Positions 1-64,000 are shown, counted from the stretch's first letter. The stretch: 64,000 nt of DNA from Candidatus Poribacteria bacterium (GCA_965218095.1 OZ244587.1:5632001-5696000); one strand, 5' to 3'. Notes: generated from the sequence alone by a model not told the origin. Made by a program: numbers and translations.

Positions 1-404
1 TGTTTGGCTTCATTGAACGTTCTCGGCTCTTTGAGTAGTAGCACCGTCACGCCCGCCATCCGTAGCTGGTCAATGACTTGCGGTGGTTTCACGTCATCAC
101 GACCGATGATCAACGTCGGTTTCAGGGAGAGAATCCCCTCTGCGTTGAGCCGATACTGATAACCGACCGATGGCAATTTTTCTTTGGCGTGTTTTGGATA
201 AGTGGAAGATGCATCGCAACCGACAACATTCTCGCCGACACCCAGTGCGAACAGGATCTCGGTGGTACTGCCGTTGAGTCCGATGATGCGCTCCGTTGAG
301 TTGATGACAACCGTTTCGCCGTGGGCATCTGTGACTTCAACGGGCTGTGCCGCGGCGAGCAACGAAATAAGACACAACAGAATCACAAGCGGTTGTTTTT
401 TCAT
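1..404 (-). CDS. heme/hemin ABC transporter substrate-binding protein (HmuT-like); runs off window start
   Basis: Manual translation MKKQPLVILLCLISLLAAAQPVEVTDAHGETV...ERIIGLNGSTTEILFALG...VGYQYRLNAEGILSLKPTLII; signal peptide; RBS AAGGAG at 411-416; heme-uptake context. Confidence 0.85.
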   Translation of the reverse strand, partial: MKKQPLVILLCLISLLAAAQPVEVTDAHGETVVINSTERIIGLNGSTTEILFALGVGENVVGCDASSTYPKHAKEKLPSVGYQYRLNAEGILSLKPTLIIGRDDVKPPQVIDQLRMAGVTVLLLKEPRTFNEAK

Positions 405-447
405 TGTTGACTCCTTATCTTGAAAATAGGGAATTGAAGGTTTGGTT

Positions 448-477
448 TTGACACGGTCGGTCGATTTGTGTTATATT
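448..477 (+). promoter_or_regulatory. sigma70-like promoter for R-M genes
   Basis: TTGACA-18-TATATT with TG extended -10. Confidence 0.5.
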
Positions 478-635
478 TACTCCGCGTCGAAAACATCTGC
501 TGACTTTGGGAGATTTTCATTGTGGGTTAAAATCGAAACCCTGATTCAATTTTATGCGAGAAATTTTCTCGCAAATCAGAAGTTGAGCCGCAAACGTATT
601 ACCTGTGCAACTGACACAAAACATGGAGATGACGA

Positions 636-1874
636 TTGACTCGAATCGCAACTGAAATCCGTAGTCCAAGGTCTTTTAACCAGCCTTTGGATCGCACCGA
701 TCTTGATATTGCCGACAAGAAACGGACTAATCTTCTCGCTTGGCGTGGTCAGTTCTCTCCCCAGTTCGTGCAAGCGATTCTTGAAAGTTACACGCACCAG
801 AATGATATCATTCTTGATCCGTTCGTCGGCAGTGGAACTGTTCTTGTGGAATCTGCACATTTAGGACACGAAGTTTATGGTTTTGAAGTCAATCCTGCTG
901 CCGAAACACTAGCCAAAGTATACACGTTTATAGGTTACAGCCCGAAAGAACGGTGTGCGCTGCTTTCGCGTGCGGAAAAAACCTTATCTAAATATATTCC
1001 GCTAGGGCTTCCCCTCTTTGATTCAAGAATTTCAAATGATGACGATAGCGTATCAATTAACCCGCTTATCCGTCATTTGCCCGGGCTGAAGAGTATTGAT
1101 ATCAAGATACTGCTCGAATCATTAGTCGTAAAATTGGACATCGGCGGAGAGTACTTTCCAATTCACAGTTTATGGTCGAAATGGAATGCGCTTCGCACAC
1201 TTGTAGAATCTTTACCACAGTCAGAAAAAACAGTATCGGTCGCGTTAGGAGATGCGAGATACTTACCGTTGGACGATAGCGTCATTGATTTCGTTCTGAC
1301 CTCTCCACCGTACATCAATGTCTTTAACTATCACAATAATTACAGAACCTCTATTGAATTGCTGGGCTGGAAACCACTTGTTTCCGCAAGATCAGAAATC
1401 GGCGCGAATCGTAAGTTCCGGCAGAATCGTTTTCTAACTGTGGTTCAGTATTGCATTGATATGAGTCTTTCATTAGCAGAGTTAGTCCGGGTCTGTCGGA
1501 ATTCAGGGCGAATCATATTCGTTGTGGGAAGGGAGTCCAATGTTCATAAAACCGCTTTTTTCAACGGTGCCATCCTTCGTCGTCTCGCCGAAGAAGTTAT
1601 CGGTATCAAAACTGCTTTGCAGCAAGAAAGGAAGTTTCAAAATAAATTCGGCAACCTGATTAAAGAAGATATCCTGCATTTCATTCCAAGCAATGGGCAA
1701 CAGGTTAATCGTTCTCTTACCATCAAACAAGCAAAACAGATCGGAGCAGAGGTGTTATCGAATGCTCGGGATAGAGTCCCGACAGATCGACGTGGTATTC
1801 TCGATGATGCCCTGAGCCACGCACACCAGATAGAACCTTCTCCTGAGTTTATAGCTGCACAGGCGAAAGAATAA
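636..1874 (+). CDS. DNA methyltransferase, probably N4-cytosine
   Basis: Motif I DPFVGSGT precedes motif IV TSPPY; coupled to downstream endonuclease. Confidence 0.85.
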   Translation: MTRIATEIRSPRSFNQPLDRTDLDIADKKRTNLLAWRGQFSPQFVQAILESYTHQNDIILDPFVGSGTVLVESAHLGHEVYGFEVNPAAETLAKVYTFIGYSPKERCALLSRAEKTLSKYIPLGLPLFDSRISNDDDSVSINPLIRHLPGLKSIDIKILLESLVVKLDIGGEYFPIHSLWSKWNALRTLVESLPQSEKTVSVALGDARYLPLDDSVIDFVLTSPPYINVFNYHNNYRTSIELLGWKPLVSARSEIGANRKFRQNRFLTVVQYCIDMSLSLAELVRVCRNSGRIIFVVGRESNVHKTAFFNGAILRRLAEEVIGIKTALQQERKFQNKFGNLIKEDILHFIPSNGQQVNRSLTIKQAKQIGAEVLSNARDRVPTDRRGILDDALSHAHQIEPSPEFIAAQAKE

Positions 1875-2785
1875 TGGCACGACCAACACCGCACTTAGAT
1901 AAGCTTAACGCGCTACTCGCAAACGACAAACTACCTGCCGATGACAAGGAAAGAATCGATTATGCGATAGAGAAATATCATGAATGGATACAGGCGATGT
2001 CAGAAGCGGATGAGGATGAGTCTGTTATTATTGAACGATTGGTTTCCCTGCTTTCCGGGTATAAGCAGTTTATCGATTTGGATACCATATTCGATAGCGA
2101 AAGTGATTTTTTATATCGGCAAAAAGGACAGTTAAAACTGGATAACACGGTAATAGAAGAATTTCTTCCTCATTTGATATCGAGGGCACTGCCAGACTTG
2201 GATAATACCCTATATCTCGGTCCACAGTCGTGTTTTTCGGCAACATATTTTACATCTACCCTTACGCATCACGAACGTGGGGGCGGATTCCATATTCGGA
2301 CAAAAAACCAAGATTTCACCATCGCACGGAAACTATTTATACGGACATCGCATCATCCAAATTTTGAAGGAGATTTTCTAAGCCGGGAAACTTATCTGGG
2401 CTACATATGTGCCGAGTGCAAAACGAATTTGGATAAGACAATGTTCCAAGAGGCATCGGCGACAGCTCATGATGTTAAAGCGGCTGTGCCCGGCGCGAAG
2501 TACTACCTGCTTTGTGAATGGCTTGATATGACTCCGATTAGCACCGCACCAACTGATATTGATGAAGTCTTGTTGCTTAGAAAAGCGAAGAGAATTGGTT
2601 CTCAAGTGAGGCGTCATTATGCAACCTATTCGGGACGCCAGAAAGCTCGAGAAGAGTATGCTGAATTCCTTAGAGATAACCCTTTTGCGCCGGATGTATT
2701 CACTCGACTTGTTCGCCATATTGAGAGTGTACTCAATGACCACGCCCCAGAAGAGGGAAACGTGCTAAACGGCGGTTATTTCTAA
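1874..2785 (+). CDS. Bpu10I-family type II restriction endonuclease
   Basis: QDFTI...AECKTNLDKTMFQEA PD-(D/E)xK signature typical of Bpu10I/BbvCI/Bsu36I family; TAATG overlap with MTase. Confidence 0.8.
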   Translation: MARPTPHLDKLNALLANDKLPADDKERIDYAIEKYHEWIQAMSEADEDESVIIERLVSLLSGYKQFIDLDTIFDSESDFLYRQKGQLKLDNTVIEEFLPHLISRALPDLDNTLYLGPQSCFSATYFTSTLTHHERGGGFHIRTKNQDFTIARKLFIRTSHHPNFEGDFLSRETYLGYICAECKTNLDKTMFQEASATAHDVKAAVPGAKYYLLCEWLDMTPISTAPTDIDEVLLLRKAKRIGSQVRRHYATYSGRQKAREEYAEFLRDNPFAPDVFTRLVRHIESVLNDHAPEEGNVLNGGYF

Positions 2786-2790
2786 AAGCC

Positions 2791-2868
2791 CCGCGAGCGA
2801 TGAAACGAGACAGAACAGCATCACGAGGTGTTGTATTTCATTGTTGACTCTTATCTTGAAAATGGGAA
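2791..2868 (-). pseudogene. diverged duplicate of 5' end and RBS of the heme ABC binding-protein gene
   Basis: Aligns with 351-435; reads MK-(1-nt deletion)-QHLVMLFCLVSSLA vs MKKQPLVILLCLISLLA. Confidence 0.8.
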
Positions 2869-2908
2869 CATTGTAAAAATTGACCGCTCATGTCAAGAAA
2901 TGGTGAAA

Positions 2909-2942
2909 AGAAACCGAGTTTTTCCAAAAAAACTCGGTTTCT
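2909..2942. repeat. AGAAACCGAGTTTTT palindromic repeat
   Basis: AGAAACCGAGTTTTT-ccaa-AAAAACTCGGTTTCT; family copies at 7936, 18733, 43861. Confidence 0.85.
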
Positions 2943-3005
2943 CCCGGATAGGTGGGAGACGCAGCCCCCTCCCACAGTAGCGTGAACTGTTCGTTTGCGT
3001 CGGTA

Positions 3006-3647
3006 TTAGAAATTCCGACTCCCATTGGGTTGATGGACGTACTCAAAGGTTACAAAACCGCCCTCCTTTTTGCTCTTATTGTCCTTATAGTAGCCGATGA
3101 AACGCACCTTTGCAAACGTGCCATCCGCCGTTTGAACTACGAACACACGTTTCTCCAGAGGCAAGATCCAGTGATTGGGCGGTCCGGTGTAAATGTACCA
3201 CCCCTCCTCGCTCTGTGCGACGATAGCGAGGTTCTCGTCTGAACCAGCGACGTACCCGCCCGCGGGTGCCTCTTTCACCTGCTCAAACTCTACATCTTCG
3301 AGCATCACCGCACTTCCCTTTCCCGCGCCGCTCACGCCGCCGTTGAGTTTCACCTTCGTCTGTTGAAAGCCGAGGTCCCAATCCATTGAATTTCGTGGGT
3401 CGGCGACCTCGAGGGCATCGCCTTTGGCGAAGGAGAAATACGCCCACGCCTCTTTGCTCGTTGCGTCAATGGTGAAGTTGACAACATCGAGTTGTGGTGA
3501 GACTTCGGCGGGCGACTGTTCCTCAAGCGGTTGCTCGAGTTCATCGTCGTCATCATCATTACTACAACCGAAAAAGAAAACGGTACTAATAAACAAAACT
3601 GACCAGATAATGAGTCGCCAAGTGGCGAGATTTCTGAGGGTTTTCAT
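3006..3647 (-). CDS. hmuY: HmuY-family heme-binding lipoprotein
   Basis: Lipobox FFGC; WAYFSF, WDLGF..KLNGGVSGAG, GWYIY and TADGTFAKVRF motifs. Confidence 0.85.
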   Translation of the reverse strand: MKTLRNLATWRLIIWSVLFISTVFFFGCSNDDDDDELEQPLEEQSPAEVSPQLDVVNFTIDATSKEAWAYFSFAKGDALEVADPRNSMDWDLGFQQTKVKLNGGVSGAGKGSAVMLEDVEFEQVKEAPAGGYVAGSDENLAIVAQSEEGWYIYTGPPNHWILPLEKRVFVVQTADGTFAKVRFIGYYKDNKSKKEGGFVTFEYVHQPNGSRNF

Positions 3648-3680
3648 TGTGTCCTCCTATTGAGTACTTGAAATGGTGGA

Positions 3681-3896
3681 TTAGACAGTGATCGGATGGC
3701 CCGTGTCTGTTAAAGACTTTGCACTATCATCTTTGAAAGCCAACATGGCTTCCGCGATGGTGCCGGCAACTTGGTAAAAATCTTGTGCAATCATCGCAAT
3801 GTCGATGCCCCGGTATTTGAGGTGAATATGCCCATCAAGGCATTGATAGACAGCACACACGCTGTTATTTGACAAAAACTCTCTTGTGTGATCCAT
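3681..3896 (-). CDS. small hypothetical protein with Cys/His motif
   Basis: MDHTREFLSNNSVCAVYQCLDGHIHLKY..., 71 aa; purine-rich RBS; inside heme operon. Confidence 0.6.
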   Translation of the reverse strand: MDHTREFLSNNSVCAVYQCLDGHIHLKYRGIDIAMIAQDFYQVAGTIAEAMLAFKDDSAKSLTDTGHPITV

Positions 3897-3952
3897 TTTC
3901 TTCGTTTCCTTTCTTGATAGTTTCAGTGGCGTAAGAAAGAATCCGTTTTCTC

Positions 3953-4477
3953 TTACCACTGGGAAGATGCGTGTAAAAATAGTAGGATTGAAAAACAGGT
4001 GATTGAGAGATAAGCCGACTTTCTTCCACGTCGGCACAACACAAAGCGAATCAACAGTTGAAACAGATAGAGCAGGCACACACCACACGCGCCTGACATT
4101 TGGTGAGACCAATCGCTGTGATGATTGCCGTGCAATAGAAAAGCGGTTAGCAATCCGAGAGCCGACAGTGATAGTCCGATAATCACATTCTGACAGCAAA
4201 ATGTATCCAATCGCTCGAGTGCTGGCAGGTGGTAAAATATCACCAGAAATCGTTTCCGTTTGAGTTGGATTTCTTGGATGAGGTAGGCCAACGATGAGGC
4301 GCACGCACATGCAAAAGCACCATCTGCAAGCAGAAGTGCCCTCGAATACAACAGCCAGCAAAACTGCTGCAATAGGGGCGTGAACGAAACCAACGTCCCG
4401 GCGAAAAATATCGAAGTGAAACCGCCTAGCCCTAAGAGGTGCGCTCTACTGAGTACCATCTTTTCTTCAATTGACAC
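3953..4477 (-). CDS. CcsA/HemX-like cytochrome c assembly family membrane protein (short, degenerate)
   Basis: LAYLIQEIQLKRKR...LPALERLD...RGRKSAYLSI signature; several TM helices; lacks a recognisable WWD/DPK motif. Confidence 0.6.
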   Translation of the reverse strand: MSIEEKMVLSRAHLLGLGGFTSIFFAGTLVSFTPLLQQFCWLLYSRALLLADGAFACACASSLAYLIQEIQLKRKRFLVIFYHLPALERLDTFCCQNVIIGLSLSALGLLTAFLLHGNHHSDWSHQMSGACGVCLLYLFQLLIRFVLCRRGRKSAYLSITCFSILLFLHASSQW

Positions 4478-4495
4478 GATTGATTGCTGTGTAAT

Positions 4496-4644
4496 GAGTC
4501 ATGCGTAACGGGAGGCAAATGTTTTTAAGCGTTACGCACGACTCGTCACAACAGGTTCTCAAGCTCGCCCCCTAACCCAAACAAGCTTGAGAGCCTAGGG
4601 TTGGTTATCGACAAGCCTTCTCCACCCTGTGAGAGAAAGCTTGT
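4496..4644 (-). other. three consecutive stem-loops between TonB receptor and ccsA-like gene
   Basis: Inverted repeats 4496-4544, 4553-4596, 4611-4644, each with a G-U pair on the minus strand. Confidence 0.65.
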
Positions 4645-4662
4645 GGTCATTTGACAGGCTGC

Positions 4663-6609
4663 TCAGTAGTTCAAAGAGAGTCCGCCATAAAATGACCGCC
4701 CGGTGAAAGTATAAAAGGCTGGAATTTTGAAGTCGAAAATGTTGTTGATGCCGACGGAGGCTTTGAGCCATTTGAGAACCTGCTTTGACCCCCGAAGATT
4801 CCAGATATAGTTGCTCGGCGCGTACTCCTCATCTTCAAGTACATTGTCGCTGTCGTCGAAGAATCCCCACCTGCTGGCGTAACGCCCGCGCAGGTCTAGG
4901 TTGAAACCGGCGTCTCGGTTTGTGTAGGCAAGCTTGAGGTTGCCGCTGTGCTTGGATCGATTGAGCAGCGTCAAACCTGTCTCCTTATCCTCGCCCTTGA
5001 GATACGCATAGCCGACCATCGCGGAGAAGCCCCCGATTGAACGGGTCGAAAATTCGACTTCAACCCCTTCGGTAAACGCTTTGCTGACGTTGAAATACTG
5101 AAATTTACTCCCGCCAAGCACGCTTTTCCCAATCCGCTCCGCTTCGATCAGGTTTTTCAGGTTGTTCCGATACAAGTGCACCCGTCCTAGCAGCGCGGAC
5201 TTAAACTGGTATTCAACCCCAAGATTCCAACTCCCCGACGACTCCGGTTGCAGGTCTGGATTTCCAAGCACTTGATAGCCAGATGTCGGATTGCTGAAAT
5301 CGAGATAGAGGTCTTTGAAGTCGGGTGCACGAAAGCCTTGACCGAAGGAGGTGCGAATCGTGACATCACTGGTCACGTGATACATCCCGCTCAACTTTGG
5401 ACTGAAGTGCGTTCCAAATTCGGAGTGATGGTCAAGCCGTCCCCCCAAGACAAGCGCAAGGTTTGCCATCGGTCGAAATTCGTTCTGGAAAAACAGCGAA
5501 TCCGTCGTAACGCCCTTCTCACCGCCTGCAATGCGTTGGGATTCGAGGTTTTCAAAAATTAACTCTGCGCCAACGGTCAGTTGGTTCTTCAATCCGAGGG
5601 CGGTGTCAAATTGCGCTTCGCCTTTGATCAGGTCTTGAACCGTGACGTTTGATGACGCGGTGAGCGAGGTGCCACGGTCAATAACCGTCGATTCATCGCG
5701 GTAGCGTGTGGCGTAGATTTTGCCCATCAACTTTGAGCGCAAACCGAGTTGATACCCCGTGCCGACGCTTCCGCTGAAGTTGTCAATATTGCCGAGGCGG
5801 TCGAAGATGATGTCGTCTGTTTCACTGACACCCTCCTGCTCTTGGGCAAAATACTGCCCCGAAAACAGCAGCATCGCTTTGGAGGTAAGTTGATACTCGG
5901 TCCGCGCAGAGTGGGTCAAGTTCTGATAGCCATCAATCGTCGTCGAAAGGTCTGACTCGTCTAGATCGATTGGGTTTCGGCGATTTGCGGCAAGGGTCAA
6001 TAGCGCGTTGAACTTGTCGCGTTTCAACTCAACCGCGCTGCGACTGTCAATGGTGTTGTGGGTCTCGAAGTTGTTGGTGAATTGCACAGCAAATGGGGAC
6101 GACACTTTGCGTGTGATAACGTTGATGACGCCCCCCATCGCAGCACTGCCAAAGAGTGCCGACGATGCGCCTTTGACAATCTCGATCCGCTCAACGTTTT
6201 CGACTGCAATCCGTGCGAGGTCGAGTTTGCCAGCGATTCGACCGACCTGCGGTTCGCCATCAAGTAGGACCAGGATGTAATCGGAAGCGAGCCCTTGCAG
6301 TTGAACACCGTCGCCGTGGGCGTCGCGATGGACGACAACCCCCACCCGATGCTCAAGCACCTCGCCGATGTTTTCCGCGCCTGTCGCTTCAATCTCACTT
6401 CGCGTAATGACTTCGGTGATGACCGGCGTGTCTTTTAACCGACGCTCGGTTTTTGTGCCGGTGATGACCACCTCGTCCATCTGAAAAAAGTCAGCGATTG
6501 ACGCGGTTTGGGCGAAAGTGCAGACGGGTTTGAAGCCTGTCTCTACAGTCATTCCACCGATGGTGAAGATAACGAAAAAACCGATCCAGATTCGGTTGTG
6601 TAAACTCAT
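4663..6609 (-). CDS. TonB-dependent receptor, probably heme (HmuR/CirA-like)
   Basis: TonB box EVVITGT; plug ERIEIVKGASSALFGSAAMGGVINVITR; FRAP and NPDL motifs; aromatic C-terminus. Confidence 0.92.
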   Translation of the reverse strand: MSLHNRIWIGFFVIFTIGGMTVETGFKPVCTFAQTASIADFFQMDEVVITGTKTERRLKDTPVITEVITRSEIEATGAENIGEVLEHRVGVVVHRDAHGDGVQLQGLASDYILVLLDGEPQVGRIAGKLDLARIAVENVERIEIVKGASSALFGSAAMGGVINVITRKVSSPFAVQFTNNFETHNTIDSRSAVELKRDKFNALLTLAANRRNPIDLDESDLSTTIDGYQNLTHSARTEYQLTSKAMLLFSGQYFAQEQEGVSETDDIIFDRLGNIDNFSGSVGTGYQLGLRSKLMGKIYATRYRDESTVIDRGTSLTASSNVTVQDLIKGEAQFDTALGLKNQLTVGAELIFENLESQRIAGGEKGVTTDSLFFQNEFRPMANLALVLGGRLDHHSEFGTHFSPKLSGMYHVTSDVTIRTSFGQGFRAPDFKDLYLDFSNPTSGYQVLGNPDLQPESSGSWNLGVEYQFKSALLGRVHLYRNNLKNLIEAERIGKSVLGGSKFQYFNVSKAFTEGVEVEFSTRSIGGFSAMVGYAYLKGEDKETGLTLLNRSKHSGNLKLAYTNRDAGFNLDLRGRYASRWGFFDDSDNVLEDEEYAPSNYIWNLRGSKQVLKWLKASVGINNIFDFKIPAFYTFTGRSFYGGLSLNY

Positions 6610-6672
6610 TAATTGTCTCCTTTCTGTGTAATTTTCTTGACAATCGCAAAGCGATTGGCTTATCTTAATAGG

Positions 6673-6790
6673 AACAGAAAGGGCGATGGGCGCAAAAAAG
6701 CCCCATTACATCAAACCGATAGAGATATGGGATATAGCTAACAATTGGCCGTTGGGAGCTGTCCCTTTTCTATCGTTTGCCTTTTCTGTT
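6673..6790. ncRNA. candidate structured leader or sRNA upstream of TonB receptor
   Basis: Closing helix 6673-6684/6779-6790 enclosing a short and a long hairpin; one arm is complementary to the RBS region. Confidence 0.45.
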
Positions 6791-6808
6791 ATTTTATTTC
6801 CTATTGAT

Positions 6809-6829
6809 TGATAATGAGTCTCAATATCA
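6809..6829. promoter_or_regulatory. Fur-like box
   Basis: TGATAATGAGTCTCAATATCA; 15/19 match to GATAATGATAATCATTATC; next to minus-strand -10 (TATTAT at 6833-6838). Confidence 0.8.
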
Positions 6830-6992
6830 GATATAATACAACTTTATTGAGCGATAACTAATGAGATAATGTTTCTCCAAACATTCATCTCGTCCTCAAT
6901 TCGTGTTCGATTCGACGTATGACCGGAGCACGGTGTTAATTTGTGCTCCACATACAAATACTTATGTGCGTCAATCATAAAGCTTAAATTTA

Positions 6993-7108
6993 ACGTAGGT
7001 TCGTAGTAGGGCGATTTATCACCCGTCAGGTTCGTCGTCAAGTGCTTTATCGCCTGTCCAAACGCGCAATGAATTGCGCTACTACTAACTTTTATATCGA
7101 ACTCACGT
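6993..7108. mobile_element. MITE/REPIN-like element
   Basis: Ends ACGTAGGTTCG / CGAACTCACGT, flanked both sides by TAAATTTA; internal GTAG-type REP palindromes. Confidence 0.6.
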
Positions 7109-7113
7109 TAAAT

Positions 7114-7470
7114 TTAGTGTACCCTGAATTGACCACCGCGCGGTTCCGCCTCAAGGTCAGGGCGAGCGGAATCGAGAAATACCTCGTGAAGTTCTAGCTT
7201 GTTCGACTGCGTGAACGCCTCTTTGGGCAGGGTTCCCGATTGGGCGTGCCCCTTACGGAATTCATCCGATTCGACCCAGTTTTCAAAGTCCTTCCGCAAT
7301 TCCCAAAGCGTAAACACGACGTAGGGGTCGCCGTCATTGACCGGACGCAACACTTGGTTTGAGATGAAGCCGGGCATCCCGTCAACGAGTTGAGCGCGGT
7401 TGCGGAAACGCGCCTCGAAGGCTTCGGTGTACTCGGGTGCAACGTAGATTCGATTTGCAACAGTTATCAT
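7114..7470 (-). CDS. IsdG-like heme-degrading monooxygenase (ABM family)
   Basis: N-terminal Asn (VANRI), MPGF, W..S..F..GH; Asn/Trp/His pattern of IsdG/IsdI. Confidence 0.8.
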   Translation of the reverse strand: MITVANRIYVAPEYTEAFEARFRNRAQLVDGMPGFISNQVLRPVNDGDPYVVFTLWELRKDFENWVESDEFRKGHAQSGTLPKEAFTQSNKLELHEVFLDSARPDLEAEPRGGQFRVH

Positions 7471-7886
7471 GGTCTTGACCTCCGTTCTGTCTTTGTATGA
7501 TAAACTCGAATGGGGTTATGTTGAGTTGGCTGACTAGGTGAATTGACATCAACAAAAATATGTTCCCCGTCAACCTTCACGGGATAGGTTGCAATCCCAC
7601 ATTTTCCGGGCCAGATGCACTTGCCTGTTTTGACATCAAACTTCCATTGATGAATTGGGCAAACGATAACGTCATTTTCTAACTGACCCGCGTGTAAAAT
7701 TCCACCAACATGGGGACAGATGTTGTTCACCGCGTAATACTTCCCATTGACGTTGTGGATACCGATGAAATTACCTTCCAACTTCGCGCTAATGCAGCTA
7801 CCGGGACTCACCTCATCTGTCTTGGCTGCTTTTATGAATCGAGGGACTCCCGGATTTCGTTGTGTCTCTTGGATTTGTAAAGCCAT
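7467..7886 (-). CDS. Rieske [2Fe-2S] ferredoxin
   Basis: CPHVGG...CPIHQWKFD motifs; ATGA overlap with the IsdG-like gene. Confidence 0.9.
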   Translation of the reverse strand: MALQIQETQRNPGVPRFIKAAKTDEVSPGSCISAKLEGNFIGIHNVNGKYYAVNNICPHVGGILHAGQLENDVIVCPIHQWKFDVKTGKCIWPGKCGIATYPVKVDGEHIFVDVNSPSQPTQHNPIRVYHTKTERRSRP

Positions 7887-7935
7887 AAGCCTCCTCTGAT
7901 TAGTTCATATCAAAAACAGGCGCAAAGCCGCTTAG

Positions 7936-7998
7936 AGAAACCGAGTTTTTGCGTCGGGTAATCCCGCTAGCCTTCAGGGTCCGAAAAACTCGGTTTCT
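7936..7998. repeat. AGAAACCGAG-family inverted repeat
   Basis: AGAAACCGAGTTTTT...AAAAACTCGGTTTCT. Confidence 0.85.
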
Positions 7999-8050
7999 GG
8001 AATCAAACGGTTTCTTTGCACGAACTCTTAACATGCCCCCCTGATTTTGC

Positions 8051-8079
8051 TTGACATAAACAGCGTTATTGCATAAAAT
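8051..8079 (+). promoter_or_regulatory. sigma70 promoter of bfr
   Basis: TTGACA-17-TAAAAT. Confidence 0.6.
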
Positions 8080-8121
8080 TTCAGTTGATTCAACCCAATT
8101 CCAAACATTAAGGAGAAAACA

Positions 8122-8607
8122 ATGGACGGACACCCTGAAATCATCGAAGTGCTCAACGAAGTTTTGACGTCTGAACTCACCGCTATCAATCAGTATTTTG
8201 CCCATTCCGAAATCTGCGAAAACTGGGGATATGAGCGTCTCCATCAAGCGATACGCGAACATGCCATCGGAGAGATGAAGCACGCTGAAGAGCTCATTGC
8301 TCGTGTGCTCTATCTCAATGCCATGCCCAACATGGCACGCTATTTCGAGATTAAGATCGGCGCGAATGTCGAAGAGATGATGGTAAATGACCTCGCCCTT
8401 GAGAAAGAAGCGGTCGAGCGGCTTAATGAGTTTATCCAACTGGCCCATACCCACAAGGATTTCGGTTCGGAAGAACTTCTTGAGCAGATCCTCAAAGACG
8501 AGGAAGAGCATATTGACTGGATAGAGGCTCAACTCGACCAGATTGACCAAGTGGGCATCCAAAACTACCTCGCACAACAGATTATTTCTGACGAAGAGGG
8601 AGCATAA
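8122..8607 (+). CDS. bfr: bacterioferritin
   Basis: ELTAINQYFAH, EMKHA (heme Met ligand), DEEEHIDW ferroxidase motifs. Confidence 0.95.
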   Translation: MDGHPEIIEVLNEVLTSELTAINQYFAHSEICENWGYERLHQAIREHAIGEMKHAEELIARVLYLNAMPNMARYFEIKIGANVEEMMVNDLALEKEAVERLNEFIQLAHTHKDFGSEELLEQILKDEEEHIDWIEAQLDQIDQVGIQNYLAQQIISDEEGA

Positions 8608-8623
8608 TTGGCTCCCGTGCATG

Positions 8624-8700
8624 CTATAACGATTCCAGAAAAGCAATGAGCGCGTCCCTGTCGCTTATGGACATCTGTCGAGCTATCTCACGCAAGGCGA
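8624..8700 (-). pseudogene. diverged duplicate of 3' end of di-heme oxidoreductase gene
   Basis: Reads ..REIARQMSISDRDALIAFLESL* vs REAVQQMSASDRDALIAFLESL* at 9682-9760. Confidence 0.85.
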
Positions 8701-8719
8701 TTACAGCATCACCTCACAT

Positions 8720-9535
8720 TTAGTCATAAATAATCCAACCATGGCCTGACTTTTTGTTCTGTTTTAGTTCTTCAAAGCTTTCAATAATGTTCCTACTGTC
8801 ATATCTGACGATATTTTCATACCTGACAATGAACTTCGCGTAATACTTCAGTGCTTCCGCCTTGTATTTCACGGTACGTTGTTTGTCTTTTTCTGGGTCG
8901 TCACTGTTAATTTCGACGTGTCTGCTGTAGGGATCATCAGGATGGGCCAGCACCGCCCAAAGACCGTGATTGAGATGTGCAATATCGAGGTAAGCCATGT
9001 GGACCTCTGCAAGCCCGCTTTTCGCGTACTTCTCGACGTAGGCGTACCGGGCATTGAGAGATTCTTCGACAGCTTCACGGTCATTGTATCCCCGCGCAAT
9101 GAGATAGTATTCGGCGGCGGGACGCCAACTGCTGTCTGGATAAAGTGCAACCAAGCGTCTCAGAAAGCCGTAATGATACCAATAACTTGCACCGATTTCA
9201 TTGTAGGTGATATTTGCTCCTAGCCGATTTAGTGCCGCGGCTTTTTCCCACTTTACCCAATAATCCCCTGGCAGATCTCTATGCTCTTCATGAAATTCAT
9301 CAGTGAGAACTCTCATTAGCTGGCTAGAAAGCGTATTGGCAAGCCAGAGTGCTTCCTCTTGGTCCTCGCTTTTCTGATCGGCTGTCAACAGAGGTTCCAG
9401 AGCGACAAGCGCATCGTAAAATTTTAACTCTGTTATTAAAGCCTCAGCTTTATCGAGAGAGCTTTCATTATTGCCAAACGCTAGCGTCAAAGTGGCAAAA
9501 CAGAAAAAAATCACGAAAAATGCTCGACACTTCAT
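8720..9535 (-). CDS. hypothetical secreted alpha-helical protein
   Basis: 271 aa ORF, signal peptide, RBS GGAGGT. Confidence 0.7.
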   Translation of the reverse strand: MKCRAFFVIFFCFATLTLAFGNNESSLDKAEALITELKFYDALVALEPLLTADQKSEDQEEALWLANTLSSQLMRVLTDEFHEEHRDLPGDYWVKWEKAAALNRLGANITYNEIGASYWYHYGFLRRLVALYPDSSWRPAAEYYLIARGYNDREAVEESLNARYAYVEKYAKSGLAEVHMAYLDIAHLNHGLWAVLAHPDDPYSRHVEINSDDPEKDKQRTVKYKAEALKYYAKFIVRYENIVRYDSRNIIESFEELKQNKKSGHGWIIYD

Positions 9536-9681
9536 CTTATACCTCCTTTGCGGTCAAAATCTGCGGACTTCTCAAACTCCGAGTCGATTAATTTCTCTCA
9601 GGTGCGGGAACTTTACCCCTACTGCGATTTTGATTTAATGCATTACCCAACGATGACATAATTGGAAACGAAAAAACCACA

Positions 9682-11082
9682 TCACAAAGATTCAAGAAAA
9701 GCGATGAGCGCGTCTCTGTCGCTTGCGGACATCTGCTGAACTGCCTCACGCGATTGTTCTGCTTCCCCGCCGTGCCATAGAATCGCCTCCAGTAACCCTC
9801 TTGCCCGACCGTCGTGGAGGAAGTTGGTGTGTCCGTTGACCACTTTGACCAGCCCGATACCCCACAGCGGCGGCGTGCGCCACTCCGAACCGCTCGCCAG
9901 AAAATCAGGGCGATTATCTGCCAACCCCGGACCCATGTCGTGCAGCAGCAGATCGGTGTACGGGTGAATCGTCTGGTTGGAAACCTCCGGCACATCCGAT
10001 AATGTCCCCGTCCGCAACGTCGGAATATGGCAACCGGAACATTGTGCACTCTCAAAAAGTTGCTCGCCACGTTGAATAAGCGGGTCGTCGAGATCACGTC
10101 GGGCAGGCACAGCAAGGGTTTGGACATAAAATGTTACCACATCCAAAATTTCATCGCTGAGTTCTGGGTCGTCACCCCGTCCGTCATATTGCGGTTGCCC
10201 AGCCGAATTTTCATTCGGTAGCAGCAAGGTTGTAATACCCATGTCGTCGTGGTAGGCGGAAGCGACCTGTTGAATCAGTGTTGGCTGATTCGCCTTCCAC
10301 CCGAATCGACCGAGATTCTGCCCATTCTCTTGGACATCCCAAACGAAATTCGCTTTCCCTGAGATCCCATCGCCATCCTGATCATCTTCGTCCGCTAAAG
10401 CGAGGATGGTTGATTCAGGTATTGCTTCGAGTAGTCCTAAGCCGAACACAACGGGCGCGACACGGGGCGAAAGTTCAACGTTGTCCGGTAACGGTTGATA
10501 CGCGTCTTCGATTTTGTAGTTCGGCGTCCGGAGATACACCTTCACCCCGTCGCTGGTCGTGAGTTCACCCTCGGTATAATTAATTGTTACCGTTCCTTCC
10601 GGGGGTACACCGAAGATCGCTCGGTTATTGAGTTGTGTGCCGAAACCGGGAACAGGCACGGGTCCGTGTGTGCCGTCTCCCTCTGGGTTCGGAAGACTCA
10701 CACGGAAAAGCATTGATGTGAGTTTTTCGCCCGATGTCGGCGCGCGGCCCCGCCCATCTCGCGCATGACAGTTGATGCACGAGATATTATTGTAAACCGG
10801 ACCGAGTCCCGGGTTGACTTCCGCCGGGACCGTGACAAAAACGGCTTCAAACTCAACATCACCCTCTAGGTGCTTTGCTAACCCGTCTGCCGAAAGATTT
10901 GGCGCGGGCGTCGAAAACGCGTGGCTCGTCGCGTCGAAAACCGTCGTCTCCCCGCCTGAAAGCCCTTTATCCGAAACGCTCATCTTCTCCGGATCGGTCA
11001 GATTGTCGGAACCGCAAGCGATGATCAGCATGCAGAGCAATACTATGGGGAACAGAATATATGAAAGATGGTTTGATTTCAT
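9682..11082 (-). CDS. di-heme oxidoreductase family (DHOR/DUF1111) lipoprotein
   Basis: Two CxxCH (CINCH, CSGCH), GRFGWKA, WRTPPLWG, LHDGRAR; partner of imelysin; start could extend to 11094. Confidence 0.9.
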   Translation of the reverse strand: MKSNHLSYILFPIVLLCMLIIACGSDNLTDPEKMSVSDKGLSGGETTVFDATSHAFSTPAPNLSADGLAKHLEGDVEFEAVFVTVPAEVNPGLGPVYNNISCINCHARDGRGRAPTSGEKLTSMLFRVSLPNPEGDGTHGPVPVPGFGTQLNNRAIFGVPPEGTVTINYTEGELTTSDGVKVYLRTPNYKIEDAYQPLPDNVELSPRVAPVVFGLGLLEAIPESTILALADEDDQDGDGISGKANFVWDVQENGQNLGRFGWKANQPTLIQQVASAYHDDMGITTLLLPNENSAGQPQYDGRGDDPELSDEILDVVTFYVQTLAVPARRDLDDPLIQRGEQLFESAQCSGCHIPTLRTGTLSDVPEVSNQTIHPYTDLLLHDMGPGLADNRPDFLASGSEWRTPPLWGIGLVKVVNGHTNFLHDGRARGLLEAILWHGGEAEQSREAVQQMSASDRDALIAFLESL

Positions 11083-11141
11083 GATTTCAAACACAACGGG
11101 TATAACGCATAAAATAACCGGTATTTCAGAAGCGCAGCGTA

Positions 11142-12038
11142 TTAAATGGCGGCTCGTTTTTTTGTTCGCCTTCTGAATTTTATTAAGATGATTAGGGTCA
11201 AAACAGTAATAGCAAAAGCGATTATACCGTATTTGATGTGCCTTGTCGTGATATAGTATTCGTCTGTGCTAATCACTATTTTAGTTGAATTCGTTAAAAT
11301 TGAATGAAAATAGTCAAGCCTATCATTAATGAGCTCTTCTTTGTGATAACCATATGTTTTAGACAACTCCAGAATCTTTATTGCATCTTCTACAATGGTG
11401 GCATATGCGACGTAATGAGCTAAGTCAAATAGTAGACTCGCAACATATTTATCTTTCGGTTTGACAAAAAACATTCTTTCTTCAAGTTGGTAGTAAAGAC
11501 GATCAATTTTTTTATGGACGTTCTCAAAATTTAAATCAGAAAAATCGGGTTCACCGTCATTATGAAATCGCTGCTTTGACAGAATAAATTCTTCATTGGG
11601 TTGGTTAATTTTGTGATTCAGTATGCTTTGATGAATCCATTCTGAACCGTAATGAGATTCGGGGTTAGTTTTTACAGACATATCGATATACTTTTTTGCA
11701 TTCTGATAATCGCCTGCTAATTCGTAGATTGTACCTAAGTTCGCTTGGATTGTATATGAACTCGACGTATCATGTAGCTTTTGTAAAAGTGTAATCGCTT
11801 CAGAATAGTTCTCTGCTACAGTTAATCCGACAGCTCGGTTGATCTTGTTGTCTGATTGAAGCGCGTTTGTATATTGTATTTTTTTCTGAGCATAAATTGA
11901 ATCGATGTTATCAAAATTGATATGCTTGCCTTCAGTACGTAGATGTATTCCTGAAAGGAGCGTACCCTCCAACCACATACAGCCCAAACACTCTGATTGG
12001 ATGATTAAGAGACTCAGTACGATAAAAATCAGTTGCAT
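11142..12038 (-). CDS. hypothetical TPR-containing membrane-anchored protein, AT-rich
   Basis: ANLGTIYELAGDY TPR; signal peptide; C-terminal TM; visibly AT-richer than neighbours. Confidence 0.7.
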   Translation of the reverse strand: MQLIFIVLSLLIIQSECLGCMWLEGTLLSGIHLRTEGKHINFDNIDSIYAQKKIQYTNALQSDNKINRAVGLTVAENYSEAITLLQKLHDTSSSYTIQANLGTIYELAGDYQNAKKYIDMSVKTNPESHYGSEWIHQSILNHKINQPNEEFILSKQRFHNDGEPDFSDLNFENVHKKIDRLYYQLEERMFFVKPKDKYVASLLFDLAHYVAYATIVEDAIKILELSKTYGYHKEELINDRLDYFHSILTNSTKIVISTDEYYITTRHIKYGIIAFAITVLTLIILIKFRRRTKKRAAI

Positions 12039-12104
12039 AGGCTAACTCTTATTTACGCAAAGGTGTGTTGTTGGGTTTCGTGCCTCAAGCTGGTGATGTT
12101 CTCC

Positions 12105-12764
12105 CTACAACTTACGTGCTACTGCCATGATATGCGCACTCACACCGAGCAAATACGGTTCACTTTCAAGTTGACGGACAATCTTCAATAACCATTCGCG
12201 CCGTTCTTTCACCTGCCAATAATCGGCGAAATCTTTAACAAGCCTTGCCGGACCTTCTATGGCAAGCAGTGATTCAAGTTGGAAACCCGCTTCGGAGACC
12301 TCTGCTGCGAGTTCATCAGGATGGTGGAAAAATGACGTTGTGAAATAACTCGGATCGTCGGTCAGGTTACGATGTTGACCATCCTGTAAATCCCGTTCAA
12401 TGAGCGGTACAAATACCGCATCCGTCATCATTCCCTCAGTCAGGCAATTAATCGTAGAAATAAAGCGCGAAATGCCCACCGCCATGAGGAGGCCATTTGG
12501 ATGTAACACGCGGTGCGACTCCTCAAGTGCTTTAAGCCGATCGACTCGCTCGGTCAAATGGTACAAAGGCCCGAGTAGGAGAACGACATTGACGCTCTGG
12601 TCGTCATAATCAAGATGACGCGCATCACCGACAATGATTCTCTCAAGTGGACAATCCGGTTGTTGTTTGGCAGCCTCTTGAGCCTGCTGAATATGACGGG
12701 GTACAGCATCAATGAGATGAACCGTATAATGAGTTGAAAAGCCAAAACACGTAAACGAAGGCAA
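12105..12764 (-). pseudogene. class I SAM-dependent methyltransferase, 5'-truncated
   Basis: GDARHL, LLGPLYHL motifs present; motif I (DxGxG) missing. Confidence 0.7.
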
Positions 12765-12792
12765 CTTACCAGCCGTTTAGAAGCGAAATTTC

Positions 12793-12811
12793 GTCTAACG
12801 GGTCGTTAGAC
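12793..12811 (+). mobile_element. collapsed attC-like site
   Basis: GTCTAAC-gggtc-GTTAGAC = R''/R' core sites with the centre missing. Confidence 0.45.
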
Positions 12812-12832
12812 ATCTCAGAAAGGAAGACATCC

Positions 12833-13258
12833 ATGAATCACATTCATAGAACGCTTGCCGTGATTGCCGTCATGTTGGCAGCCGTTATTAGCGGCTGTTC
12901 AAGTGATGACAATCAGGGCGAGAACGGCGAAGAATCCGGCACTGAACTTGCGCTGAACGAGAACTACGATAATGTCAGAAACGGTGTCCGACTCATCTTG
13001 GCCTACGACGCACAAAGCAATTCTTTCAAAGGTACAGTGGAAAACACCACCGACAAAACCTTGAAGCAAGTTCGAGTTGAAGTCCACTTGTCAAACGGAA
13101 CAGAACTCGGACCAACAACTCCGGCTGATTTAGAACCCGGTGAAGAAAGAGACGTCGAACTAACGGCAACAAGCAAGGACTTTGACGGGTGGACTGCCCA
13201 TCCTGAAGTCGGAAGCGGCGAACATGGTCACGGCGAAGGGGACGGTGAGCATGATTGA
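12833..13258 (+). CDS. hypothetical lipoprotein with His/Gly/Glu-rich C-terminus
   Basis: Lipobox ISGC; beta-rich domain; ends GEHGHGEGDGEHD. Confidence 0.75.
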   Translation: MNHIHRTLAVIAVMLAAVISGCSSDDNQGENGEESGTELALNENYDNVRNGVRLILAYDAQSNSFKGTVENTTDKTLKQVRVEVHLSNGTELGPTTPADLEPGEERDVELTATSKDFDGWTAHPEVGSGEHGHGEGDGEHD

Positions 13259-13290
13259 GAAGGCCGACCGTGAACGCCGCCTAACGTCCG

Positions 13291-14418
13291 TTAATTGAAG
13301 TCACTATCTAACACCAACTTCAAGATATCGTCCTCTAGTGTCTGCTGAACCGTGCTGACCGCATCAATTGCTGCTTGGACAGCAGAACGCTGGGCAGTGA
13401 TTGAATTGCGGAAGGGGTCTGGAATCGCGCCAATGGTGTCAATGGCGGTCTGGACTTCAGTTTGGAATCTCGCGTCCAACTCGGCGTCCTTGCTCTTCAC
13501 AAATTCGTTGAGTCCCTGACCATCTGCGGTAAATTTACCCATGTAGACGTTTTGAATGCCGCGGATATTGTCTTGGAAGTCAGTAATCGAGTTGAAGCTA
13601 AACTGCGATTCGACGAGGGTTGTGTCCCGCTCATTGAACGGGGCAGAGATCTTGCCGTTGGCGACTTCATCAGCGATGACAATCATGCCGTTGACCATCT
13701 CCTGCATCGCGGCTTTCTGTGACTTATAGATCGTGCTTGAGGTGCCGGCGTTGGCGACCTCTGCGGCGAAATTCTCGCCTGCCATATCCCACGCGCTGCG
13801 CAACTGAGCGGTCTTCGCTTTCAGATTCTCCGTCGTTGCGACGAGGTATTCCAGTTCACGGGGGGTAATATCCGCCGCTTTTCGCTGATTGCCATCGCGG
13901 AACAGGAGATACTCGATGGTATGGAAGCCTTTCAGCGTGTCCTCAAGCCCATCAATTGCCCCTTCAGTCAACAAGTCGCCACTGGCAAGCACCGCGTTAA
14001 GGTCAACCCGATTGACTGGCCAGCTATCGAGCGCCGGGTCAAGCCCCTGTGTGTCAACCGGACCGAATAGGAACGCCTCACTCTGCTCCCACGGTCTCCG
14101 CGCTGCCTTCCACGCTGCCTGCGCCTTTTCCAAATTCGCTTGAGTTTTGTCCGCTTCCAACGCTTTGACAGCGGTCAGCAGTTCGTTCGCTTTGTTGTCT
14201 AGATCGGTGTAGGTGGCGAGCACAACGGTGTTAGCGAAGTCGTTTAGGGTCGTGGTTGCGTCAAAGGCAGATACAGTGTCTTCGCCGTTATCGTCGTCGT
14301 CGCTGCCACAACCGACGAGACCGCAACCGACGAGGAAAAGCGATGGGACCAGAAGGGTTGATAGGGTAAAGTAAAAGAATTGTGTAAGGTACTGTGTAAG
14401 GTACTGATTGAATCTCAT
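13291..14418 (-). CDS. imelysin-family (peptidase M75/IrpA-like) iron-regulated lipoprotein
   Basis: WEQSEAFLFGP, DSWP, GFHTIEYLLF (GxHxxE) motifs; lipobox. Confidence 0.92.
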   Translation of the reverse strand: MRFNQYLTQYLTQFFYFTLSTLLVPSLFLVGCGLVGCGSDDDDNGEDTVSAFDATTTLNDFANTVVLATYTDLDNKANELLTAVKALEADKTQANLEKAQAAWKAARRPWEQSEAFLFGPVDTQGLDPALDSWPVNRVDLNAVLASGDLLTEGAIDGLEDTLKGFHTIEYLLFRDGNQRKAADITPRELEYLVATTENLKAKTAQLRSAWDMAGENFAAEVANAGTSSTIYKSQKAAMQEMVNGMIVIADEVANGKISAPFNERDTTLVESQFSFNSITDFQDNIRGIQNVYMGKFTADGQGLNEFVKSKDAELDARFQTEVQTAIDTIGAIPDPFRNSITAQRSAVQAAIDAVSTVQQTLEDDILKLVLDSDFN

Positions 14419-14465
14419 TGGATTCCTCCTTTTTGATTTGAAACTTGTGCCCGCGAAAGCGGGGA

Positions 14466-15668
14466 TTAGTATTGAAACCCGAAGCCGAGTGCGAAGATGT
14501 TCTCCTTGTTATCAACTTCGGTGCCCAATCTCCGTGCTGAGTAATGTCCCTTAAAGACAAGCTGCGGATGCGGATGATAATTGGCACCAAATGTCCACGT
14601 CTGCCTTTCCCAGCGCGGATTATCAAAGATTTCACCTTCGACATCAGCCATCGTATCGTAGTTATCGTAACGGACGAACAGATCGAATACCGTCTCGGTA
14701 TTCAACGATGATTTGAAAAACGCAAGCAGATTGTAACCCACCTCAAGGTATCCCCCGAAGGCTCGGCGACCGACGGGCGTCCGCTTTACATTCAGGTTGT
14801 TTGAAAGGTTACGATTGGCTTTGGAGACGAGATCTGAGTTTTCGAGCGTTCCGTACAGAAACAGCCCGCGAACCTTCAACGCGCCGACTTCGTAAAATCC
14901 GTGCAGGTCAACGATCGAAACATGGGCGTCAGTCCGCAGGTCCGGTTTGGGGCGGTTGTCCGCACTGTCTCCATAGTAGGCGGAGATACCGACAACTGCC
15001 CCGTCCACGACTATGTAATCGATCCGACCGACGAGCGCGAAGTCTTCTGCATTGGTGGTCTCAAACCGCAGTTGATGCCCCCCGACAATCCAACGACGCG
15101 AGCTAAAGCCGGTGGAGTCCAGGCCGTTGACGACTTGCGCCTGATAGCTGAACGCGCCGATTTCGCCGAATAGCTCAATCCCGTTCTCATGCCAGATGGT
15201 TGGAATTAGGTTCGATTCCGATTCGGGGCGGGTGGTTGTGAAATAGTGTTGTGGGCGATGTCGCTTGGCAGTCAGACCGACCGGCACGATGATGTGCCCC
15301 ACCCGAAGGTTGAGTGCCGGACGGATCGCAAAGACAGCGGCAAGTTTCTCAACAATGACCTCACCCCCCTTTTCGACTTCCATCTCGAACTCGCCAAACT
15401 CCTCGAATTTGTCGAACTCCATCGTGATGCCGGTCCCACCGTGCTCAAACTCGATCTCCGCTTCAAGCCGGATGGTGTCATTCATCTGGTATTTCGGTGA
15501 GATGACAAACCGTTCCACATCAATGCTGGCACGTCGCTCAGGGTCGGTCTGCCAATCGAAGTTGGCATAGTTGATTGCCCCGTAGCCGAAGATTTGCAGA
15601 CGCTTGGAGTCAGCCGGTACGACTTGAGCCATCAAGAGTAGAAGAACAACACAACAGAAGACTCGCAA
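14466..15668 (-). CDS. outer-membrane beta-barrel porin linked to imelysin iron uptake
   Basis: EIEFEHGG motif, IPTIWHENG, C-terminal FGFQY; TTG start with RBS. Confidence 0.85.
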   Translation of the reverse strand: MRVFCCVVLLLLMAQVVPADSKRLQIFGYGAINYANFDWQTDPERRASIDVERFVISPKYQMNDTIRLEAEIEFEHGGTGITMEFDKFEEFGEFEMEVEKGGEVIVEKLAAVFAIRPALNLRVGHIIVPVGLTAKRHRPQHYFTTTRPESESNLIPTIWHENGIELFGEIGAFSYQAQVVNGLDSTGFSSRRWIVGGHQLRFETTNAEDFALVGRIDYIVVDGAVVGISAYYGDSADNRPKPDLRTDAHVSIVDLHGFYEVGALKVRGLFLYGTLENSDLVSKANRNLSNNLNVKRTPVGRRAFGGYLEVGYNLLAFFKSSLNTETVFDLFVRYDNYDTMADVEGEIFDNPRWERQTWTFGANYHPHPQLVFKGHYSARRLGTEVDNKENIFALGFGFQY

Positions 15669-15684
15669 TTTTACCCCTCAGATT

Positions 15685-15711
15685 CATTGAAATTGAGACT
15701 CAATTTCAATG
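15685..15711. promoter_or_regulatory. Fur-like box (perfect palindrome)
   Basis: CATTGAAATTGAG-A-CTCAATTTCAATG. Confidence 0.8.
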
Positions 15712-15776
15712 TGCTATTAAATAAAAACGGGCATACTCAGCCATTCTGTTTGCCCGATTGATGTTGGTGCTTCTCA

Positions 15777-15803
15777 AATTGCTACTGAGACTCATTCGCA
15801 ATT
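15777..15803. promoter_or_regulatory. second Fur-like box near porin promoter
   Basis: AATTGCTACTGAGACTCATTCGCAATT; minus-strand TTGACA/TATAAT-like promoter at about 15812-15845. Confidence 0.65.
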
Positions 15804-16373
15804 AAAACTCCATTATATTATAAATCGCAGCAAGGATTTTGTCAAGTTTTTTTTCAAATTATTAGCGAAGGAGGTGCGCGGTGTTATAAAATCAAAACAA
15901 GCAGCAACTGCCGGGAGTATAATTCCTAGAAAAGGAAATGCCCAATGTTATCAGTATCATGTCTTGGGTTGGCAACCGAAAGAACGGTCTATCCACTCGC
16001 AATTCGAGCCTCAAGCGACTCTGATAGAGACGTAGGAATTCTATTCCGACGAGTGCATAGGTGCCCAGACTACTATCCTAAATGATTGCTCCGACGGAGG
16101 TTTCCTGACTCAAGCGGACCAGAACCTTTTCACCCAGATGGCGCAAAACAACGCGATAGGCACTCGCTGAGGCCGGTGCCTCGTAAACGGGCTCGCCGAC
16201 CGATATATCCTGTTTGTGCAGCTTCAGACACTTTTTGAATCGCTTGCCGCCGGTTGTAAAGCGAACAACCCGGAGCAGAACTACGCCTCAAGTGACAGAC
16301 GAGATGATAACCGAATACCTCGAGGAACACCAAAATCACAAGAATCACGTTGATGATGACTTCACCATCGAAT

Positions 16374-16455
16374 GACGACTTTCAGTCCGGCCGAACAAAC
16401 TTGGAGTCTGACAGCTTTGAGTCGGCTTCAGCCGAAACCACGACTTTCAGTCGAT
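16374..16455. repeat. REP-like short palindromes
   Basis: ACGACTTTCAGTC twice and TCGGCTTCAGCCGA. Confidence 0.5.
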
Positions 16456-16533
16456 GAAAAAACCTATAGGCTTTTAGTCCATAGTGGTTTAGTTAAACCT
16501 CCTTATTTGTTGATAGTTGGAACACTTGTGTTG

Positions 16534-17310
16534 TTATCGTAGAACTTCAAGATGCTCGGGTTTAAAGAACTCGTCTCCGTTTTCCAAAGCACGCTGTGTA
16601 ATTATACGCATTGCTTCTGCGGCTTCATGATTTCCGTCTTTTTCAAACATATCGGCCACTTGTGAACCTATAGATACAGGAACTTTGCCATCCTCGGTTG
16701 TATGTGAGGCTATGAATTTACTCCTCTCAATCATACTGAAGGTATTACTACTGTCATCAGAGCTCAGTGTGCCTAATTCTTGCGAAATCCGAACAGTTTC
16801 CTCGAACAGCACGAGTGACTTTGGTATGTCTCTGGGGGCAACGCTACCGTCTTCACGTGCCATTGCCTCAAGTTGTGCTTGGATTTCAACCTGACGGTTT
16901 ATCAACGTTTGTCTCCGTAACTCCACAGCGGAGACCTGCGGACTAGTACTTGAATCTCCCACATCGTGTGTGTCTGAACTGGCTTCCTCGCTCTCATCTA
17001 CGCCATCTGCATCCCCTGTGTCAAGATGTGCATCTGTCGGATGCGTATCTGACAAGGTGGGACTCTCGCTGTCTTCAGAGGTTTGACTCTTGCTCGTTTC
17101 AGCTATCTGAGCACCTTGGTTACGCGAGCGCTCGCTAGGCAGATGTGAGTTCGGTTGGCTTTCCCGTTTTACCGGCTTGGTAACCTCATATACCGTGATA
17201 TTTTCGACGGATTTCCCTGTAATCATCAAATATGCGAGAAAGCCCACAAATCCGACAATCACAAAAACGCCGACGAATTTAACATATTTGCCTAAATGTT
17301 TTATAAGCAT
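16534..17310 (-). CDS. hypothetical membrane-anchored protein separated from its RBS by IS3
   Basis: N-terminal TM, acidic low-complexity linker; ATG abuts IS end. Confidence 0.75.
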   Translation of the reverse strand: MLIKHLGKYVKFVGVFVIVGFVGFLAYLMITGKSVENITVYEVTKPVKRESQPNSHLPSERSRNQGAQIAETSKSQTSEDSESPTLSDTHPTDAHLDTGDADGVDESEEASSDTHDVGDSSTSPQVSAVELRRQTLINRQVEIQAQLEAMAREDGSVAPRDIPKSLVLFEETVRISQELGTLSSDDSSNTFSMIERSKFIASHTTEDGKVPVSIGSQVADMFEKDGNHEAAEAMRIITQRALENGDEFFKPEHLEVLR

Positions 17311-17389
17311 TATAATGGTCCCCTATATTCGGGCCAGGAGTTAAGTAAGAAATTAGGTCTAACTCACCCCCGTAAATGGAGGATTAAAT

Positions 17390-17680
17390 ATGTCAACAAA
17401 GCGGATTCAGCATACTGCCAAATTCAAGTTTCAAATTGCACTTAAAGCCATCAAGTCAGACAAGAGTATCAACCAACTGGCAAGCGACCACCAGTTGCAC
17501 CCAAGCCAAATCAGCCAGTGGAAGAAACAGTTGCTTGAACATGGGAGCGATATTTGCGCTTCCAGTCTGAGTAAGCAACAACGCGAGCAAAATGACAGAG
17601 AGTCGAATCTGTATGAGCAAATGGGGCGGTTGAATATGGAACTCGACTGGTTGAAAAAAAAAGCTGCCTCAAGCCGCTGA
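17390..17680 (+). CDS. IS3 transposase OrfA
   Basis: HTH, ISQWKKQ, LYEQMGRL...LDWLKKK. Confidence 0.9.
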   Translation: MSTKRIQHTAKFKFQIALKAIKSDKSINQLASDHQLHPSQISQWKKQLLEHGSDICASSLSKQQREQNDRESNLYEQMGRLNMELDWLKKKAASSR

Positions 17681-18497
17681 ACAGAGACGGGCGCTCGTTG
17701 AACCTGACCACCCCAAACTGAGTATGCGTCGTCAGTGTCAGTTGCTGGCGGTCTCTCGGTCAACGCTCTACTACCCACCCGCTGCAGAGTCGGAAGACAA
17801 TCTGCATCTGATGCGGCAAATAGATGAGCAGTATATGGAAACACCTTTCTATGGGAGTCGTCGAATGACATAGCATCTCAAGCGTCTTGGCTACCGTGTG
17901 AATCGCAAACGCATCAGGCGACTCATGCGTTTGATGGGCATAGAAGCAATTTATCCCAAACCCAAGCTCTCACCCATTAACAGCGAGCATCGGATTTATC
18001 CATACCTATTACGTGACTATGAGGTGACCGCTTCCAATCAAGTCTGGTCGGCTGACATTACATATATCCCGATGAATAAAGGGTTTATGTATTGGGTTGC
18101 GATACTCGACTGGTATAGTCGTTACGTCATCACTTGGGAGTTATCCAATAGTTTAGAGAGTCAGTTCTGTCTCGACGCCTTGCATCAAGCATTATGTGGG
18201 GCAACTCTTGCAATCTTCAATACCGACCAAGGTATCCAGTTTACCGCCAATGCTTTCACCGATACCATCGAAGCCGCTGGCATTGCTATGAGTATCGATA
18301 GCGCGGGTCGGGCCATTGACAACATTTACATCGAGCGGTTTTGGCGTTCGGTCAAGTATGAAGATGTTTACCAGAAACTGTACCCGACGGGACAAGCCCT
18401 TTTTGATGGATTAACTCATTATATGCGTTTCTATAATGAGAAGCGACCTCACCAGAGTCTCGATTATGCGACGCCGGCTGAGGTGTATCTCGGCTAA
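17677..18497 (+). pseudogene. IS3 transposase OrfB with in-frame stop
   Basis: DDE motifs WSADITY, NTDQG, IERFWRSVKYE; TAG at 17871-17873 in frame (GSRRMT*HL). Confidence 0.85.
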
Positions 18498-18707
18498 AGC
18501 AGTGTCGGTGACTCTCAATCATCTTACTTATTTATCCATTATTTTGGCATGGACAATGGGTCCACTTTACATAGTTGATTCTCCTATTAGAGTTTACGTG
18601 GTTTAAGAGCGTAGCATTCTATATAGAACGCTGCGTTTCTGTTGCCCCCTAAAAGGGGATTGGATTTGGAATATAAGCGAAATTCACCGTGCGACACATC
18701 TCGCGAA

Positions 18708-18901
18708 ATAACCCAAGTTGCGACCTATTCCAGAGAGACCGAGTTTTTGGTATACGTTTCCCAGATGCTGAGCAGATCGATTGCGTTTTCACCCAATTCG
18801 TGTCAATTCATCGTAAAAAACTCGGTTTCTGCCCTAGCAAGCGAGTCGCATGACGAGCGCGATAGTTTTCCTTGTCTTATCAAGGTGGCAACTCGGGTTA
18901 T
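18708..18901. mobile_element. MITE-like element carrying an AGAAACCGAG hairpin
   Basis: TIR ATAACCCAAGTTGCGAC / GTGGCAACTCGGGTTAT (15/17); internal inverted repeat 18733-18830. Confidence 0.65.
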
Positions 18902-19067
18902 ATTTAAACTGTGACAAGGATTTTGTCAACTTCTTTTTTTGCAAATAGAAATCGCGCGCCGACGTTGAGGAGCATACTCTTCCAAGCCGTGTGGGAGAAT
19001 CCCTTCTCAATTGGAAAGGTAGGAGGTGCAAATCGTGATAGACAAGGCACCCCACCTTTTTGCGCTA

Positions 19068-20300
19068 TCACTTCCAGCCTCGAACCATATAAGCCTGCAA
19101 GATACCGCTCTCGTCCGAATTGAAAAACCCCATGTTGCCATCTGGCGAGAGGAATGGGTGGATATGGCTACCTTTTTCCCAAGAAGAGCGTGGATTGAGC
19201 AAGAAGGTGATATTTCCCAGTGAACCCGTCTCATCAGCGGGCAACTCAGCCAGGTAGATTGCCCCGCCTTTGTCCCGGGGCCCCGCGTCCGTAATCAAAC
19301 ATCGTCCGGCGATGTCCGTGGCAAAATGATAGAAGTCGGGGTTTGGAAAGTGCCGCGACAGGTCGTTGCGCACGCCACCCGGCGTATTGATACCCAAATG
19401 CCCAACGTGAGGCAGCGCTTGTCCCTCAATGAGCTGACAACTCCTGGGTTCTCGAGTGGAAGTGCTGGTACAAGCCCTCGCGCTGCGACCAATCCAGCAT
19501 TGGTGCCCCTGGCAAAATTCAACCCCATCGCGTCCCCAAGGCAGGTCTCTAAGCTGCGTGCCATCGTCGCGGATGACGTGGATATCCGCACCAACTCCGC
19601 TGACCAGTCGGGTGACTTTTCCTGTCGCATCACAGGTATTCCTATGGTTCTCTTGGATCAGGATATCGTGTGCTTCCGCCGCGTCGAGGGAACGACTGTA
19701 CTGCGGGTGCATGTTGCACCACGTCTGTCCGTGGATGATGAGTTCGACGGTTGCTTCCTCCAGATCGAACACTATCAATCCCCAAGGGGCGCCTTCCGCT
19801 TTGCCATCGCCGAGAAAGGCAGAAATCGCCAGCCGCCTACCATCAGAGGAGATAGTGGACAGTGGATAAGGACGGCTTGGACGAAAATTCGTGCCGGGAA
19901 GCGGCGCGTCAACGGTCAGTACTGTATCCCTGCCGGAGCCATCCATACCGACTCGCTTGAGGGTCAATCTCCCGCCGCCGGGTCTAGTCTCATCGATAAA
20001 ATAGTAGAGGGTCGTTCCATCGGGCGAGACAGAGGGGGCAGTCGCGCCGATCTCTTCAGTAATTGGGATAAGTTCACAGTTATTCTCCAGGTCACAGATT
20101 AGATACCTGTGTTCCAGGTCACGCGGGTCCGACCCGTGTGGATGGGCGGAGCGATGCAGGATAAACCGCTTAGAATCCGGCGTGAAGATCTGTGCCTCCA
20201 TGTAGATATGTGAACATGGCACATCAACTTCGGTCGTTAATTGGATAACTTCCAACCTGTCAGGGCTGGTTTCATTTAACATATCGGGACGTTCTTTCAT
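19068..20300 (-). CDS. oligogalacturonate lyase-like beta-propeller protein
   Basis: HIYMEAQIFTPDSKRFI, HQCW, HIHPFLSPDG..FFNSD motifs. Confidence 0.7.
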   Translation of the reverse strand: MKERPDMLNETSPDRLEVIQLTTEVDVPCSHIYMEAQIFTPDSKRFILHRSAHPHGSDPRDLEHRYLICDLENNCELIPITEEIGATAPSVSPDGTTLYYFIDETRPGGGRLTLKRVGMDGSGRDTVLTVDAPLPGTNFRPSRPYPLSTISSDGRRLAISAFLGDGKAEGAPWGLIVFDLEEATVELIIHGQTWCNMHPQYSRSLDAAEAHDILIQENHRNTCDATGKVTRLVSGVGADIHVIRDDGTQLRDLPWGRDGVEFCQGHQCWIGRSARACTSTSTREPRSCQLIEGQALPHVGHLGINTPGGVRNDLSRHFPNPDFYHFATDIAGRCLITDAGPRDKGGAIYLAELPADETGSLGNITFLLNPRSSWEKGSHIHPFLSPDGNMGFFNSDESGILQAYMVRGWK

Positions 20301-20318
20301 TGTCTCTCCATATGCTCC

Positions 20319-21125
20319 TTACCACGCAGTCCACCCACCATCAACTAGCAGATTCTGACCGGTAATATAACTGCCAGCGTCACTCGCCAGTAACACGACA
20401 GCACCTTTCAACTCCTCGGGTCTGCCCATACGACCGAGCGGTACCTTCTCCTTCAGGAGAGGGATGAAGCCTTCAACACGGTCGCGGACCTCCGGCTTTG
20501 GGAATGGACCGGGCGCGATGGCGTTGACCCGGATATTATACTTCGCCCAGTAAGCCGCGAGATATCGGGTCAAATGTACCACACCGCCCTTCAGTGCGTG
20601 GTAATTCGGGGAGCTGTTGACCGGCAGCCCTTCGTAGACGCTCGGATAACTCGCCACGACCCCGTACATACTGGCGATGTTGATAATTGAGCCGGGGGCC
20701 TGGCGCTCGCGCAAATGGAGCATCACATCTCGTGCCAGCAGGAAATAGGCGGTCACTCCCACATGATAAGCCTGATCGAAGTCTTCAGCCGTAGCGGTGT
20801 CAATGTCCGGGGCGGCGCCTCCGTAGGCGTTATTGACCAAAACATCGATTTGTCCCATTCGTTCGACCACCTCGGCGACGAAGCCGGGGCTGGTGTCGGT
20901 CTCGCCCGGACTGAAACCCAAACCAAGATGTCCGCTGCCGCCGGGCAGCGTGGCAGCGAACTGGGCCGCCTGTTCAGCATCGCGGCTAGTGACCACGACC
21001 CGAGCGTCGGCTTCGGCAAGGGCGCGGCTCATAGCTGAACCCAGCCAGCCGCAAGCCCCGGTCACAATAGCAACTTTGCCCTGCAAGCTGAACAGATCCA
21101 GGACATTGCGTTCAGTGGAACTCAT
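20319..21125 (-). CDS. SDR-family oxidoreductase (gluconate 5-dehydrogenase-like)
   Basis: TGACGWLG, NNAY, YHALKGG (YxxxK), NLLVDGGWTAW. Confidence 0.9.
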   Translation of the reverse strand: MSSTERNVLDLFSLQGKVAIVTGACGWLGSAMSRALAEADARVVVTSRDAEQAAQFAATLPGGSGHLGLGFSPGETDTSPGFVAEVVERMGQIDVLVNNAYGGAAPDIDTATAEDFDQAYHVGVTAYFLLARDVMLHLRERQAPGSIINIASMYGVVASYPSVYEGLPVNSSPNYHALKGGVVHLTRYLAAYWAKYNIRVNAIAPGPFPKPEVRDRVEGFIPLLKEKVPLGRMGRPEELKGAVVLLASDAGSYITGQNLLVDGGWTAW

Positions 21126-21158
21126 GATATTCCTCCGTTTCAATGAAAAATCCCCAGG

Positions 21159-21295
21159 TTAATCCTTGAACAATGTTGTCACTACCGTCACTTCTTCAGT
21201 CCGGAATCCTTTCTGTTGAATTTGGAAACGGACTTCTCGCAAGACTAGTTGCTCGGGAATCGCGTCAAAGTATGCTTTTGTGATTCCGATCGACA
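21159..21295 (-). pseudogene. IS4-family transposase internal fragment
   Basis: Translates ..IPEQLVLREVRFQIQQKGFRTEEVTVVTTLFKD*. Confidence 0.55.
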
Positions 21296-21537
21296 ATCAC
21301 CTGGAATAAGCAGAATATCTCAAGACGAACCGCATAGAGGTCTTGGCTCAGTGCATCAGCACCCTACGTTATTGCGCCTGTAAAAGTTATCGTCTTGTAT
21401 ATTGTACACACAGGTTACATCATATTTACTTTCGGTGTCCTGCTGACGTTTCCTTATCCTGTTTTCGCGCCTATCCAAAAACGTCCAGCGCCGGTGCAGG
21501 ATGACCGCGCCATCGTAAGACAGCCCATGCATAGGCT

Positions 21538-21858
21538 TTATGTAGCATCAGGCGGTCGGCAGCCAGACGCAAATCCTAAGTTCATGTTGCTCTTCTGGCA
21601 GAAGCGAAGCGTCACGTTTTTTTCAAGCAATGTGAGAAGACGTTGTTGTTGAGCGGGGGACATCTGGCTGTGAGCAATTCGGAGTAATTCGTCAACAGGA
21701 AGCCTCTGCATTGCAAACAACTTGGCGTGCATCTCGTTCGGGGCGTTGATGCTTTGTGCCGCAAGCTGTTCAGGAGATTACTGAGTCAACTCTGCGATGT
21801 GTGCTAACAACCGGTACACCTGTTCAGGAAGCTCGATTGTGAGTCTTTGTGTAGCCAT
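21538..21858 (-). pseudogene. antitoxin-like small protein with in-frame stop
   Basis: MATQRLTIELPEQVYRLL...TQ*SPEQLAAQSI...QQQRLLTLLEKN; TAA at 21778-21780. Confidence 0.55.
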
Positions 21859-21909
21859 TTGATTGAAACACCAAATTAGAGAATTAAACCGGTTAAAGTA
21901 AAGCCCCTT

Positions 21910-22050
21910 CAGTAGCTAACACCTTTTAATTTCTCGCACATTTCTCCATCTGCACTGGATGTCGAGGCTTCAGCCGGGGCTTTCAAACTGGCGCTCCGGC
22001 TGAAGCCTCAACATCCTGAAATCCGCCAATTCAAAAAACGTTAGCGACTG
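21910..22050. mobile_element. MITE with TIR, target duplication and internal hairpin
   Basis: CAGTAGCTAAC / GTTAGCGACTG ends; AAGTAAAGCCCCTT at 21896-21909 and 22051-22064; hairpin 21957-22016. Confidence 0.8.
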
Positions 22051-22125
22051 AAGTAAAGCCCCTTTATCTTACCATATACGTTGGCAATAAGCAACTCACT
22101 TATCGGGCAACACAGCCACTGCTAG

Positions 22126-22299
22126 TTACCAAATATTTGACAACGCTTCAGCCGCCTTGTGACGAATCTCCCTCGATTTATCCTTCAACGCCTCTTGCAA
22201 CGCAGGCGCCGCGGCTTGTGAGGACTCACCCATATCTCCTAGCACATCAGTTACCTCAATGCCAACCTCCACTGATTCATTGTCCAATGCCTTTGTCAA
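22126..22299 (-). pseudogene. HEAT-repeat protein C-terminal fragment
   Basis: LTKALDNES...AAPALQEALKDKSREIRHKAAEALSNIW*. Confidence 0.6.
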
Positions 22300-22386
22300 G
22301 TTAAAAGATTAAAATATTACGATTGTTTTTCGATCAAAGTTATGCTATAGTAAAAACAGACACTCACCTGGAAAAACGAGGTATTT

Positions 22387-22653
22387 ATGAATAATCAAAG
22401 CACTGTTACACAACGTCCCAATCTGTTGTATATCCATTCCGATCAGCACAGTCCCGCTGTTACCGGCTGTTACGGCGACCCACTGGTGCAGACGCCAAAC
22501 CTGGATCGGCTTGCGGAGCAGGGGGTTGTGTTTGAGAATGTCTACTGTCTTTCCCCAATCTGTGTTCCTTCGCAGATGTCAATGTTGACCGGACAATACC
22601 CTTACGAGAACAAGGTCTGGACAAACGACCATATCCTCGATTTGAGGCGGTAA
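22387..22653 (+). pseudogene. sulfatase N-terminal fragment
   Basis: PNLLYIHSDQH, TPNLDRLA, CVPSQ (degenerate CxPxR); truncated at 88 aa. Confidence 0.8.
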
Positions 22654-22951
22654 TTTTATCGAAGCTCAGAAAAGTATACAAGGAGATGTTTTCAAACGCC
22701 TCCTTGGGACCACAAGAGAAAACCTTGTTCGGTTGGTGCTTAAACACCGTTAAAAACAAGTGACTGCTATCGTTGGGAATCAATATCGTCGAAGCTATTG
22801 GAAGGCGGCAAGTTTGATAACCGCCTGCGCGGAGGTGCTGCGTCTTCGAGGGAAGGAAGGGGAAGTACAATCCCTGATCAGTGAGATTCGGAATCAATTT
22901 CCGCGTCACCGCTTCGTTTCAGGCAGAACTGAAAGAGCAAGCGGAAGGTAA
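22650..22951 (+). pseudogene. C-terminal fragment of hypothetical protein
   Basis: AIVGNQYRRSYWKAASLITACAEVL...FPRH; no proper start. Confidence 0.45.
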
Positions 22952-23045
22952 CCTGAGAGTGTCTCTGAGAAGCGCCAAATCAACCCGAATTCAGACTAAA
23001 ACTTTTCAAGGTTGAAGATTGGAAATTTATTGGAATTGGAGTTAA

Positions 23046-23894
23046 ATGATGCTACAACAAGACCCATGGATTCCTATTGAACCGGATTGGGAAACGATTC
23101 TGGAAAAGTACCCCAATCCAATCCAGGCGCTCGCGGAGATGCGCACCCCTGCGCCGATTATCCGCCAAGCGTACAACCCAGATCACTGTGCGGGACTCAT
23201 CCAAAAGTTCATCGACAAAGATCTGATGTACGATCAGGACGCGCTTTACGCCGACCCCTCTATTGTTCCCCCGGAACGTATCGATATCGGCACAAGCCTT
23301 GCCAATCGTGGGAACTCTCCAGAGGATTTCTTTGCGCACGGCCAGGAAACCCATGACCTCTTCAAGACACTGTTCGATGGCTTCGATAATCCGGTTTCAA
23401 CCCTGTACGAGAATCTCGCCCGCCTTGCGCCCGGCAAGCGTGTAGTGACAGCGTATGAACCTGATGGTCGGCTGTATGGTCCCGCGATTTTCCGCATCCA
23501 CTACGGCGGCACCGCTTACCAGCCCCATTTCGATTCAGTCCGGTGGCGTGAGAATCGCGTCGATTATGCGGTCTATCGTTTCGAGCATCAGTTGGCTGGG
23601 CTGATCTGCTTTCAGAATTCCGAAATTAAAGGCGAAACTGCGCAAGCGATTCTGCATCGTTGTTTGTGGATGCCAGACATCAATGACCACATCCAGCAGG
23701 GGACCTTCCATCAGTATGCAGCGCAAAATAAGGTTGAAAACGTCCAGGTCGATTTAGAGGTCGGCGACCTCTACTTTTTCAACACCCGATGCATCCATGA
23801 AGTCCCCGGCGTCAAAGGTAAAGCGCCACGCGTTGTCCTTGCCATCTTCATCGGATATTCTCCGGATGATGAGGAAGTTTTCGTCTGGTCGTGA
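23046..23894 (+). CDS. 2OG-Fe(II) oxygenase-like protein
   Basis: PHFD (HxD)...GDLYFFN..CIHEV..R. Confidence 0.7.
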   Translation: MMLQQDPWIPIEPDWETILEKYPNPIQALAEMRTPAPIIRQAYNPDHCAGLIQKFIDKDLMYDQDALYADPSIVPPERIDIGTSLANRGNSPEDFFAHGQETHDLFKTLFDGFDNPVSTLYENLARLAPGKRVVTAYEPDGRLYGPAIFRIHYGGTAYQPHFDSVRWRENRVDYAVYRFEHQLAGLICFQNSEIKGETAQAILHRCLWMPDINDHIQQGTFHQYAAQNKVENVQVDLEVGDLYFFNTRCIHEVPGVKGKAPRVVLAIFIGYSPDDEEVFVWS

Positions 23895-24087
23895 AAATGC
23901 CTTGCGCCAGCAATTCCCGATTGGTGAGAATGCTCGCGTCGTGAAACCGATAGTCCTTAGATTTGAGTCGGTAGTAGTATCGCAGCCGTCCTTCTTCTAC
24001 CTCGCATCTGAGGTCATCGGGAGAGATCTTTAACATCTTCGCTGCTTCATTGAGGTTATACTCAATGGTGCAGCCACGTATTCGCAT
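23848..24087 (-). CDS. small HTH (excisionase/MerR-like) DNA-binding protein
   Basis: YNLNEAAKMLKISPDDLRCEVEEGRL; RBS AGGAAGG. Confidence 0.6.
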   Translation of the reverse strand: MRIRGCTIEYNLNEAAKMLKISPDDLRCEVEEGRLRYYYRLKSKDYRFHDASILTNRELLAQGIFTTRRKLPHHPENIR

Positions 24088-24229
24088 TGGTTTTCCTTCC
24101 TTGCGTCTCTCCTTGTCAGGAGAACCAACGCTGAAAATTTCGAGAAAGTTGCGAGATTTATACCAGCGAACGGCGCAGGGGCTCATATCACGCAACTCTA
24201 TCACTCAACAATCTACCAGGAGAGAAACA

Positions 24230-25240
24230 ATGCAACTCAAATTTGCTTATCTAGGCGCATGGCACAGCCACGCCAGCATGCACACCCGTGAGGCAACAGA
24301 GCGTCCGGAGGAATTTCAACCTATTGGATTCTACGACCCAGATCCGGCGGTCGTTGCGAGAAGAGAGCAGGAGTGGTCTGAATCCTTTCCTGACCTCACC
24401 GTTTTTCCATCAGTCGAAGCGGTATTGGACAGCGACGCTCAAGCGGTCATCGTCGAAGGGCATGTTTACCAGAATTTGGACTACGCAGAGCAGGCGCTTG
24501 AAGCGGGTAAACATGTGTTGCTCGAAAAACCGGCAGGCGTCGATCTGGAACAATTGAAGCGGATCCACAAACTCTCGGAGCGCAAGGGACTGAGCCTTCA
24601 GATGGCGTATATGTGGCGGTACAATCCCACTATCCACGAGATCCTCCGGCTGGCTAAATCGGGGGCGTTGGGTAATATTTTCTACTATCGTGGGCACATT
24701 CCCAAGCCCATATTGTGGCATCCGCAGTTAGAGAAAGAGTTCAAGGTTTATCACGGCGGGATCTACTTCGAGATGGCTGGCCACCTGATTGATCTGATGG
24801 TCATCATGATGGGCGAGCCGAAGGCGGTGCAGCCCTCCTTGGGACGACACTACGACAACCGATCCGAGGTGGATAACGCAGTCGTCGTCCATGAATTTGA
24901 AAGTGGGCTCGGCACAATTGACACGGCAGGCATGCACGTTGAGAGCGGCAAAACCCGCCGCATTGAAGTGTACGGCACGAAGGGTACGGCCATCCATACG
25001 CCCATCGGCTCGGATAACCTCAGCCTGAGTTTAGAAGCGGATGTCGAAGGCTACACAGCGGGTTCGCAAGATGTGACCATTACTCGGTCGTCAGCCTCTA
25101 GATCGCTGTTGCGAGAGCTCGCCGCCTGTATTCGAGGAGAAAAACAGCCAGATTACACGCTAGCGCATGATAGGGCTGTACAGCGGACACTATTTGCCGG
25201 TTGTGGCATAACAGACGGAGATGCGCTTAGGTCTACGTGA
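24230..25240 (+). CDS. Gfo/Idh/MocA oxidoreductase
   Basis: AGKHVLLEKP, GHLID; RBS AGGAG. Confidence 0.88.
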   Translation: MQLKFAYLGAWHSHASMHTREATERPEEFQPIGFYDPDPAVVARREQEWSESFPDLTVFPSVEAVLDSDAQAVIVEGHVYQNLDYAEQALEAGKHVLLEKPAGVDLEQLKRIHKLSERKGLSLQMAYMWRYNPTIHEILRLAKSGALGNIFYYRGHIPKPILWHPQLEKEFKVYHGGIYFEMAGHLIDLMVIMMGEPKAVQPSLGRHYDNRSEVDNAVVVHEFESGLGTIDTAGMHVESGKTRRIEVYGTKGTAIHTPIGSDNLSLSLEADVEGYTAGSQDVTITRSSASRSLLRELAACIRGEKQPDYTLAHDRAVQRTLFAGCGITDGDALRST

Positions 25241-25321
25241 GGCTAAAAATGGGGTCGTTTGATTTAGCACCGAGCGATTTTAATGATCTGGCGAGTCAGT
25301 CAGGAGCTTAGGGGTATAAAA

Positions 25322-25375
25322 ATGTTCGTTGGCGTGGATGGGTGTAAAGCTAGCTGGTTCGCTGCGGGCTGCTAG
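25322..25375 (+). pseudogene. diverged 5' stub of DUF429 gene
   Basis: MFVGVDGCKASWFAAGC* vs MFIGVDGCKAGWFAVGL. Confidence 0.75.
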
Positions 25376-25403
25376 CCCGTTCATCAAACGTGAATGGTTT
25401 TGA

Positions 25404-26123
25404 ATGATGTTCATTGGTGTAGATGGCTGCAAGGCGGGGTGGTTTGCTGTTGGACTGACAGGCGACAATCGCTGGCGGGTTGATGTTTTTCCGGATATGT
25501 CTAGCCTTTGGGCTCGGTACAGTCAGGCGTCGGTGATACTGGTTGATATCCCTATTGGCCTGAGAGAAGATGGTACGGGTGAACGCCGCTGCGACCCTGA
25601 AGCCCGGAAGTTGCTCGGTCCAAGGCGTTCGAGTGTGTTTCCCGCGCCGTGCCGGGGGGCGATCTATGCGCAGTCATATCAGGAAGCCTGCGATGTCAAT
25701 CAACGACTGATAGGCAAACGATTGTCTGTTGAAAACTGGAATATTATCCCCAAAATTCGTGAGGTCAATTGCTTACTTTCGGGCGACGCCTCCGCGAGAG
25801 ATCGCATCAGAGAAACCCATCCGGAACTCTGTTTTTGGGGATTGGCGGGTCGTCCGATGCAACACGCCAAAAAGCGGAGTGAAGGATTGTCGGAACGGAC
25901 ACAGCTCCTCCAGTCAATTTATCCACAGACTGCCGATATTATCGCCCATGTGCTATCCACCTATAGGCGCAAAGATGTAGCAAGGGACGACATTCTCGAT
26001 GCACTATCCGCCGCAGTGACAGCCATGATAGGGGGACAAAATCTTGCATCCATTCCACAAGAACCGGAGTTTGATAATCGGGGATTGCGTATGGAAATGG
26101 TATACTATAATTATACAGCGTAA
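25404..26123 (+). CDS. DUF429 family protein (predicted RNase H-like nuclease)
   Basis: GVDGCKAGW, VDIPIGL, ETHPELCF, DDILDA. Confidence 0.85.
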   Translation: MMFIGVDGCKAGWFAVGLTGDNRWRVDVFPDMSSLWARYSQASVILVDIPIGLREDGTGERRCDPEARKLLGPRRSSVFPAPCRGAIYAQSYQEACDVNQRLIGKRLSVENWNIIPKIREVNCLLSGDASARDRIRETHPELCFWGLAGRPMQHAKKRSEGLSERTQLLQSIYPQTADIIAHVLSTYRRKDVARDDILDALSAAVTAMIGGQNLASIPQEPEFDNRGLRMEMVYYNYTA

Positions 26124-26223
26124 ACCGATGAATTGAGACGTTGCGCAAGTCTGGTTGCCCTATCAGCAGAATAGGGCAGATTTATACGAAACCCTGTACG
26201 AACTTATGAAATGAACCACTCAG

Positions 26224-26439
26224 TTGCTAGCGTTTGAGATGCTGAATCCCTGGGATGTGAACCGCGATAACATGGTGGACATTTTTGATCTGGTGCTCGT
26301 TGCCGGAGAATTTGGCAAATCTCCGCCTGATCATCCGGCGGTAGATGTCACTGGTGATGAGGTCGTGAACATTTTCGATCTTGTCTTCGTTAGCGGACAC
26401 TTTGGTGAAAGCTACGGTGCAGTCGAATTAAAGAAATGA
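26224..26439 (+). pseudogene. dockerin-like C-terminal fragment
   Basis: Two DVNxDxxVxIFDLV..FG repeats; no signal peptide or N-terminal domain. Confidence 0.65.
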
Positions 26440-26444
26440 ACCCC

Positions 26445-27368
26445 TTAATTTTCACCCTTTGAAGGTAAGTCAACCTTCGTATTCGACATCTGCTCCAACG
26501 CGAGCATCAAGGCGTGTATCCCCAAGCGTCCATGCCCCTGGGCTTGGACAGCAAGGTAAAGCTGATGCACGAGGGCGAGTCCAGGGAGACTGAGGTTCAT
26601 TTTCTTTGCCTCGTCCAGTGCGATCCCCATGTCTTTGATGTAATGTTCGGCAAAGAAGCCGGGATCGAAATTGCGCTCAAGGATGCGCGGCGCAACATTG
26701 TCGAGGGTCCAGCAACTCGCTGCGCCCTTGCTAATCGACGAGAGCATCGTTTCCACGTCTAGGCCGGCCTTGTAGCCGTAGATCAACGCCTCGCAGACGC
26801 CGATGATTGTTCCTGCAAAAGTAATCTGATTGCACATCTTGGTGTGCTGCCCTGCGCCCGCTCCACCTTGATGGACGATGTTTTGCCCCATTGCTTCAAA
26901 GAGAGGCATGACCACTTCAACAGCATCAGCATCGCCGCCCACCATAATAGACAGCCGTGCCTCTCGCGCTCCAATATCCCCGCCCGATACCGGGGCATCG
27001 ATCGCGGAGACGCCCCGCGCTTTGGCGTCCTCATAAATCTCCTGTGACAGCGATGGCTCGGTGGTTGTCATGTCAACAATAATGCCCCCCGACTTCGCAC
27101 CTTTTAAGATGCCATTTTCGCCGAGATATACCTCACGCACATCTGGCGGAAAACCGACGATGGTGAAGGTCACGTCCGATGCCTCAGCGACTTCACGGGG
27201 GGAATCTACCCAGGTTGCCCCGGCATCCAGTAGGTGCTGCGACTTCGCTTTTGTGCGATTGTAGACGGTCGCCGAATATCCGAGGTCCATGATGTGCTGG
27301 CACATCCAGCGTCCCATGACGCCGGTCCCAATCCAGCCGATTTTTGTCCTTGAAGGATTAACTTTCAT
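26445..27368 (-). CDS. NAD(P)-dependent beta-hydroxyacid dehydrogenase (2-hydroxy-3-oxopropionate reductase-like)
   Basis: [22 protein letters not shown]. Confidence 0.9.
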
Positions 27369-27446
27369 CCGATTTTTGCCTCCTTAATTTGTATCCAACC
27401 TTCCGAAGGCCCTCAAAATATGGGTTAGATCAAGACTTTTCACATA

Positions 27447-27660
27447 CTTTTTCGCAATAAGTCGTTACAGGCTTTTAATAAAGTGCAAGGACGCTAGGGT
27501 GCTAAGACGCAAAGAAAAGCAGAAACAACCCCTCCAACCTCCCCTGTGGTGCTACGCACCACACCCCTCTAACTCCCCCTTGTAAAGGGGGAGAACCTTC
27601 GTAAGGGGAGGCTTACAACTCTGTGTCTTTGCGACTTTGCGTTAAATGAAGCGAAAAGCC
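27447..27660. repeat. composite repeat/MITE
   Basis: TTCGCAATAAGTC end shared with 40740; nested CTCCCCCTTGTAAAGGGGGAG and GTGGTGC..GCACCAC palindromes. Confidence 0.55.
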
Positions 27661-27665
27661 ATTAT

Positions 27666-28049
27666 CTACTCATTGCGTACTTTTTTCGCCGTAACAGATT
27701 CAACGAGATCATAGAGTGGGACTTCAATTTTCCGGAACGGCGGGCGTTTTTGCTTGACAGCTTCTTCGATTTGACGCATTGTCTCAATCGAAAACCACAA
27801 CTCTCCGCAGTCTCTGCACTCTTGCGCCGAAACATTTTCTAAAAGGCCAATACTCACGAAAGCGGGAATGGAAATCCAGAATCCCCAGTGCCACGATGTG
27901 GGCGTTGACCAAATCAGATTGCAGATGGAACTAAATATCACCCCGAAGATTACATAGGCGCCAATGATTGGTACAAGCCGTTCTGCACTGAACAGCGGGG
28001 CGCCGTTTGCGAATAAGACAACGCCTACAATAAAGAGTGCTGGAAGCAC
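27666..28049 (-). pseudogene. chimeric fragment: membrane protein joined to YgiT-type zinc-finger C-terminus
   Basis: TM segments then ENVSAQECRDCGELWFS...IEVPLYD (only the second CxxC). Confidence 0.5.
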
Positions 28050-28599
28050 ACCAAAAACGTCTATCAGGACCTCATATCGCCATTGAGAAAAGTTTCACCC
28101 GTGCCATGCGGACACGCGATTCTTCTCCCCTTCAGTACTGCAATCGATGCGTTCCTCTGCTGTGATTCGACGCCTATACTATATCTGCATTTGCCACAAA
28201 GTACAAGAAAAAAACTGAATGGATTGTTGGCACGATAAATAAACCTATGCCGCCTATTTTGAAGGAGTAAGGGAGCGGAGATGCAAGATAGCACGGATCA
28301 TCAGAATGAACGGATTTGTCTCAGGAGAATCCGTAAATTCTGTTAATCTGTGCTATAACGGAGTTGAAGGAGAGGAAGGAGCAGAAGGATAGAAGTCCAT
28401 TTTCTTCCTTTCATTCTGCCGATTGATGTTGACGCAGCTTCTACTTTCTGCTAGAATAATCTGTCACCTGGGGAGGCTAGATACGAGGCAGCAGTTGGAT
28501 CGACTAAAGAAGGAAGTTGGAGATAAGAAGTAAACGTACGCCTCAAGTCGACATCAACAGATTGGAGGTTTCCTCCGAACACTTCTGTGGATTTACACT

Positions 28600-29194
28600 G
28601 ACATCAATCAAATCGGTTTAATCTTCGACGTACCGTTTTTTAATGCGCCTTCCGTTTGTGCCAAGTGGACGGGAGCCAGATCTGCTGTACATCGCAACCG
28701 AGCATCTTTCTCGGTTGGAAGATACCTATCTGGATGGTCCGGCGGACGTTGTGGTAGAAGTTGTTTCAACAGAAAGCATAGACTGAGACTACAACGGAAA
28801 GTTCAGCGAATACGTTCTTGGCGGCGTCCCTGAATACTGGCTGATAGATTTGTTGAAAGAGGAAGCAGTGTTCTATCATCTGTCAGACAAGGACAGGTAT
28901 GAACCCCTGCCTTTGGAAGATGGGATTATCTTCCGCTCTCAAGAGATCCCTGGATTTTGGCCTCGAGTCGATTGGCTTTGGCAGACGCCGTTACCGAATA
29001 CGTTTGACGCATTACAGGAATTGATGCCCGAGTTGCAAACGGAAGCCCTTCGTCAGGCAGAGATGAAAATCCGGGATGAAGCTAATGCCCGGCGACGGGA
29101 AGCCAATGCTCAACGTCAGGCGGAGGCGGAATTGGATCGGCTTCGAGTGGAGTTTGAAGCTTTACGCGGCCGCTCGGAGGAAGAAGAGCATTAA
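28600..29194 (+). pseudogene. Uma2-family (PD-(D/E)xK) endonuclease, disrupted
   Basis: REPDLLY..GPADVVVEVVS..*..GVPEYWLID; in-frame TGA 28784-28786; coiled-coil tail. Confidence 0.8.
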
Positions 29195-29350
29195 TGTGTT
29201 GAGCCTTTCAGATGATGCGCCGGATTGCATCGGGAGAAATAACGCGGACTGCGAGCTCGTAATCTTTTGGTCATCTCATCGAAAACCTTTGATTTCAATA
29301 CGCTTCGCTACTCAATCAACGAGGTTTTCGGATAATAGGGAGGATTTTTA

Positions 29351-30217
29351 ATGCTGAAATCTATCAGTGAAGATGTACTCAAAGCTGCCCAGACAATTCC
29401 ATATCCGTCAGATCTTTATCGCTTCGATGCAGTTACCGAAGGGATTTGGGGTGGCTTTGGAGCCATAACGGACGCGCATGTGCTATTTTTCCATGACCAC
29501 GGTTATCTGGTGGTTCACGATGCGTTCAGTCAAGCGGAAGTGCAAGAGATGTTGGAAGGGCTGCTGGACCTAATGGACGGGAAGCATCCGGATTACCGAG
29601 GTATCCAATTTGAACCGAAGCTAGTTAAACAGAAGTCGAAGCTTTCCTCGCAGGGGAGGCGCGATATCATCCGCAAAATCTTCCGTTTCGTGGAGTATGA
29701 ACCGCGTTTGAAGGCGATATCCGAGCATTCGGGGCTGATCGCCGTGGTTCAACGCCTCATTGGGGAAACACCCACCCTATTCCAGGACATGGGGTTGATT
29801 AAACCGCCGATGATCGGATCAGAGAAGCCGTGGCACCAGGACTGTGCCTACTTCAATTTACCGCTGGGGACGCCGGTCGTCGCGGCCTGGATTGCGTTGG
29901 ATGAAGCGACCCCTGAAAATGGCTGCATGCACATCATCCCTGGCTCCCATAAAGAAGGTCCGATGGTTCATTTCAAACGGCGAGATTGGCAGATCTGCGA
30001 CACCCATGTGCCTGTGCATCGAGATGTGATGGCGCCGCTCAAGCCGGGCGGCTGTCTTTTCTGGCATGGACTGTTGCATCATGGTACGCCCGCGAACCGA
30101 TCGAATCTGCGTCGTCGTGCGCTTCAATTCCATTATAGCCCCGCCGGCAGTGAGAGTACCACGACCAAAGAACGGATGGAGATTTTCGGGAGTGAGGGAA
30201 AAGACATCGATTGCTAA
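29351..30217 (+). CDS. phytanoyl-CoA dioxygenase (PhyH) family protein
   Basis: PWHQD, WIALD..ENGC..IPGSH, HHGT..N.S..RR. Confidence 0.92.
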   Translation: MLKSISEDVLKAAQTIPYPSDLYRFDAVTEGIWGGFGAITDAHVLFFHDHGYLVVHDAFSQAEVQEMLEGLLDLMDGKHPDYRGIQFEPKLVKQKSKLSSQGRRDIIRKIFRFVEYEPRLKAISEHSGLIAVVQRLIGETPTLFQDMGLIKPPMIGSEKPWHQDCAYFNLPLGTPVVAAWIALDEATPENGCMHIIPGSHKEGPMVHFKRRDWQICDTHVPVHRDVMAPLKPGGCLFWHGLLHHGTPANRSNLRRRALQFHYSPAGSESTTTKERMEIFGSEGKDIDC

Positions 30218-30411
30218 ATGTATAAAATGTATAAGTGGTTAAGGTGTTCTGCCACTATCGCTTGAGGGCAGAGAGTTTTGACAGGAACGATTGCTTCAAC
30301 CCCGATCTTCAATCGGCGACAGCTTGTTCACGTATTTTTGCCAGCATGTGCTCAGGTCAATTGCGCAAGTTCAAACCGTATATTATTTGAGTATTATAGC
30401 GGAGGTGAGTC

Positions 30412-31317
30412 ATGGAAATTCCGAAGGAGAATGGATTCACGGCGGTGGAGTACCAACGTCGGCTCGCCGCGGTGCGTGCTCAGATGGCTGACCGCGAAAT
30501 CGATCGCTGGTCGTCCTCAGTGCTGACAACACATACTACCTCACGGGTTATAATAGCGTTAACTCGTGAGACTTTCAGTGCTGTATTGTCGCGCAGAGCG
30601 GCGAGCCGGTGCTGTACACGGCGAACGACGATCCGGTGCGGAAGATCGTCGAATTGCTAGACGACCTCCGCCTGCGTGACAAACGCCTGGGGCTTGAAGA
30701 AAATAGCCCGAACCTGGGGGTGCACAATCACCAACGTTTGCAGCGAGCGTTAGCTGGTATCCAATGGACGGACGCTTCGGGTTTGGCAAACAAAGTCCGG
30801 CTAGTCAAGTCCCAGGAGGAGATTACCTGTATGCGTGAAGCGGCACGGTCGCGCACATTCCCATCCAGCGCGACGATTCGGTCTTTATCGAACTGGGGCT
30901 TGTGTGCGACGCTACACCGCACCATTAATGCGCACGACTGTTGTTGGGCCCATGCCTTCTGAACGTCAGGAGATCATGGAAGCCGCACAACTGGCAGTAC
31001 AGACCATCGTTGAGACTGCCCGAGCCGGTGTGCGGGCTTCAGACGTTGCAACGGCTGCATACAACAAGGCTATCAAGCAGATCGGGGATCGCATCCAGTT
31101 CCACCACAATTTCGGCTATTCGGTTGGCATTGGCTTTCCGCCGGATTGGTTGGAACCCATCCACTTTTTCATCCAACGAGACAACCACACCCCCTTGCAA
31201 GCCGGCATAACCTTCCATCTTCCCCTCACCCTGTGCGTCCTCGGCGTCTACGGCGTCGGTACCAGCGAGACCATCTTGATCACTGAGGAAGGGTGTGATG
31301 TCCTGACACAGGACTGA
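30412..31317 (+). pseudogene. M24 Xaa-Pro peptidase/ectoine hydrolase-like, fragmented
   Basis: Pieces in several frames: EYQRRL, RLVKSQEEI..MREA, RRYTAPLMRT, GYSVGIGFPP, SETILIT. Confidence 0.8.
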
Positions 31318-31701
31318 ACAGCATCACAAAAAAAACAGTGACGGCAAAAGGATGATACACGGTACTTTTTCTCAAATATCGCCGCCTGAATTGATTGCGC
31401 AGCGACTGGATTGGTAAACCTCCCGACTCTGTGTTTAACTGTCTCGAACGGGGTTTGTATCATCCTTTTGCTGCGACTGAAAAAAGATCTGTGCGCTGTG
31501 CACAGGACTCGGTGAATCTCCCGCCTAATTTTTAGACTGTGGATAGTGGCGATAGCCTTCCTACAACGAGGCAGATGATAAGGTTGCTATTGCTCTAAAG
31601 CATAAATATTCGGGCAATTGCCAAGACTCAGACCCTAATCTTCAATTGGGGTCTACCTTGACTGTCCAAATACTTCTGCATCGAACCACTATCCACGTTT
31701 T

Positions 31702-32109
31702 CTATCTCGCCTGAACACCCGGCCATTGATCATCACTCGCCGTCACGTCCACCACAATCCCATCAGGGTCTTCCACCTTGAACGATTCATCTGGGGGTAA
31801 ATTCGAATTGTAGGCTTTCCCACCCACCCCATCCGATATAATCTCGAACCCATTCGCCTCACACCGTCTCGCGGCTTCCTGCAGGTCCGGGACGCGCACG
31901 CCGATGTGGAGGTAGTCCAACATTCCGCCCACATGCGCTGGACGCTCCGGTCCGTTGTGCTGGAAGACCCGGAAGTTGTGGTAGCCGTCGGTGAGATCGT
32001 AGCAGCCTTCTATTGTCGAAAAAACTTCCAATCCGAGGGCGTCGCGCCAAAACCGAATGGTCTCTTCTAAATTGCTGGCGCGAACGCCGACATGTACGAG
32101 AGTAGGCAT
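31702..32109 (-). CDS. VOC/glyoxalase family protein
   Basis: HVGVR..FW..ALG, HIGVRV, EDPDGIVVD. Confidence 0.85.
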   Translation of the reverse strand: MPTLVHVGVRASNLEETIRFWRDALGLEVFSTIEGCYDLTDGYHNFRVFQHNGPERPAHVGGMLDYLHIGVRVPDLQEAARRCEANGFEIISDGVGGKAYNSNLPPDESFKVEDPDGIVVDVTASDDQWPGVQAR

Positions 32110-32260
32110 AATTCATTCTTCCTTCTGAGAAAGGTTACGAAGTTGCGGAAATTGTAGCACACTTCCACAGGAAGTCAAACGAAAATCTCCGAACAACGTC
32201 ATTTGAACCGTTACACACTTTTTTGCAAGATTGTCGCGTCAAGTTGGGGTTTATATGAGT

Positions 32261-33166
32261 TCATTCACTCTCTTCCTGATCCAACTTCGCCACCGCCTCC
32301 TGCGCAGCCTCTGAGCCCGGTTGCAAGGCAATTACCTTCTCGTAATCGGCGTGTGCCTCCACATCATACCCTAGCTGCTCATAGGCCCATGCCCTTCGGT
32401 AGTAGACCGGCCCCAACATCGGATGATCCCCGCCCCACTCCTGAATCTCAAAGGCCGAAAGCTCAACCACCTTGCGATAGTCAAATTCCGCGTCTTGTGG
32501 TTGACCCAATCGCTCATAGATGTCCGAACGACTGAGATACGCCTCTGCAAATTCTGGTGTGATCTCGATTGCTTTGTCAAAATCTGCAAGGGCGAGTCGA
32601 TCTTCGCCCAACTGAGTATAGGCTTTGCCGCGATAATAGTAGGCTGCTGCGCTTGGTCTACGCTTAATCACCGCCGCATAGTCCGCAAGGGCGCTTTGCT
32701 TATCCCCCATCTCCAGATAGGCTTCTGCCCGTTTCCAGGTCACAAACGCCGCCCATCTTTTCTTCAACGATGCGGTGTAATCCGCAATTGCTTTCTGATA
32801 ATCGTCCAACGCACGATGAGCATCGCCACGACTGTAGTATGCATCTGCTGCGTACCGCTTCAGGCTTAACGTCTGGGTATAATCCGCGATTGCTTTCTGG
32901 TATTCGCCCAAGCGATAGTAAGTCAGTCCACGCTTGATGTAGGCTTCTGCGTACTTTGCGTCGATTTTGATTGCGCGCGTGAAGGCGTATACTGCCTGCT
33001 GATAATCGTGATTTGTTCTTAGCTTCAGGAGCGCTGCGCCTTCCGCCACAGCATTGAGGGCCTCCGGATCTTCGCCTTTCAGGCTGTCCCAGGTCACGAA
33101 TCGGGAGGCAATGAGGATACAGGCGATTAACACAGGTAACATGACGTAGATCAATAAACGTGACAT
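32261..33166 (-). CDS. TPR repeat protein with N-terminal TM
   Basis: Multiple AY..RG..Y..LG.Y..AI.DY repeats. Confidence 0.9.
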   Translation of the reverse strand: MSRLLIYVMLPVLIACILIASRFVTWDSLKGEDPEALNAVAEGAALLKLRTNHDYQQAVYAFTRAIKIDAKYAEAYIKRGLTYYRLGEYQKAIADYTQTLSLKRYAADAYYSRGDAHRALDDYQKAIADYTASLKKRWAAFVTWKRAEAYLEMGDKQSALADYAAVIKRRPSAAAYYYRGKAYTQLGEDRLALADFDKAIEITPEFAEAYLSRSDIYERLGQPQDAEFDYRKVVELSAFEIQEWGGDHPMLGPVYYRRAWAYEQLGYDVEAHADYEKVIALQPGSEAAQEAVAKLDQEESE

Positions 33167-33242
33167 GGATTATCCTTTGCGAAACGAAATGTGATGCCAG
33201 GAGGGTCATCTTTCCAAACCTGACAGGCTAGCCCTAACACCT

Positions 33243-34256
33243 TCAGGGATACAGTGGATGGATGTCTGCACCATATTTCAGGTCAGAGACAGACTCATAT
33301 CGTTTAGAGAGATCGATAGCAAGATAGGACCGAGTTCCCGGCTGTGCGCCATAGCCGGTGGAGAAAAAGAGTTGACGTTCACCGAGTCGTGCCACGCCAT
33401 CTTTGATGTTCTTCTTCGGGAAATAACCCAGTGGCGTATGTCCCACAATCAGCAGGCGCCCCCCGATTTGTTTGAGAAACGCATCCGTTTGAGACGGCAT
33501 GTATCCACCAACCTTTGCAACGGCGGGACGGTCCCAGAGTAGTTCCTCAAGCACCTTTTTGCTTGGATGGGTGAGATCGGCAAGCCCTTTGGCGGAGCGC
33601 GACGTACCGGCGTGGACGCCAACGAAGCCGTTTTTACCGACTGCGACTGTTGGGAGGCTGATCAGGTAATCGTAATGTTCGTCCGTCATCCGCTCAATAA
33701 AATTGAACTGCTGAAAATAGGGGCCTTGTGGGCTTCTATAAAGCCGATCAATCATACGCCCACGGTTGTCCGCGTTCATACCGTTCTTCTTGAGCAGCGC
33801 ATAAGTATCGGCGACAGCAAGTTCGTGATTCCCTTTGAGGTAGATTAACCGTTCTGCGCCTAACTGCTGTTGAAGCTGCATGATTCGATCGACAATCCTT
33901 GCATCCCCATAAGGTTCAAAGATCGAATCACCCGGTTTGTGGTCAACGACATCGCCGAGAATCAAACCGTAGACATCCTCCCCGGCCTCAATCCGCTCTA
34001 CCAGCTTTGTTCGAATCAACCATTGATTGAAGTCATTCCAATGTGTATGAAAGTCTGTCGCAATATACACGGTTCCGTGATCGGGGAGGACAACCAACTC
34101 GCCATCCCGTGTCGGTCGATTCGGGTAATCGGCGAGTTGGTTGGATTCTGTCGCTGCCGAGGTGCTGAGACTGAGTAAAACGTAAAACGTAATGCGTATT
34201 GCGTGTTGCGTGAATGAACGTCTGAACCAATGAATCCATTTTCCCATTTTCCCCAT
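33243..34256 (-). CDS. calcineurin-like metallophosphoesterase
   Basis: TDFH, LGDVVD, KGNHE, VHAG, GHTP. Confidence 0.85.
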   Translation of the reverse strand: MGKMGKWIHWFRRSFTQHAIRITFYVLLSLSTSAATESNQLADYPNRPTRDGELVVLPDHGTVYIATDFHTHWNDFNQWLIRTKLVERIEAGEDVYGLILGDVVDHKPGDSIFEPYGDARIVDRIMQLQQQLGAERLIYLKGNHELAVADTYALLKKNGMNADNRGRMIDRLYRSPQGPYFQQFNFIERMTDEHYDYLISLPTVAVGKNGFVGVHAGTSRSAKGLADLTHPSKKVLEELLWDRPAVAKVGGYMPSQTDAFLKQIGGRLLIVGHTPLGYFPKKNIKDGVARLGERQLFFSTGYGAQPGTRSYLAIDLSKRYESVSDLKYGADIHPLYP

Positions 34257-34309
34257 TCCCGCCTCATTTCCTTATGTGAAATGTCGTTTTCGAATCGGAC
34301 AAATGGACT

Positions 34310-34738
34310 TTACCCAGAGATGAGAAACTTGATGAGGGCAATCCCTATGGCGACCCAAATGAGCAAAATCAAACCGATCATCCATTTATAGATGTTATCT
34401 GTCGAGTCAGACACTTTGCTAATCCTATCATTGAGTTGGTCAATCTTATTATCAATACGGCTATTCGTTTGATCAATACGTCCGCCAAGTTCGGTTTGTA
34501 CTTCATTGAGCCGATCGCTCAGTTCAGCACCCATGCGATCGATGCGCCCACTGAGTTTAGCATTGATACTATCGATACGACCAACCAATTCAATTCTGAA
34601 ATCTCGCACTTTATTCTCAAGATTGTCAATCCGCTTTTCCAGTTGTGAAACGACGCCTTCCAACCTTGAGATATTGTGGGTGTTAATCTCCACCATCTCA
34701 CGAAGTGCGATTAGATCAGGATTGATAAGTTCTTGCAT
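34310..34738 (-). CDS. coiled-coil protein with 11-aa repeats and C-terminal TM (DUF1640/Bdr-like)
   Basis: EL.GRID repeats then KWMIGLILLIW. Confidence 0.7.
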   Translation of the reverse strand: MQELINPDLIALREMVEINTHNISRLEGVVSQLEKRIDNLENKVRDFRIELVGRIDSINAKLSGRIDRMGAELSDRLNEVQTELGGRIDQTNSRIDNKIDQLNDRISKVSDSTDNIYKWMIGLILLIWVAIGIALIKFLISG

Positions 34739-34772
34739 CGCTTTTTCTTCCGTTTTACGCTTCACGCATACA

Positions 34773-35591
34773 CTACCGTGTCGTCAGATTATCCCCCAAA
34801 TTGGTGGCGTCGATCTTGCTGCGTTCAAGGCAGACGGCGACAACGAGCATTTCGAGGTCTTCTTGCGTGTGGTTATAAATCCCATGCGATCCACCAAGCC
34901 AATTCGGGATTACAGCGCCAGGGTAGACTTCCTCTGTTTCATTGTCTACTGTCATCCGGCCGCTGCCATTCATGATGATATAGGCTTCTTCGATGGTGTC
35001 ATGCCGATGATAGCCGACAGAGGTGCCGGGCGGTAACAAGGCATGTCCGACGAATCCCCAGTTGTTTCGGAAATCCTGATGTTCCCATAGCATTCGGACA
35101 CCGACTTCGCCTTTGCCTTGGTGCGAAGGGTGATAGGCCAGCAGATTACGGTCAAGTCTAGCAACAGGAAGGCGGTCGACCGACTCCAGCGGCGCGTTGG
35201 CGCGATCATCGCCGAAATCCGTCGAATCTGCGGGTTTGCCCACCGCCGCGACGTTGAAGTTGAACCAGCGGGTTTCTTTGTCGGTATGGTTATAGATGGC
35301 GTGAGACTCCCCTTGACGCAGGGGCACCGCCGCGCTACCGATGACCTCTGCCGTGCGGCCATTGTGCGTAAATTGCGCCGCGTTATCGATCGTGACGAAG
35401 ACCTCCTCAGCGGTATCGTGTCGATGATGACCGATACCGCCGCCAGGCGGAAGAATGGCGCTATGGATAAACCGCCATGGGGTGCCAAAATCGTCGCCTT
35501 CAAAAAGGCTTTTGAAAAGTATCGACCCCGCCCCACCATGGACGCCGCTGATTTCCTGCATCTCTTCGCGTCGAGCATAAGCAATTCTCAT
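34773..35591 (-). CDS. bicupin protein
   Basis: Two G.HRHD..EE...H.IYNHT cupin motifs. Confidence 0.85.
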   Translation of the reverse strand: MRIAYARREEMQEISGVHGGAGSILFKSLFEGDDFGTPWRFIHSAILPPGGGIGHHRHDTAEEVFVTIDNAAQFTHNGRTAEVIGSAAVPLRQGESHAIYNHTDKETRWFNFNVAAVGKPADSTDFGDDRANAPLESVDRLPVARLDRNLLAYHPSHQGKGEVGVRMLWEHQDFRNNWGFVGHALLPPGTSVGYHRHDTIEEAYIIMNGSGRMTVDNETEEVYPGAVIPNWLGGSHGIYNHTQEDLEMLVVAVCLERSKIDATNLGDNLTTR

Positions 35592-35700
35592 CTTCAGATC
35601 TCCTTTCAAAAATCAACGAACCAAGATATAATCTCTGATTGACAATGTAAATTCTACACCCCTTGTGGAGACTACATCCTTACCAACTAGCACCAAAGGT

Positions 35701-35770
35701 TATTATACAAAAGCCTCCGTTTCTTTGCAATTAGAATATCGTTGACTAAAACCGGCAAACCTGCTATAAT
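35701..35770. promoter_or_regulatory. divergent sigma70 promoters
   Basis: + TTGACT-17-TATAAT (35742-35770); - TTGCAA-17-TATAAT (about 35702-35730). Confidence 0.6.
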
Positions 35771-35935
35771 CCTCTACTTGCTAAGTAAATAATACTAGCC
35801 GGACGATGCTCTTCATCGTGTGTGAAGTAGAGGTTTAGATGCGTACTCAAGTAACACTGTAAATATAACCCATCTCATATTTTGCGCATTACGTTCGAGA
35901 TCTGATTTGGAAAAATATGAAGGGAGAAATACCCC

Positions 35936-36862
35936 ATGAAATTAGTAAGTTTTCAGAGTTCCGACGGCGCCAAACTCGGCGCCTCAGTCGATGATAAGGT
36001 TTTAGATCTGCAAGCCACCTATCAAGCTGCAGTGACAGATGACGCACTGCCTGCACTTTTGAGCGGCATGATTCCATTTCTCGAAGGTGGGCAGAGAGCG
36101 TTTGACGCCGCAACGCACGCAATCAATGTGGCAGCGGAAAATCCAGAGAAAGTTGTCTGGTCTACAGATCCACTCCTCCCGCCGATTCCCAATCCGAGAA
36201 AGCTATTGCTGCTCGCCGGAAATTATGCTGCGCATATTGAAGAGGGCGGCGGCACAGCCTTGAGCCGGTTGGAGACGACGCCGCGCGTGTTCATGAAACC
36301 GCCAAGCACGACCCTAACAGCCCATGAACAACCAATCATCATTCCTCCCAATGGTGTCTTTACCGATTGGGAAGCGGAGCTCGGCGTGGTCATTGGCAAA
36401 CGCGGGAAATTCATCTCCGCCGCCGACGCTTACGACCATGTTGCGGGATATACCGCTGTCAATGATGTCTCCGAGCGCGAGTTGAAGGTCAAAGATAGCC
36501 GCGTGGATCGAGAAGGAGACGAGTGGTTTGATTGGCTTAATGGGAAGTGGTTCGACACCTTTGCGCCGGTCGGTCCCTGCATGACGACAAAGGACGACAT
36601 CCCCGATCCGCAGAATTTGCGTATCTCGTGCCGTGTCAATGGTGAAACTAAACAGGATGCGAACACAGGACACATGATCTTTAATTGCGCCGGACTGGTC
36701 GAATTTATTTCGACACTGGTCACGCTTGAGCCCGGTGATATTATCTCAACAGGCACCCCCTCTGGTGTCGGACACCCCGATCAAAAACTTGGCGATGGGG
36801 ATGTCGTTGAGGTCGAGATTGAGAAGATCGGCGTGCTGAGGAATCTCGTCGTTCAGAAGTAA
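35936..36862 (+). CDS. fumarylacetoacetate hydrolase family protein
   Basis: NYAAH, FMKP, DWEAEL, NDVSER, GK.FDTF, TGTP.GV. Confidence 0.92.
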   Translation: MKLVSFQSSDGAKLGASVDDKVLDLQATYQAAVTDDALPALLSGMIPFLEGGQRAFDAATHAINVAAENPEKVVWSTDPLLPPIPNPRKLLLLAGNYAAHIEEGGGTALSRLETTPRVFMKPPSTTLTAHEQPIIIPPNGVFTDWEAELGVVIGKRGKFISAADAYDHVAGYTAVNDVSERELKVKDSRVDREGDEWFDWLNGKWFDTFAPVGPCMTTKDDIPDPQNLRISCRVNGETKQDANTGHMIFNCAGLVEFISTLVTLEPGDIISTGTPSGVGHPDQKLGDGDVVEVEIEKIGVLRNLVVQK

Positions 36863-36869
36863 AACATTC

Positions 36870-36902
36870 AACCTTGAAAAGGTTCTAAACCCTTTCAAGG
36901 TT
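36870..36902. repeat. AACCT..AGGTT palindromic repeat
   Basis: AACCTTGAAAAGGTT-ct-AAACCCTTTCAAGGTT; related copies at 38205 and 52556. Confidence 0.6.
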
Positions 36903-36951
36903 TGGATTCGTTTCTCAGGTAGTACGCATCACCCAATGAAAGGGCGTTGCA

Positions 36952-38157
36952 ATGCCCGAACGTAAAAAGATAGCAGCCGTCATCACGACCTACTTTCCGC
37001 GCTCTCACGCAGACGTAATCGTCACAAAGTATATGAAGGGATTCCCGACCAACGAGGGGTTTCGCCAGCCGCGCGTCGAGCTCGTCTCAATCTATCTGGA
37101 TCAGATCGACCCACGCGACATCGGGCGAGGACTTGCCGAAGCGCACAATGTCCCGATCCATCAGAGCATTCGGGAAGCGTTGACATTGGGTGGGGATGAA
37201 CTCACTGTCGATGGCGTTCTGCTCATTGGCGAACACGGGGATTATCCGTACAATGAGCTTGAGCAGCACATGTATCCGCGGCGTTATTTGTTTGAGCAGA
37301 TCTGCGGCATTTTCGCATCGAGTGGGCGTTCCGTCCCCGTTTTCTGCGACAAGCACCTCTCGTATAACTGGACGGATGCCAAATGGATGTACGACCGTGC
37401 GAGGGAACTCAGCGTGCCATTTATGGCGGGGTCATCGCTGCCGACCTGCTGGCGGAATCCGTTTCTTGAGTATAACCTTGACACCCCGCTCGAAGCTGCA
37501 ATCGGTATCGGCCATGGCGGAATAGAGTCCTACGGCTTCCATGCTCTAGAGACGTTGCAGTGCATGATTGAGCGACGCGGGGGTGGAGAGTCCGGCGTCA
37601 CTGCTGTACAATGCCTTGAAGGAAAAGCGGTCTGGACGGCAGCGGAGAAGGGGCTTTGGTCACGCGAATTGGCGGAGGCAGCATGCGCCCCAATCGAAGA
37701 TAAGCCGGAGGGACGGATGGAAAAACACTGTGAAAATCCAGCCGCTTTTCTGATTGAGCACAGCGATAGGTTCAGGTCAACGGTGCTGATGTTAAACGGC
37801 TATACAAGCCATTTTGCTTATGCGGGTCAGGTGAACGGCGAAATTCAGGGAACAGAATTTTACCTGCAAAGTGGAAACCCGTATGCCCACTTTAGCTATC
37901 TCAGCTTGAATATTGAGGAGATGTTCCTCACAGGCGTCTCGCAGTACCCCGTCGAGCGGACATTGTTGACAACGGGAGTCCTAGATGCAGCCATGCACTC
38001 GAGGCATCAGGGGCATGTCCGGCTGGAAACGCCTTACTTGGCAAATCTTGCTTATCGTTCCTACGAAAAGCTGCCGATTCGACCAACAGAACCCCGTCCC
38101 GGCGGATCTACGCTAGATCCTTGGCCGCCGGATTCGCCGAACAACGAATCAATTTAG
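36952..38157 (+). CDS. conserved hypothetical oxidoreductase-like protein
   Basis: 401 aa; IGEHGDYP, DKHLSY, MAGSSLP, YGFHALE. Confidence 0.75.
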   Translation: MPERKKIAAVITTYFPRSHADVIVTKYMKGFPTNEGFRQPRVELVSIYLDQIDPRDIGRGLAEAHNVPIHQSIREALTLGGDELTVDGVLLIGEHGDYPYNELEQHMYPRRYLFEQICGIFASSGRSVPVFCDKHLSYNWTDAKWMYDRARELSVPFMAGSSLPTCWRNPFLEYNLDTPLEAAIGIGHGGIESYGFHALETLQCMIERRGGGESGVTAVQCLEGKAVWTAAEKGLWSRELAEAACAPIEDKPEGRMEKHCENPAAFLIEHSDRFRSTVLMLNGYTSHFAYAGQVNGEIQGTEFYLQSGNPYAHFSYLSLNIEEMFLTGVSQYPVERTLLTTGVLDAAMHSRHQGHVRLETPYLANLAYRSYEKLPIRPTEPRPGGSTLDPWPPDSPNNESI

Positions 38158-38397
38158 GTACTTGAAGAAAACTCCAAAGCAGAAATTTAACGGCCCCGCG
38201 TCACAGGTTTCAAAAACCTGTCAGGTCTGATATAGGCGTCGCATCAAGACGAAGATACAGCAAGGCAAAGGACGACCTTCGCTGAAAAATGCTTCCCCCC
38301 ATCTCCTCTGCCCCCTTTCACTCTCACCCCCCTTCTCACGAACCCGGTGTTTATGCGTCCTCGCATTGAAATTCAAAAAACCGATCAGTTCGTTACT

Positions 38398-39066
38398 TCA
38401 TGATGTCACCATTTTTTTCAGAAGGTGATCGATTCGGTTGAGATAACGCAGTTGTGTCCGTTCTAGTGTTATTGATAGCTTACTAAGCCCCGTATTGTTT
38501 TGGCTGAAACGCTCGTAGTCTACATCGGGGGGCAAGCTAAAGAGCGCACTGAGGAGGCTTGATCCAGACCCACCATGCGTGACAGCAGCAACCCGTTCAT
38601 CTGTACCGTCGTGATGCACTTTCAAATGCGCAATGAAAGCGAGCGCATTCCCATGTGCCAATTGCAGCATCTTTTCGGCGCCCGCCCACCCCTGAAACCA
38701 CCAGCCCTGGTCAGTTACATCTTTGGGTAAAACAACGCTGGGACAGATCTCACGCATTTCAGATCTGGTCAATCCGGGCAGTTGTATGGCAACTTTATCT
38801 CCGCGATCTTCCCAAACGCCGCCCCACTCATGAAGGCCAACGAAAATATGTGGGGAAAGATCGAGGTTGTCGCCGATAATCTGGGCAGTCTGCAATGTTC
38901 TCAGCATCGGGCTACAGTAGAGCCTGATGATGCCTTCATCCTTGAGTGATTGACCAGCTTGCCGAGCCTGTTCTTTGCCAAGCTCGGTCAGCGGTGGATC
39001 GGCAAGACGAGGGCTATCACCTCGGTTGTTGGTGGATTGTCCATGTCGAATAAGGTAAAGTTCCAT
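38398..39066 (-). CDS. histidine phosphatase family protein
   Basis: LIRHGQS, SPMLRTLQTA, VTHGG. Confidence 0.88.
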   Translation of the reverse strand: MELYLIRHGQSTNNRGDSPRLADPPLTELGKEQARQAGQSLKDEGIIRLYCSPMLRTLQTAQIIGDNLDLSPHIFVGLHEWGGVWEDRGDKVAIQLPGLTRSEMREICPSVVLPKDVTDQGWWFQGWAGAEKMLQLAHGNALAFIAHLKVHHDGTDERVAAVTHGGSGSSLLSALFSLPPDVDYERFSQNNTGLSKLSITLERTQLRYLNRIDHLLKKMVTS

Positions 39067-39069
39067 GAT

Positions 39070-39500
39070 AAATTCCTTTCTCTGGTGGTTGATGGCGGAT
39101 TTCGCACGAACGACTCCTGAACCCACTCAACCTGTTCAGTTTCCATAGATTTATTTGCCGCAATGGTCACAGCAAGAGGTTTGACCACATTAGCATAAGT
39201 CGATCGGACAAGCCCCTGGTTATTCGATTCGACAGCCCGGATAAAATGCTCGATCTATCGAAAATATGCGTGCTCTGTTCAAGCATCTGACCACCACCCA
39301 TAGCAAATTTTCCCCACCACGGATGGCTTGCGCCCATACGGGCGAGGAATCGCCCGAATCCCATCGCCAGCTTTCGATCTCCGATAATCTCCTTCGTCTT
39401 CTGAGTGAGCCCGCTGTAGCGTGCCATATATACTGCGAACGGTCACAAACTGCGCTTGTGCAACGTTAAAAATGCACCCGGATGAAATTGACCATGCAAG
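39070..39500 (-). pseudogene. Gfo/Idh/MocA oxidoreductase remnant
   Basis: RYS..TQKTKEI...WW....GGGQMLEQSTHIFD fragment. Confidence 0.6.
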
Positions 39501-39734
39501 GATACCTCTCCCAACCTTGTCTTATTATACTATGTTTTAGATCTGTTCGCATGATAAAATGCACAGTCGATTTCCCAGATTTCTGACTTCCCTCATCGGC
39601 GCCAGATTAGGGATGAAAAGCTCATAGCATGTGCTTAAAAAGTGCTTGCTTTCTAAGCTGAATTGGTGTATGCTATAAAAAATTCACCTTTCAGATTTAT
39701 CAATCATGTCAATTTTTACAGGCAGGAAATAAGG

Positions 39735-40736
39735 ATGAAACTCATACAATTTTATCAGCCGGGTGAAGGCAAGCGTGTGGGTGTTGTCGCACGGAGCGAT
39801 ATAGTTACTGACCTGACCCGCGATGGAGATCGCGGCTTGGTTAGCCGATCCGTTGAGCCCGACGACGTCATTATTGATGTCACCAGCGATGAGTCTCCGG
39901 GTGTGTTAGAATTAATCGAGCTCTCCTATAAAGAGAGGGTCAGCATGGGTATTTTGCTCGCGGATATTCAAGAGCGTGTCTCCAATACAACGCCCCATGT
40001 ATCTATACCAGGGCAATCCGATGACAGCCAGATTAAATTTGCAGATCTCGATGTGCCGCCCGACCCCAACAAGCCCCACCTACTGTCACCAATCGACCCA
40101 CCAGAAGTGTGGGGCTGTGGCGTGACCTACAAACGCAGTGCGGATATGCGTGATGACGACAGTGATCAGGATATATATAGCCGGGTCTACAACGCTGATC
40201 GTCCTGAGATTTTCTTCAAAGCGACCCCCTCCCGATGCGTCGGTCCGAATGACTTCATTGGTATTCGGAGCGACTCCAAATTGACGGCAACAGAACCTGA
40301 GTTAGCTTATGTTCTCGGCGAAGAAGGAGACATTGTCGGCTATACGCTTTGTAACGACGTTTCCGCATGGGACATTGAGCGAGACAATCCCCTTTATCTG
40401 CCGCAGTCGAAAGTCTTTTACGGGTGTTGTGCCCTCGGCCCGATGTTCGCAACCGCCTCCGAAGTTGATGACCCCTATAACCTAAACATCAAATGCACGG
40501 TTATCCGGAACGAGAAGCCAATCTATGAAGGTGAAGTGAACACCTCCCAAATTAATTGGAAGTTTGAGGAATTCACTGAATTTCTTTGCCGAGATAACCC
40601 TGTCCCGGTTGGAACAGTTGTATCTACTGGCACCGGCATCATCGTGCCGAATGACCTGCCGTTAGCGCCCGGTGATGTTGTGGAGATCGAGGCTGATGGG
40701 CTTGGCAAGCTCTCCAACCCTGTTAAACAGCTTTAG
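39735..40736 (+). CDS. FAH family protein (2-keto-3-deoxy-pentonate dehydratase-like)
   Basis: EVWGCGVTYKRS, RPEIFFKA, EPEL, NPLYLPQSK, TGTGI. Confidence 0.85.
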   Translation: MKLIQFYQPGEGKRVGVVARSDIVTDLTRDGDRGLVSRSVEPDDVIIDVTSDESPGVLELIELSYKERVSMGILLADIQERVSNTTPHVSIPGQSDDSQIKFADLDVPPDPNKPHLLSPIDPPEVWGCGVTYKRSADMRDDDSDQDIYSRVYNADRPEIFFKATPSRCVGPNDFIGIRSDSKLTATEPELAYVLGEEGDIVGYTLCNDVSAWDIERDNPLYLPQSKVFYGCCALGPMFATASEVDDPYNLNIKCTVIRNEKPIYEGEVNTSQINWKFEEFTEFLCRDNPVPVGTVVSTGTGIIVPNDLPLAPGDVVEIEADGLGKLSNPVKQL

Positions 40737-41001
40737 AAATTCGCAATAAGTCATTACACGCTTATTTAACGCCGAGAACGCAGAGAAGAATAAAAAAACG
40801 CAGCGGTCGATTTAAGCCAGTAACTACTTATTCCCTTATGTCAATCAGTACGGTGTTGTGGCTGTTGGTCGAGTTTGTGGGTCTTGGGATGGTTACTCTT
40901 ACGAGGGTGAGGATCGGTTGATACATGAGGAGTATACAGAATATCGAATCCGTGTTGACTGGTGCCTCACAGTTGTCAATAATCCGATTAGTATAGATGA
41001 G

Positions 41002-42435
41002 ATGAGTAACTGGAAAGACAAAACCATCTTCACAGGCGATAACTTGCATATCATGCGGGGGATGAATAGCGCGAGTGTCGATCTAATCTATCTCGATCCG
41101 CCGTTCAATTCTAACCGCAACTACGCCGCCCCCATCGGCAGCCGAGCCGCTGGGGCCGCCTTCAAGGACACTTGGACACTTAGCGACGTTGACCTCGCCG
41201 AACACGGCGAACTCGCCGAGCAAGCCCCACCCCTGCACACGGTGATACAAGCCGCCCGCGAAGCGCATGGCAGGAGCATGCAAAGCTACCTCATCATGAT
41301 GTCCACCCGCCTGCTGGAGATGAAACGCATCCTGAAGGACACCGGGAGCATCTACCTCCACTGTGACTCGACGGCAAGCCATTATCTGAAGCTGGTGATG
41401 GATACGGTGTTTGGAAAGGATAACTTTCGGAATGAGGTTATTTGGAAGCGGACATCCGCACACAACGACCCTGGTAAATTCGGACGCATCCACGATACCC
41501 TCCTTTTCTATGTCAAGGGGCAAGGCGCGACGTGGAATCTGCAGTACGAAGCGCATGAAGAAAGCTACATTGAAAAATCCTACCGCCATCAGGATGCACA
41601 TGGGCGGTATCAAACGATTGATCTCACAGGTTCAGGAACCCGCACAGGGATCTCCGGCGAACCGTGGCGTAATGTTGACCCCACAGACAGTGAAAGGCAT
41701 TGGGCTGTACCGAGTACCGGCACGTATTCCGAATATATCGAAAAGCATTTCATTCCAAACTACAGGCAAATCTCCAGTATACATGACCGCCTGAATGCCC
41801 TCGATGAGGTAGGGCTCATCCATTGGCCCGATAGGGGAGCAACGCCCAGACTCAAGCGATATTTGAACGCCAGCCCGGGGCGTTCACTGCAAGACATAAT
41901 CGTTGAAGTCAACCAACTCGGGGCAAGTGCCAAAGAACGCACCGGCTACCCAACCCAGAAGCCTCTCGCTCTCCTTGAACGCATCGTCAAAGCCAGTAGC
42001 AACCCCGGCGATGTTGTGTTTGATCCCTTCTGTGGGTGTGCGACGACGTTGGTGGCGGCGGATCGGTTGCAGCGGCGGTGGGTAGGGATTGACATCTCAC
42101 CGAAGGCGGCGGAGCTGGTCGTCAAGCGCATCAAGGATGATCAAGGGCTATTCCAGGAGATTATCGCCCGCGACGACTACCCAAAACGCACTGACATGGG
42201 CGACACACCGCCCGCCCGAACCCATAAGCACACGCTCTTTGGATTGCAGGAGGGCTTGTGTGGAGGCTGTGGGATTTTCTTCCCGTTTCGGAATTTGACG
42301 ATTGATCATAAAATTCCGCGAAGTAAGGGTGGGACGGATCATTTTGAGAATTTGTGGCTACTGTGCAATGCCTGCAATTCCACCAAGGGCACCGGCACCG
42401 TCGCGGAACTCAGGGCGAAACTCAGTAACCAATAA
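41002..42435 (+). CDS. beta-class amino-DNA methyltransferase fused to C-terminal HNH nuclease
   Basis: YLDPPFNS; YPTQKP; DPFCGCATT; C-terminal CGGC..IDHKIP..GG...N...C..CN..K. Confidence 0.88.
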   Translation: MSNWKDKTIFTGDNLHIMRGMNSASVDLIYLDPPFNSNRNYAAPIGSRAAGAAFKDTWTLSDVDLAEHGELAEQAPPLHTVIQAAREAHGRSMQSYLIMMSTRLLEMKRILKDTGSIYLHCDSTASHYLKLVMDTVFGKDNFRNEVIWKRTSAHNDPGKFGRIHDTLLFYVKGQGATWNLQYEAHEESYIEKSYRHQDAHGRYQTIDLTGSGTRTGISGEPWRNVDPTDSERHWAVPSTGTYSEYIEKHFIPNYRQISSIHDRLNALDEVGLIHWPDRGATPRLKRYLNASPGRSLQDIIVEVNQLGASAKERTGYPTQKPLALLERIVKASSNPGDVVFDPFCGCATTLVAADRLQRRWVGIDISPKAAELVVKRIKDDQGLFQEIIARDDYPKRTDMGDTPPARTHKHTLFGLQEGLCGGCGIFFPFRNLTIDHKIPRSKGGTDHFENLWLLCNACNSTKGTGTVAELRAKLSNQ

Positions 42436-42445
42436 GGAGACAAAT

Positions 42446-42838
42446 ATGGAGACAAATAATTGGCTTACACCACAAGTAATTTTACAAGCAGTTGTGGCGA
42501 TAACTGTACTTGTTACCTTTTTTTGGAAGGTTCCGAGTAAGGGTGATATAAAGTCACTAAAGACTGACATTGAGGGTAATATAAAGTCACTAAAGACTGA
42601 CATTGAGGGTAATATAAAGTCATTAAAGATTGAGATTAAAGATGATATAAAAGAAACCCGTGCGGATTTGAGGCAAGCTAATCAGAATTTCACAGATCAC
42701 TTGAATCTCCATATCAACCATCCATCTGCCAAAAATGAAATTCCCCATGAATACCTAGATCAAAGTTTAAAGGATCTCATAACACCACAGAAAGGAGAGT
42801 TTTCTTATGATGAACACGTTAAACATACCGGACCTTAA
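42446..42838 (+). CDS. membrane-anchored coiled-coil protein with 33-bp tandem repeat
   Basis: TM then IKSLKTDIEGN repeated; DNA repeat 42541-42637. Confidence 0.7.
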   Translation: METNNWLTPQVILQAVVAITVLVTFFWKVPSKGDIKSLKTDIEGNIKSLKTDIEGNIKSLKIEIKDDIKETRADLRQANQNFTDHLNLHINHPSAKNEIPHEYLDQSLKDLITPQKGEFSYDEHVKHTGP

Positions 42839-43613
42839 CCTCCGCGCCGCGATTGAAAAAGAGCTTAACAAGGCAGCCGGTGACCCAATCAACGTTGATG
42901 AGATGGCGGATTTAAAGGAGTTGGATGTGCGCGAATCTGGCGTGCGCTATTTGACCGGGCTTGAGGAGGCAAAGAATCTGTCTCACCTGAGAGCAGGCGG
43001 CAATTTAGTGTCGAATCTCTCGCCTCTGAAGGAATTAGCCAATCTGAGATCCCTAGATTTTTGGGGTAACACGATATCAGATCTCTCGCCTCTGGAGGGA
43101 TTAACCAATCTGAAGGGATTGTGGTTTCAGGGCAACCAGATAGCGGATCCCTCGCCTTTGAAGGACTTAATCAACCTAGAATCTCTGAATCTTGAGTACA
43201 ACGATATAAAAGACCTCTCGCCTTTGGAGGGATTAATCAACCTGAAGTGGTTGAGTATTGCTGGTAATTCGATATCAGACATCTCGCCGCTTGCTAAATT
43301 GAAGAAGCTGGAGGGGCTGTGGATTCAGGATAACTCGATATCCGACATCTCGGTTCTGGAGGGATTCACCAAGCTGAATGACTTGGGTCTTCACAACAAC
43401 CGCATATCAGACCTATCAGTCCTTGAAGGATTAACTCGGCTGATAAGACTGGAGTTTGACATAAACTCACTATCAGATTTCTCGCTCCTAAAAGGATTAA
43501 GGAACCTGCACAGGCTGAAGGTTGAGATAGAAGACCCATTGCCTTTGAGTTTCTTAGTTGATGGAGAAAGGGGAGGAGGTGTTTTGAAAGTCCATGTTAG
43601 GAAATTTGAGTAA
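42807..43613 (+). CDS. internalin-like leucine-rich repeat protein
   Basis: IPDLNLRAAI cap and 22-aa repeats N.ISDLSPL.GLTNL..L. Confidence 0.92.
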   Translation: MMNTLNIPDLNLRAAIEKELNKAAGDPINVDEMADLKELDVRESGVRYLTGLEEAKNLSHLRAGGNLVSNLSPLKELANLRSLDFWGNTISDLSPLEGLTNLKGLWFQGNQIADPSPLKDLINLESLNLEYNDIKDLSPLEGLINLKWLSIAGNSISDISPLAKLKKLEGLWIQDNSISDISVLEGFTKLNDLGLHNNRISDLSVLEGLTRLIRLEFDINSLSDFSLLKGLRNLHRLKVEIEDPLPLSFLVDGERGGGVLKVHVRKFE

Positions 43614-43977
43614 GATATTGCTGGCGTGTTTGTTTCTAATTGTGGGGCTGACGGGTATTGGTGATGCTCGGTGAGTGGACTGAAAAAAGATGAAAATGCT
43701 GCTCCCTGCGATAGTGGTTCTGATACTATTGGGCTGTGCAAGCAAGCCAAACCAGACGATGTACAATCCCCGAATACGGTCATCGTAGCGGGCTATGAGG
43801 ATTTCACAAACTATCCGATGAATATGTCAACACATCCTTGTGACCGTTCAACCGGGGTGGAGAAACCGAGTTTTTCGCACACTGGAACACAAACCACGCA
43901 CCAGAAATGGATCTGGATCCCTCATTTTTCGTCTGCCAAAGAATCTTGGCGAAGATGAGAAAATAGGAGGTAAACTG

Positions 43978-45090
43978 ATGTCAGCACCCAACCTTGATGT
44001 GTTTATCGGCATCCCCAAAGAAGAAATTGATACCCCGGCTCTGCTGATCGATGTGGATATCATGGAAGCCAATATCCAGAAGATGGCAGATTTTTTCAAA
44101 ACGGTCAATGCAGACCTCCGTCCACATGTCAAAACGCATAAGACCCCGATTATCGCTCATAAACAGATTGAGGCGGGCGCGATTGGTATGACCTGCGCAA
44201 AACTCGGTGAGGCAGAAGCGATGATTCATGCGGGTATCCGCGACGTTCTCATCGCCAATCAGATTGTCGGGAAGCAGAAGATTGCCCGACTGATCAACCT
44301 CGCCAAACACTCGGAGATTATGGTTGCTGTTGATGATCTACATAACGTCGATCAGCTTTCTGCGGCTGCGGAAGCAAAAGGCACCACGTTACGCGTCCTG
44401 ATCGAAGTCAACTCCGGCATGAATCGCTGTGGGACGGAGCCTGGGCAACCCACGCTGGATCTGGCGCGTCACATCCTTCAATCGAAGGGTCTCAAATTTG
44501 AAGGGGTGATGGGTTATGAGGGGCATACCGTCATCACCCCTACTTTCGCCGAACGCAAACGTTTGACAGGCGAATCCGTTGAGATTCTGATTGGGACCAA
44601 ACGCTTTCTTGAAGAAAACGGCGTCTCTGTCAAGATTATGAGCGGCGGTGGCACAGGCACCTATGCGATCACCGGCGCTTACCCTGAGATGACGGAAATC
44701 CAGGCGGGGTCTTATGTTTTTATCGATTCAAGTTATCGGGAGGTCGAAGGAATCGGCGCGCAGTTTGGATGTGCTTTGACGATGTTGGCGACGGTCGTGA
44801 GTCGTCCGAATCCGACGCGGGTCATCGTTGATGCAGGGGCAAAAGTGTTGACGAGTGAGTCTGGTGCACCGCAACCGATAGGGATTGAAGGCTTAGAAAT
44901 GCGAGGGTTGTCGGAGGAGCACGGGAATATGACGGCAGACCCAAGCGTTGCGCTCAATCCCGGCGATAAAATTGAGATTTTACCGACGCACTGCTGCACA
45001 ACGGTAAATCTCCATGATCGCTACTATGCAATTCGCGGCGGTATCGTCGAAGATGTTTGGGAAATCGCTGCAAGGGGGAAATCGCAATGA
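43978..45090 (+). CDS. DSD1/D-threonine aldolase family PLP enzyme
   Basis: [33 protein letters not shown]. Confidence 0.9.
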
Positions 45091-45403
45091 TCACAACAAC
45101 GACGTCAAACATCGAAGGCAAAGAGATTACCGGCTATCTTGGCATCGTCACCGGTGAGGCGATTATGGGCGCCAACATATTTCGGGACTTCCTCGCTGGC
45201 ATCCGGAATATTATCGGCGATAGAGCGGGCGCGTATGAGAACAAACTCATTGACGCCCGAGATCCCTGCGTGAGATGGAGGCAGAGGCGACGCAGCGCGG
45301 TGCCAATGCCATTGTCGGCGTAGATATTGATTATGAAGTGTTTGGTAAAGGGAATGGCATGTTGATGGTGTCAGCAAGCGGCACTGCGGTCAAAATTCGA
45401 TAA
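45087..45403 (+). pseudogene. YbjQ/UPF0145 family protein with frameshift
   Basis: [25 protein letters not shown]; frameshift near 45262; ..[20 protein letters not shown]. Confidence 0.8.
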
Positions 45404-45436
45404 GGTCTGAGTAGGTTGGGAAAAGAGGCTTCGGTT

Positions 45437-45575
45437 ATTAGGTTCGGGTTTCTCGACGAAGCGGGTGATGTCGGTTGTTCGGAAGGATCCTCGCGTTATC
45501 TTGTGGTTGCTATTTTAAGGTAATGATCGCAATAACAACACCGAACATCGAATGGAAAGAGATTACCGATTATAT
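45437..45575 (+). pseudogene. DUF3800-like N-terminal stub followed by diverged YbjQ 5' stub
   Basis: FLDEAGDVG..SSRYLVVAI* then MIAITTPNIEWKEITDY. Confidence 0.6.
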
Positions 45576-45607
45576 ACGCCATGGCATAAAGAAAGCGAGT
45601 TGAATTG

Positions 45608-46663
45608 ATGAATCTTCACCAATTTCTGCGGGAAGATCTTGTAGAACTCAAGCCTTACCACGTCGATCAGCCGCCACACCAGGTCAAGCTCGACGCAAAC
45701 GAGTCGCCGTTTAATCTGCCACCGGAGATTCGGCAGGAGCTCGCCGAAGCAATCGCTCGGCTCAAGTTTCACCGGTACCCGGATGCGAGTTCAGATCTGC
45801 TGCGAACACAACTTTCCGAGCAATTGAGAGTTAATAAAGAACAGATCGTCGTCGGCGCCGGATCTGATGAGTTGATCGGCAATTTTATGTTAGCGTTTGG
45901 ACGACCGGAGGCGTGCGTCTCCTTTCCGACCCCGACATTTTCGATGTATCGCATCCTCGCACAAATTGCACGGCTCAAAGCAGTCGGCCTGCCTCTTGAT
46001 GAGTGGTTTGATCTGAATGCAGAGGCGTGGAGATCCCACCTCAATACCAACGTGATTAATCTTGTATTCATTTCATATCCGAACAATCCGACCGGCAATA
46101 ATTTTTCGGCTGAAGTTATCCACCAAATGCTTTCACGCTCCGACACACTCGTAATCCTTGATGAGGCGTATTACGAGTTTTCCGGGCAAACTTTGATGAG
46201 CGAGTGTGATCGATACCCAAATCTAGTCATCACACGCACCTTTTCCAAAGCCTACGGACTTGCCGGTTTGCGAGTCGGCCACCTGATCGCCCGACCAGAG
46301 ATTGCCAATGAACTTAACAAGGTTCGCCTGCCGTATAACCTCAACCGTTTTTCACAGATCGCCGCAACGCTTCTGCTCAAACATCACGACCGATTTTCCC
46401 GGCAAATTCAACTGATTCTGAGCGAGCGTGAACGGGTTTTTAAAGCCCTGGAGGTGATGGATGGCATCCAACCTTTCCCAACAGATGCGAACTTTATTCT
46501 CTTTCGGACAGATCGACCTGCGAGTGGTGTGTTTCAATGCTTGCTTAACCACGGTGTGCTTGTCCGTAACCTTGATCGTCCAGGGCCGCTGCGAAACTGC
46601 CTGCGCGTAACGATTGGCACGCCAGAAGAAAATAATATGTTTCTTCAAGGATTGGAAAGCTGA
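45608..46663 (+). CDS. hisC: histidinol-phosphate aminotransferase
   Basis: KLDANE, GSDE, PNNPTG, DEAY, RTFSKAYGLAGLRVG. Confidence 0.93.
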   Translation: MNLHQFLREDLVELKPYHVDQPPHQVKLDANESPFNLPPEIRQELAEAIARLKFHRYPDASSDLLRTQLSEQLRVNKEQIVVGAGSDELIGNFMLAFGRPEACVSFPTPTFSMYRILAQIARLKAVGLPLDEWFDLNAEAWRSHLNTNVINLVFISYPNNPTGNNFSAEVIHQMLSRSDTLVILDEAYYEFSGQTLMSECDRYPNLVITRTFSKAYGLAGLRVGHLIARPEIANELNKVRLPYNLNRFSQIAATLLLKHHDRFSRQIQLILSERERVFKALEVMDGIQPFPTDANFILFRTDRPASGVFQCLLNHGVLVRNLDRPGPLRNCLRVTIGTPEENNMFLQGLES

Positions 46664-46731
46664 AGGGAAGATGCTGAGAAGGAACGGGGAAATGAGATCG
46701 GAAGTTCAAGGGTTCATTGATTCAGGGAGAA

Positions 46732-47238
46732 ATGAAAAAATCACGCATCACGGAAGGAAGTCCAGTGAATATTTCCCCCCGAAAAACAGAGAAGCATCAA
46801 CTCAACAAACTGCATCGTCGCTTGCTGCCTTTCTACATGAAACCCGCCATCTTGATCGCTTTCATGATGATTTCGCTGATAGGAATGATCCTATGGTCGT
46901 GGATAACCGCCGTTTATTTAAGCCATGTCAATCCCTTTTGGTGCAGCTTTGGTTTCGCGTTTGGCATTGTGCTCGGTTACATTCATGGAAAGTGGACAGC
47001 ACGCATGTGGGAGCGTGATTATTTGCGCGTATCGAGACGAGAGATTACATTTTGGAAAGCAAGGGGAGCGACAGGAACAACGGTTTACGTGATCCTTGCG
47101 CTCGGGGCTCCGATTTTTATCGGCCTATCCTTGGGACAGTCTTACGAAATTTTGGCGGGGCTTCAATCGTACATCTTCGGTTTCATTGATGGGATGAACC
47201 TCGCGCTTTACCTGTGGGTGCGGCAACTCCCCAGGTAA
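46732..47238 (+). CDS. hypothetical membrane protein
   Basis: Four hydrophobic segments; RBS GGGAG. Confidence 0.65.
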   Translation: MKKSRITEGSPVNISPRKTEKHQLNKLHRRLLPFYMKPAILIAFMMISLIGMILWSWITAVYLSHVNPFWCSFGFAFGIVLGYIHGKWTARMWERDYLRVSRREITFWKARGATGTTVYVILALGAPIFIGLSLGQSYEILAGLQSYIFGFIDGMNLALYLWVRQLPR

Positions 47239-47387
47239 GCGTAAATTTGACATTGGTGGAGAGAAACGGAATCTGTTCGCATCAACTTAACGACGCAGAG
47301 CGTTGATAACGACAGGCCGACATGGCGCCTGGAAACAAGGTAACGGAGAAAACTGCTCTTGCGGCAGGTTTGTCTCCCCTCTCCTAC

Positions 47388-47585
47388 GCTTACTTTTACT
47401 CGCAAGTTTTCAACGCCCCCGTTGCACAGGATCTCGCTTTGCTAGAGACTTGTGGGACGCGGCTTCTGGCGATCCCTGAAGGGGAAAAAGGAAAAGGGAA
47501 AGTGGAAACCCGCTCCCACGCCCCCTCGCTCCCATGCTCCCCTGCCCGATATGGCTCGGATGAAAGGATCTGGGTAAAAGTAAGC
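47388..47585. mobile_element. MITE inserted in a CCCCTCTCC palindromic repeat
   Basis: TIR GCTTACTTTTAC / GTAAAAGTAAGC; flanks CTCCCCTCTCC and GGAGAGGGG are the two arms of one hairpin. Confidence 0.65.
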
Positions 47586-47617
47586 TCCGTTTCGGAGAGG
47601 GGTTGGGGGAGAGGTCT

Positions 47618-48124
47618 TTAGCCCGCCTCTGAATCTTCCTCCGAGACCTCAAACGTCTGTATGACTTCGTTTGCAAGAAGCCGCTGTGCAATCATTTCAA
47701 GTTTGGATCGATCTGAGTGGACCTGTATCCAGTACTTCTGCCCGGTTTGTGTGCTCTGGACATCTAAAATGCCCAGGTCACGTATCCCCTTGAGGACACT
47801 ATCGCCAACGGCATCTGTTACGCCTGGCTTCAACCGAACCTCGATTGTCCACACGTCTGTTGGAGACATGGGGCCATCATCTTGCTCCAGGGCGTGCCTG
47901 ACCGATTCGCTGTAAAGGTAATCCTGCGTCACTGGATCGGCGAGGATCTCCAAGCAGATTCGCTCGATCGCAAGGGAATCCATGTTTCCTTCAATCCAGT
48001 AGAGTTGAGCGGTACGCACTGAATCCACGCCGACGAGTCCGAGGTCAGCGATATCCTGAAGGATGCCTTGTCCAATAGCATCCGGCGTTTCGGGTTTGTA
48101 GCTGACTTCAATTTTCCATTTCAA
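47618..48124 (-). CDS. purS: tandem PurS-like protein (FGAM synthase small subunit)
   Basis: Two repeats IEV..KP...D..G...LADPV / LANEVIQ. Confidence 0.7.
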   Translation of the reverse strand: MKWKIEVSYKPETPDAIGQGILQDIADLGLVGVDSVRTAQLYWIEGNMDSLAIERICLEILADPVTQDYLYSESVRHALEQDDGPMSPTDVWTIEVRLKPGVTDAVGDSVLKGIRDLGILDVQSTQTGQKYWIQVHSDRSKLEMIAQRLLANEVIQTFEVSEEDSEAG

Positions 48125-48365
48125 TTTTTAATTCTCCTGAATCAGTAATTTTCGTCTAGTGAAACGGGATGGTTCAAAAACAGGTTGACATTTCGCGTTT
48201 TGCATCAAACATGAAATGCGAGACGGAATCAGGATTCAATGTATCGTTGCATCTTGAATCTTTGCTCCGCTTCGACTGATTTGGATTCGTCAACCGATAG
48301 CGCCTGATAAAAAAAACAGTAATCTTGCAGATATTCGTCAATTTGTCCGATAATAGGAGTTTTCT

Positions 48366-49337
48366 ATGAATAGGGATGTATTGCGTTTTGGAGTCGTTGG
48401 TTTGGGCGTGGGGAGGTCCCGTTCCAATCTCATTACCGAGACAGAAGGCGCGCAACTGGTTGCCGTTGCGGACCTCATCGAAGAACGCCGCAAAGCCGCT
48501 GCCGAGGCATTCGGCTGTGACACGCACGGAGATGCGCTTGAGATGTTTAATCGGGACGATATCGATGTCGCGATGATTATGACGCCGAGCGGTCTGCATG
48601 CGAAACTCGGCATTGAAGCTGCCAAACATGGCAAGCATGTAATCACCACCAAGCCGATGGATGTGACTCTCGAAAACTGCGATGCCTTGATCCGCGCATG
48701 CGAAGAAAATCAGGTCAAGTTGCTTGTGGATTTCGGTGAACGCTACAATGAACAAAATCACAAGATCCGTGCGGCAGTGGAGATGGGCACACTCGGAAAA
48801 CCAATACTCTGCGAACTGCGCATGAAGTGGTTCCGCGCCGATAGCTATTACGAGGGCTGGCACGGCACCTGGGCGCTCGATGGCGGTGGGTCTGTGATGA
48901 ATCAGGGTGTCCACTACATTGATCTGATGCAGTGGTTCATGGGACCCGTCGACCGTGTGCTCGGTGCGCACTATGGTGTGTATGCGCATCAGAATTGTGA
49001 AACGGAAGACCTCACATCAGCGATTATCCAGTTCAAGAGCGGCGCGGTCGGTAACATCCTAACGACCACGACCTTTCCCGGCGACAGCGTTTCAATGATA
49101 CAAATTCATGGTGAGAAAGGTGTCATCGGTCTCGGTCCAGATGTGTGGGATTTTAAGGGAGGAGAGCCGGAGATCTCCTTGCCGCCTTATCCAAAAAATG
49201 TGATTCAGGATGCCATCCAGGTGATTCGAGATGGAGCAGAACCTGCCGTAGGCGGCTATGAGGGCAAAAAGTCCGTTGCACTCAACCTCGCGATCTATGA
49301 ATGCGCCCGCACCGGCACACCTGTCGTCCTTACGTGA
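48366..49337 (+). CDS. Gfo/Idh/MocA oxidoreductase
   Basis: GVVGLGVG, KHVITTKP, GGGSVMNQGVHYID. Confidence 0.9.
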   Translation: MNRDVLRFGVVGLGVGRSRSNLITETEGAQLVAVADLIEERRKAAAEAFGCDTHGDALEMFNRDDIDVAMIMTPSGLHAKLGIEAAKHGKHVITTKPMDVTLENCDALIRACEENQVKLLVDFGERYNEQNHKIRAAVEMGTLGKPILCELRMKWFRADSYYEGWHGTWALDGGGSVMNQGVHYIDLMQWFMGPVDRVLGAHYGVYAHQNCETEDLTSAIIQFKSGAVGNILTTTTFPGDSVSMIQIHGEKGVIGLGPDVWDFKGGEPEISLPPYPKNVIQDAIQVIRDGAEPAVGGYEGKKSVALNLAIYECARTGTPVVLT

Positions 49338-49390
49338 TGCGTAAAATGTAAGATCTTTACGCATTACGTCTTACGCATCACGTTTCATGC
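49331..49390. repeat. heptamer (T[T/C]ACGYW) repeat hairpin
   Basis: CGTGATGCGTAA...TTACGCA TTACGTC TTACGCA TCACGTT; similar at 34176, 34753, 53446. Confidence 0.65.
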
Positions 49391-49455
49391 GATTTTCGTT
49401 TCTTCGCTAAAAATGAGCGAATCACAGGTATAAGTTTATCAAGGAGGAGGTTTAC

Positions 49456-50724
49456 ATGTCCAGCGAAAGTGTTCTCACTCAGCCGGCACAGCCGCCGGTA
49501 GACATTGTTGACCCTATCCGCGATTTTGTGAAGGAAGGAATTGATTTACAGGATGGTCTTCTTGAGACCGGATCTGATCCCTTCTGGAAGGAGTTGTGCG
49601 CCCTTGGTTCTGAACTTTGGCTAGATACCGGGGATATCGAGGCTGCCACAGCCTTATGGACTGATGAGTTCACAGCCCTGACAACCAACAACACCCTGCT
49701 CAATGTCGAAGTGCAAAAGGGAATTTACGATGATTTGATTCAAAAGGCTGCGAGCGTGCTTTCCGGGTTGGATAGTCAAACGCAGATCATTGAGATTGCG
49801 TTTATCTTGAATGCTCGGCATGGGCTTCGTTTAGCTCAACGTTTTGGCGGCCGGGTGAGCGTGGAACTTCATACGGATCTCGCTCATGATATTGAGAGAA
49901 GTGTATCTTATGGCCATCGTTATTATGACATTTGTCCGGAACACTTTATCATCAAAGTCCCTCTGACCCCCTCCGGACTGATTGCTATGCGCCGACTGCG
50001 CGAAGCGGGGATACCGGTAAACTTCACCTTGGGCTTCAGTGCCCGGCATAACTACATAGCGACCTCGTTTGGTGCTCCCTCTTATGTCAATGTCTTCCTG
50101 GGCCGGCTCAATGCTTACATCGCCGATCACCAATTGGGTAACGGCAGGCTGGTTGGAGAAAAGGCTGCCCTTGCGAGTCAACACGCGGTTAAAAGCCTTT
50201 CTGGGAGAAACCAGGAACCGACTCGACAGATTGCGGCGAGTCTGAGAGAGGCTGGACAGCTTCTGTATTTAGCTGGCATTGATGCCCTCACCATGCCCGT
50301 CAATGTTGCCGCAACAGCCAGGGAGGAGCTCTCCGGAGAATGGGAAGATAGTGTTGAAAACAATTATACGATTAATCTCAACGACGATGTTAACGAATCA
50401 GATCTTCGGGTGCACACACTTTGGGAAGTTTCCGAGTCCGAAGGTCAATTTGCCGACAGCCTAACAACCGATGTTCCCCAAACAGCGCAGGAAATAGTAG
50501 ATCGCGCGCATAAATTCGGCGCCAGCGATCTGTTCCCCAGGATGTCCGATGCAGACCTCGCGCGAATCACCGCTGACGGTAAACTACCGAAGCATGAAGT
50601 TTGGGCGGATCGGATTAAGGCAGGTGAACTCGCCATTGACACCCTTTTGAACCTTGGTGGGTTGGCATCGTTCGCGAGCGATCAAAAGGCGCTTGACGAC
50701 CGCATCCGCAGGCTGATTGCATAG
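49456..50724 (+). CDS. transaldolase family protein (extended)
   Basis: LWLDT, LTTNNTL, VSVE, IIKVP (Schiff-base Lys), VNFTLGFS, FLGRL, AASLR. Confidence 0.8.
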   Translation: MSSESVLTQPAQPPVDIVDPIRDFVKEGIDLQDGLLETGSDPFWKELCALGSELWLDTGDIEAATALWTDEFTALTTNNTLLNVEVQKGIYDDLIQKAASVLSGLDSQTQIIEIAFILNARHGLRLAQRFGGRVSVELHTDLAHDIERSVSYGHRYYDICPEHFIIKVPLTPSGLIAMRRLREAGIPVNFTLGFSARHNYIATSFGAPSYVNVFLGRLNAYIADHQLGNGRLVGEKAALASQHAVKSLSGRNQEPTRQIAASLREAGQLLYLAGIDALTMPVNVAATAREELSGEWEDSVENNYTINLNDDVNESDLRVHTLWEVSESEGQFADSLTTDVPQTAQEIVDRAHKFGASDLFPRMSDADLARITADGKLPKHEVWADRIKAGELAIDTLLNLGGLASFASDQKALDDRIRRLIA

Positions 50725-50735
50725 CCACTGAAACC

Positions 50736-51560
50736 TTGAATCTGTGGAAACTCGACCTTAAAGAAATCACCCCCGGACAGAGTACAGACATCGAAAGAGC
50801 TTTGAGACAACTCGCTCGGTTAAAATTTGATCTCATCATCGGGGTCGGTTTTCTCTTTCAAGAACCGATGAGTCGAGTCGCTGCCGAATTTCCAAACGCA
50901 AGGTTTGCAATCGTCGATGTCGAAGCCGAGGGGCAGAATGTTGCCTCGCTGATTTTCAAAGCGCATGAGGGCGCCTACCTTGTCGGCGCAATTGCTGCGC
51001 TGAAAACGGAGATGAATAAGATTGGATTTATCGGTGGGATGAATATCCCGCTGTTGCATAGCTTTGAGGCGGGCTATCGCACTGGCGCAAAGGCGATTGC
51101 CCCGGAGGTTGAAGTGTTTGTTGATTACGCGGGCGTTACGCCCCAAGCCTTCAGCGACCCCGCTAAAGGGAAAGAACTCGGGCTGGGGCAGTACAACAAA
51201 GGTGTGGATGTAATCATGGCGGGGGCAGGTGCAACGAGTCTGGGCATCCTTGAAGCCGCGAAAAAAGAGAAGAAATACATCATCTGGGCAGATGCAAATG
51301 GGAATCACCTCGCGCCGGGGCTTGTCCTGACGAGCATGATCAAGGGTGTCGGGTTGTCAGTGTACCAAACAATCGAGAGCGTCGTTGAGGGAAAATTTAC
51401 CGGTGGAACAAAGGTATACGGTCTGAAGGAGGGTGGTATTGAATACATTGTCGATGACAACAATCGGGAGTTGTTTTCTGAGGGGATCTTGAAGCGCGTT
51501 GAAAGACTCGAACAGAAAATTATCAACGAAGAGATTGTTGTGCCGTCGGAAAGAAAATAA
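50736..51560 (+). CDS. BMP family ABC substrate-binding protein, apparently 5'-truncated
   Basis: EGAYLVG, IGFIGG, FSDPAKG, TSMIK; no signal peptide/lipobox or N-terminal DxSFN region. Confidence 0.75.
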   Translation: MNLWKLDLKEITPGQSTDIERALRQLARLKFDLIIGVGFLFQEPMSRVAAEFPNARFAIVDVEAEGQNVASLIFKAHEGAYLVGAIAALKTEMNKIGFIGGMNIPLLHSFEAGYRTGAKAIAPEVEVFVDYAGVTPQAFSDPAKGKELGLGQYNKGVDVIMAGAGATSLGILEAAKKEKKYIIWADANGNHLAPGLVLTSMIKGVGLSVYQTIESVVEGKFTGGTKVYGLKEGGIEYIVDDNNRELFSEGILKRVERLEQKIINEEIVVPSERK

Positions 51561-51596
51561 AGTGAGGAAATTTAGGAGGAGGATACGGAGGAAACC

Positions 51597-51833
51597 ATGT
51601 ACGAGTCATCTATTGCACAACACTTCGCAGAAAGAGGTATTCAACAGGGACGTATTCTTTCTGTTCTGGAACGCATCGAGAAGCGATTTACCCATGGCGA
51701 CGCAGATCGAATCAGACCACAACTCGAATCGATTCAAGATCTAGATCTCTTGCGACAGATCTTTGATCAAGCCATTGATGCCAAAACTTTCGATGAATTC
51801 CAGCACGGATTGAATGTCCTGATCTCGTCATGA
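51597..51833 (+). CDS. standalone Rpn C-terminal-domain-like small protein
   Basis: MYESSIAQHFAERGIQQG..IEKRF..LESIQDLDLLRQIFDQAIDAKTFDEF; RBS GGAGG. Confidence 0.6.
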   Translation: MYESSIAQHFAERGIQQGRILSVLERIEKRFTHGDADRIRPQLESIQDLDLLRQIFDQAIDAKTFDEFQHGLNVLISS

Positions 51834-53395
51834 CAACTTCACCACTCATCAAAATGCGCGGCATCACCAAACGCTTTGGGCAAGTCGTTGCCAACGACCA
51901 GGCGGACTTCTCCCTCCAAAGTGGGGAGATCCACGCAATCGTTGGGGAAAACGGCGCCGGTAAATCAACACTGATGAAGATTCTCTACGGGCTCTATCAA
52001 CCTGACGAGGGGAAGCTCTTTTTCCGCGATCAGCCCCTTCGCATTGACACCCCCCGAACCGCAATTAAACTCGGCATCGGTATGGTGCAGCAGCACTTCA
52101 CACTCATCCCCACATTGACAGCCCTCGAAAATATTGTTCTCGCAAAAGAGCCATGTCGATTTAAAATTCTTCTCGACACTGCGAAAGCGCATCATACCAT
52201 CACGGCGCTTGCCGAACAACTGGGTTTTAACCTCAACCTCAATGCAAAGGTGGAATCTCTTCCAATTGGGGGACAACAGTACGCGGAAATCCTCAAAGCC
52301 CTTTATCATGGTGCGGAGATCTTGATTCTCGATGAGCCGACAGCAGTGCTTGCGCCGCAGGAGGTCGTCGGGTTATTTGATTGTCTGCGTGGGTTGAAGA
52401 AGGAGGGGAAAAGTGTCATCCTGATTACTCACAAGCTCCGCGAAGTGATGGATATTGCGGATACAATCACGGTGATGCGTCGTGGCAGGTCGGTAGCGTC
52501 ACTCCCAAAAGTGGAGACGGATCTCGCTGCACTATCCGAATTGATGATTGGACAAAAACCTTTCAAAGGTTCCAAACCTTTCAAAGGCTCAAACAGATCC
52601 AAGCAACCCTTGTTATGTTTGCAAGATGTCACGCTCCATGCCAGGAACGGACGCACGTTAGTAGATCAGATCGAACTCCAGGTTTTCGGTGGAGAAATTG
52701 TGGGCATCGCCGGGGTGGAAGGAAACGGACAAAGCGAGTTAATCGAGGTGCTGACAGGGCTGCGCAAGATCGATAGCGGCACAATCACGCTGAATGGTGA
52801 ACCGATTGCGAACCAATCAGCGGTTGAAATCCGCCGGAGGCGTGTAGTACATCTTCCCGCCGATTGCCATCGTCACGGCATCAGCCTCACAGATCGGATT
52901 GATGAAAACCTGATCCTCGGACGCCACAATCAACCCCCGTTTTGCCGACACGGGCTGTTGCAACGGAAAGCCATCCAGCGATTTGCAAGCGATACGATTG
53001 AGAAGTACGAAATCCGAACTGGGGGCGTTAATCTCCCGATTTTCACTCTCTCCGGTGGAAATCAACAGAAGGTGGTCGCAGCACGCGAGTTGGAAAGCAA
53101 TCCGAAATTAATCATCGCGGCACACCCGACGCGCGGGTTGGACATCAACGCCGCCCGGTTCGTGCATCAGCGACTGATCGACGCCCGCAATCGATCCAAG
53201 GGAATTCTGCTGATTTCCGCGGATCTGGAAGAGGTCTTGAACTTGAGTGACCGGATTGCTGTGATGTACGGCGGTCGAATTGTCGGTGTCCTGCGCCCAT
53301 CCGAGACGGACGAAGCGCAGCTTGGGGCGTTGATGCTTGGAACGGAGAAGTCGTACAGGTCTCCAGACTTGCAAGCAATTAGAGTTGAAGTGTGA
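51830..53395 (+). CDS. nucleoside/sugar ABC transporter ATP-binding protein (two NBDs)
   Basis: GENGAGKS, LDEPT, GVEGNGQ, LSGGNQQK, PTRGLD. Confidence 0.92.
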   Translation: MTTSPLIKMRGITKRFGQVVANDQADFSLQSGEIHAIVGENGAGKSTLMKILYGLYQPDEGKLFFRDQPLRIDTPRTAIKLGIGMVQQHFTLIPTLTALENIVLAKEPCRFKILLDTAKAHHTITALAEQLGFNLNLNAKVESLPIGGQQYAEILKALYHGAEILILDEPTAVLAPQEVVGLFDCLRGLKKEGKSVILITHKLREVMDIADTITVMRRGRSVASLPKVETDLAALSELMIGQKPFKGSKPFKGSNRSKQPLLCLQDVTLHARNGRTLVDQIELQVFGGEIVGIAGVEGNGQSELIEVLTGLRKIDSGTITLNGEPIANQSAVEIRRRRVVHLPADCHRHGISLTDRIDENLILGRHNQPPFCRHGLLQRKAIQRFASDTIEKYEIRTGGVNLPIFTLSGGNQQKVVAARELESNPKLIIAAHPTRGLDINAARFVHQRLIDARNRSKGILLISADLEEVLNLSDRIAVMYGGRIVGVLRPSETDEAQLGALMLGTEKSYRSPDLQAIRVEV

Positions 53396-53530
53396 GAAGG
53401 GAACGATCTAATCTGCGAATTAAGCTGAAGGACATCCTATTGTTGTTCACGTTTCACGCATCACGGGTCACGCAATTTGAGTTTTCCCTTCAAACATGAG
53501 CGAACCACCAAAGGATAGGAGTATAAATCT

Positions 53531-54709
53531 ATGAGATTTTTCGATAAAGTGGAAATGGCGCCCGCCGACCCCATCCTGGGAATCAATGCGGCTTTCAAAG
53601 CAGATCCAAGGCCAAACAAAGTCAATCTCAGCATCGGTGCATACAAGACCGATGACCTCCAGCCGCTGGTTCTCCCGGCTGTCAGAAAGGCAGAGCAGAG
53701 AATCGTCGCTGATAATCTGGACAAGGAATACCTGCCGCAGGACGGCAACCCGGAATACGTGAAGCACTCTATCAAGCTGGTATTCGGAACAGACATAGAT
53801 GGCATCTTCGGGGCACAGGTGCCCGGCGGGACCGCTGGCGTTAGAATTGCTAGTGAGTTTCTCGTCCAAATTGGAAGCCAAGTCATCTACATCCCTGATC
53901 CGACATGGGCAAACCACAACCAGGTTTTCACAAGGGCTGGCTTGGAGGTTGCGTCATATCCATACTACGACGCAGATCGGAAGGAATTTACCAGAGCGCA
54001 GATGATTAAAGCCATTAAGTCTATGCCAAGCGGAAGCCCGATTCTACTGCATGCCTGCTGCCACAACCCGACGGGCATCGATCCAAACCCAGAGGATTGG
54101 AAGGAACTCTCGACTGTAATCAAGGCGCAGGGTTTGCTCCCGGTATTTGACTTTGCCTATCAAGGCTTCGGTCAAGGCGTTGCGGAAGACGCGATGGCAG
54201 TACGCCATTTCCTATCCGAAGGACATCAGATGCTCGTGGCAAACTCCTATTCTAAGAACTTTGGGCTTTACGGCGAAAGGACGGGCGGCTTCTATGCTGT
54301 CACTGGCGATACGGAATCCGTCAAAAAAGTCCGTTCCCAGGTCATGCGAATTATCCGCGCCAATTATTCCAACCCACCTGTCCACGGCTCGCGTATCGTT
54401 GCAACGGTTCTCGCATCGGAAACGCTCCGGCAGGAATGGGAGGCAGCGCTCGCCGGTATGCGGAATCGAACATCCGGTATGCGCAAGGCATTGGCTGACA
54501 GCTTAAAAGCAGGCGGGAGCCGTATGGACTTTAGCTTCATGTACGGACAAAAGGGTATGTTTTCCTATTCTGGGCTGTCCAAAGCACACGTGGATCGGCT
54601 GAGGGAAGTGTATGCCATCTACATGCCGAGTAATGGTCGCATCAATGTGGCGGGGCTTTCACCCAGGAACCTGGATTACATTGTTCAAGCTATCTTGGCG
54701 GTTCTCTGA
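53531..54709 (+). CDS. aspC: aspartate/aromatic amino acid aminotransferase
   Basis: PADPILG, CCHNPTG, DFAYQGF, SYSKNFGLYGER, GRINVAG. Confidence 0.9.
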   Translation: MRFFDKVEMAPADPILGINAAFKADPRPNKVNLSIGAYKTDDLQPLVLPAVRKAEQRIVADNLDKEYLPQDGNPEYVKHSIKLVFGTDIDGIFGAQVPGGTAGVRIASEFLVQIGSQVIYIPDPTWANHNQVFTRAGLEVASYPYYDADRKEFTRAQMIKAIKSMPSGSPILLHACCHNPTGIDPNPEDWKELSTVIKAQGLLPVFDFAYQGFGQGVAEDAMAVRHFLSEGHQMLVANSYSKNFGLYGERTGGFYAVTGDTESVKKVRSQVMRIIRANYSNPPVHGSRIVATVLASETLRQEWEAALAGMRNRTSGMRKALADSLKAGGSRMDFSFMYGQKGMFSYSGLSKAHVDRLREVYAIYMPSNGRINVAGLSPRNLDYIVQAILAVL

Positions 54710-54813
54710 TCCATTCCAAGAGAGGCGATACAAAACAAGGGCAGATCTACATTAGACTTAATTGAAAATTTTCGTTGAAGTGAATGTGAAAATTGGAAAT
54801 CTCTGAGAAAATG

Positions 54814-55809
54814 GTAAACATGAGGGTAAACAATAGCACGGCTAAACTTGCCGTTGGCTCATTGATAGCAGAACCGGGGCAAAGAATCGAGGGACATCTG
54901 AAAGTGGGTAATATGCAGGATGGTACACCCGTTCGATTGCCGGTGATTTTAGTCAACGGTGCGCAGGGTGGGAAGACGCTCTACCTGCAATCGGTGAGTG
55001 ATGGCGATGAGTTGAATGGGATTGCCGTCATCCACGAAATTTTACGCAAGATTTGTCCCGACAGCTTGCGAGGCAGGGTGATCGCAGTCCCGATTGTGAA
55101 TTTCCACGCATTTCACGCGAAACAAGCCCATAGCCCCGTTGATAACATGAAAATGAATCGATGCTTCCCGGGACGCCCCGATGGGACATCAAGTGAGCGA
55201 ATCGCTTATAAATTATTCCATACCGCCATCCGCCAGGCGAATTACTGCATTGACCTGCATCAAGGTGGAGTCCACCCCATGATCGATGAGGTCCGTATAC
55301 GTGTTGATGCAAAACACTCCCAACATGCGTCGTGCCTTGAGTTAGCTCGTTTTTTTGGGATGGGTTACATTGTCGATCAGAAGGGGCCAAAGGGTCAACT
55401 GGCTCAAGCTGCTCCAGAGATTGGTATTCCAACGATCGATCCGGAGTTAGGCGGGTGTCACGGTTGGGACACCGCTAGTATCGCAAAAGGTGTGCAGGGT
55501 GTGCTGAACGTGCTTAAATACTACGGCTTTATCGACGGCGAACCGGAATTGTCCCAACAACAGGTTATTATCAACCGGTTCGTCTCACTTTTCAGCAATC
55601 AAGGTGGTTTTGTGTACTACAAAGCGAACCTGTATGATCGGGTTGAGGCATATCAACCGATTGCAGAAATTTGTGATGTTTTTGGTCATCCGCGAGAAAC
55701 GATCCGCGCATCCGAAAGTGGCATTTTCTGGTCGTGTTCCGCGTACCCGATGGTTGCTAGCGGTGAATCGATTGGGAAGATCGGTATCGCGTCTGAATAC
55801 ATTCAGTGA
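54814..55809 (+). CDS. succinylglutamate desuccinylase/aspartoacylase family protein
   Basis: DGDELNG, MNRCFPG, IDLH, PELGG. Confidence 0.82.
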   Translation, partial: VNMRVNNSTAKLAVGSLIAEPGQRIEGHLKVGNMQDGTPVRLPVILVNGAQGGKTLYLQSVSDGDELNGIAVIHEILRKICPDSLRGRVIAVPIVNFHAFHAKQAHSPVDNMKMNRCFPGRPDGTSSERIAYKLFHTAIRQANYCIDLHQGGVHPMIDEVRIRVDAKHSQHASCLELARFFGMGYIVDQKGPKGQLAQAAPEIGIPTIDPELGGCHGWDTASIAKGVQGVLNVLKYYGFIDGEPELSQQQVIINRFVSLFSNQGGFVYYKANLYDRVEAYQPIAEICDVFGHPRETIRASESGIFWSCSAYPMVASGESIGKIGIASEYIQ

Positions 55810-55818
55810 TGCTGAACC

Positions 55819-56778
55819 CTATAATTGAGCTAAAATTCCAACCCAATTTTTCCCACTTTGCGAGATTTCACTTCGTTCTCCCCCGATCCAATCGAGATCT
55901 TCACTTCCCTCGCCCCCGCTACGCGAGAGCAGGCTCTGCTGGCGGATTTCGAGGATTCGGAAGCCGTTTGTCCGCAATTGGCCTTCAACTTTCTGCGCCT
56001 CTGAAGCCATGATCCCCGATAGTATCAACTGACCGCCCGGTTTGAGGAATTGAAAGCATTGGGGAATCATTGGTAAGATGACTTTCGTGAGGATATTGGC
56101 GAGGATGAGAGGATATTTTCCATTAAGCACTTGCAGCCCATCGCCATGGTGTAGACGGACAATTGATTTCACTCCGTTGAGTTGAAGGTTGCGCTGGGCA
56201 ATTGGAATAGCTGATGCATCCAGATCAACGGCATCGACCCGCTTGGCTCCAAGCCTGGCGGCGGCGATCGCCAAAATCCCGGATCCTGCGCCAATATCGG
56301 CGACGACATCGGCACCTCTTATGGCTTCTTCCAGTAATTCTAGCGAAAGTTGCGTTGTTGGGTGCTGTCCGGTACCAAATGCCATGCCCGGATCCAATCG
56401 AATCAGTATCTCAGATGACTCAGGCGTAACATCATGCCATGTTGGCGCGATAAGCAGGCGTTTTCCGATTTTTTGGGGTGGGAAGGCGGAGCGCCACTGT
56501 TCTGACCAATTTTCGTCCTCAATGGATCTTAATGAAACCGTTGTGGGCTGCGTATCGATCCCCGCCTGAATTAGGCTCGCTAGAAATTCGCGCAGATTCT
56601 GGACTCGCTCGCCGACGCGGTCATCCATCGGGAAGTAGGAGATCAGTGTGACGGAGGGAGAATTTGAGGGGGGTTCGTCTCTTATTTCGATGCCGGTTGC
56701 ATCACGTTCAAAGAGATAGTTTGCAACAGCGTCTGATGCTTCTTGAGAGATTGTGATTGTTACCTGCGCCCATTTCAT
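55819..56778 (-). CDS. prmA: ribosomal protein L11 methyltransferase
   Basis: LDPGMAFGTGQHPTT, DIGAGSGILAI, LANIL, LSGI; downstream of dnaJ. Confidence 0.93.
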   Translation of the reverse strand: MKWAQVTITISQEASDAVANYLFERDATGIEIRDEPPSNSPSVTLISYFPMDDRVGERVQNLREFLASLIQAGIDTQPTTVSLRSIEDENWSEQWRSAFPPQKIGKRLLIAPTWHDVTPESSEILIRLDPGMAFGTGQHPTTQLSLELLEEAIRGADVVADIGAGSGILAIAAARLGAKRVDAVDLDASAIPIAQRNLQLNGVKSIVRLHHGDGLQVLNGKYPLILANILTKVILPMIPQCFQFLKPGGQLILSGIMASEAQKVEGQLRTNGFRILEIRQQSLLSRSGGEGSEDLDWIGGERSEISQSGKNWVGILAQL

Positions 56779-56851
56779 ATTTTGGTAAGTCGTCAGGGCA
56801 AAATAGAGAAGAATGGTGAAATAGATATGGAGCTTTACCCCTGGCAATTGT

Positions 56852-57491
56852 CTATATGCACAGCCTGCCTACTTTAACTGCCTCTATTCCGTAGAGCTGT
56901 TCTGGCAGATCTTCCACTAAGGCTTTCATTGCTGCTGTTTCATAATCCCGCACAAAATTATCAACGATGTCAGAAGAACTGAAAAGCCCATTGGTGTTCA
57001 GAAATTTATCCCATCTGGAAAAAGGGGCTGGATTCATGAAATATCCATCACAAAGCAGAGACCACCAACCTAATGCGGCAATATCATACCCAATCATAGA
57101 AGCCCAGGATGGGTCAATGTCTATCGTCCCCTTCAATCCGGCAAGTGTTTCTGAGTAGACAGTGATCAGTTCATTGAATGAACTGATACGATTGCTATAC
57201 CGTAGCAAGAGATATGCGTCTTCAGAACGCTGGCATAGTTCAATACTTGTAAAGTCTAAACAACTTTTTTGTATCGACTCATATATTTTTTGAATATCGA
57301 TTGGTAAATTACCGCTGTAATATCCTTCTCGTATATCAAACCATGGCATCCAATCGATTCCACTGTAATAGGTCTGCCCTACCTGTGACACTTTGGAGAC
57401 GTATGCCCCACAGCCAGAAGGAGGGTAGTTCTTTTCGGGTTTTCGAACGACCAAAAAAACCACAGACTTTTTCGGTATTGATGGTGCTCAT
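56852..57491 (-). CDS. putative immunity protein (possible frameshift in A7 tract, or GTG start at 57463)
   Basis: AT-rich ORF; ATG overlaps stop of upstream toxin-like fragment; IGYDI...LN.NGLF motif. Confidence 0.5.
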
Positions 57492-57767
57492 CTCGGTTTC
57501 ACTCCAGCATCTACGCGAACATGTACCCCGTCCTGCTCCTGGAATATGAATATGAGGTGGCCGGTTGGGATGCCCCAGCCAATTGGAACCTGGTTTTGCT
57601 CTAACCCCTGGATATTTGATTTCATCTGCCCAATCCAGAACTGTTTCTGCGTCATCAACACTCAGTGGTTTTCTGCCTCCATGTGTTGCTTCGTTGGCAA
57701 GCGTTTTGAGAACCCGTCGATCCGGAGTTATGCCTCCATTTCTTCTACAGATGGTTGTTGCAATCGT
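57488..57767 (-). pseudogene. orphan polymorphic-toxin C-terminal-like fragment
   Basis: No start codon; ..LANEATHGGRKPLSVDDAETVLDWADEIKYPG..PHIHIPGAGRG/HVRVDAGVKPR*. Confidence 0.5.
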
Positions 57768-57817
57768 TCAGCTTTTCGAGATTAATAGCTGTGGTTGCAC
57801 CGCTTTAGATCGGGAAT

Positions 57818-58960
57818 TTATTTATCTTTATCCTCGTCGCCACCATGGTGATGCCGATGGAAGAGTTTATCGAAAAAGCCATCGTGCTCTTCGCCTTCCC
57901 CTTCACCGCGTGCGTCTGCAAATGCTTCCAAGATCTCTTTTTCTCGTTCCGTCAGGTTTGTCGGTGTTTCGGTCCGGATTTCAACAATCAGATCCCCGGA
58001 ACCGTAGTGATTGTAATAAGGAACGCCTTTCTTGGGAATGCGTAATCTTGTGCCGAACTGTGTCCCAGCAGGGACTGTTAGCCGGGTTGTACCATCAATG
58101 GTCGGAACTTCAATTTCGGCGCCAAGGGCAGCTCGCGGGAAGGAGATTTTCGCTGCCGTAATTAGATCATTGCCTTCTCGAACAAAAAACTTGTGGGGAG
58201 CGACGTGAATCACAATGAAGAGATCGCCGGAGGGGCCGCCGTTGATACCCGCCTCGCCTTCGCCCCGCATTTGAATCTTAGACCCCGTGTCAATACCCTT
58301 GGGGATACTGACCTTTATCTGGCGAGTCCTCCGAACAAGCCCTTGACCACGGCATGTTTCACAAGGATTCGGGATAATTCTCCCTTCACCCTGACAACGC
58401 GGACAAGTGCGCGACATGCTGAAAAATCCCTGCGTCCGGGTAATTTGCCCACGTCCGAAACACTCCGGACAGGTTTCGAGTTTAGAGTCGGCTGCGGTGC
58501 CGCTCCCATGGCACGTTTCACAGGTCTCCAAGCGAGGAACATCAATGGTCACGGTTTTTCCAAGAATTACATCTTCTAAGGAGATCTCCAGGTCGTATTG
58601 CAAACTTCGACCACGTTTGGGGCCACTCTCCCTGCGGCGAGAGGACCCAAATCCGAAGAGATCCCCGAAGTCGCCGAAGATGTCTCCAACAATATCCTCA
58701 AAGTTGCCAAAACCACCTGTCCCCATCATTCCTTCTAGCCCTGCATGACCAAATCGATCATAACGGCCGCGCTTTTCAGGGTCGCGCAAAACTTCGTATG
58801 CTTCGGTCGCCTCTTTAAATTTCTCTTCGGCTTCTTTGTCACCGGGATTTTTATCAGGATGGTATCGAATTGCCAGCTTACGATAGGCTTTCTTAATCTC
58901 ATCTTCGCCTGAATTCCGGCTGACATTGAGCACTTCATAGTAGTCGCGTTTTTGCGCCAT
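57818..58960 (-). CDS. dnaJ: chaperone DnaJ
   Basis: HPD J-domain, four CxxCxGxG. Confidence 0.97.
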
Positions 58961-58972
58961 GAGCCATTCCTC

Positions 58973-60910
58973 TTACTTTTTATTAATGTTGTCGTCGGTG
59001 TTTTCCTCAACGACTTCTCCTTCAACATCAACAACAGTTTCGTCCGATTCTTCTGCTTTCTCCGTTACATCTTCAGTGTCTGCCGCGGCTTCAGACTCGG
59101 CTGCTGTTGCCTGGGCATACATCGCTTCCGCTAATTTATGATTCGCCTGCATCAACACATCGGTATCCGCTTTAATTGCTTCGAGGTCGTTTCCTTTCAA
59201 CGTTTCCCTTAATTTTTCAACCGCGCTTTCGACTTCGTTGCGCTCTTCCTCAGAGATCTTATCCCCGTATTCGTTGAGGGATTTTTCTGTGCTGTAGATC
59301 AGCGAGTTGGCATTGTTATGAACCTCAATCTCCTCTCTCTTCTGCTTGTCTTCTTCAACATGTTCTTCAGCGTCATTGATCATCTGCTCGATTTCAGTGT
59401 CAGATAAGCTACTGGAGGATTCGATACGGATTTTCTGTTCTTTTCCTGTACCCAGATCTTTCGCTGATACATGCACAATCCCGTTGGCATCGATATCGAA
59501 GGTCACCTCAATCTGTGGCACACCACGCGGTGCCGGGGGGATACCTAGCAGATCAAATCGACCAAGCGTACGATTATAAACCGCCATATCGCGTTCGCCC
59601 TGTAGAACATGTATATTTACAGCATCCTGGTTATCTGAAGCCGTTGAAAAGGTTTGGCTTTTCTTTGTCGGGATGGTTGTATTTCGCTCGATCAGGCGAG
59701 TGAAGACGCCACCTAGGGTCTCGATTCCGAGTGAGAGGGGCGTAACATCAAGCAACAGCACATCTTTGACCCCTTCATCGCCAGATAAGACGCCGCCCTG
59801 GATTGCCGCCCCAATGGCGACAACTTCATCCGGATTGACCCCTTTGTGCGACTCTTTACCGAAAAACTGCTGTACTGCTTCCTGCACCTTCGGCATCCGC
59901 GTCTGCCCGCCCACAAGTACAACTTCGTCGATGTCTGATGCGTGTAGTTCGGCATCAGCAATAGCTTGGCGACAGGGGCCAATTGTCCGATCAATGAGAT
60001 CTGCTGTGAGCTGCTCAAGTTTCGCTCGCGTAAGCGTGATATTCAGGTGTTTGGGGCCGCTCGCATCTGCAGTAATGAAAGGCAGATTAATCTCTGACTG
60101 CAATGCCGTTGATAATTCACACTTTGCTTTTTCCGCCGCTTCTCTCAGACGCTGGAGCGCCATTGGGTCTTGCTGCAGGTCGATACTATTCTCTTTGAGG
60201 AATTCTCCAGCCAACCAATCGACAATCTTCTCATCGAAGTCATCGCCCCCCAAATGCGTATCTCCGTTTGTGCTTTTGACCTCGAAAACCCCCTCGCCAA
60301 TTTCCAGAATCGAGATGTCAAAAGTGCCTCCGCCTAAATCGTAAACGGCGATTTTCTCGTCCGTCTTTTTGTCTAATCCATACGCGAGGGAAGCAGCCGT
60401 CGGTTCATTGATAATTCGCAGCACTTCGAGTCCGGCAATCTGCCCGGCGTCTTTAGTTGCCTGACGCTGTGCATCATTAAAGTACGCGGGGACGGTAATA
60501 ACGGCCTGCGTTATCGTTTCGCCGAGGTATGACTCAGCCGTTTCCTTCATTTTCCGCAAGACCATCGCTGAAATCTCGGGAGGAGCGTGCTCACGGTCTT
60601 CAATCTTGATTTTCGCTTCGCTATTGGCTCCCTCGACCACCGCATAAGACACCCTTTGGATCTCCGCGGCGACTTCATTGAAACGCCTGCCCATAAAACG
60701 CTTCACAGAAAACACGCTGTTCTGTGGGTTTGTCACGGCCTGTCTTTTGGCGACCTGACCAACAATCCGCTCGCCATCGTTGGTAAAGGCGACAACAGAA
60801 GGAGTAGTACGGTTACCCTCAGCATTGGCGAGAACCTTCGGTTCCCCACTCTCTAAAACGGCGATACAAGAGTTCGTTGTGCCGAGGTCTATGCCGATGA
60901 CTTTACTCAT
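58973..60910 (-). CDS. dnaK: chaperone DnaK
   Basis: [17 protein letters not shown], canonical Hsp70. Confidence 0.98.
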
Positions 60911-61532
60911 TCGATTCTTCCTCCTTTTCGCCTTTACCCTTAGATACTGAAACCATTGATGGGCGAATCACGCGATTATGTAGCATATACCCGCGCTGCC
61001 ATTCTTCGATGACCTGATTTTCGGGAACATCTTCCGACTCGACGTGCATCACCGCTTCATGCTGCATTGGATCGAATAGTTCGCTGACAGCTTCAATAGG
61101 TGTGACGCCACGATTTTCAAGCGCGCCGAGAAGTTGCTTGTGAATCATCTGAATTCCCTCGACAAGGGCGTCAAAATCTTTGGATTCTTTTGTCGAGTTG
61201 ATTGCCCTTTCGATACTGTCTACCGTCGGAATCAGATCTTTTACGAAGCTTTCAAGTGCATATTTTAAGAATTCCTCTTTCTCACGTTCAACCCGTTTTT
61301 TTGAGTTGTCAAATTCTGCGATTGTGCGGAGCATTTGATCCTGTCTAGCTTTTAAACGGGCAAACTCTTCTGCAGAGGGCAAATCTTCCGATTCTGAGTC
61401 TTCGCTAGCGTCTTCCTCCTCAGGAGTTTCTAGTTCAGCGTCAAGCGGCGTGCTCGTCGTTTCTTCCGAATCCTCCGCTTGTGTTTCTGTTTCTTGATCT
61501 TCTGCTGCATCTATTTTTTTATTTTCTGACAT
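60903..61532 (-). CDS. grpE: nucleotide exchange factor GrpE
   Basis: [31 protein letters not shown]. Confidence 0.95.
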
Positions 61533-61545
61533 ATGCATTACCTCT

Positions 61546-62586
61546 CTAAAGTGATTCTTCAAAGAACTGGCTAATCACTTCGGCAGTAAATTTGACAATC
61601 GACACGACACGCGGATATACCATCCGGGTCGGTCCGATAACGCCTATCGTCCCAAACTGATTGCCCCACACCCGATAACTTGATCTCACGATACTACACA
61701 TCCGCATGCCTTCGCAGTCGTTTTCACTGCCAATTAGCACCTGAATTCCAAGCCGATTCCGCCGGGTTGATAAAAGGTCAGCGATCTGCTCTTTCCGCTC
61801 CAAAACCCGGAATAACGGTTCGATTTTCTGCACTTCTCCAAACTCAGGATGACTGAAGAAGTTGGAAGCACCATCAATGTAAACATGAATTTCACGATCC
61901 AGGGAAAAGGTATTCCGTGCGACAACGGCCATTGGCTCTGACAGGTGTCGATCAAAGACGGCTTTCAATTTAACGGCATCCTGCGAGATCTGGCGTATCT
62001 GTTTTAATGGCAGCCCTGCCAACTTTTCATTTAATATCTGGTTAATCTGGTAGATCTCCTCATCAGATAGATCTTTGGGAATGGAGACAACTTGATTTTT
62101 GACAACTCCCGAAGCCATGATTAAAACCGCAAGTATGTGCTCGTTGTCAATCGAGATGAGCTCAAGACGGCGCAGAATGCTGTCGTGCAACTCCGGGCTC
62201 AAGACAACACCAATATAATGCGAAATTTCAGACAGGATCTTGGAAGTCTGTTCCATGATCTCTTCAAAATCGCGACTAGAAGAAGCGTACCCATCTCGGA
62301 TAAATTGCTTCTCCTTTACACTCAACTTCTGATCGGTCATCAGGTTATCGACATACACACGATAGCCTTGCTCTGTCGGAATGCGTCCGGCGGAGGTGTG
62401 AGGATGCGTTAGATAGCCAAGATCTTCAAGGTCTGCCATGGTATTTCGGAGCGTCGCCGCACTTAACCCCATGCTATAGTCCCGCGCAATCTTCCGCGAG
62501 CTAACAGGTTCAGCCGCCCGATTATAGCAATCGACAATTGCCTCTAAAACCTCATATTTCCGGGAATCTAGCACGGGAGTTGTCAA
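61546..62586 (-). CDS. hrcA: heat-inducible repressor HrcA
   Basis: SAATLRN.MADLE..GYL..PHTSAGRIPT, GPTRM; probable TTG start after GAGGTG. Confidence 0.96.
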   Translation of the reverse strand: MTTPVLDSRKYEVLEAIVDCYNRAAEPVSSRKIARDYSMGLSAATLRNTMADLEDLGYLTHPHTSAGRIPTEQGYRVYVDNLMTDQKLSVKEKQFIRDGYASSSRDFEEIMEQTSKILSEISHYIGVVLSPELHDSILRRLELISIDNEHILAVLIMASGVVKNQVVSIPKDLSDEEIYQINQILNEKLAGLPLKQIRQISQDAVKLKAVFDRHLSEPMAVVARNTFSLDREIHVYIDGASNFFSHPEFGEVQKIEPLFRVLERKEQIADLLSTRRNRLGIQVLIGSENDCEGMRMCSIVRSSYRVWGNQFGTIGVIGPTRMVYPRVVSIVKFTAEVISQFFEESL

Positions 62587-62613
62587 CAGTATCACCTCAA
62601 TTCGCAGGGTATT

Positions 62614-62640
62614 TTAGCACTCGACGCCTGAGAGTGCTAA
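62614..62640. promoter_or_regulatory. CIRCE element
   Basis: TTAGCACTC-N9-GAGTGCTAA perfect consensus; minus-strand TTGACA at 62669-62674. Confidence 0.97.
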
Positions 62641-62842
62641 CGGCTAAAAATACCATCTTTAGATGGATTTGTCAAGCAAAAAGGGAAACGCAGGGAATGG
62701 AAAATCGGTTACATCACAAATTCCGAGGGCTGACCGCGGGTGTTAAGTACATGGACACAAATTTCTGCATATTTCCTTCCGGGTCATAATCCATGCTAAT
62801 CCGCATTTTGTTCATAAACGGCGCCTCTATACTCAACCTACC

Positions 62843-64000
62843 TCATCCTTTCTTGAGACGGTAAAGATGCGTGCTCTGCCCAAAGAAGACCTCAGCCGCT
62901 TCCATGAGCGTTTCCGACAGCGTCGGATGGGGGTGGATAGTCCATTCAAGATCCGCTGCAACCGCTGCCATTTCAACCGCAAGCACACCTTCGGCGATTA
63001 GCTCGCCGGCACCGAGACCTACAATGCCCACACCGAGGACCTGTTCGGTTTCCGGATCGATTATCAGCTTGGTCATACCGTCGTTACGCCCCAGAGTGGT
63101 TGCCCTTCCTGACGCGCCCCATGGGAAACGACAGATCTCCACCGGAAGATTTTCCTGCGCTGCTTGTGTCTCAGTCAAACCACACCAAGCGATCTCGGGG
63201 TCTGTGAAGACCACAGCCGGTATCGCCCGCGGCTCGAAGGCGGTTTTGCGTCCGGCAATCGCTTCGGCTGCGACACGCCCCTCATGCGTGGCTTTGTGGG
63301 CGAGCATCGGTTCGCCAGTTATATCCCCGATGGCGTAAATCGCGGCATCGGTCGTCCGGCGCTGGGGGTCAACGCTGACGAATCCCCTTTCGTCCATTTC
63401 TACGGCAGTGTTCTCCAATCCAAGGCGATCGGTGTTCGGCTGGCGTCCGACGGCAATGAGGATTTTCTCAAAAACCTGTTCAGATTCTTCAATATCTTCT
63501 CCCTCGAATCGAACCCGAACGCCGTTCGCTTCCTCCTTCATCTCAACGACTTTGGTGTTGAGCATAATCGCGTGCGACTGCCGCTTCATTCGTCTGGAGA
63601 GGACATCCACCAAGTCACGGTCTACGCCTGGCAGTAAACCAGGGGTCATTTCCACCACAGAGACTTTGCTTCCCAGCGCAGCATAAACCGACCCTAATTC
63701 CAGCCCGATATAACCGCCGCCTACCACCAACATATTTGAGGGAATCTCACGGAGTTCCAGCGCCCCTGTTGAATCAAAAATATGAAGACTGTTCGGAGGC
63801 AGATTGGGGAGGATTTTGGGTTGAGACCCCGTTGCCAAGATAACATTCTCAAACGATAGGTTCTCTGCCTCATCATGGTTCTGTTCAACCCGCAATGTCC
63901 TGGAATCTAGGAAACTCGCCTTTCCCTGGATGGATTGCACATTTCGGCTTTTACAGAGCATGCCAAGCCCCTGAGTCATTTTCTGCACGACGCTTTCCTT
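62843..64000 (-). CDS. lpdA: dihydrolipoamide dehydrogenase (5' end outside window)
   Basis: ATGS, GGGYIGLE, IGD...PMLAHKA, IHPHPTLSE. Confidence 0.93.
   Translation of the reverse strand, partial: KESVVQKMTQGLGMLCKSRNVQSIQGKASFLDSRTLRVEQNHDEAENLSFENVILATGSQPKILPNLPPNSLHIFDSTGALELREIPSNMLVVGGGYIGLELGSVYAALGSKVSVVEMTPGLLPGVDRDLVDVLSRRMKRQSHAIMLNTKVVEMKEEANGVRVRFEGEDIEESEQVFEKILIAVGRQPNTDRLGLENTAVEMDERGFVSVDPQRRTTDAAIYAIGDITGEPMLAHKATHEGRVAAEAIAGRKTAFEPRAIPAVVFTDPEIAWCGLTETQAAQENLPVEICRFPWGASGRATTLGRNDGMTKLIIDPETEQVLGVGIVGLGAGELIAEGVLAVEMAAVAADLEWTIHPHPTLSETLMEAAEVFFGQSTHLYRLKKG

Follow-up and report, generated by a model that had tools for sequence, protein, structure and literature searches.

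A predicted structured small RNA encoded opposite the leader of a putative heme/iron-uptake receptor operon in Candidatus Poribacteria

In this study, we provide evidence that the DNA between a TonB-dependent receptor gene and its upstream neighbour in a Candidatus Poribacteria genome very probably harbours a gene for a structured small RNA (sRNA), which is read from the strand opposite to the receptor mRNA. The window analysed here, i.e. the whole stretch of 64,000 nucleotides from GCA_965218095.1 (OZ244587.1:5632001-5696000), contains one such element, whose + strand is predicted to fold into a three-way junction and which appears to have a sigma-70-type promoter of its own, directed against the transcript that it is proposed to control (Table 1; positions count from the first letter of the window). 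As for the full proposal, that this sRNA gene acts as a cis regulator of the surrounding iron/heme-uptake operon, we regard the case for and against it as evenly balanced. A preliminary description of the window had read the segment primarily as a riboswitch-like leader of the receptor mRNA, and had named an antisense sRNA of roughly 120 nt, started from TTGACA-18-TATCTT, as the alternative; it is the latter that is now well supported, by the strand signal of G·U pairs, by covariation and by promoter conservation.

Table 1. Coordinates of the features at the window locus
Feature	Position	Strand	Remarks
HmuY-family gene, downstream of the receptor gene	3006..3647	-	Pfam HmuY, 3.1e-24
TonB-dependent receptor gene	4663..6609	-	648 aa; Pfam Plug and TonB_dep_Rec_b-barrel; downstream of the RNA on the mRNA strand
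Receptor RBS region (segment C of the preliminary description), ACAGAAAGGAG	6617..6627	-	Pairing with segment B not conserved
-35 box of the putative sRNA promoter, TTGACA	6637..6642	+	
-10 box of the putative sRNA promoter, TATCTT	6661..6666	+	TAnnnT type kept
Predicted structured sRNA, P1-P2-P3 three-way junction with U-rich tail	6673..6801	+	Covariance model, 139.8 bits
P1, 5' arm	6673..6684	+	Complement of segment B of the preliminary description; inverted repeat and fold
P2, short hairpin	6685..6707	+	In other lineages, longer branched hairpins take its place or extend it
P3, long hairpin	6717..6775	+	Fold
P3 apical region, GCUAACAAUUGGCCGUUGGGAGC	6737..6759	+	Near-invariant; closing U·G pair; columns invariant in the 52-sequence alignment
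P1, 3' arm	6779..6790	+	Complement of segment A; the U-rich tail (6791-6801) comes next
Fur-box-like 9-1-9 palindrome, GATAATGAGTCTCAATATC	6810..6828	.	9 nt past the sRNA 3' end
ABM-domain protein gene, upstream cistron on the mRNA strand	7114..7470	-	118 aa; Pfam ABM

Fold, strand and promoter of the predicted RNA

The 5' end of the RNA was placed from promoter geometry and its 3' end from the U-rich run past P1. Between these ends (6673-6801) the + strand folds at -51.8 kcal/mol (z -6.9), a value that 0/200 shuffles matched, compared with -38.7 kcal/mol (z -3.5) for the opposite strand, and over 6600-6810 the + strand again folds better than the mRNA strand (-67.1 kcal/mol, z -5.2, versus -52.0 kcal/mol, z -2.7). 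The outer inverted repeat proposed in the preliminary description (6673-6684 / 6779-6790) is present over 12 nt with 92% complementarity, and the domain that it closes consists, as described there, of one long and one short hairpin, which correspond to P3 and P2 of the + strand fold. This domain exceeds chance, being conserved and covarying in relatives. The RNA measures about 125 nt in the window and 145-205 nt elsewhere, with an overall range of about 120 to 205 nt, because longer branched hairpins stand in for the short hairpin in other lineages. The palindromes CAATTG and GGCC lie inside the element.

Folding of a MAFFT alignment of 52 sequences with RNAalifold gave 28 shared pairs, which make up P1, a remnant of P2 and a three-part P3. 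Paired cells amounted to 96.7% of 1428 and 10 pairs change on both sides, with a covariation score of 0.224 as compared with 0.144 after shuffling (0/500 reached the observed score) and at most 0.10 with slid partners. In a model-based alignment of 69 distinct copies, which is biased toward structure, 96.1% of the cells pair, 14 of the 28 pairs are double-changed and the score is 0.281 versus 0.137. P1 pairs are 97.6-98.1% paired in relatives, G·U, A-U and G-C alternating at three positions; the three consensus pairs of P2 are 83% paired and all of them change on both sides; in helices 3-5 of P3 pairing reaches 94.8-99.4%, and G-C/A-U and A-U/C-G exchanges compensate each other. The pair closing the apical stem is U·G in 68/69 distinct copies and UA in the other one.

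The two strands can be told apart by their G·U pairs, which turn into A·C mismatches on the complementary strand. The + reading holds 157 G·U cells versus 19 on the opposite reading, and many of these are inherited rather than independent, with at least nine columns still showing recurrent G·U; the preliminary description had already pointed to G-U pairs on this strand. Altogether 1381 of the 1428 cells are paired on the + reading and 1243 on the opposite one. Single-sequence minimum free energies prefer the + strand in 47/50 copies, by a mean of 8.8 kcal/mol, with a few cores imprecisely excised. These comparisons strongly suggest that the functional fold is that of the + strand, opposite to the receptor mRNA. 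The covariation that the preliminary description had asked for among orthologous leaders is thus present, but its strand signal is the opposite of the mRNA strand to which that description had assigned it.

On the + strand just ahead of the fold, the TTGACA-18-TATCTT promoter (6637-6666) was found as previously described, and 60 of 70 distinct copies, from four families, keep the exact TTGACA in the corresponding position. Three -10 hexamers, TATCCT (17), TATTCT (17) and TATCTT (13), together account for 47 of the 70 copies; the spacer between the boxes is 16-19 nt long, with 18 nt in 43/70 copies, and the distance from the end of the -10 box to the first position of the model is 6-8 nt in 65/70. 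This geometry is kept in all four families and also in a paralogous locus ('type 3'). A promoter scan of the window alone returned 2 sites against 1.4 +/- 1.0 expected, which is not significant, so the weight of the site comes from the conservation of its geometry in relatives; the call is based on consensus, and experimental poribacterial promoter rules may differ. Degenerate promoters combined with a preserved fold occur in second copies of some genomes of the genus g4 (L028, L029, L031 and L068) and in L070. A U-rich run follows the P1 3' arm in the main types and is absent from type 3 paralogues.

Metatranscriptome contigs offer a hint that the region is transcribed. In two runs of one study, contigs cover 6674-6794 (a 362-nt contig, depth 12.6) as well as 6694-6769 and 6747-6794; such contigs carry neither strand nor true ends, DNA carry-over is possible, and they derive from mixed relatives. 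In the 362-nt contig the element is linked with the ABM gene, which fits the mRNA and read-through of the sRNA alike. The joint of this contig from 6794 to 7111 was considered as a trace of RNA processing and rejected, since the same joint was found in a DNA run (X3), pointing to a genomic variant. Because the contigs stem from mixed relatives, parts of 6300-7200 left uncovered in runs X1 and X2 (e.g. 6517-6671 and 6796-6888) carry no weight.

Distribution and operon context

The element was identified in 18/40 relatives, a second family included, with 78-89% DNA identity for full-length first copies and 73-79% for second copies at the same locus. Of 151 Poribacteria genomes, 77 contain a full-length match to the covariance model, and by family these matches were found in 20/25 (f1), 8/10 (f3), 47/100 (f2), 1/4 (f4) and 0/11 (f5-f9) genomes; as the relatives are kin, such genome counts overstate independence. 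When the genomes of about 185,000 species were searched exactly for the 22-nt apical core, as a pattern of the mRNA strand, 48 stretches matched, all of them in Poribacteria metagenome-assembled genomes (MAGs). There is one copy in the 6.35-Mb genome to which the window belongs (next-best match E 0.87), and relatives carry 1-2 model matches per genome, in TonB-receptor loci wherever examined. An Rfam scan of 6000-7500 on both strands (E<=10) returned no family, cobalamin riboswitches included, in line with the earlier remark that no consensus of that riboswitch is visible; nine further loci of other types gave 0 matches at E<=1. Judged from these searches, the RNA appears to be specific to Candidatus Poribacteria.

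At the window locus, the receptor falls under all curated NCBIfam cut-offs, its best matches including heme/hemoglobin, CirA and BtuB families. The product of the upstream cistron is a putative HmuQ/IsdG-like heme-degrading monooxygenase, which the HmuQ and heme oxygenase models of NCBIfam hit with scores under their cut-offs. In mRNA (-) strand direction, the order is palindrome (6828-6810), segment A (6790-6779), long hairpin, short hairpin, segment B (6684-6673), RBS and the receptor ATG (6609-6607), which lies 27 nt past the -35 box of the sRNA. The spacing of about 200 nt between Fur-like box and receptor ATG given in the preliminary description holds with the palindrome at 6810-6828 and the ATG at 6609. 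The box is presumed to be the operator of the - strand mRNA promoter, and one Fur-family gene was found in the genome. A consensus scan of 6300-7300 found no - strand promoter under consensus rules that may not be poribacterial, and the receptor may have a weak divergent promoter made up of a -10 box only. A + strand TTGATA-18-TATAAT overlaps the Fur-like box (6808-6837) and is not conserved in three relatives compared by eye.

Across relatives, the nearest long ORFs on both flanks run counter to the RNA, on the other strand, in 19/20 loci (4-kb flanks). Read along the mRNA strand, the usual order is an optional flavin amine-oxidase-like gene, ABM, the RNA (backwards), an optional PepSY_TM gene, the TonB-dependent receptor and one or two HmuY genes. 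In the type 3 order the RNA stands between a TonB receptor and PSCyt1 proteins; L133 has a TonB receptor on each side of the RNA, and L132 shows TonB receptor, RNA, ABC ATPase, Fur and ABM. Among 13 loci whose 54 flanking proteins were scanned with Pfam, a TonB receptor lies within 3.3 kb of the RNA in 10; the three others are L100, which ends too early, L130, with HmuY, ferritin and ABM, and L134, the weakest match. Pfam neighbours of the RNA thus comprise ABM, PepSY_TM, TonB receptors, HmuY, Fur, ferritin and ABC ATPase, and in most other lineages an ABM homologue directly adjoins the 3' end of the RNA. We also considered a private deletion of the PepSY gene in the window locus, and rejected it because the receptor gene follows the element directly in genomes of g5 and f3 as well.

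The spacing on the two sides of the RNA is regular. On its 5' side, the opposite-strand start codon of a long ORF is found 40-79 nt from the RNA end in 56/70 copies (median 62; heuristic calls), which puts the start of the following cistron about 10-30 nt past the -35 box. On its 3' side, Fur-like boxes occur within 630 nt in 16/25 loci (scan with up to 5 mismatches), at offsets of +1 to +10 in the class of the window and of +365 to +630, before ABM, in others. At the promoter of the RNA itself no Fur-like box was found in these 25 loci, all sites being 3' of the RNA or kilobases off, and none was found near the RNA in seven type 3 loci or in L133.

The RNA and HmuY occur together in 65 of the 151 genomes, RNA only in 12, HmuY only in 5 and neither in 69, counts that kinship inflates; within genus g14, 26 genomes have both, 28 neither and 3 are discordant. 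This co-occurrence suggests that the RNA travels with the uptake cassette. The link to iron/heme uptake drawn in the preliminary description is accordingly supported by context, i.e. by ABM, TonB receptor, HmuY, Fur-like boxes and co-occurrence.

Possible mode of action and competing readings

Putting fold, promoter and context together, we propose that the sRNA would be transcribed independently from TTGACA-N18-TATCTT and fold into the three-way junction, with an operon mRNA coming from the side of the Fur box and running through the sRNA gene. That the mRNA crosses the RNA gene is suggested by the strands of the flanking genes, by the short gap from the -35 box to the start codon of the following cistron, which leaves no room for a promoter, and by the position of the Fur-like boxes past the 3' end of the RNA. 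The facing promoters would be 130-200 bp apart, or 0.5-0.8 kb where ABM intervenes. The sRNA, and the polymerase on its strong promoter, would then act in cis on the operon mRNA, either by interference of convergent transcription or by pairing of the sRNA with the leader or spacer complementary to it and processing of the duplex, or by both. As a result, the receptor-side cistrons may be placed behind a gate or threshold relative to the upstream cistrons. The type 3 paralogues, which have neither the U-rich tail nor a Fur-like box nearby, form an observation that stands against such a cis role.

Perfect complementarity in cis would require far less conservation of structure than the RNA shows. 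A cis target covaries automatically with its antisense RNA, so the invariance of the apical loop suggests an added partner in trans, be it a protein or an RNA. In the strict form of this idea, the sRNA would pair with distant mRNAs, or would bind or titrate a protein or a ligand such as heme through its apical stem-loop, its antisense position merely coupling RNA dosage and inheritance to the cassette. Such a trans-acting or protein-binding RNA is rather unlikely in our judgement, though it ranks ahead of the other alternatives. It draws on the 23-nt apical region, near-invariant across four families in which the flanking stems covary, on P1 arms that are likewise nearly invariant in sequence, and on the type 3 paralogue in a different locus with TonB receptor and PSCyt1 genes. 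Evidence pointing the other way is the tight spacing between promoter and start codon in 56/70 copies, which indicates a local role, and the finding of the RNA almost only together with the cassette; in addition, Hfq (PF17209) was not found in the window genome, which is 93.9% complete. A bolder conjecture, unlikely on present evidence, is that of a phylum-specific, Fur-independent riboregulator whose apical stem-loop and junction bind a protein or heme/iron and couple the heme/iron state to several TonB loci. If true, the uptake cassette of an uncultivated sponge symbiont would bring along a sensor RNA that works in trans.

The element invariably lies between cistrons of one transcription direction, its fold is kept in some copies with degenerate promoters, and a contig from an RNA library links it to the ABM gene. 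These observations would also suit an element of mRNA processing or stability, i.e. an RNase site or an intercistronic insulator on the mRNA or on both strands, for which the promoter boxes would be weak or incidental. We consider this improbable, since the G·U asymmetry favours the other strand and an exact TTGACA in fixed geometry in 60/70 copies across families is hardly incidental.

The riboswitch-like leader proposed in the preliminary description, in which segment B on the - strand pairs with either segment A or the RBS (segment C) and senses heme or iron, is very improbable. In the window genome both pairings are possible (A:B 11/12, B:C 9/9): the B:C inverted repeat (6619-6627 / 6674-6682) is present as described, 9 nt with 100% complementarity, and its 9 bp were reached by just 4% of mononucleotide shuffles. 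The mirror structure on the - strand still folds (z -3.5), and the receptor mRNA very probably includes the sequence of the element. However, a B:C pairing of at least 9 bp occurs in only 8 of 69 distinct copies, the rest being no better than shuffles, and the receptor start and RBS are 0.3-1.15 kb off, past a PepSY_TM gene, in 10/21 copies from relatives. Moreover, the A·C mismatches fall on the mRNA strand, the conserved promoter points the opposite way, no same-strand gene follows the structured domain and Rfam holds no riboswitch matching it. The switch between anti-SD and anti-anti-SD states is thus not borne out, and conservation appears to have largely refuted the riboswitch reading; the B:C pairing is best seen as a feature of the window genome and a few relatives. 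Elsewhere, B:C looks like a generic pyrimidine-rich arm matching any SD.

A DNA-level element (a binding array for a regulator or a recombination site), a small protein gene, a retron ncRNA or a dispersed repeat is barely credible: the palindromes, a 41-codon open frame through the element in the window genome and a topology superficially like msr-msd would suit one or another of these, but compensatory changes and G·U pairs indicate selection at the RNA level, the open frame has no conserved start and is interrupted or shifted in many copies, reverse transcriptase is absent nearby, and the element is single-copy. The candidates were rejected individually. The 41-codon frame recurs in L010; its start and frame are not conserved, many of the 52 copies have stops in it, and synonymous or third-position variation is missing from the invariant core. 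For the retron, likewise mentioned in the preliminary description, no same-strand ORF follows the element and no RVT domain was found among the 54 flanking proteins, i.e. there is no reverse transcriptase near any examined locus; the element is at 5.64 Mb, and the RVT_1 matches of the genome, at 0.6 and 1.1 Mb, are separated from it by more than 4.5 Mb. A dispersed repeat (REP/MITE) unrelated to iron genes, which that description had named among the findings that would speak against it, disagrees with a single copy in the genome and with copies of relatives that sit in TonB-receptor loci.

Relation to known regulatory RNAs

The name Poribacteria-1 would denote a candidate motif for a structured RNA of the same phylum, and if it is in Rfam 15, it does not match the element. 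A literature search at the level of main texts returned no paper on poribacterial regulatory RNA; in PMC5737381, the words Poribacteria, TonB, heme and sponge occur 0 times in the main text, and its supplements may list motifs. The RNA described here thus appears to be a new family within a known general class, that of antisense RNAs encoded in cis, or of small regulatory RNAs, inside operons for iron uptake.

For Poribacteria, which live in sponges as symbionts and are uncultivated, heme and iron acquisition plausibly matters during life inside the host, and the RNA would provide this phylum with a well-supported family of structured sRNAs. Its covariance model is directly usable for the annotation of sponge metagenomes and metatranscriptomes, and the invariant loop is a handle for a partner search. 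A strong consensus promoter that points backwards 10-30 nt from a start codon, within an operon bearing Fur-like boxes, would be a compact natural case for control by convergent transcription or antisense RNA.

Several known systems share part of this arrangement. Like the cobalamin riboswitch leaders of btuB, the element is conserved, structured and placed directly upstream of a TonB-dependent receptor gene; unlike them, it is on the opposite strand, with its own promoter and with neither a conserved expression platform nor an Rfam match. With retron msr-msd it shares an outer inverted repeat around a short and a long hairpin, but no same-strand reverse transcriptase follows it in any examined locus. 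Fur-regulated trans-acting sRNAs of the RyhB, PrrF and IsaR1 types have a Fur box at their own promoter and are mostly Hfq-dependent. They resemble the RNA of Poribacteria as small RNAs of iron homeostasis, some of them encoded beside heme or iron uptake genes, whereas the latter has no Fur-like box at its promoter (25 loci), no Hfq found and no Rfam match.

The proposed mode of action would resemble that of two known antisense RNAs. In the plasmid pJM1 of Vibrio anguillarum, RNA-beta has a terminating role in the same operon as RNA-alpha. RNA-alpha itself is antisense to fatA/fatB and is reported to lower their expression under iron-rich conditions; it shares with our candidate the position of a cis-encoded antisense RNA within an operon for iron uptake that is controlled by Fur and has an outer-membrane receptor among its genes (PMC5524678). 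The two are unlike in that no relation by sequence or Rfam was found between them, and the RNA of Poribacteria occupies an intercistronic or leader position, not one antisense to a coding region, and exceeds RNA-alpha by far in structure and in sequence conservation. A threshold behaviour is known from IsrR of Synechocystis. This antisense RNA of 177 nt is described as controlling the accumulation of isiA, an iron-stress mRNA (PMC2758717). It belongs to a different phylum and is antisense to the coding part of a photosynthesis gene; homology is not expected. As a discrete cis-antisense RNA on an iron-stress mRNA, IsrR served as the model for the threshold logic proposed above, by which the receptor-side cistrons might be gated.

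Promoter-associated sites

The spacer of the promoter driving the predicted antisense RNA holds a palindrome that is partially retained in class 1 copies and in those of family f3 and genera g15 and g17, and is not kept in class 2. This palindrome could serve as the operator through which a regulator controls the sRNA, or it could form a hairpin in the mRNA just ahead of the RBS. A second promoter-like site, matching at 11 of 12 positions, overlaps the Fur-like box and is directed towards the ABM side, in antisense orientation, and its -10 part showed no conservation in the three relatives compared.

Features in the window near the predicted RNA
Feature	Window position	Remarks
Palindrome CAATCGC-AAA-GCGATTG	6641-6657	7-3-7; spacer of sRNA promoter
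Promoter-like site TTGATA-18-TATAAT	6808-6837	+ strand
Putative 65-codon ORF	6844-7041	doubtful as a gene
Dispersed repeat, ~60 nt	7029-7090	within 6975-7110
Rieske [2Fe-2S] protein	7467-7886	overlaps ABM gene start
Di-haem oxidoreductase (DHOR) gene	9682-11094	same strand, further upstream

The ABM side of the RNA

The dispersed repeat has 37 more matches in the window's own genome, with 73-100% identity over 25-62 nt, and very high depth together with many joints was recorded across the repeat region in all four of the sequencing runs. Since this repeat overlaps the 65-codon ORF, it is doubtful that the latter represents a real gene. Further along, the presence of the Rieske [2Fe-2S] and DHOR genes beyond the HmuQ/IsdG-like ABM gene suggests that they are part of a larger heme/iron redox cluster.

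Second and paralogous copies in relatives

Four g4 genomes (G011, G024, G023 and G018) carry the RNA twice. The second copy (L028, L029, L030 and L031, respectively) is situated 5-10 kb away from the first within the same iron-uptake region, with each copy preceding a PepSY/receptor pair; several of these second copies have degenerate -35 boxes and retain the fold. A paralogous RNA of about 148 nt, type 3, was found at seven loci (L123-L129; e.g. G015:C1:3266571-3266719) and is not present in the window's own genome. Its apical loop is the size of a tetraloop, it is without the U-rich tail and without a nearby Fur-like box, and it is flanked by a 770-aa TonB receptor on one side versus PSCyt1/FlgD_ig/Por_Secre_tail proteins on the other.

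Two unusual copies

Within the copy at L122 (4001-4202, in G135), the invariant apical segment is duplicated, so that the core motif occurs twice in tandem. At L132 (G030, family f4), the RNA is located between a CarboxypepD_reg-type TonB receptor and a string of ABC ATPase, Fur and ABM genes, and a second, weaker match to the covariance model (27.9 bits) lies 2 kb off.
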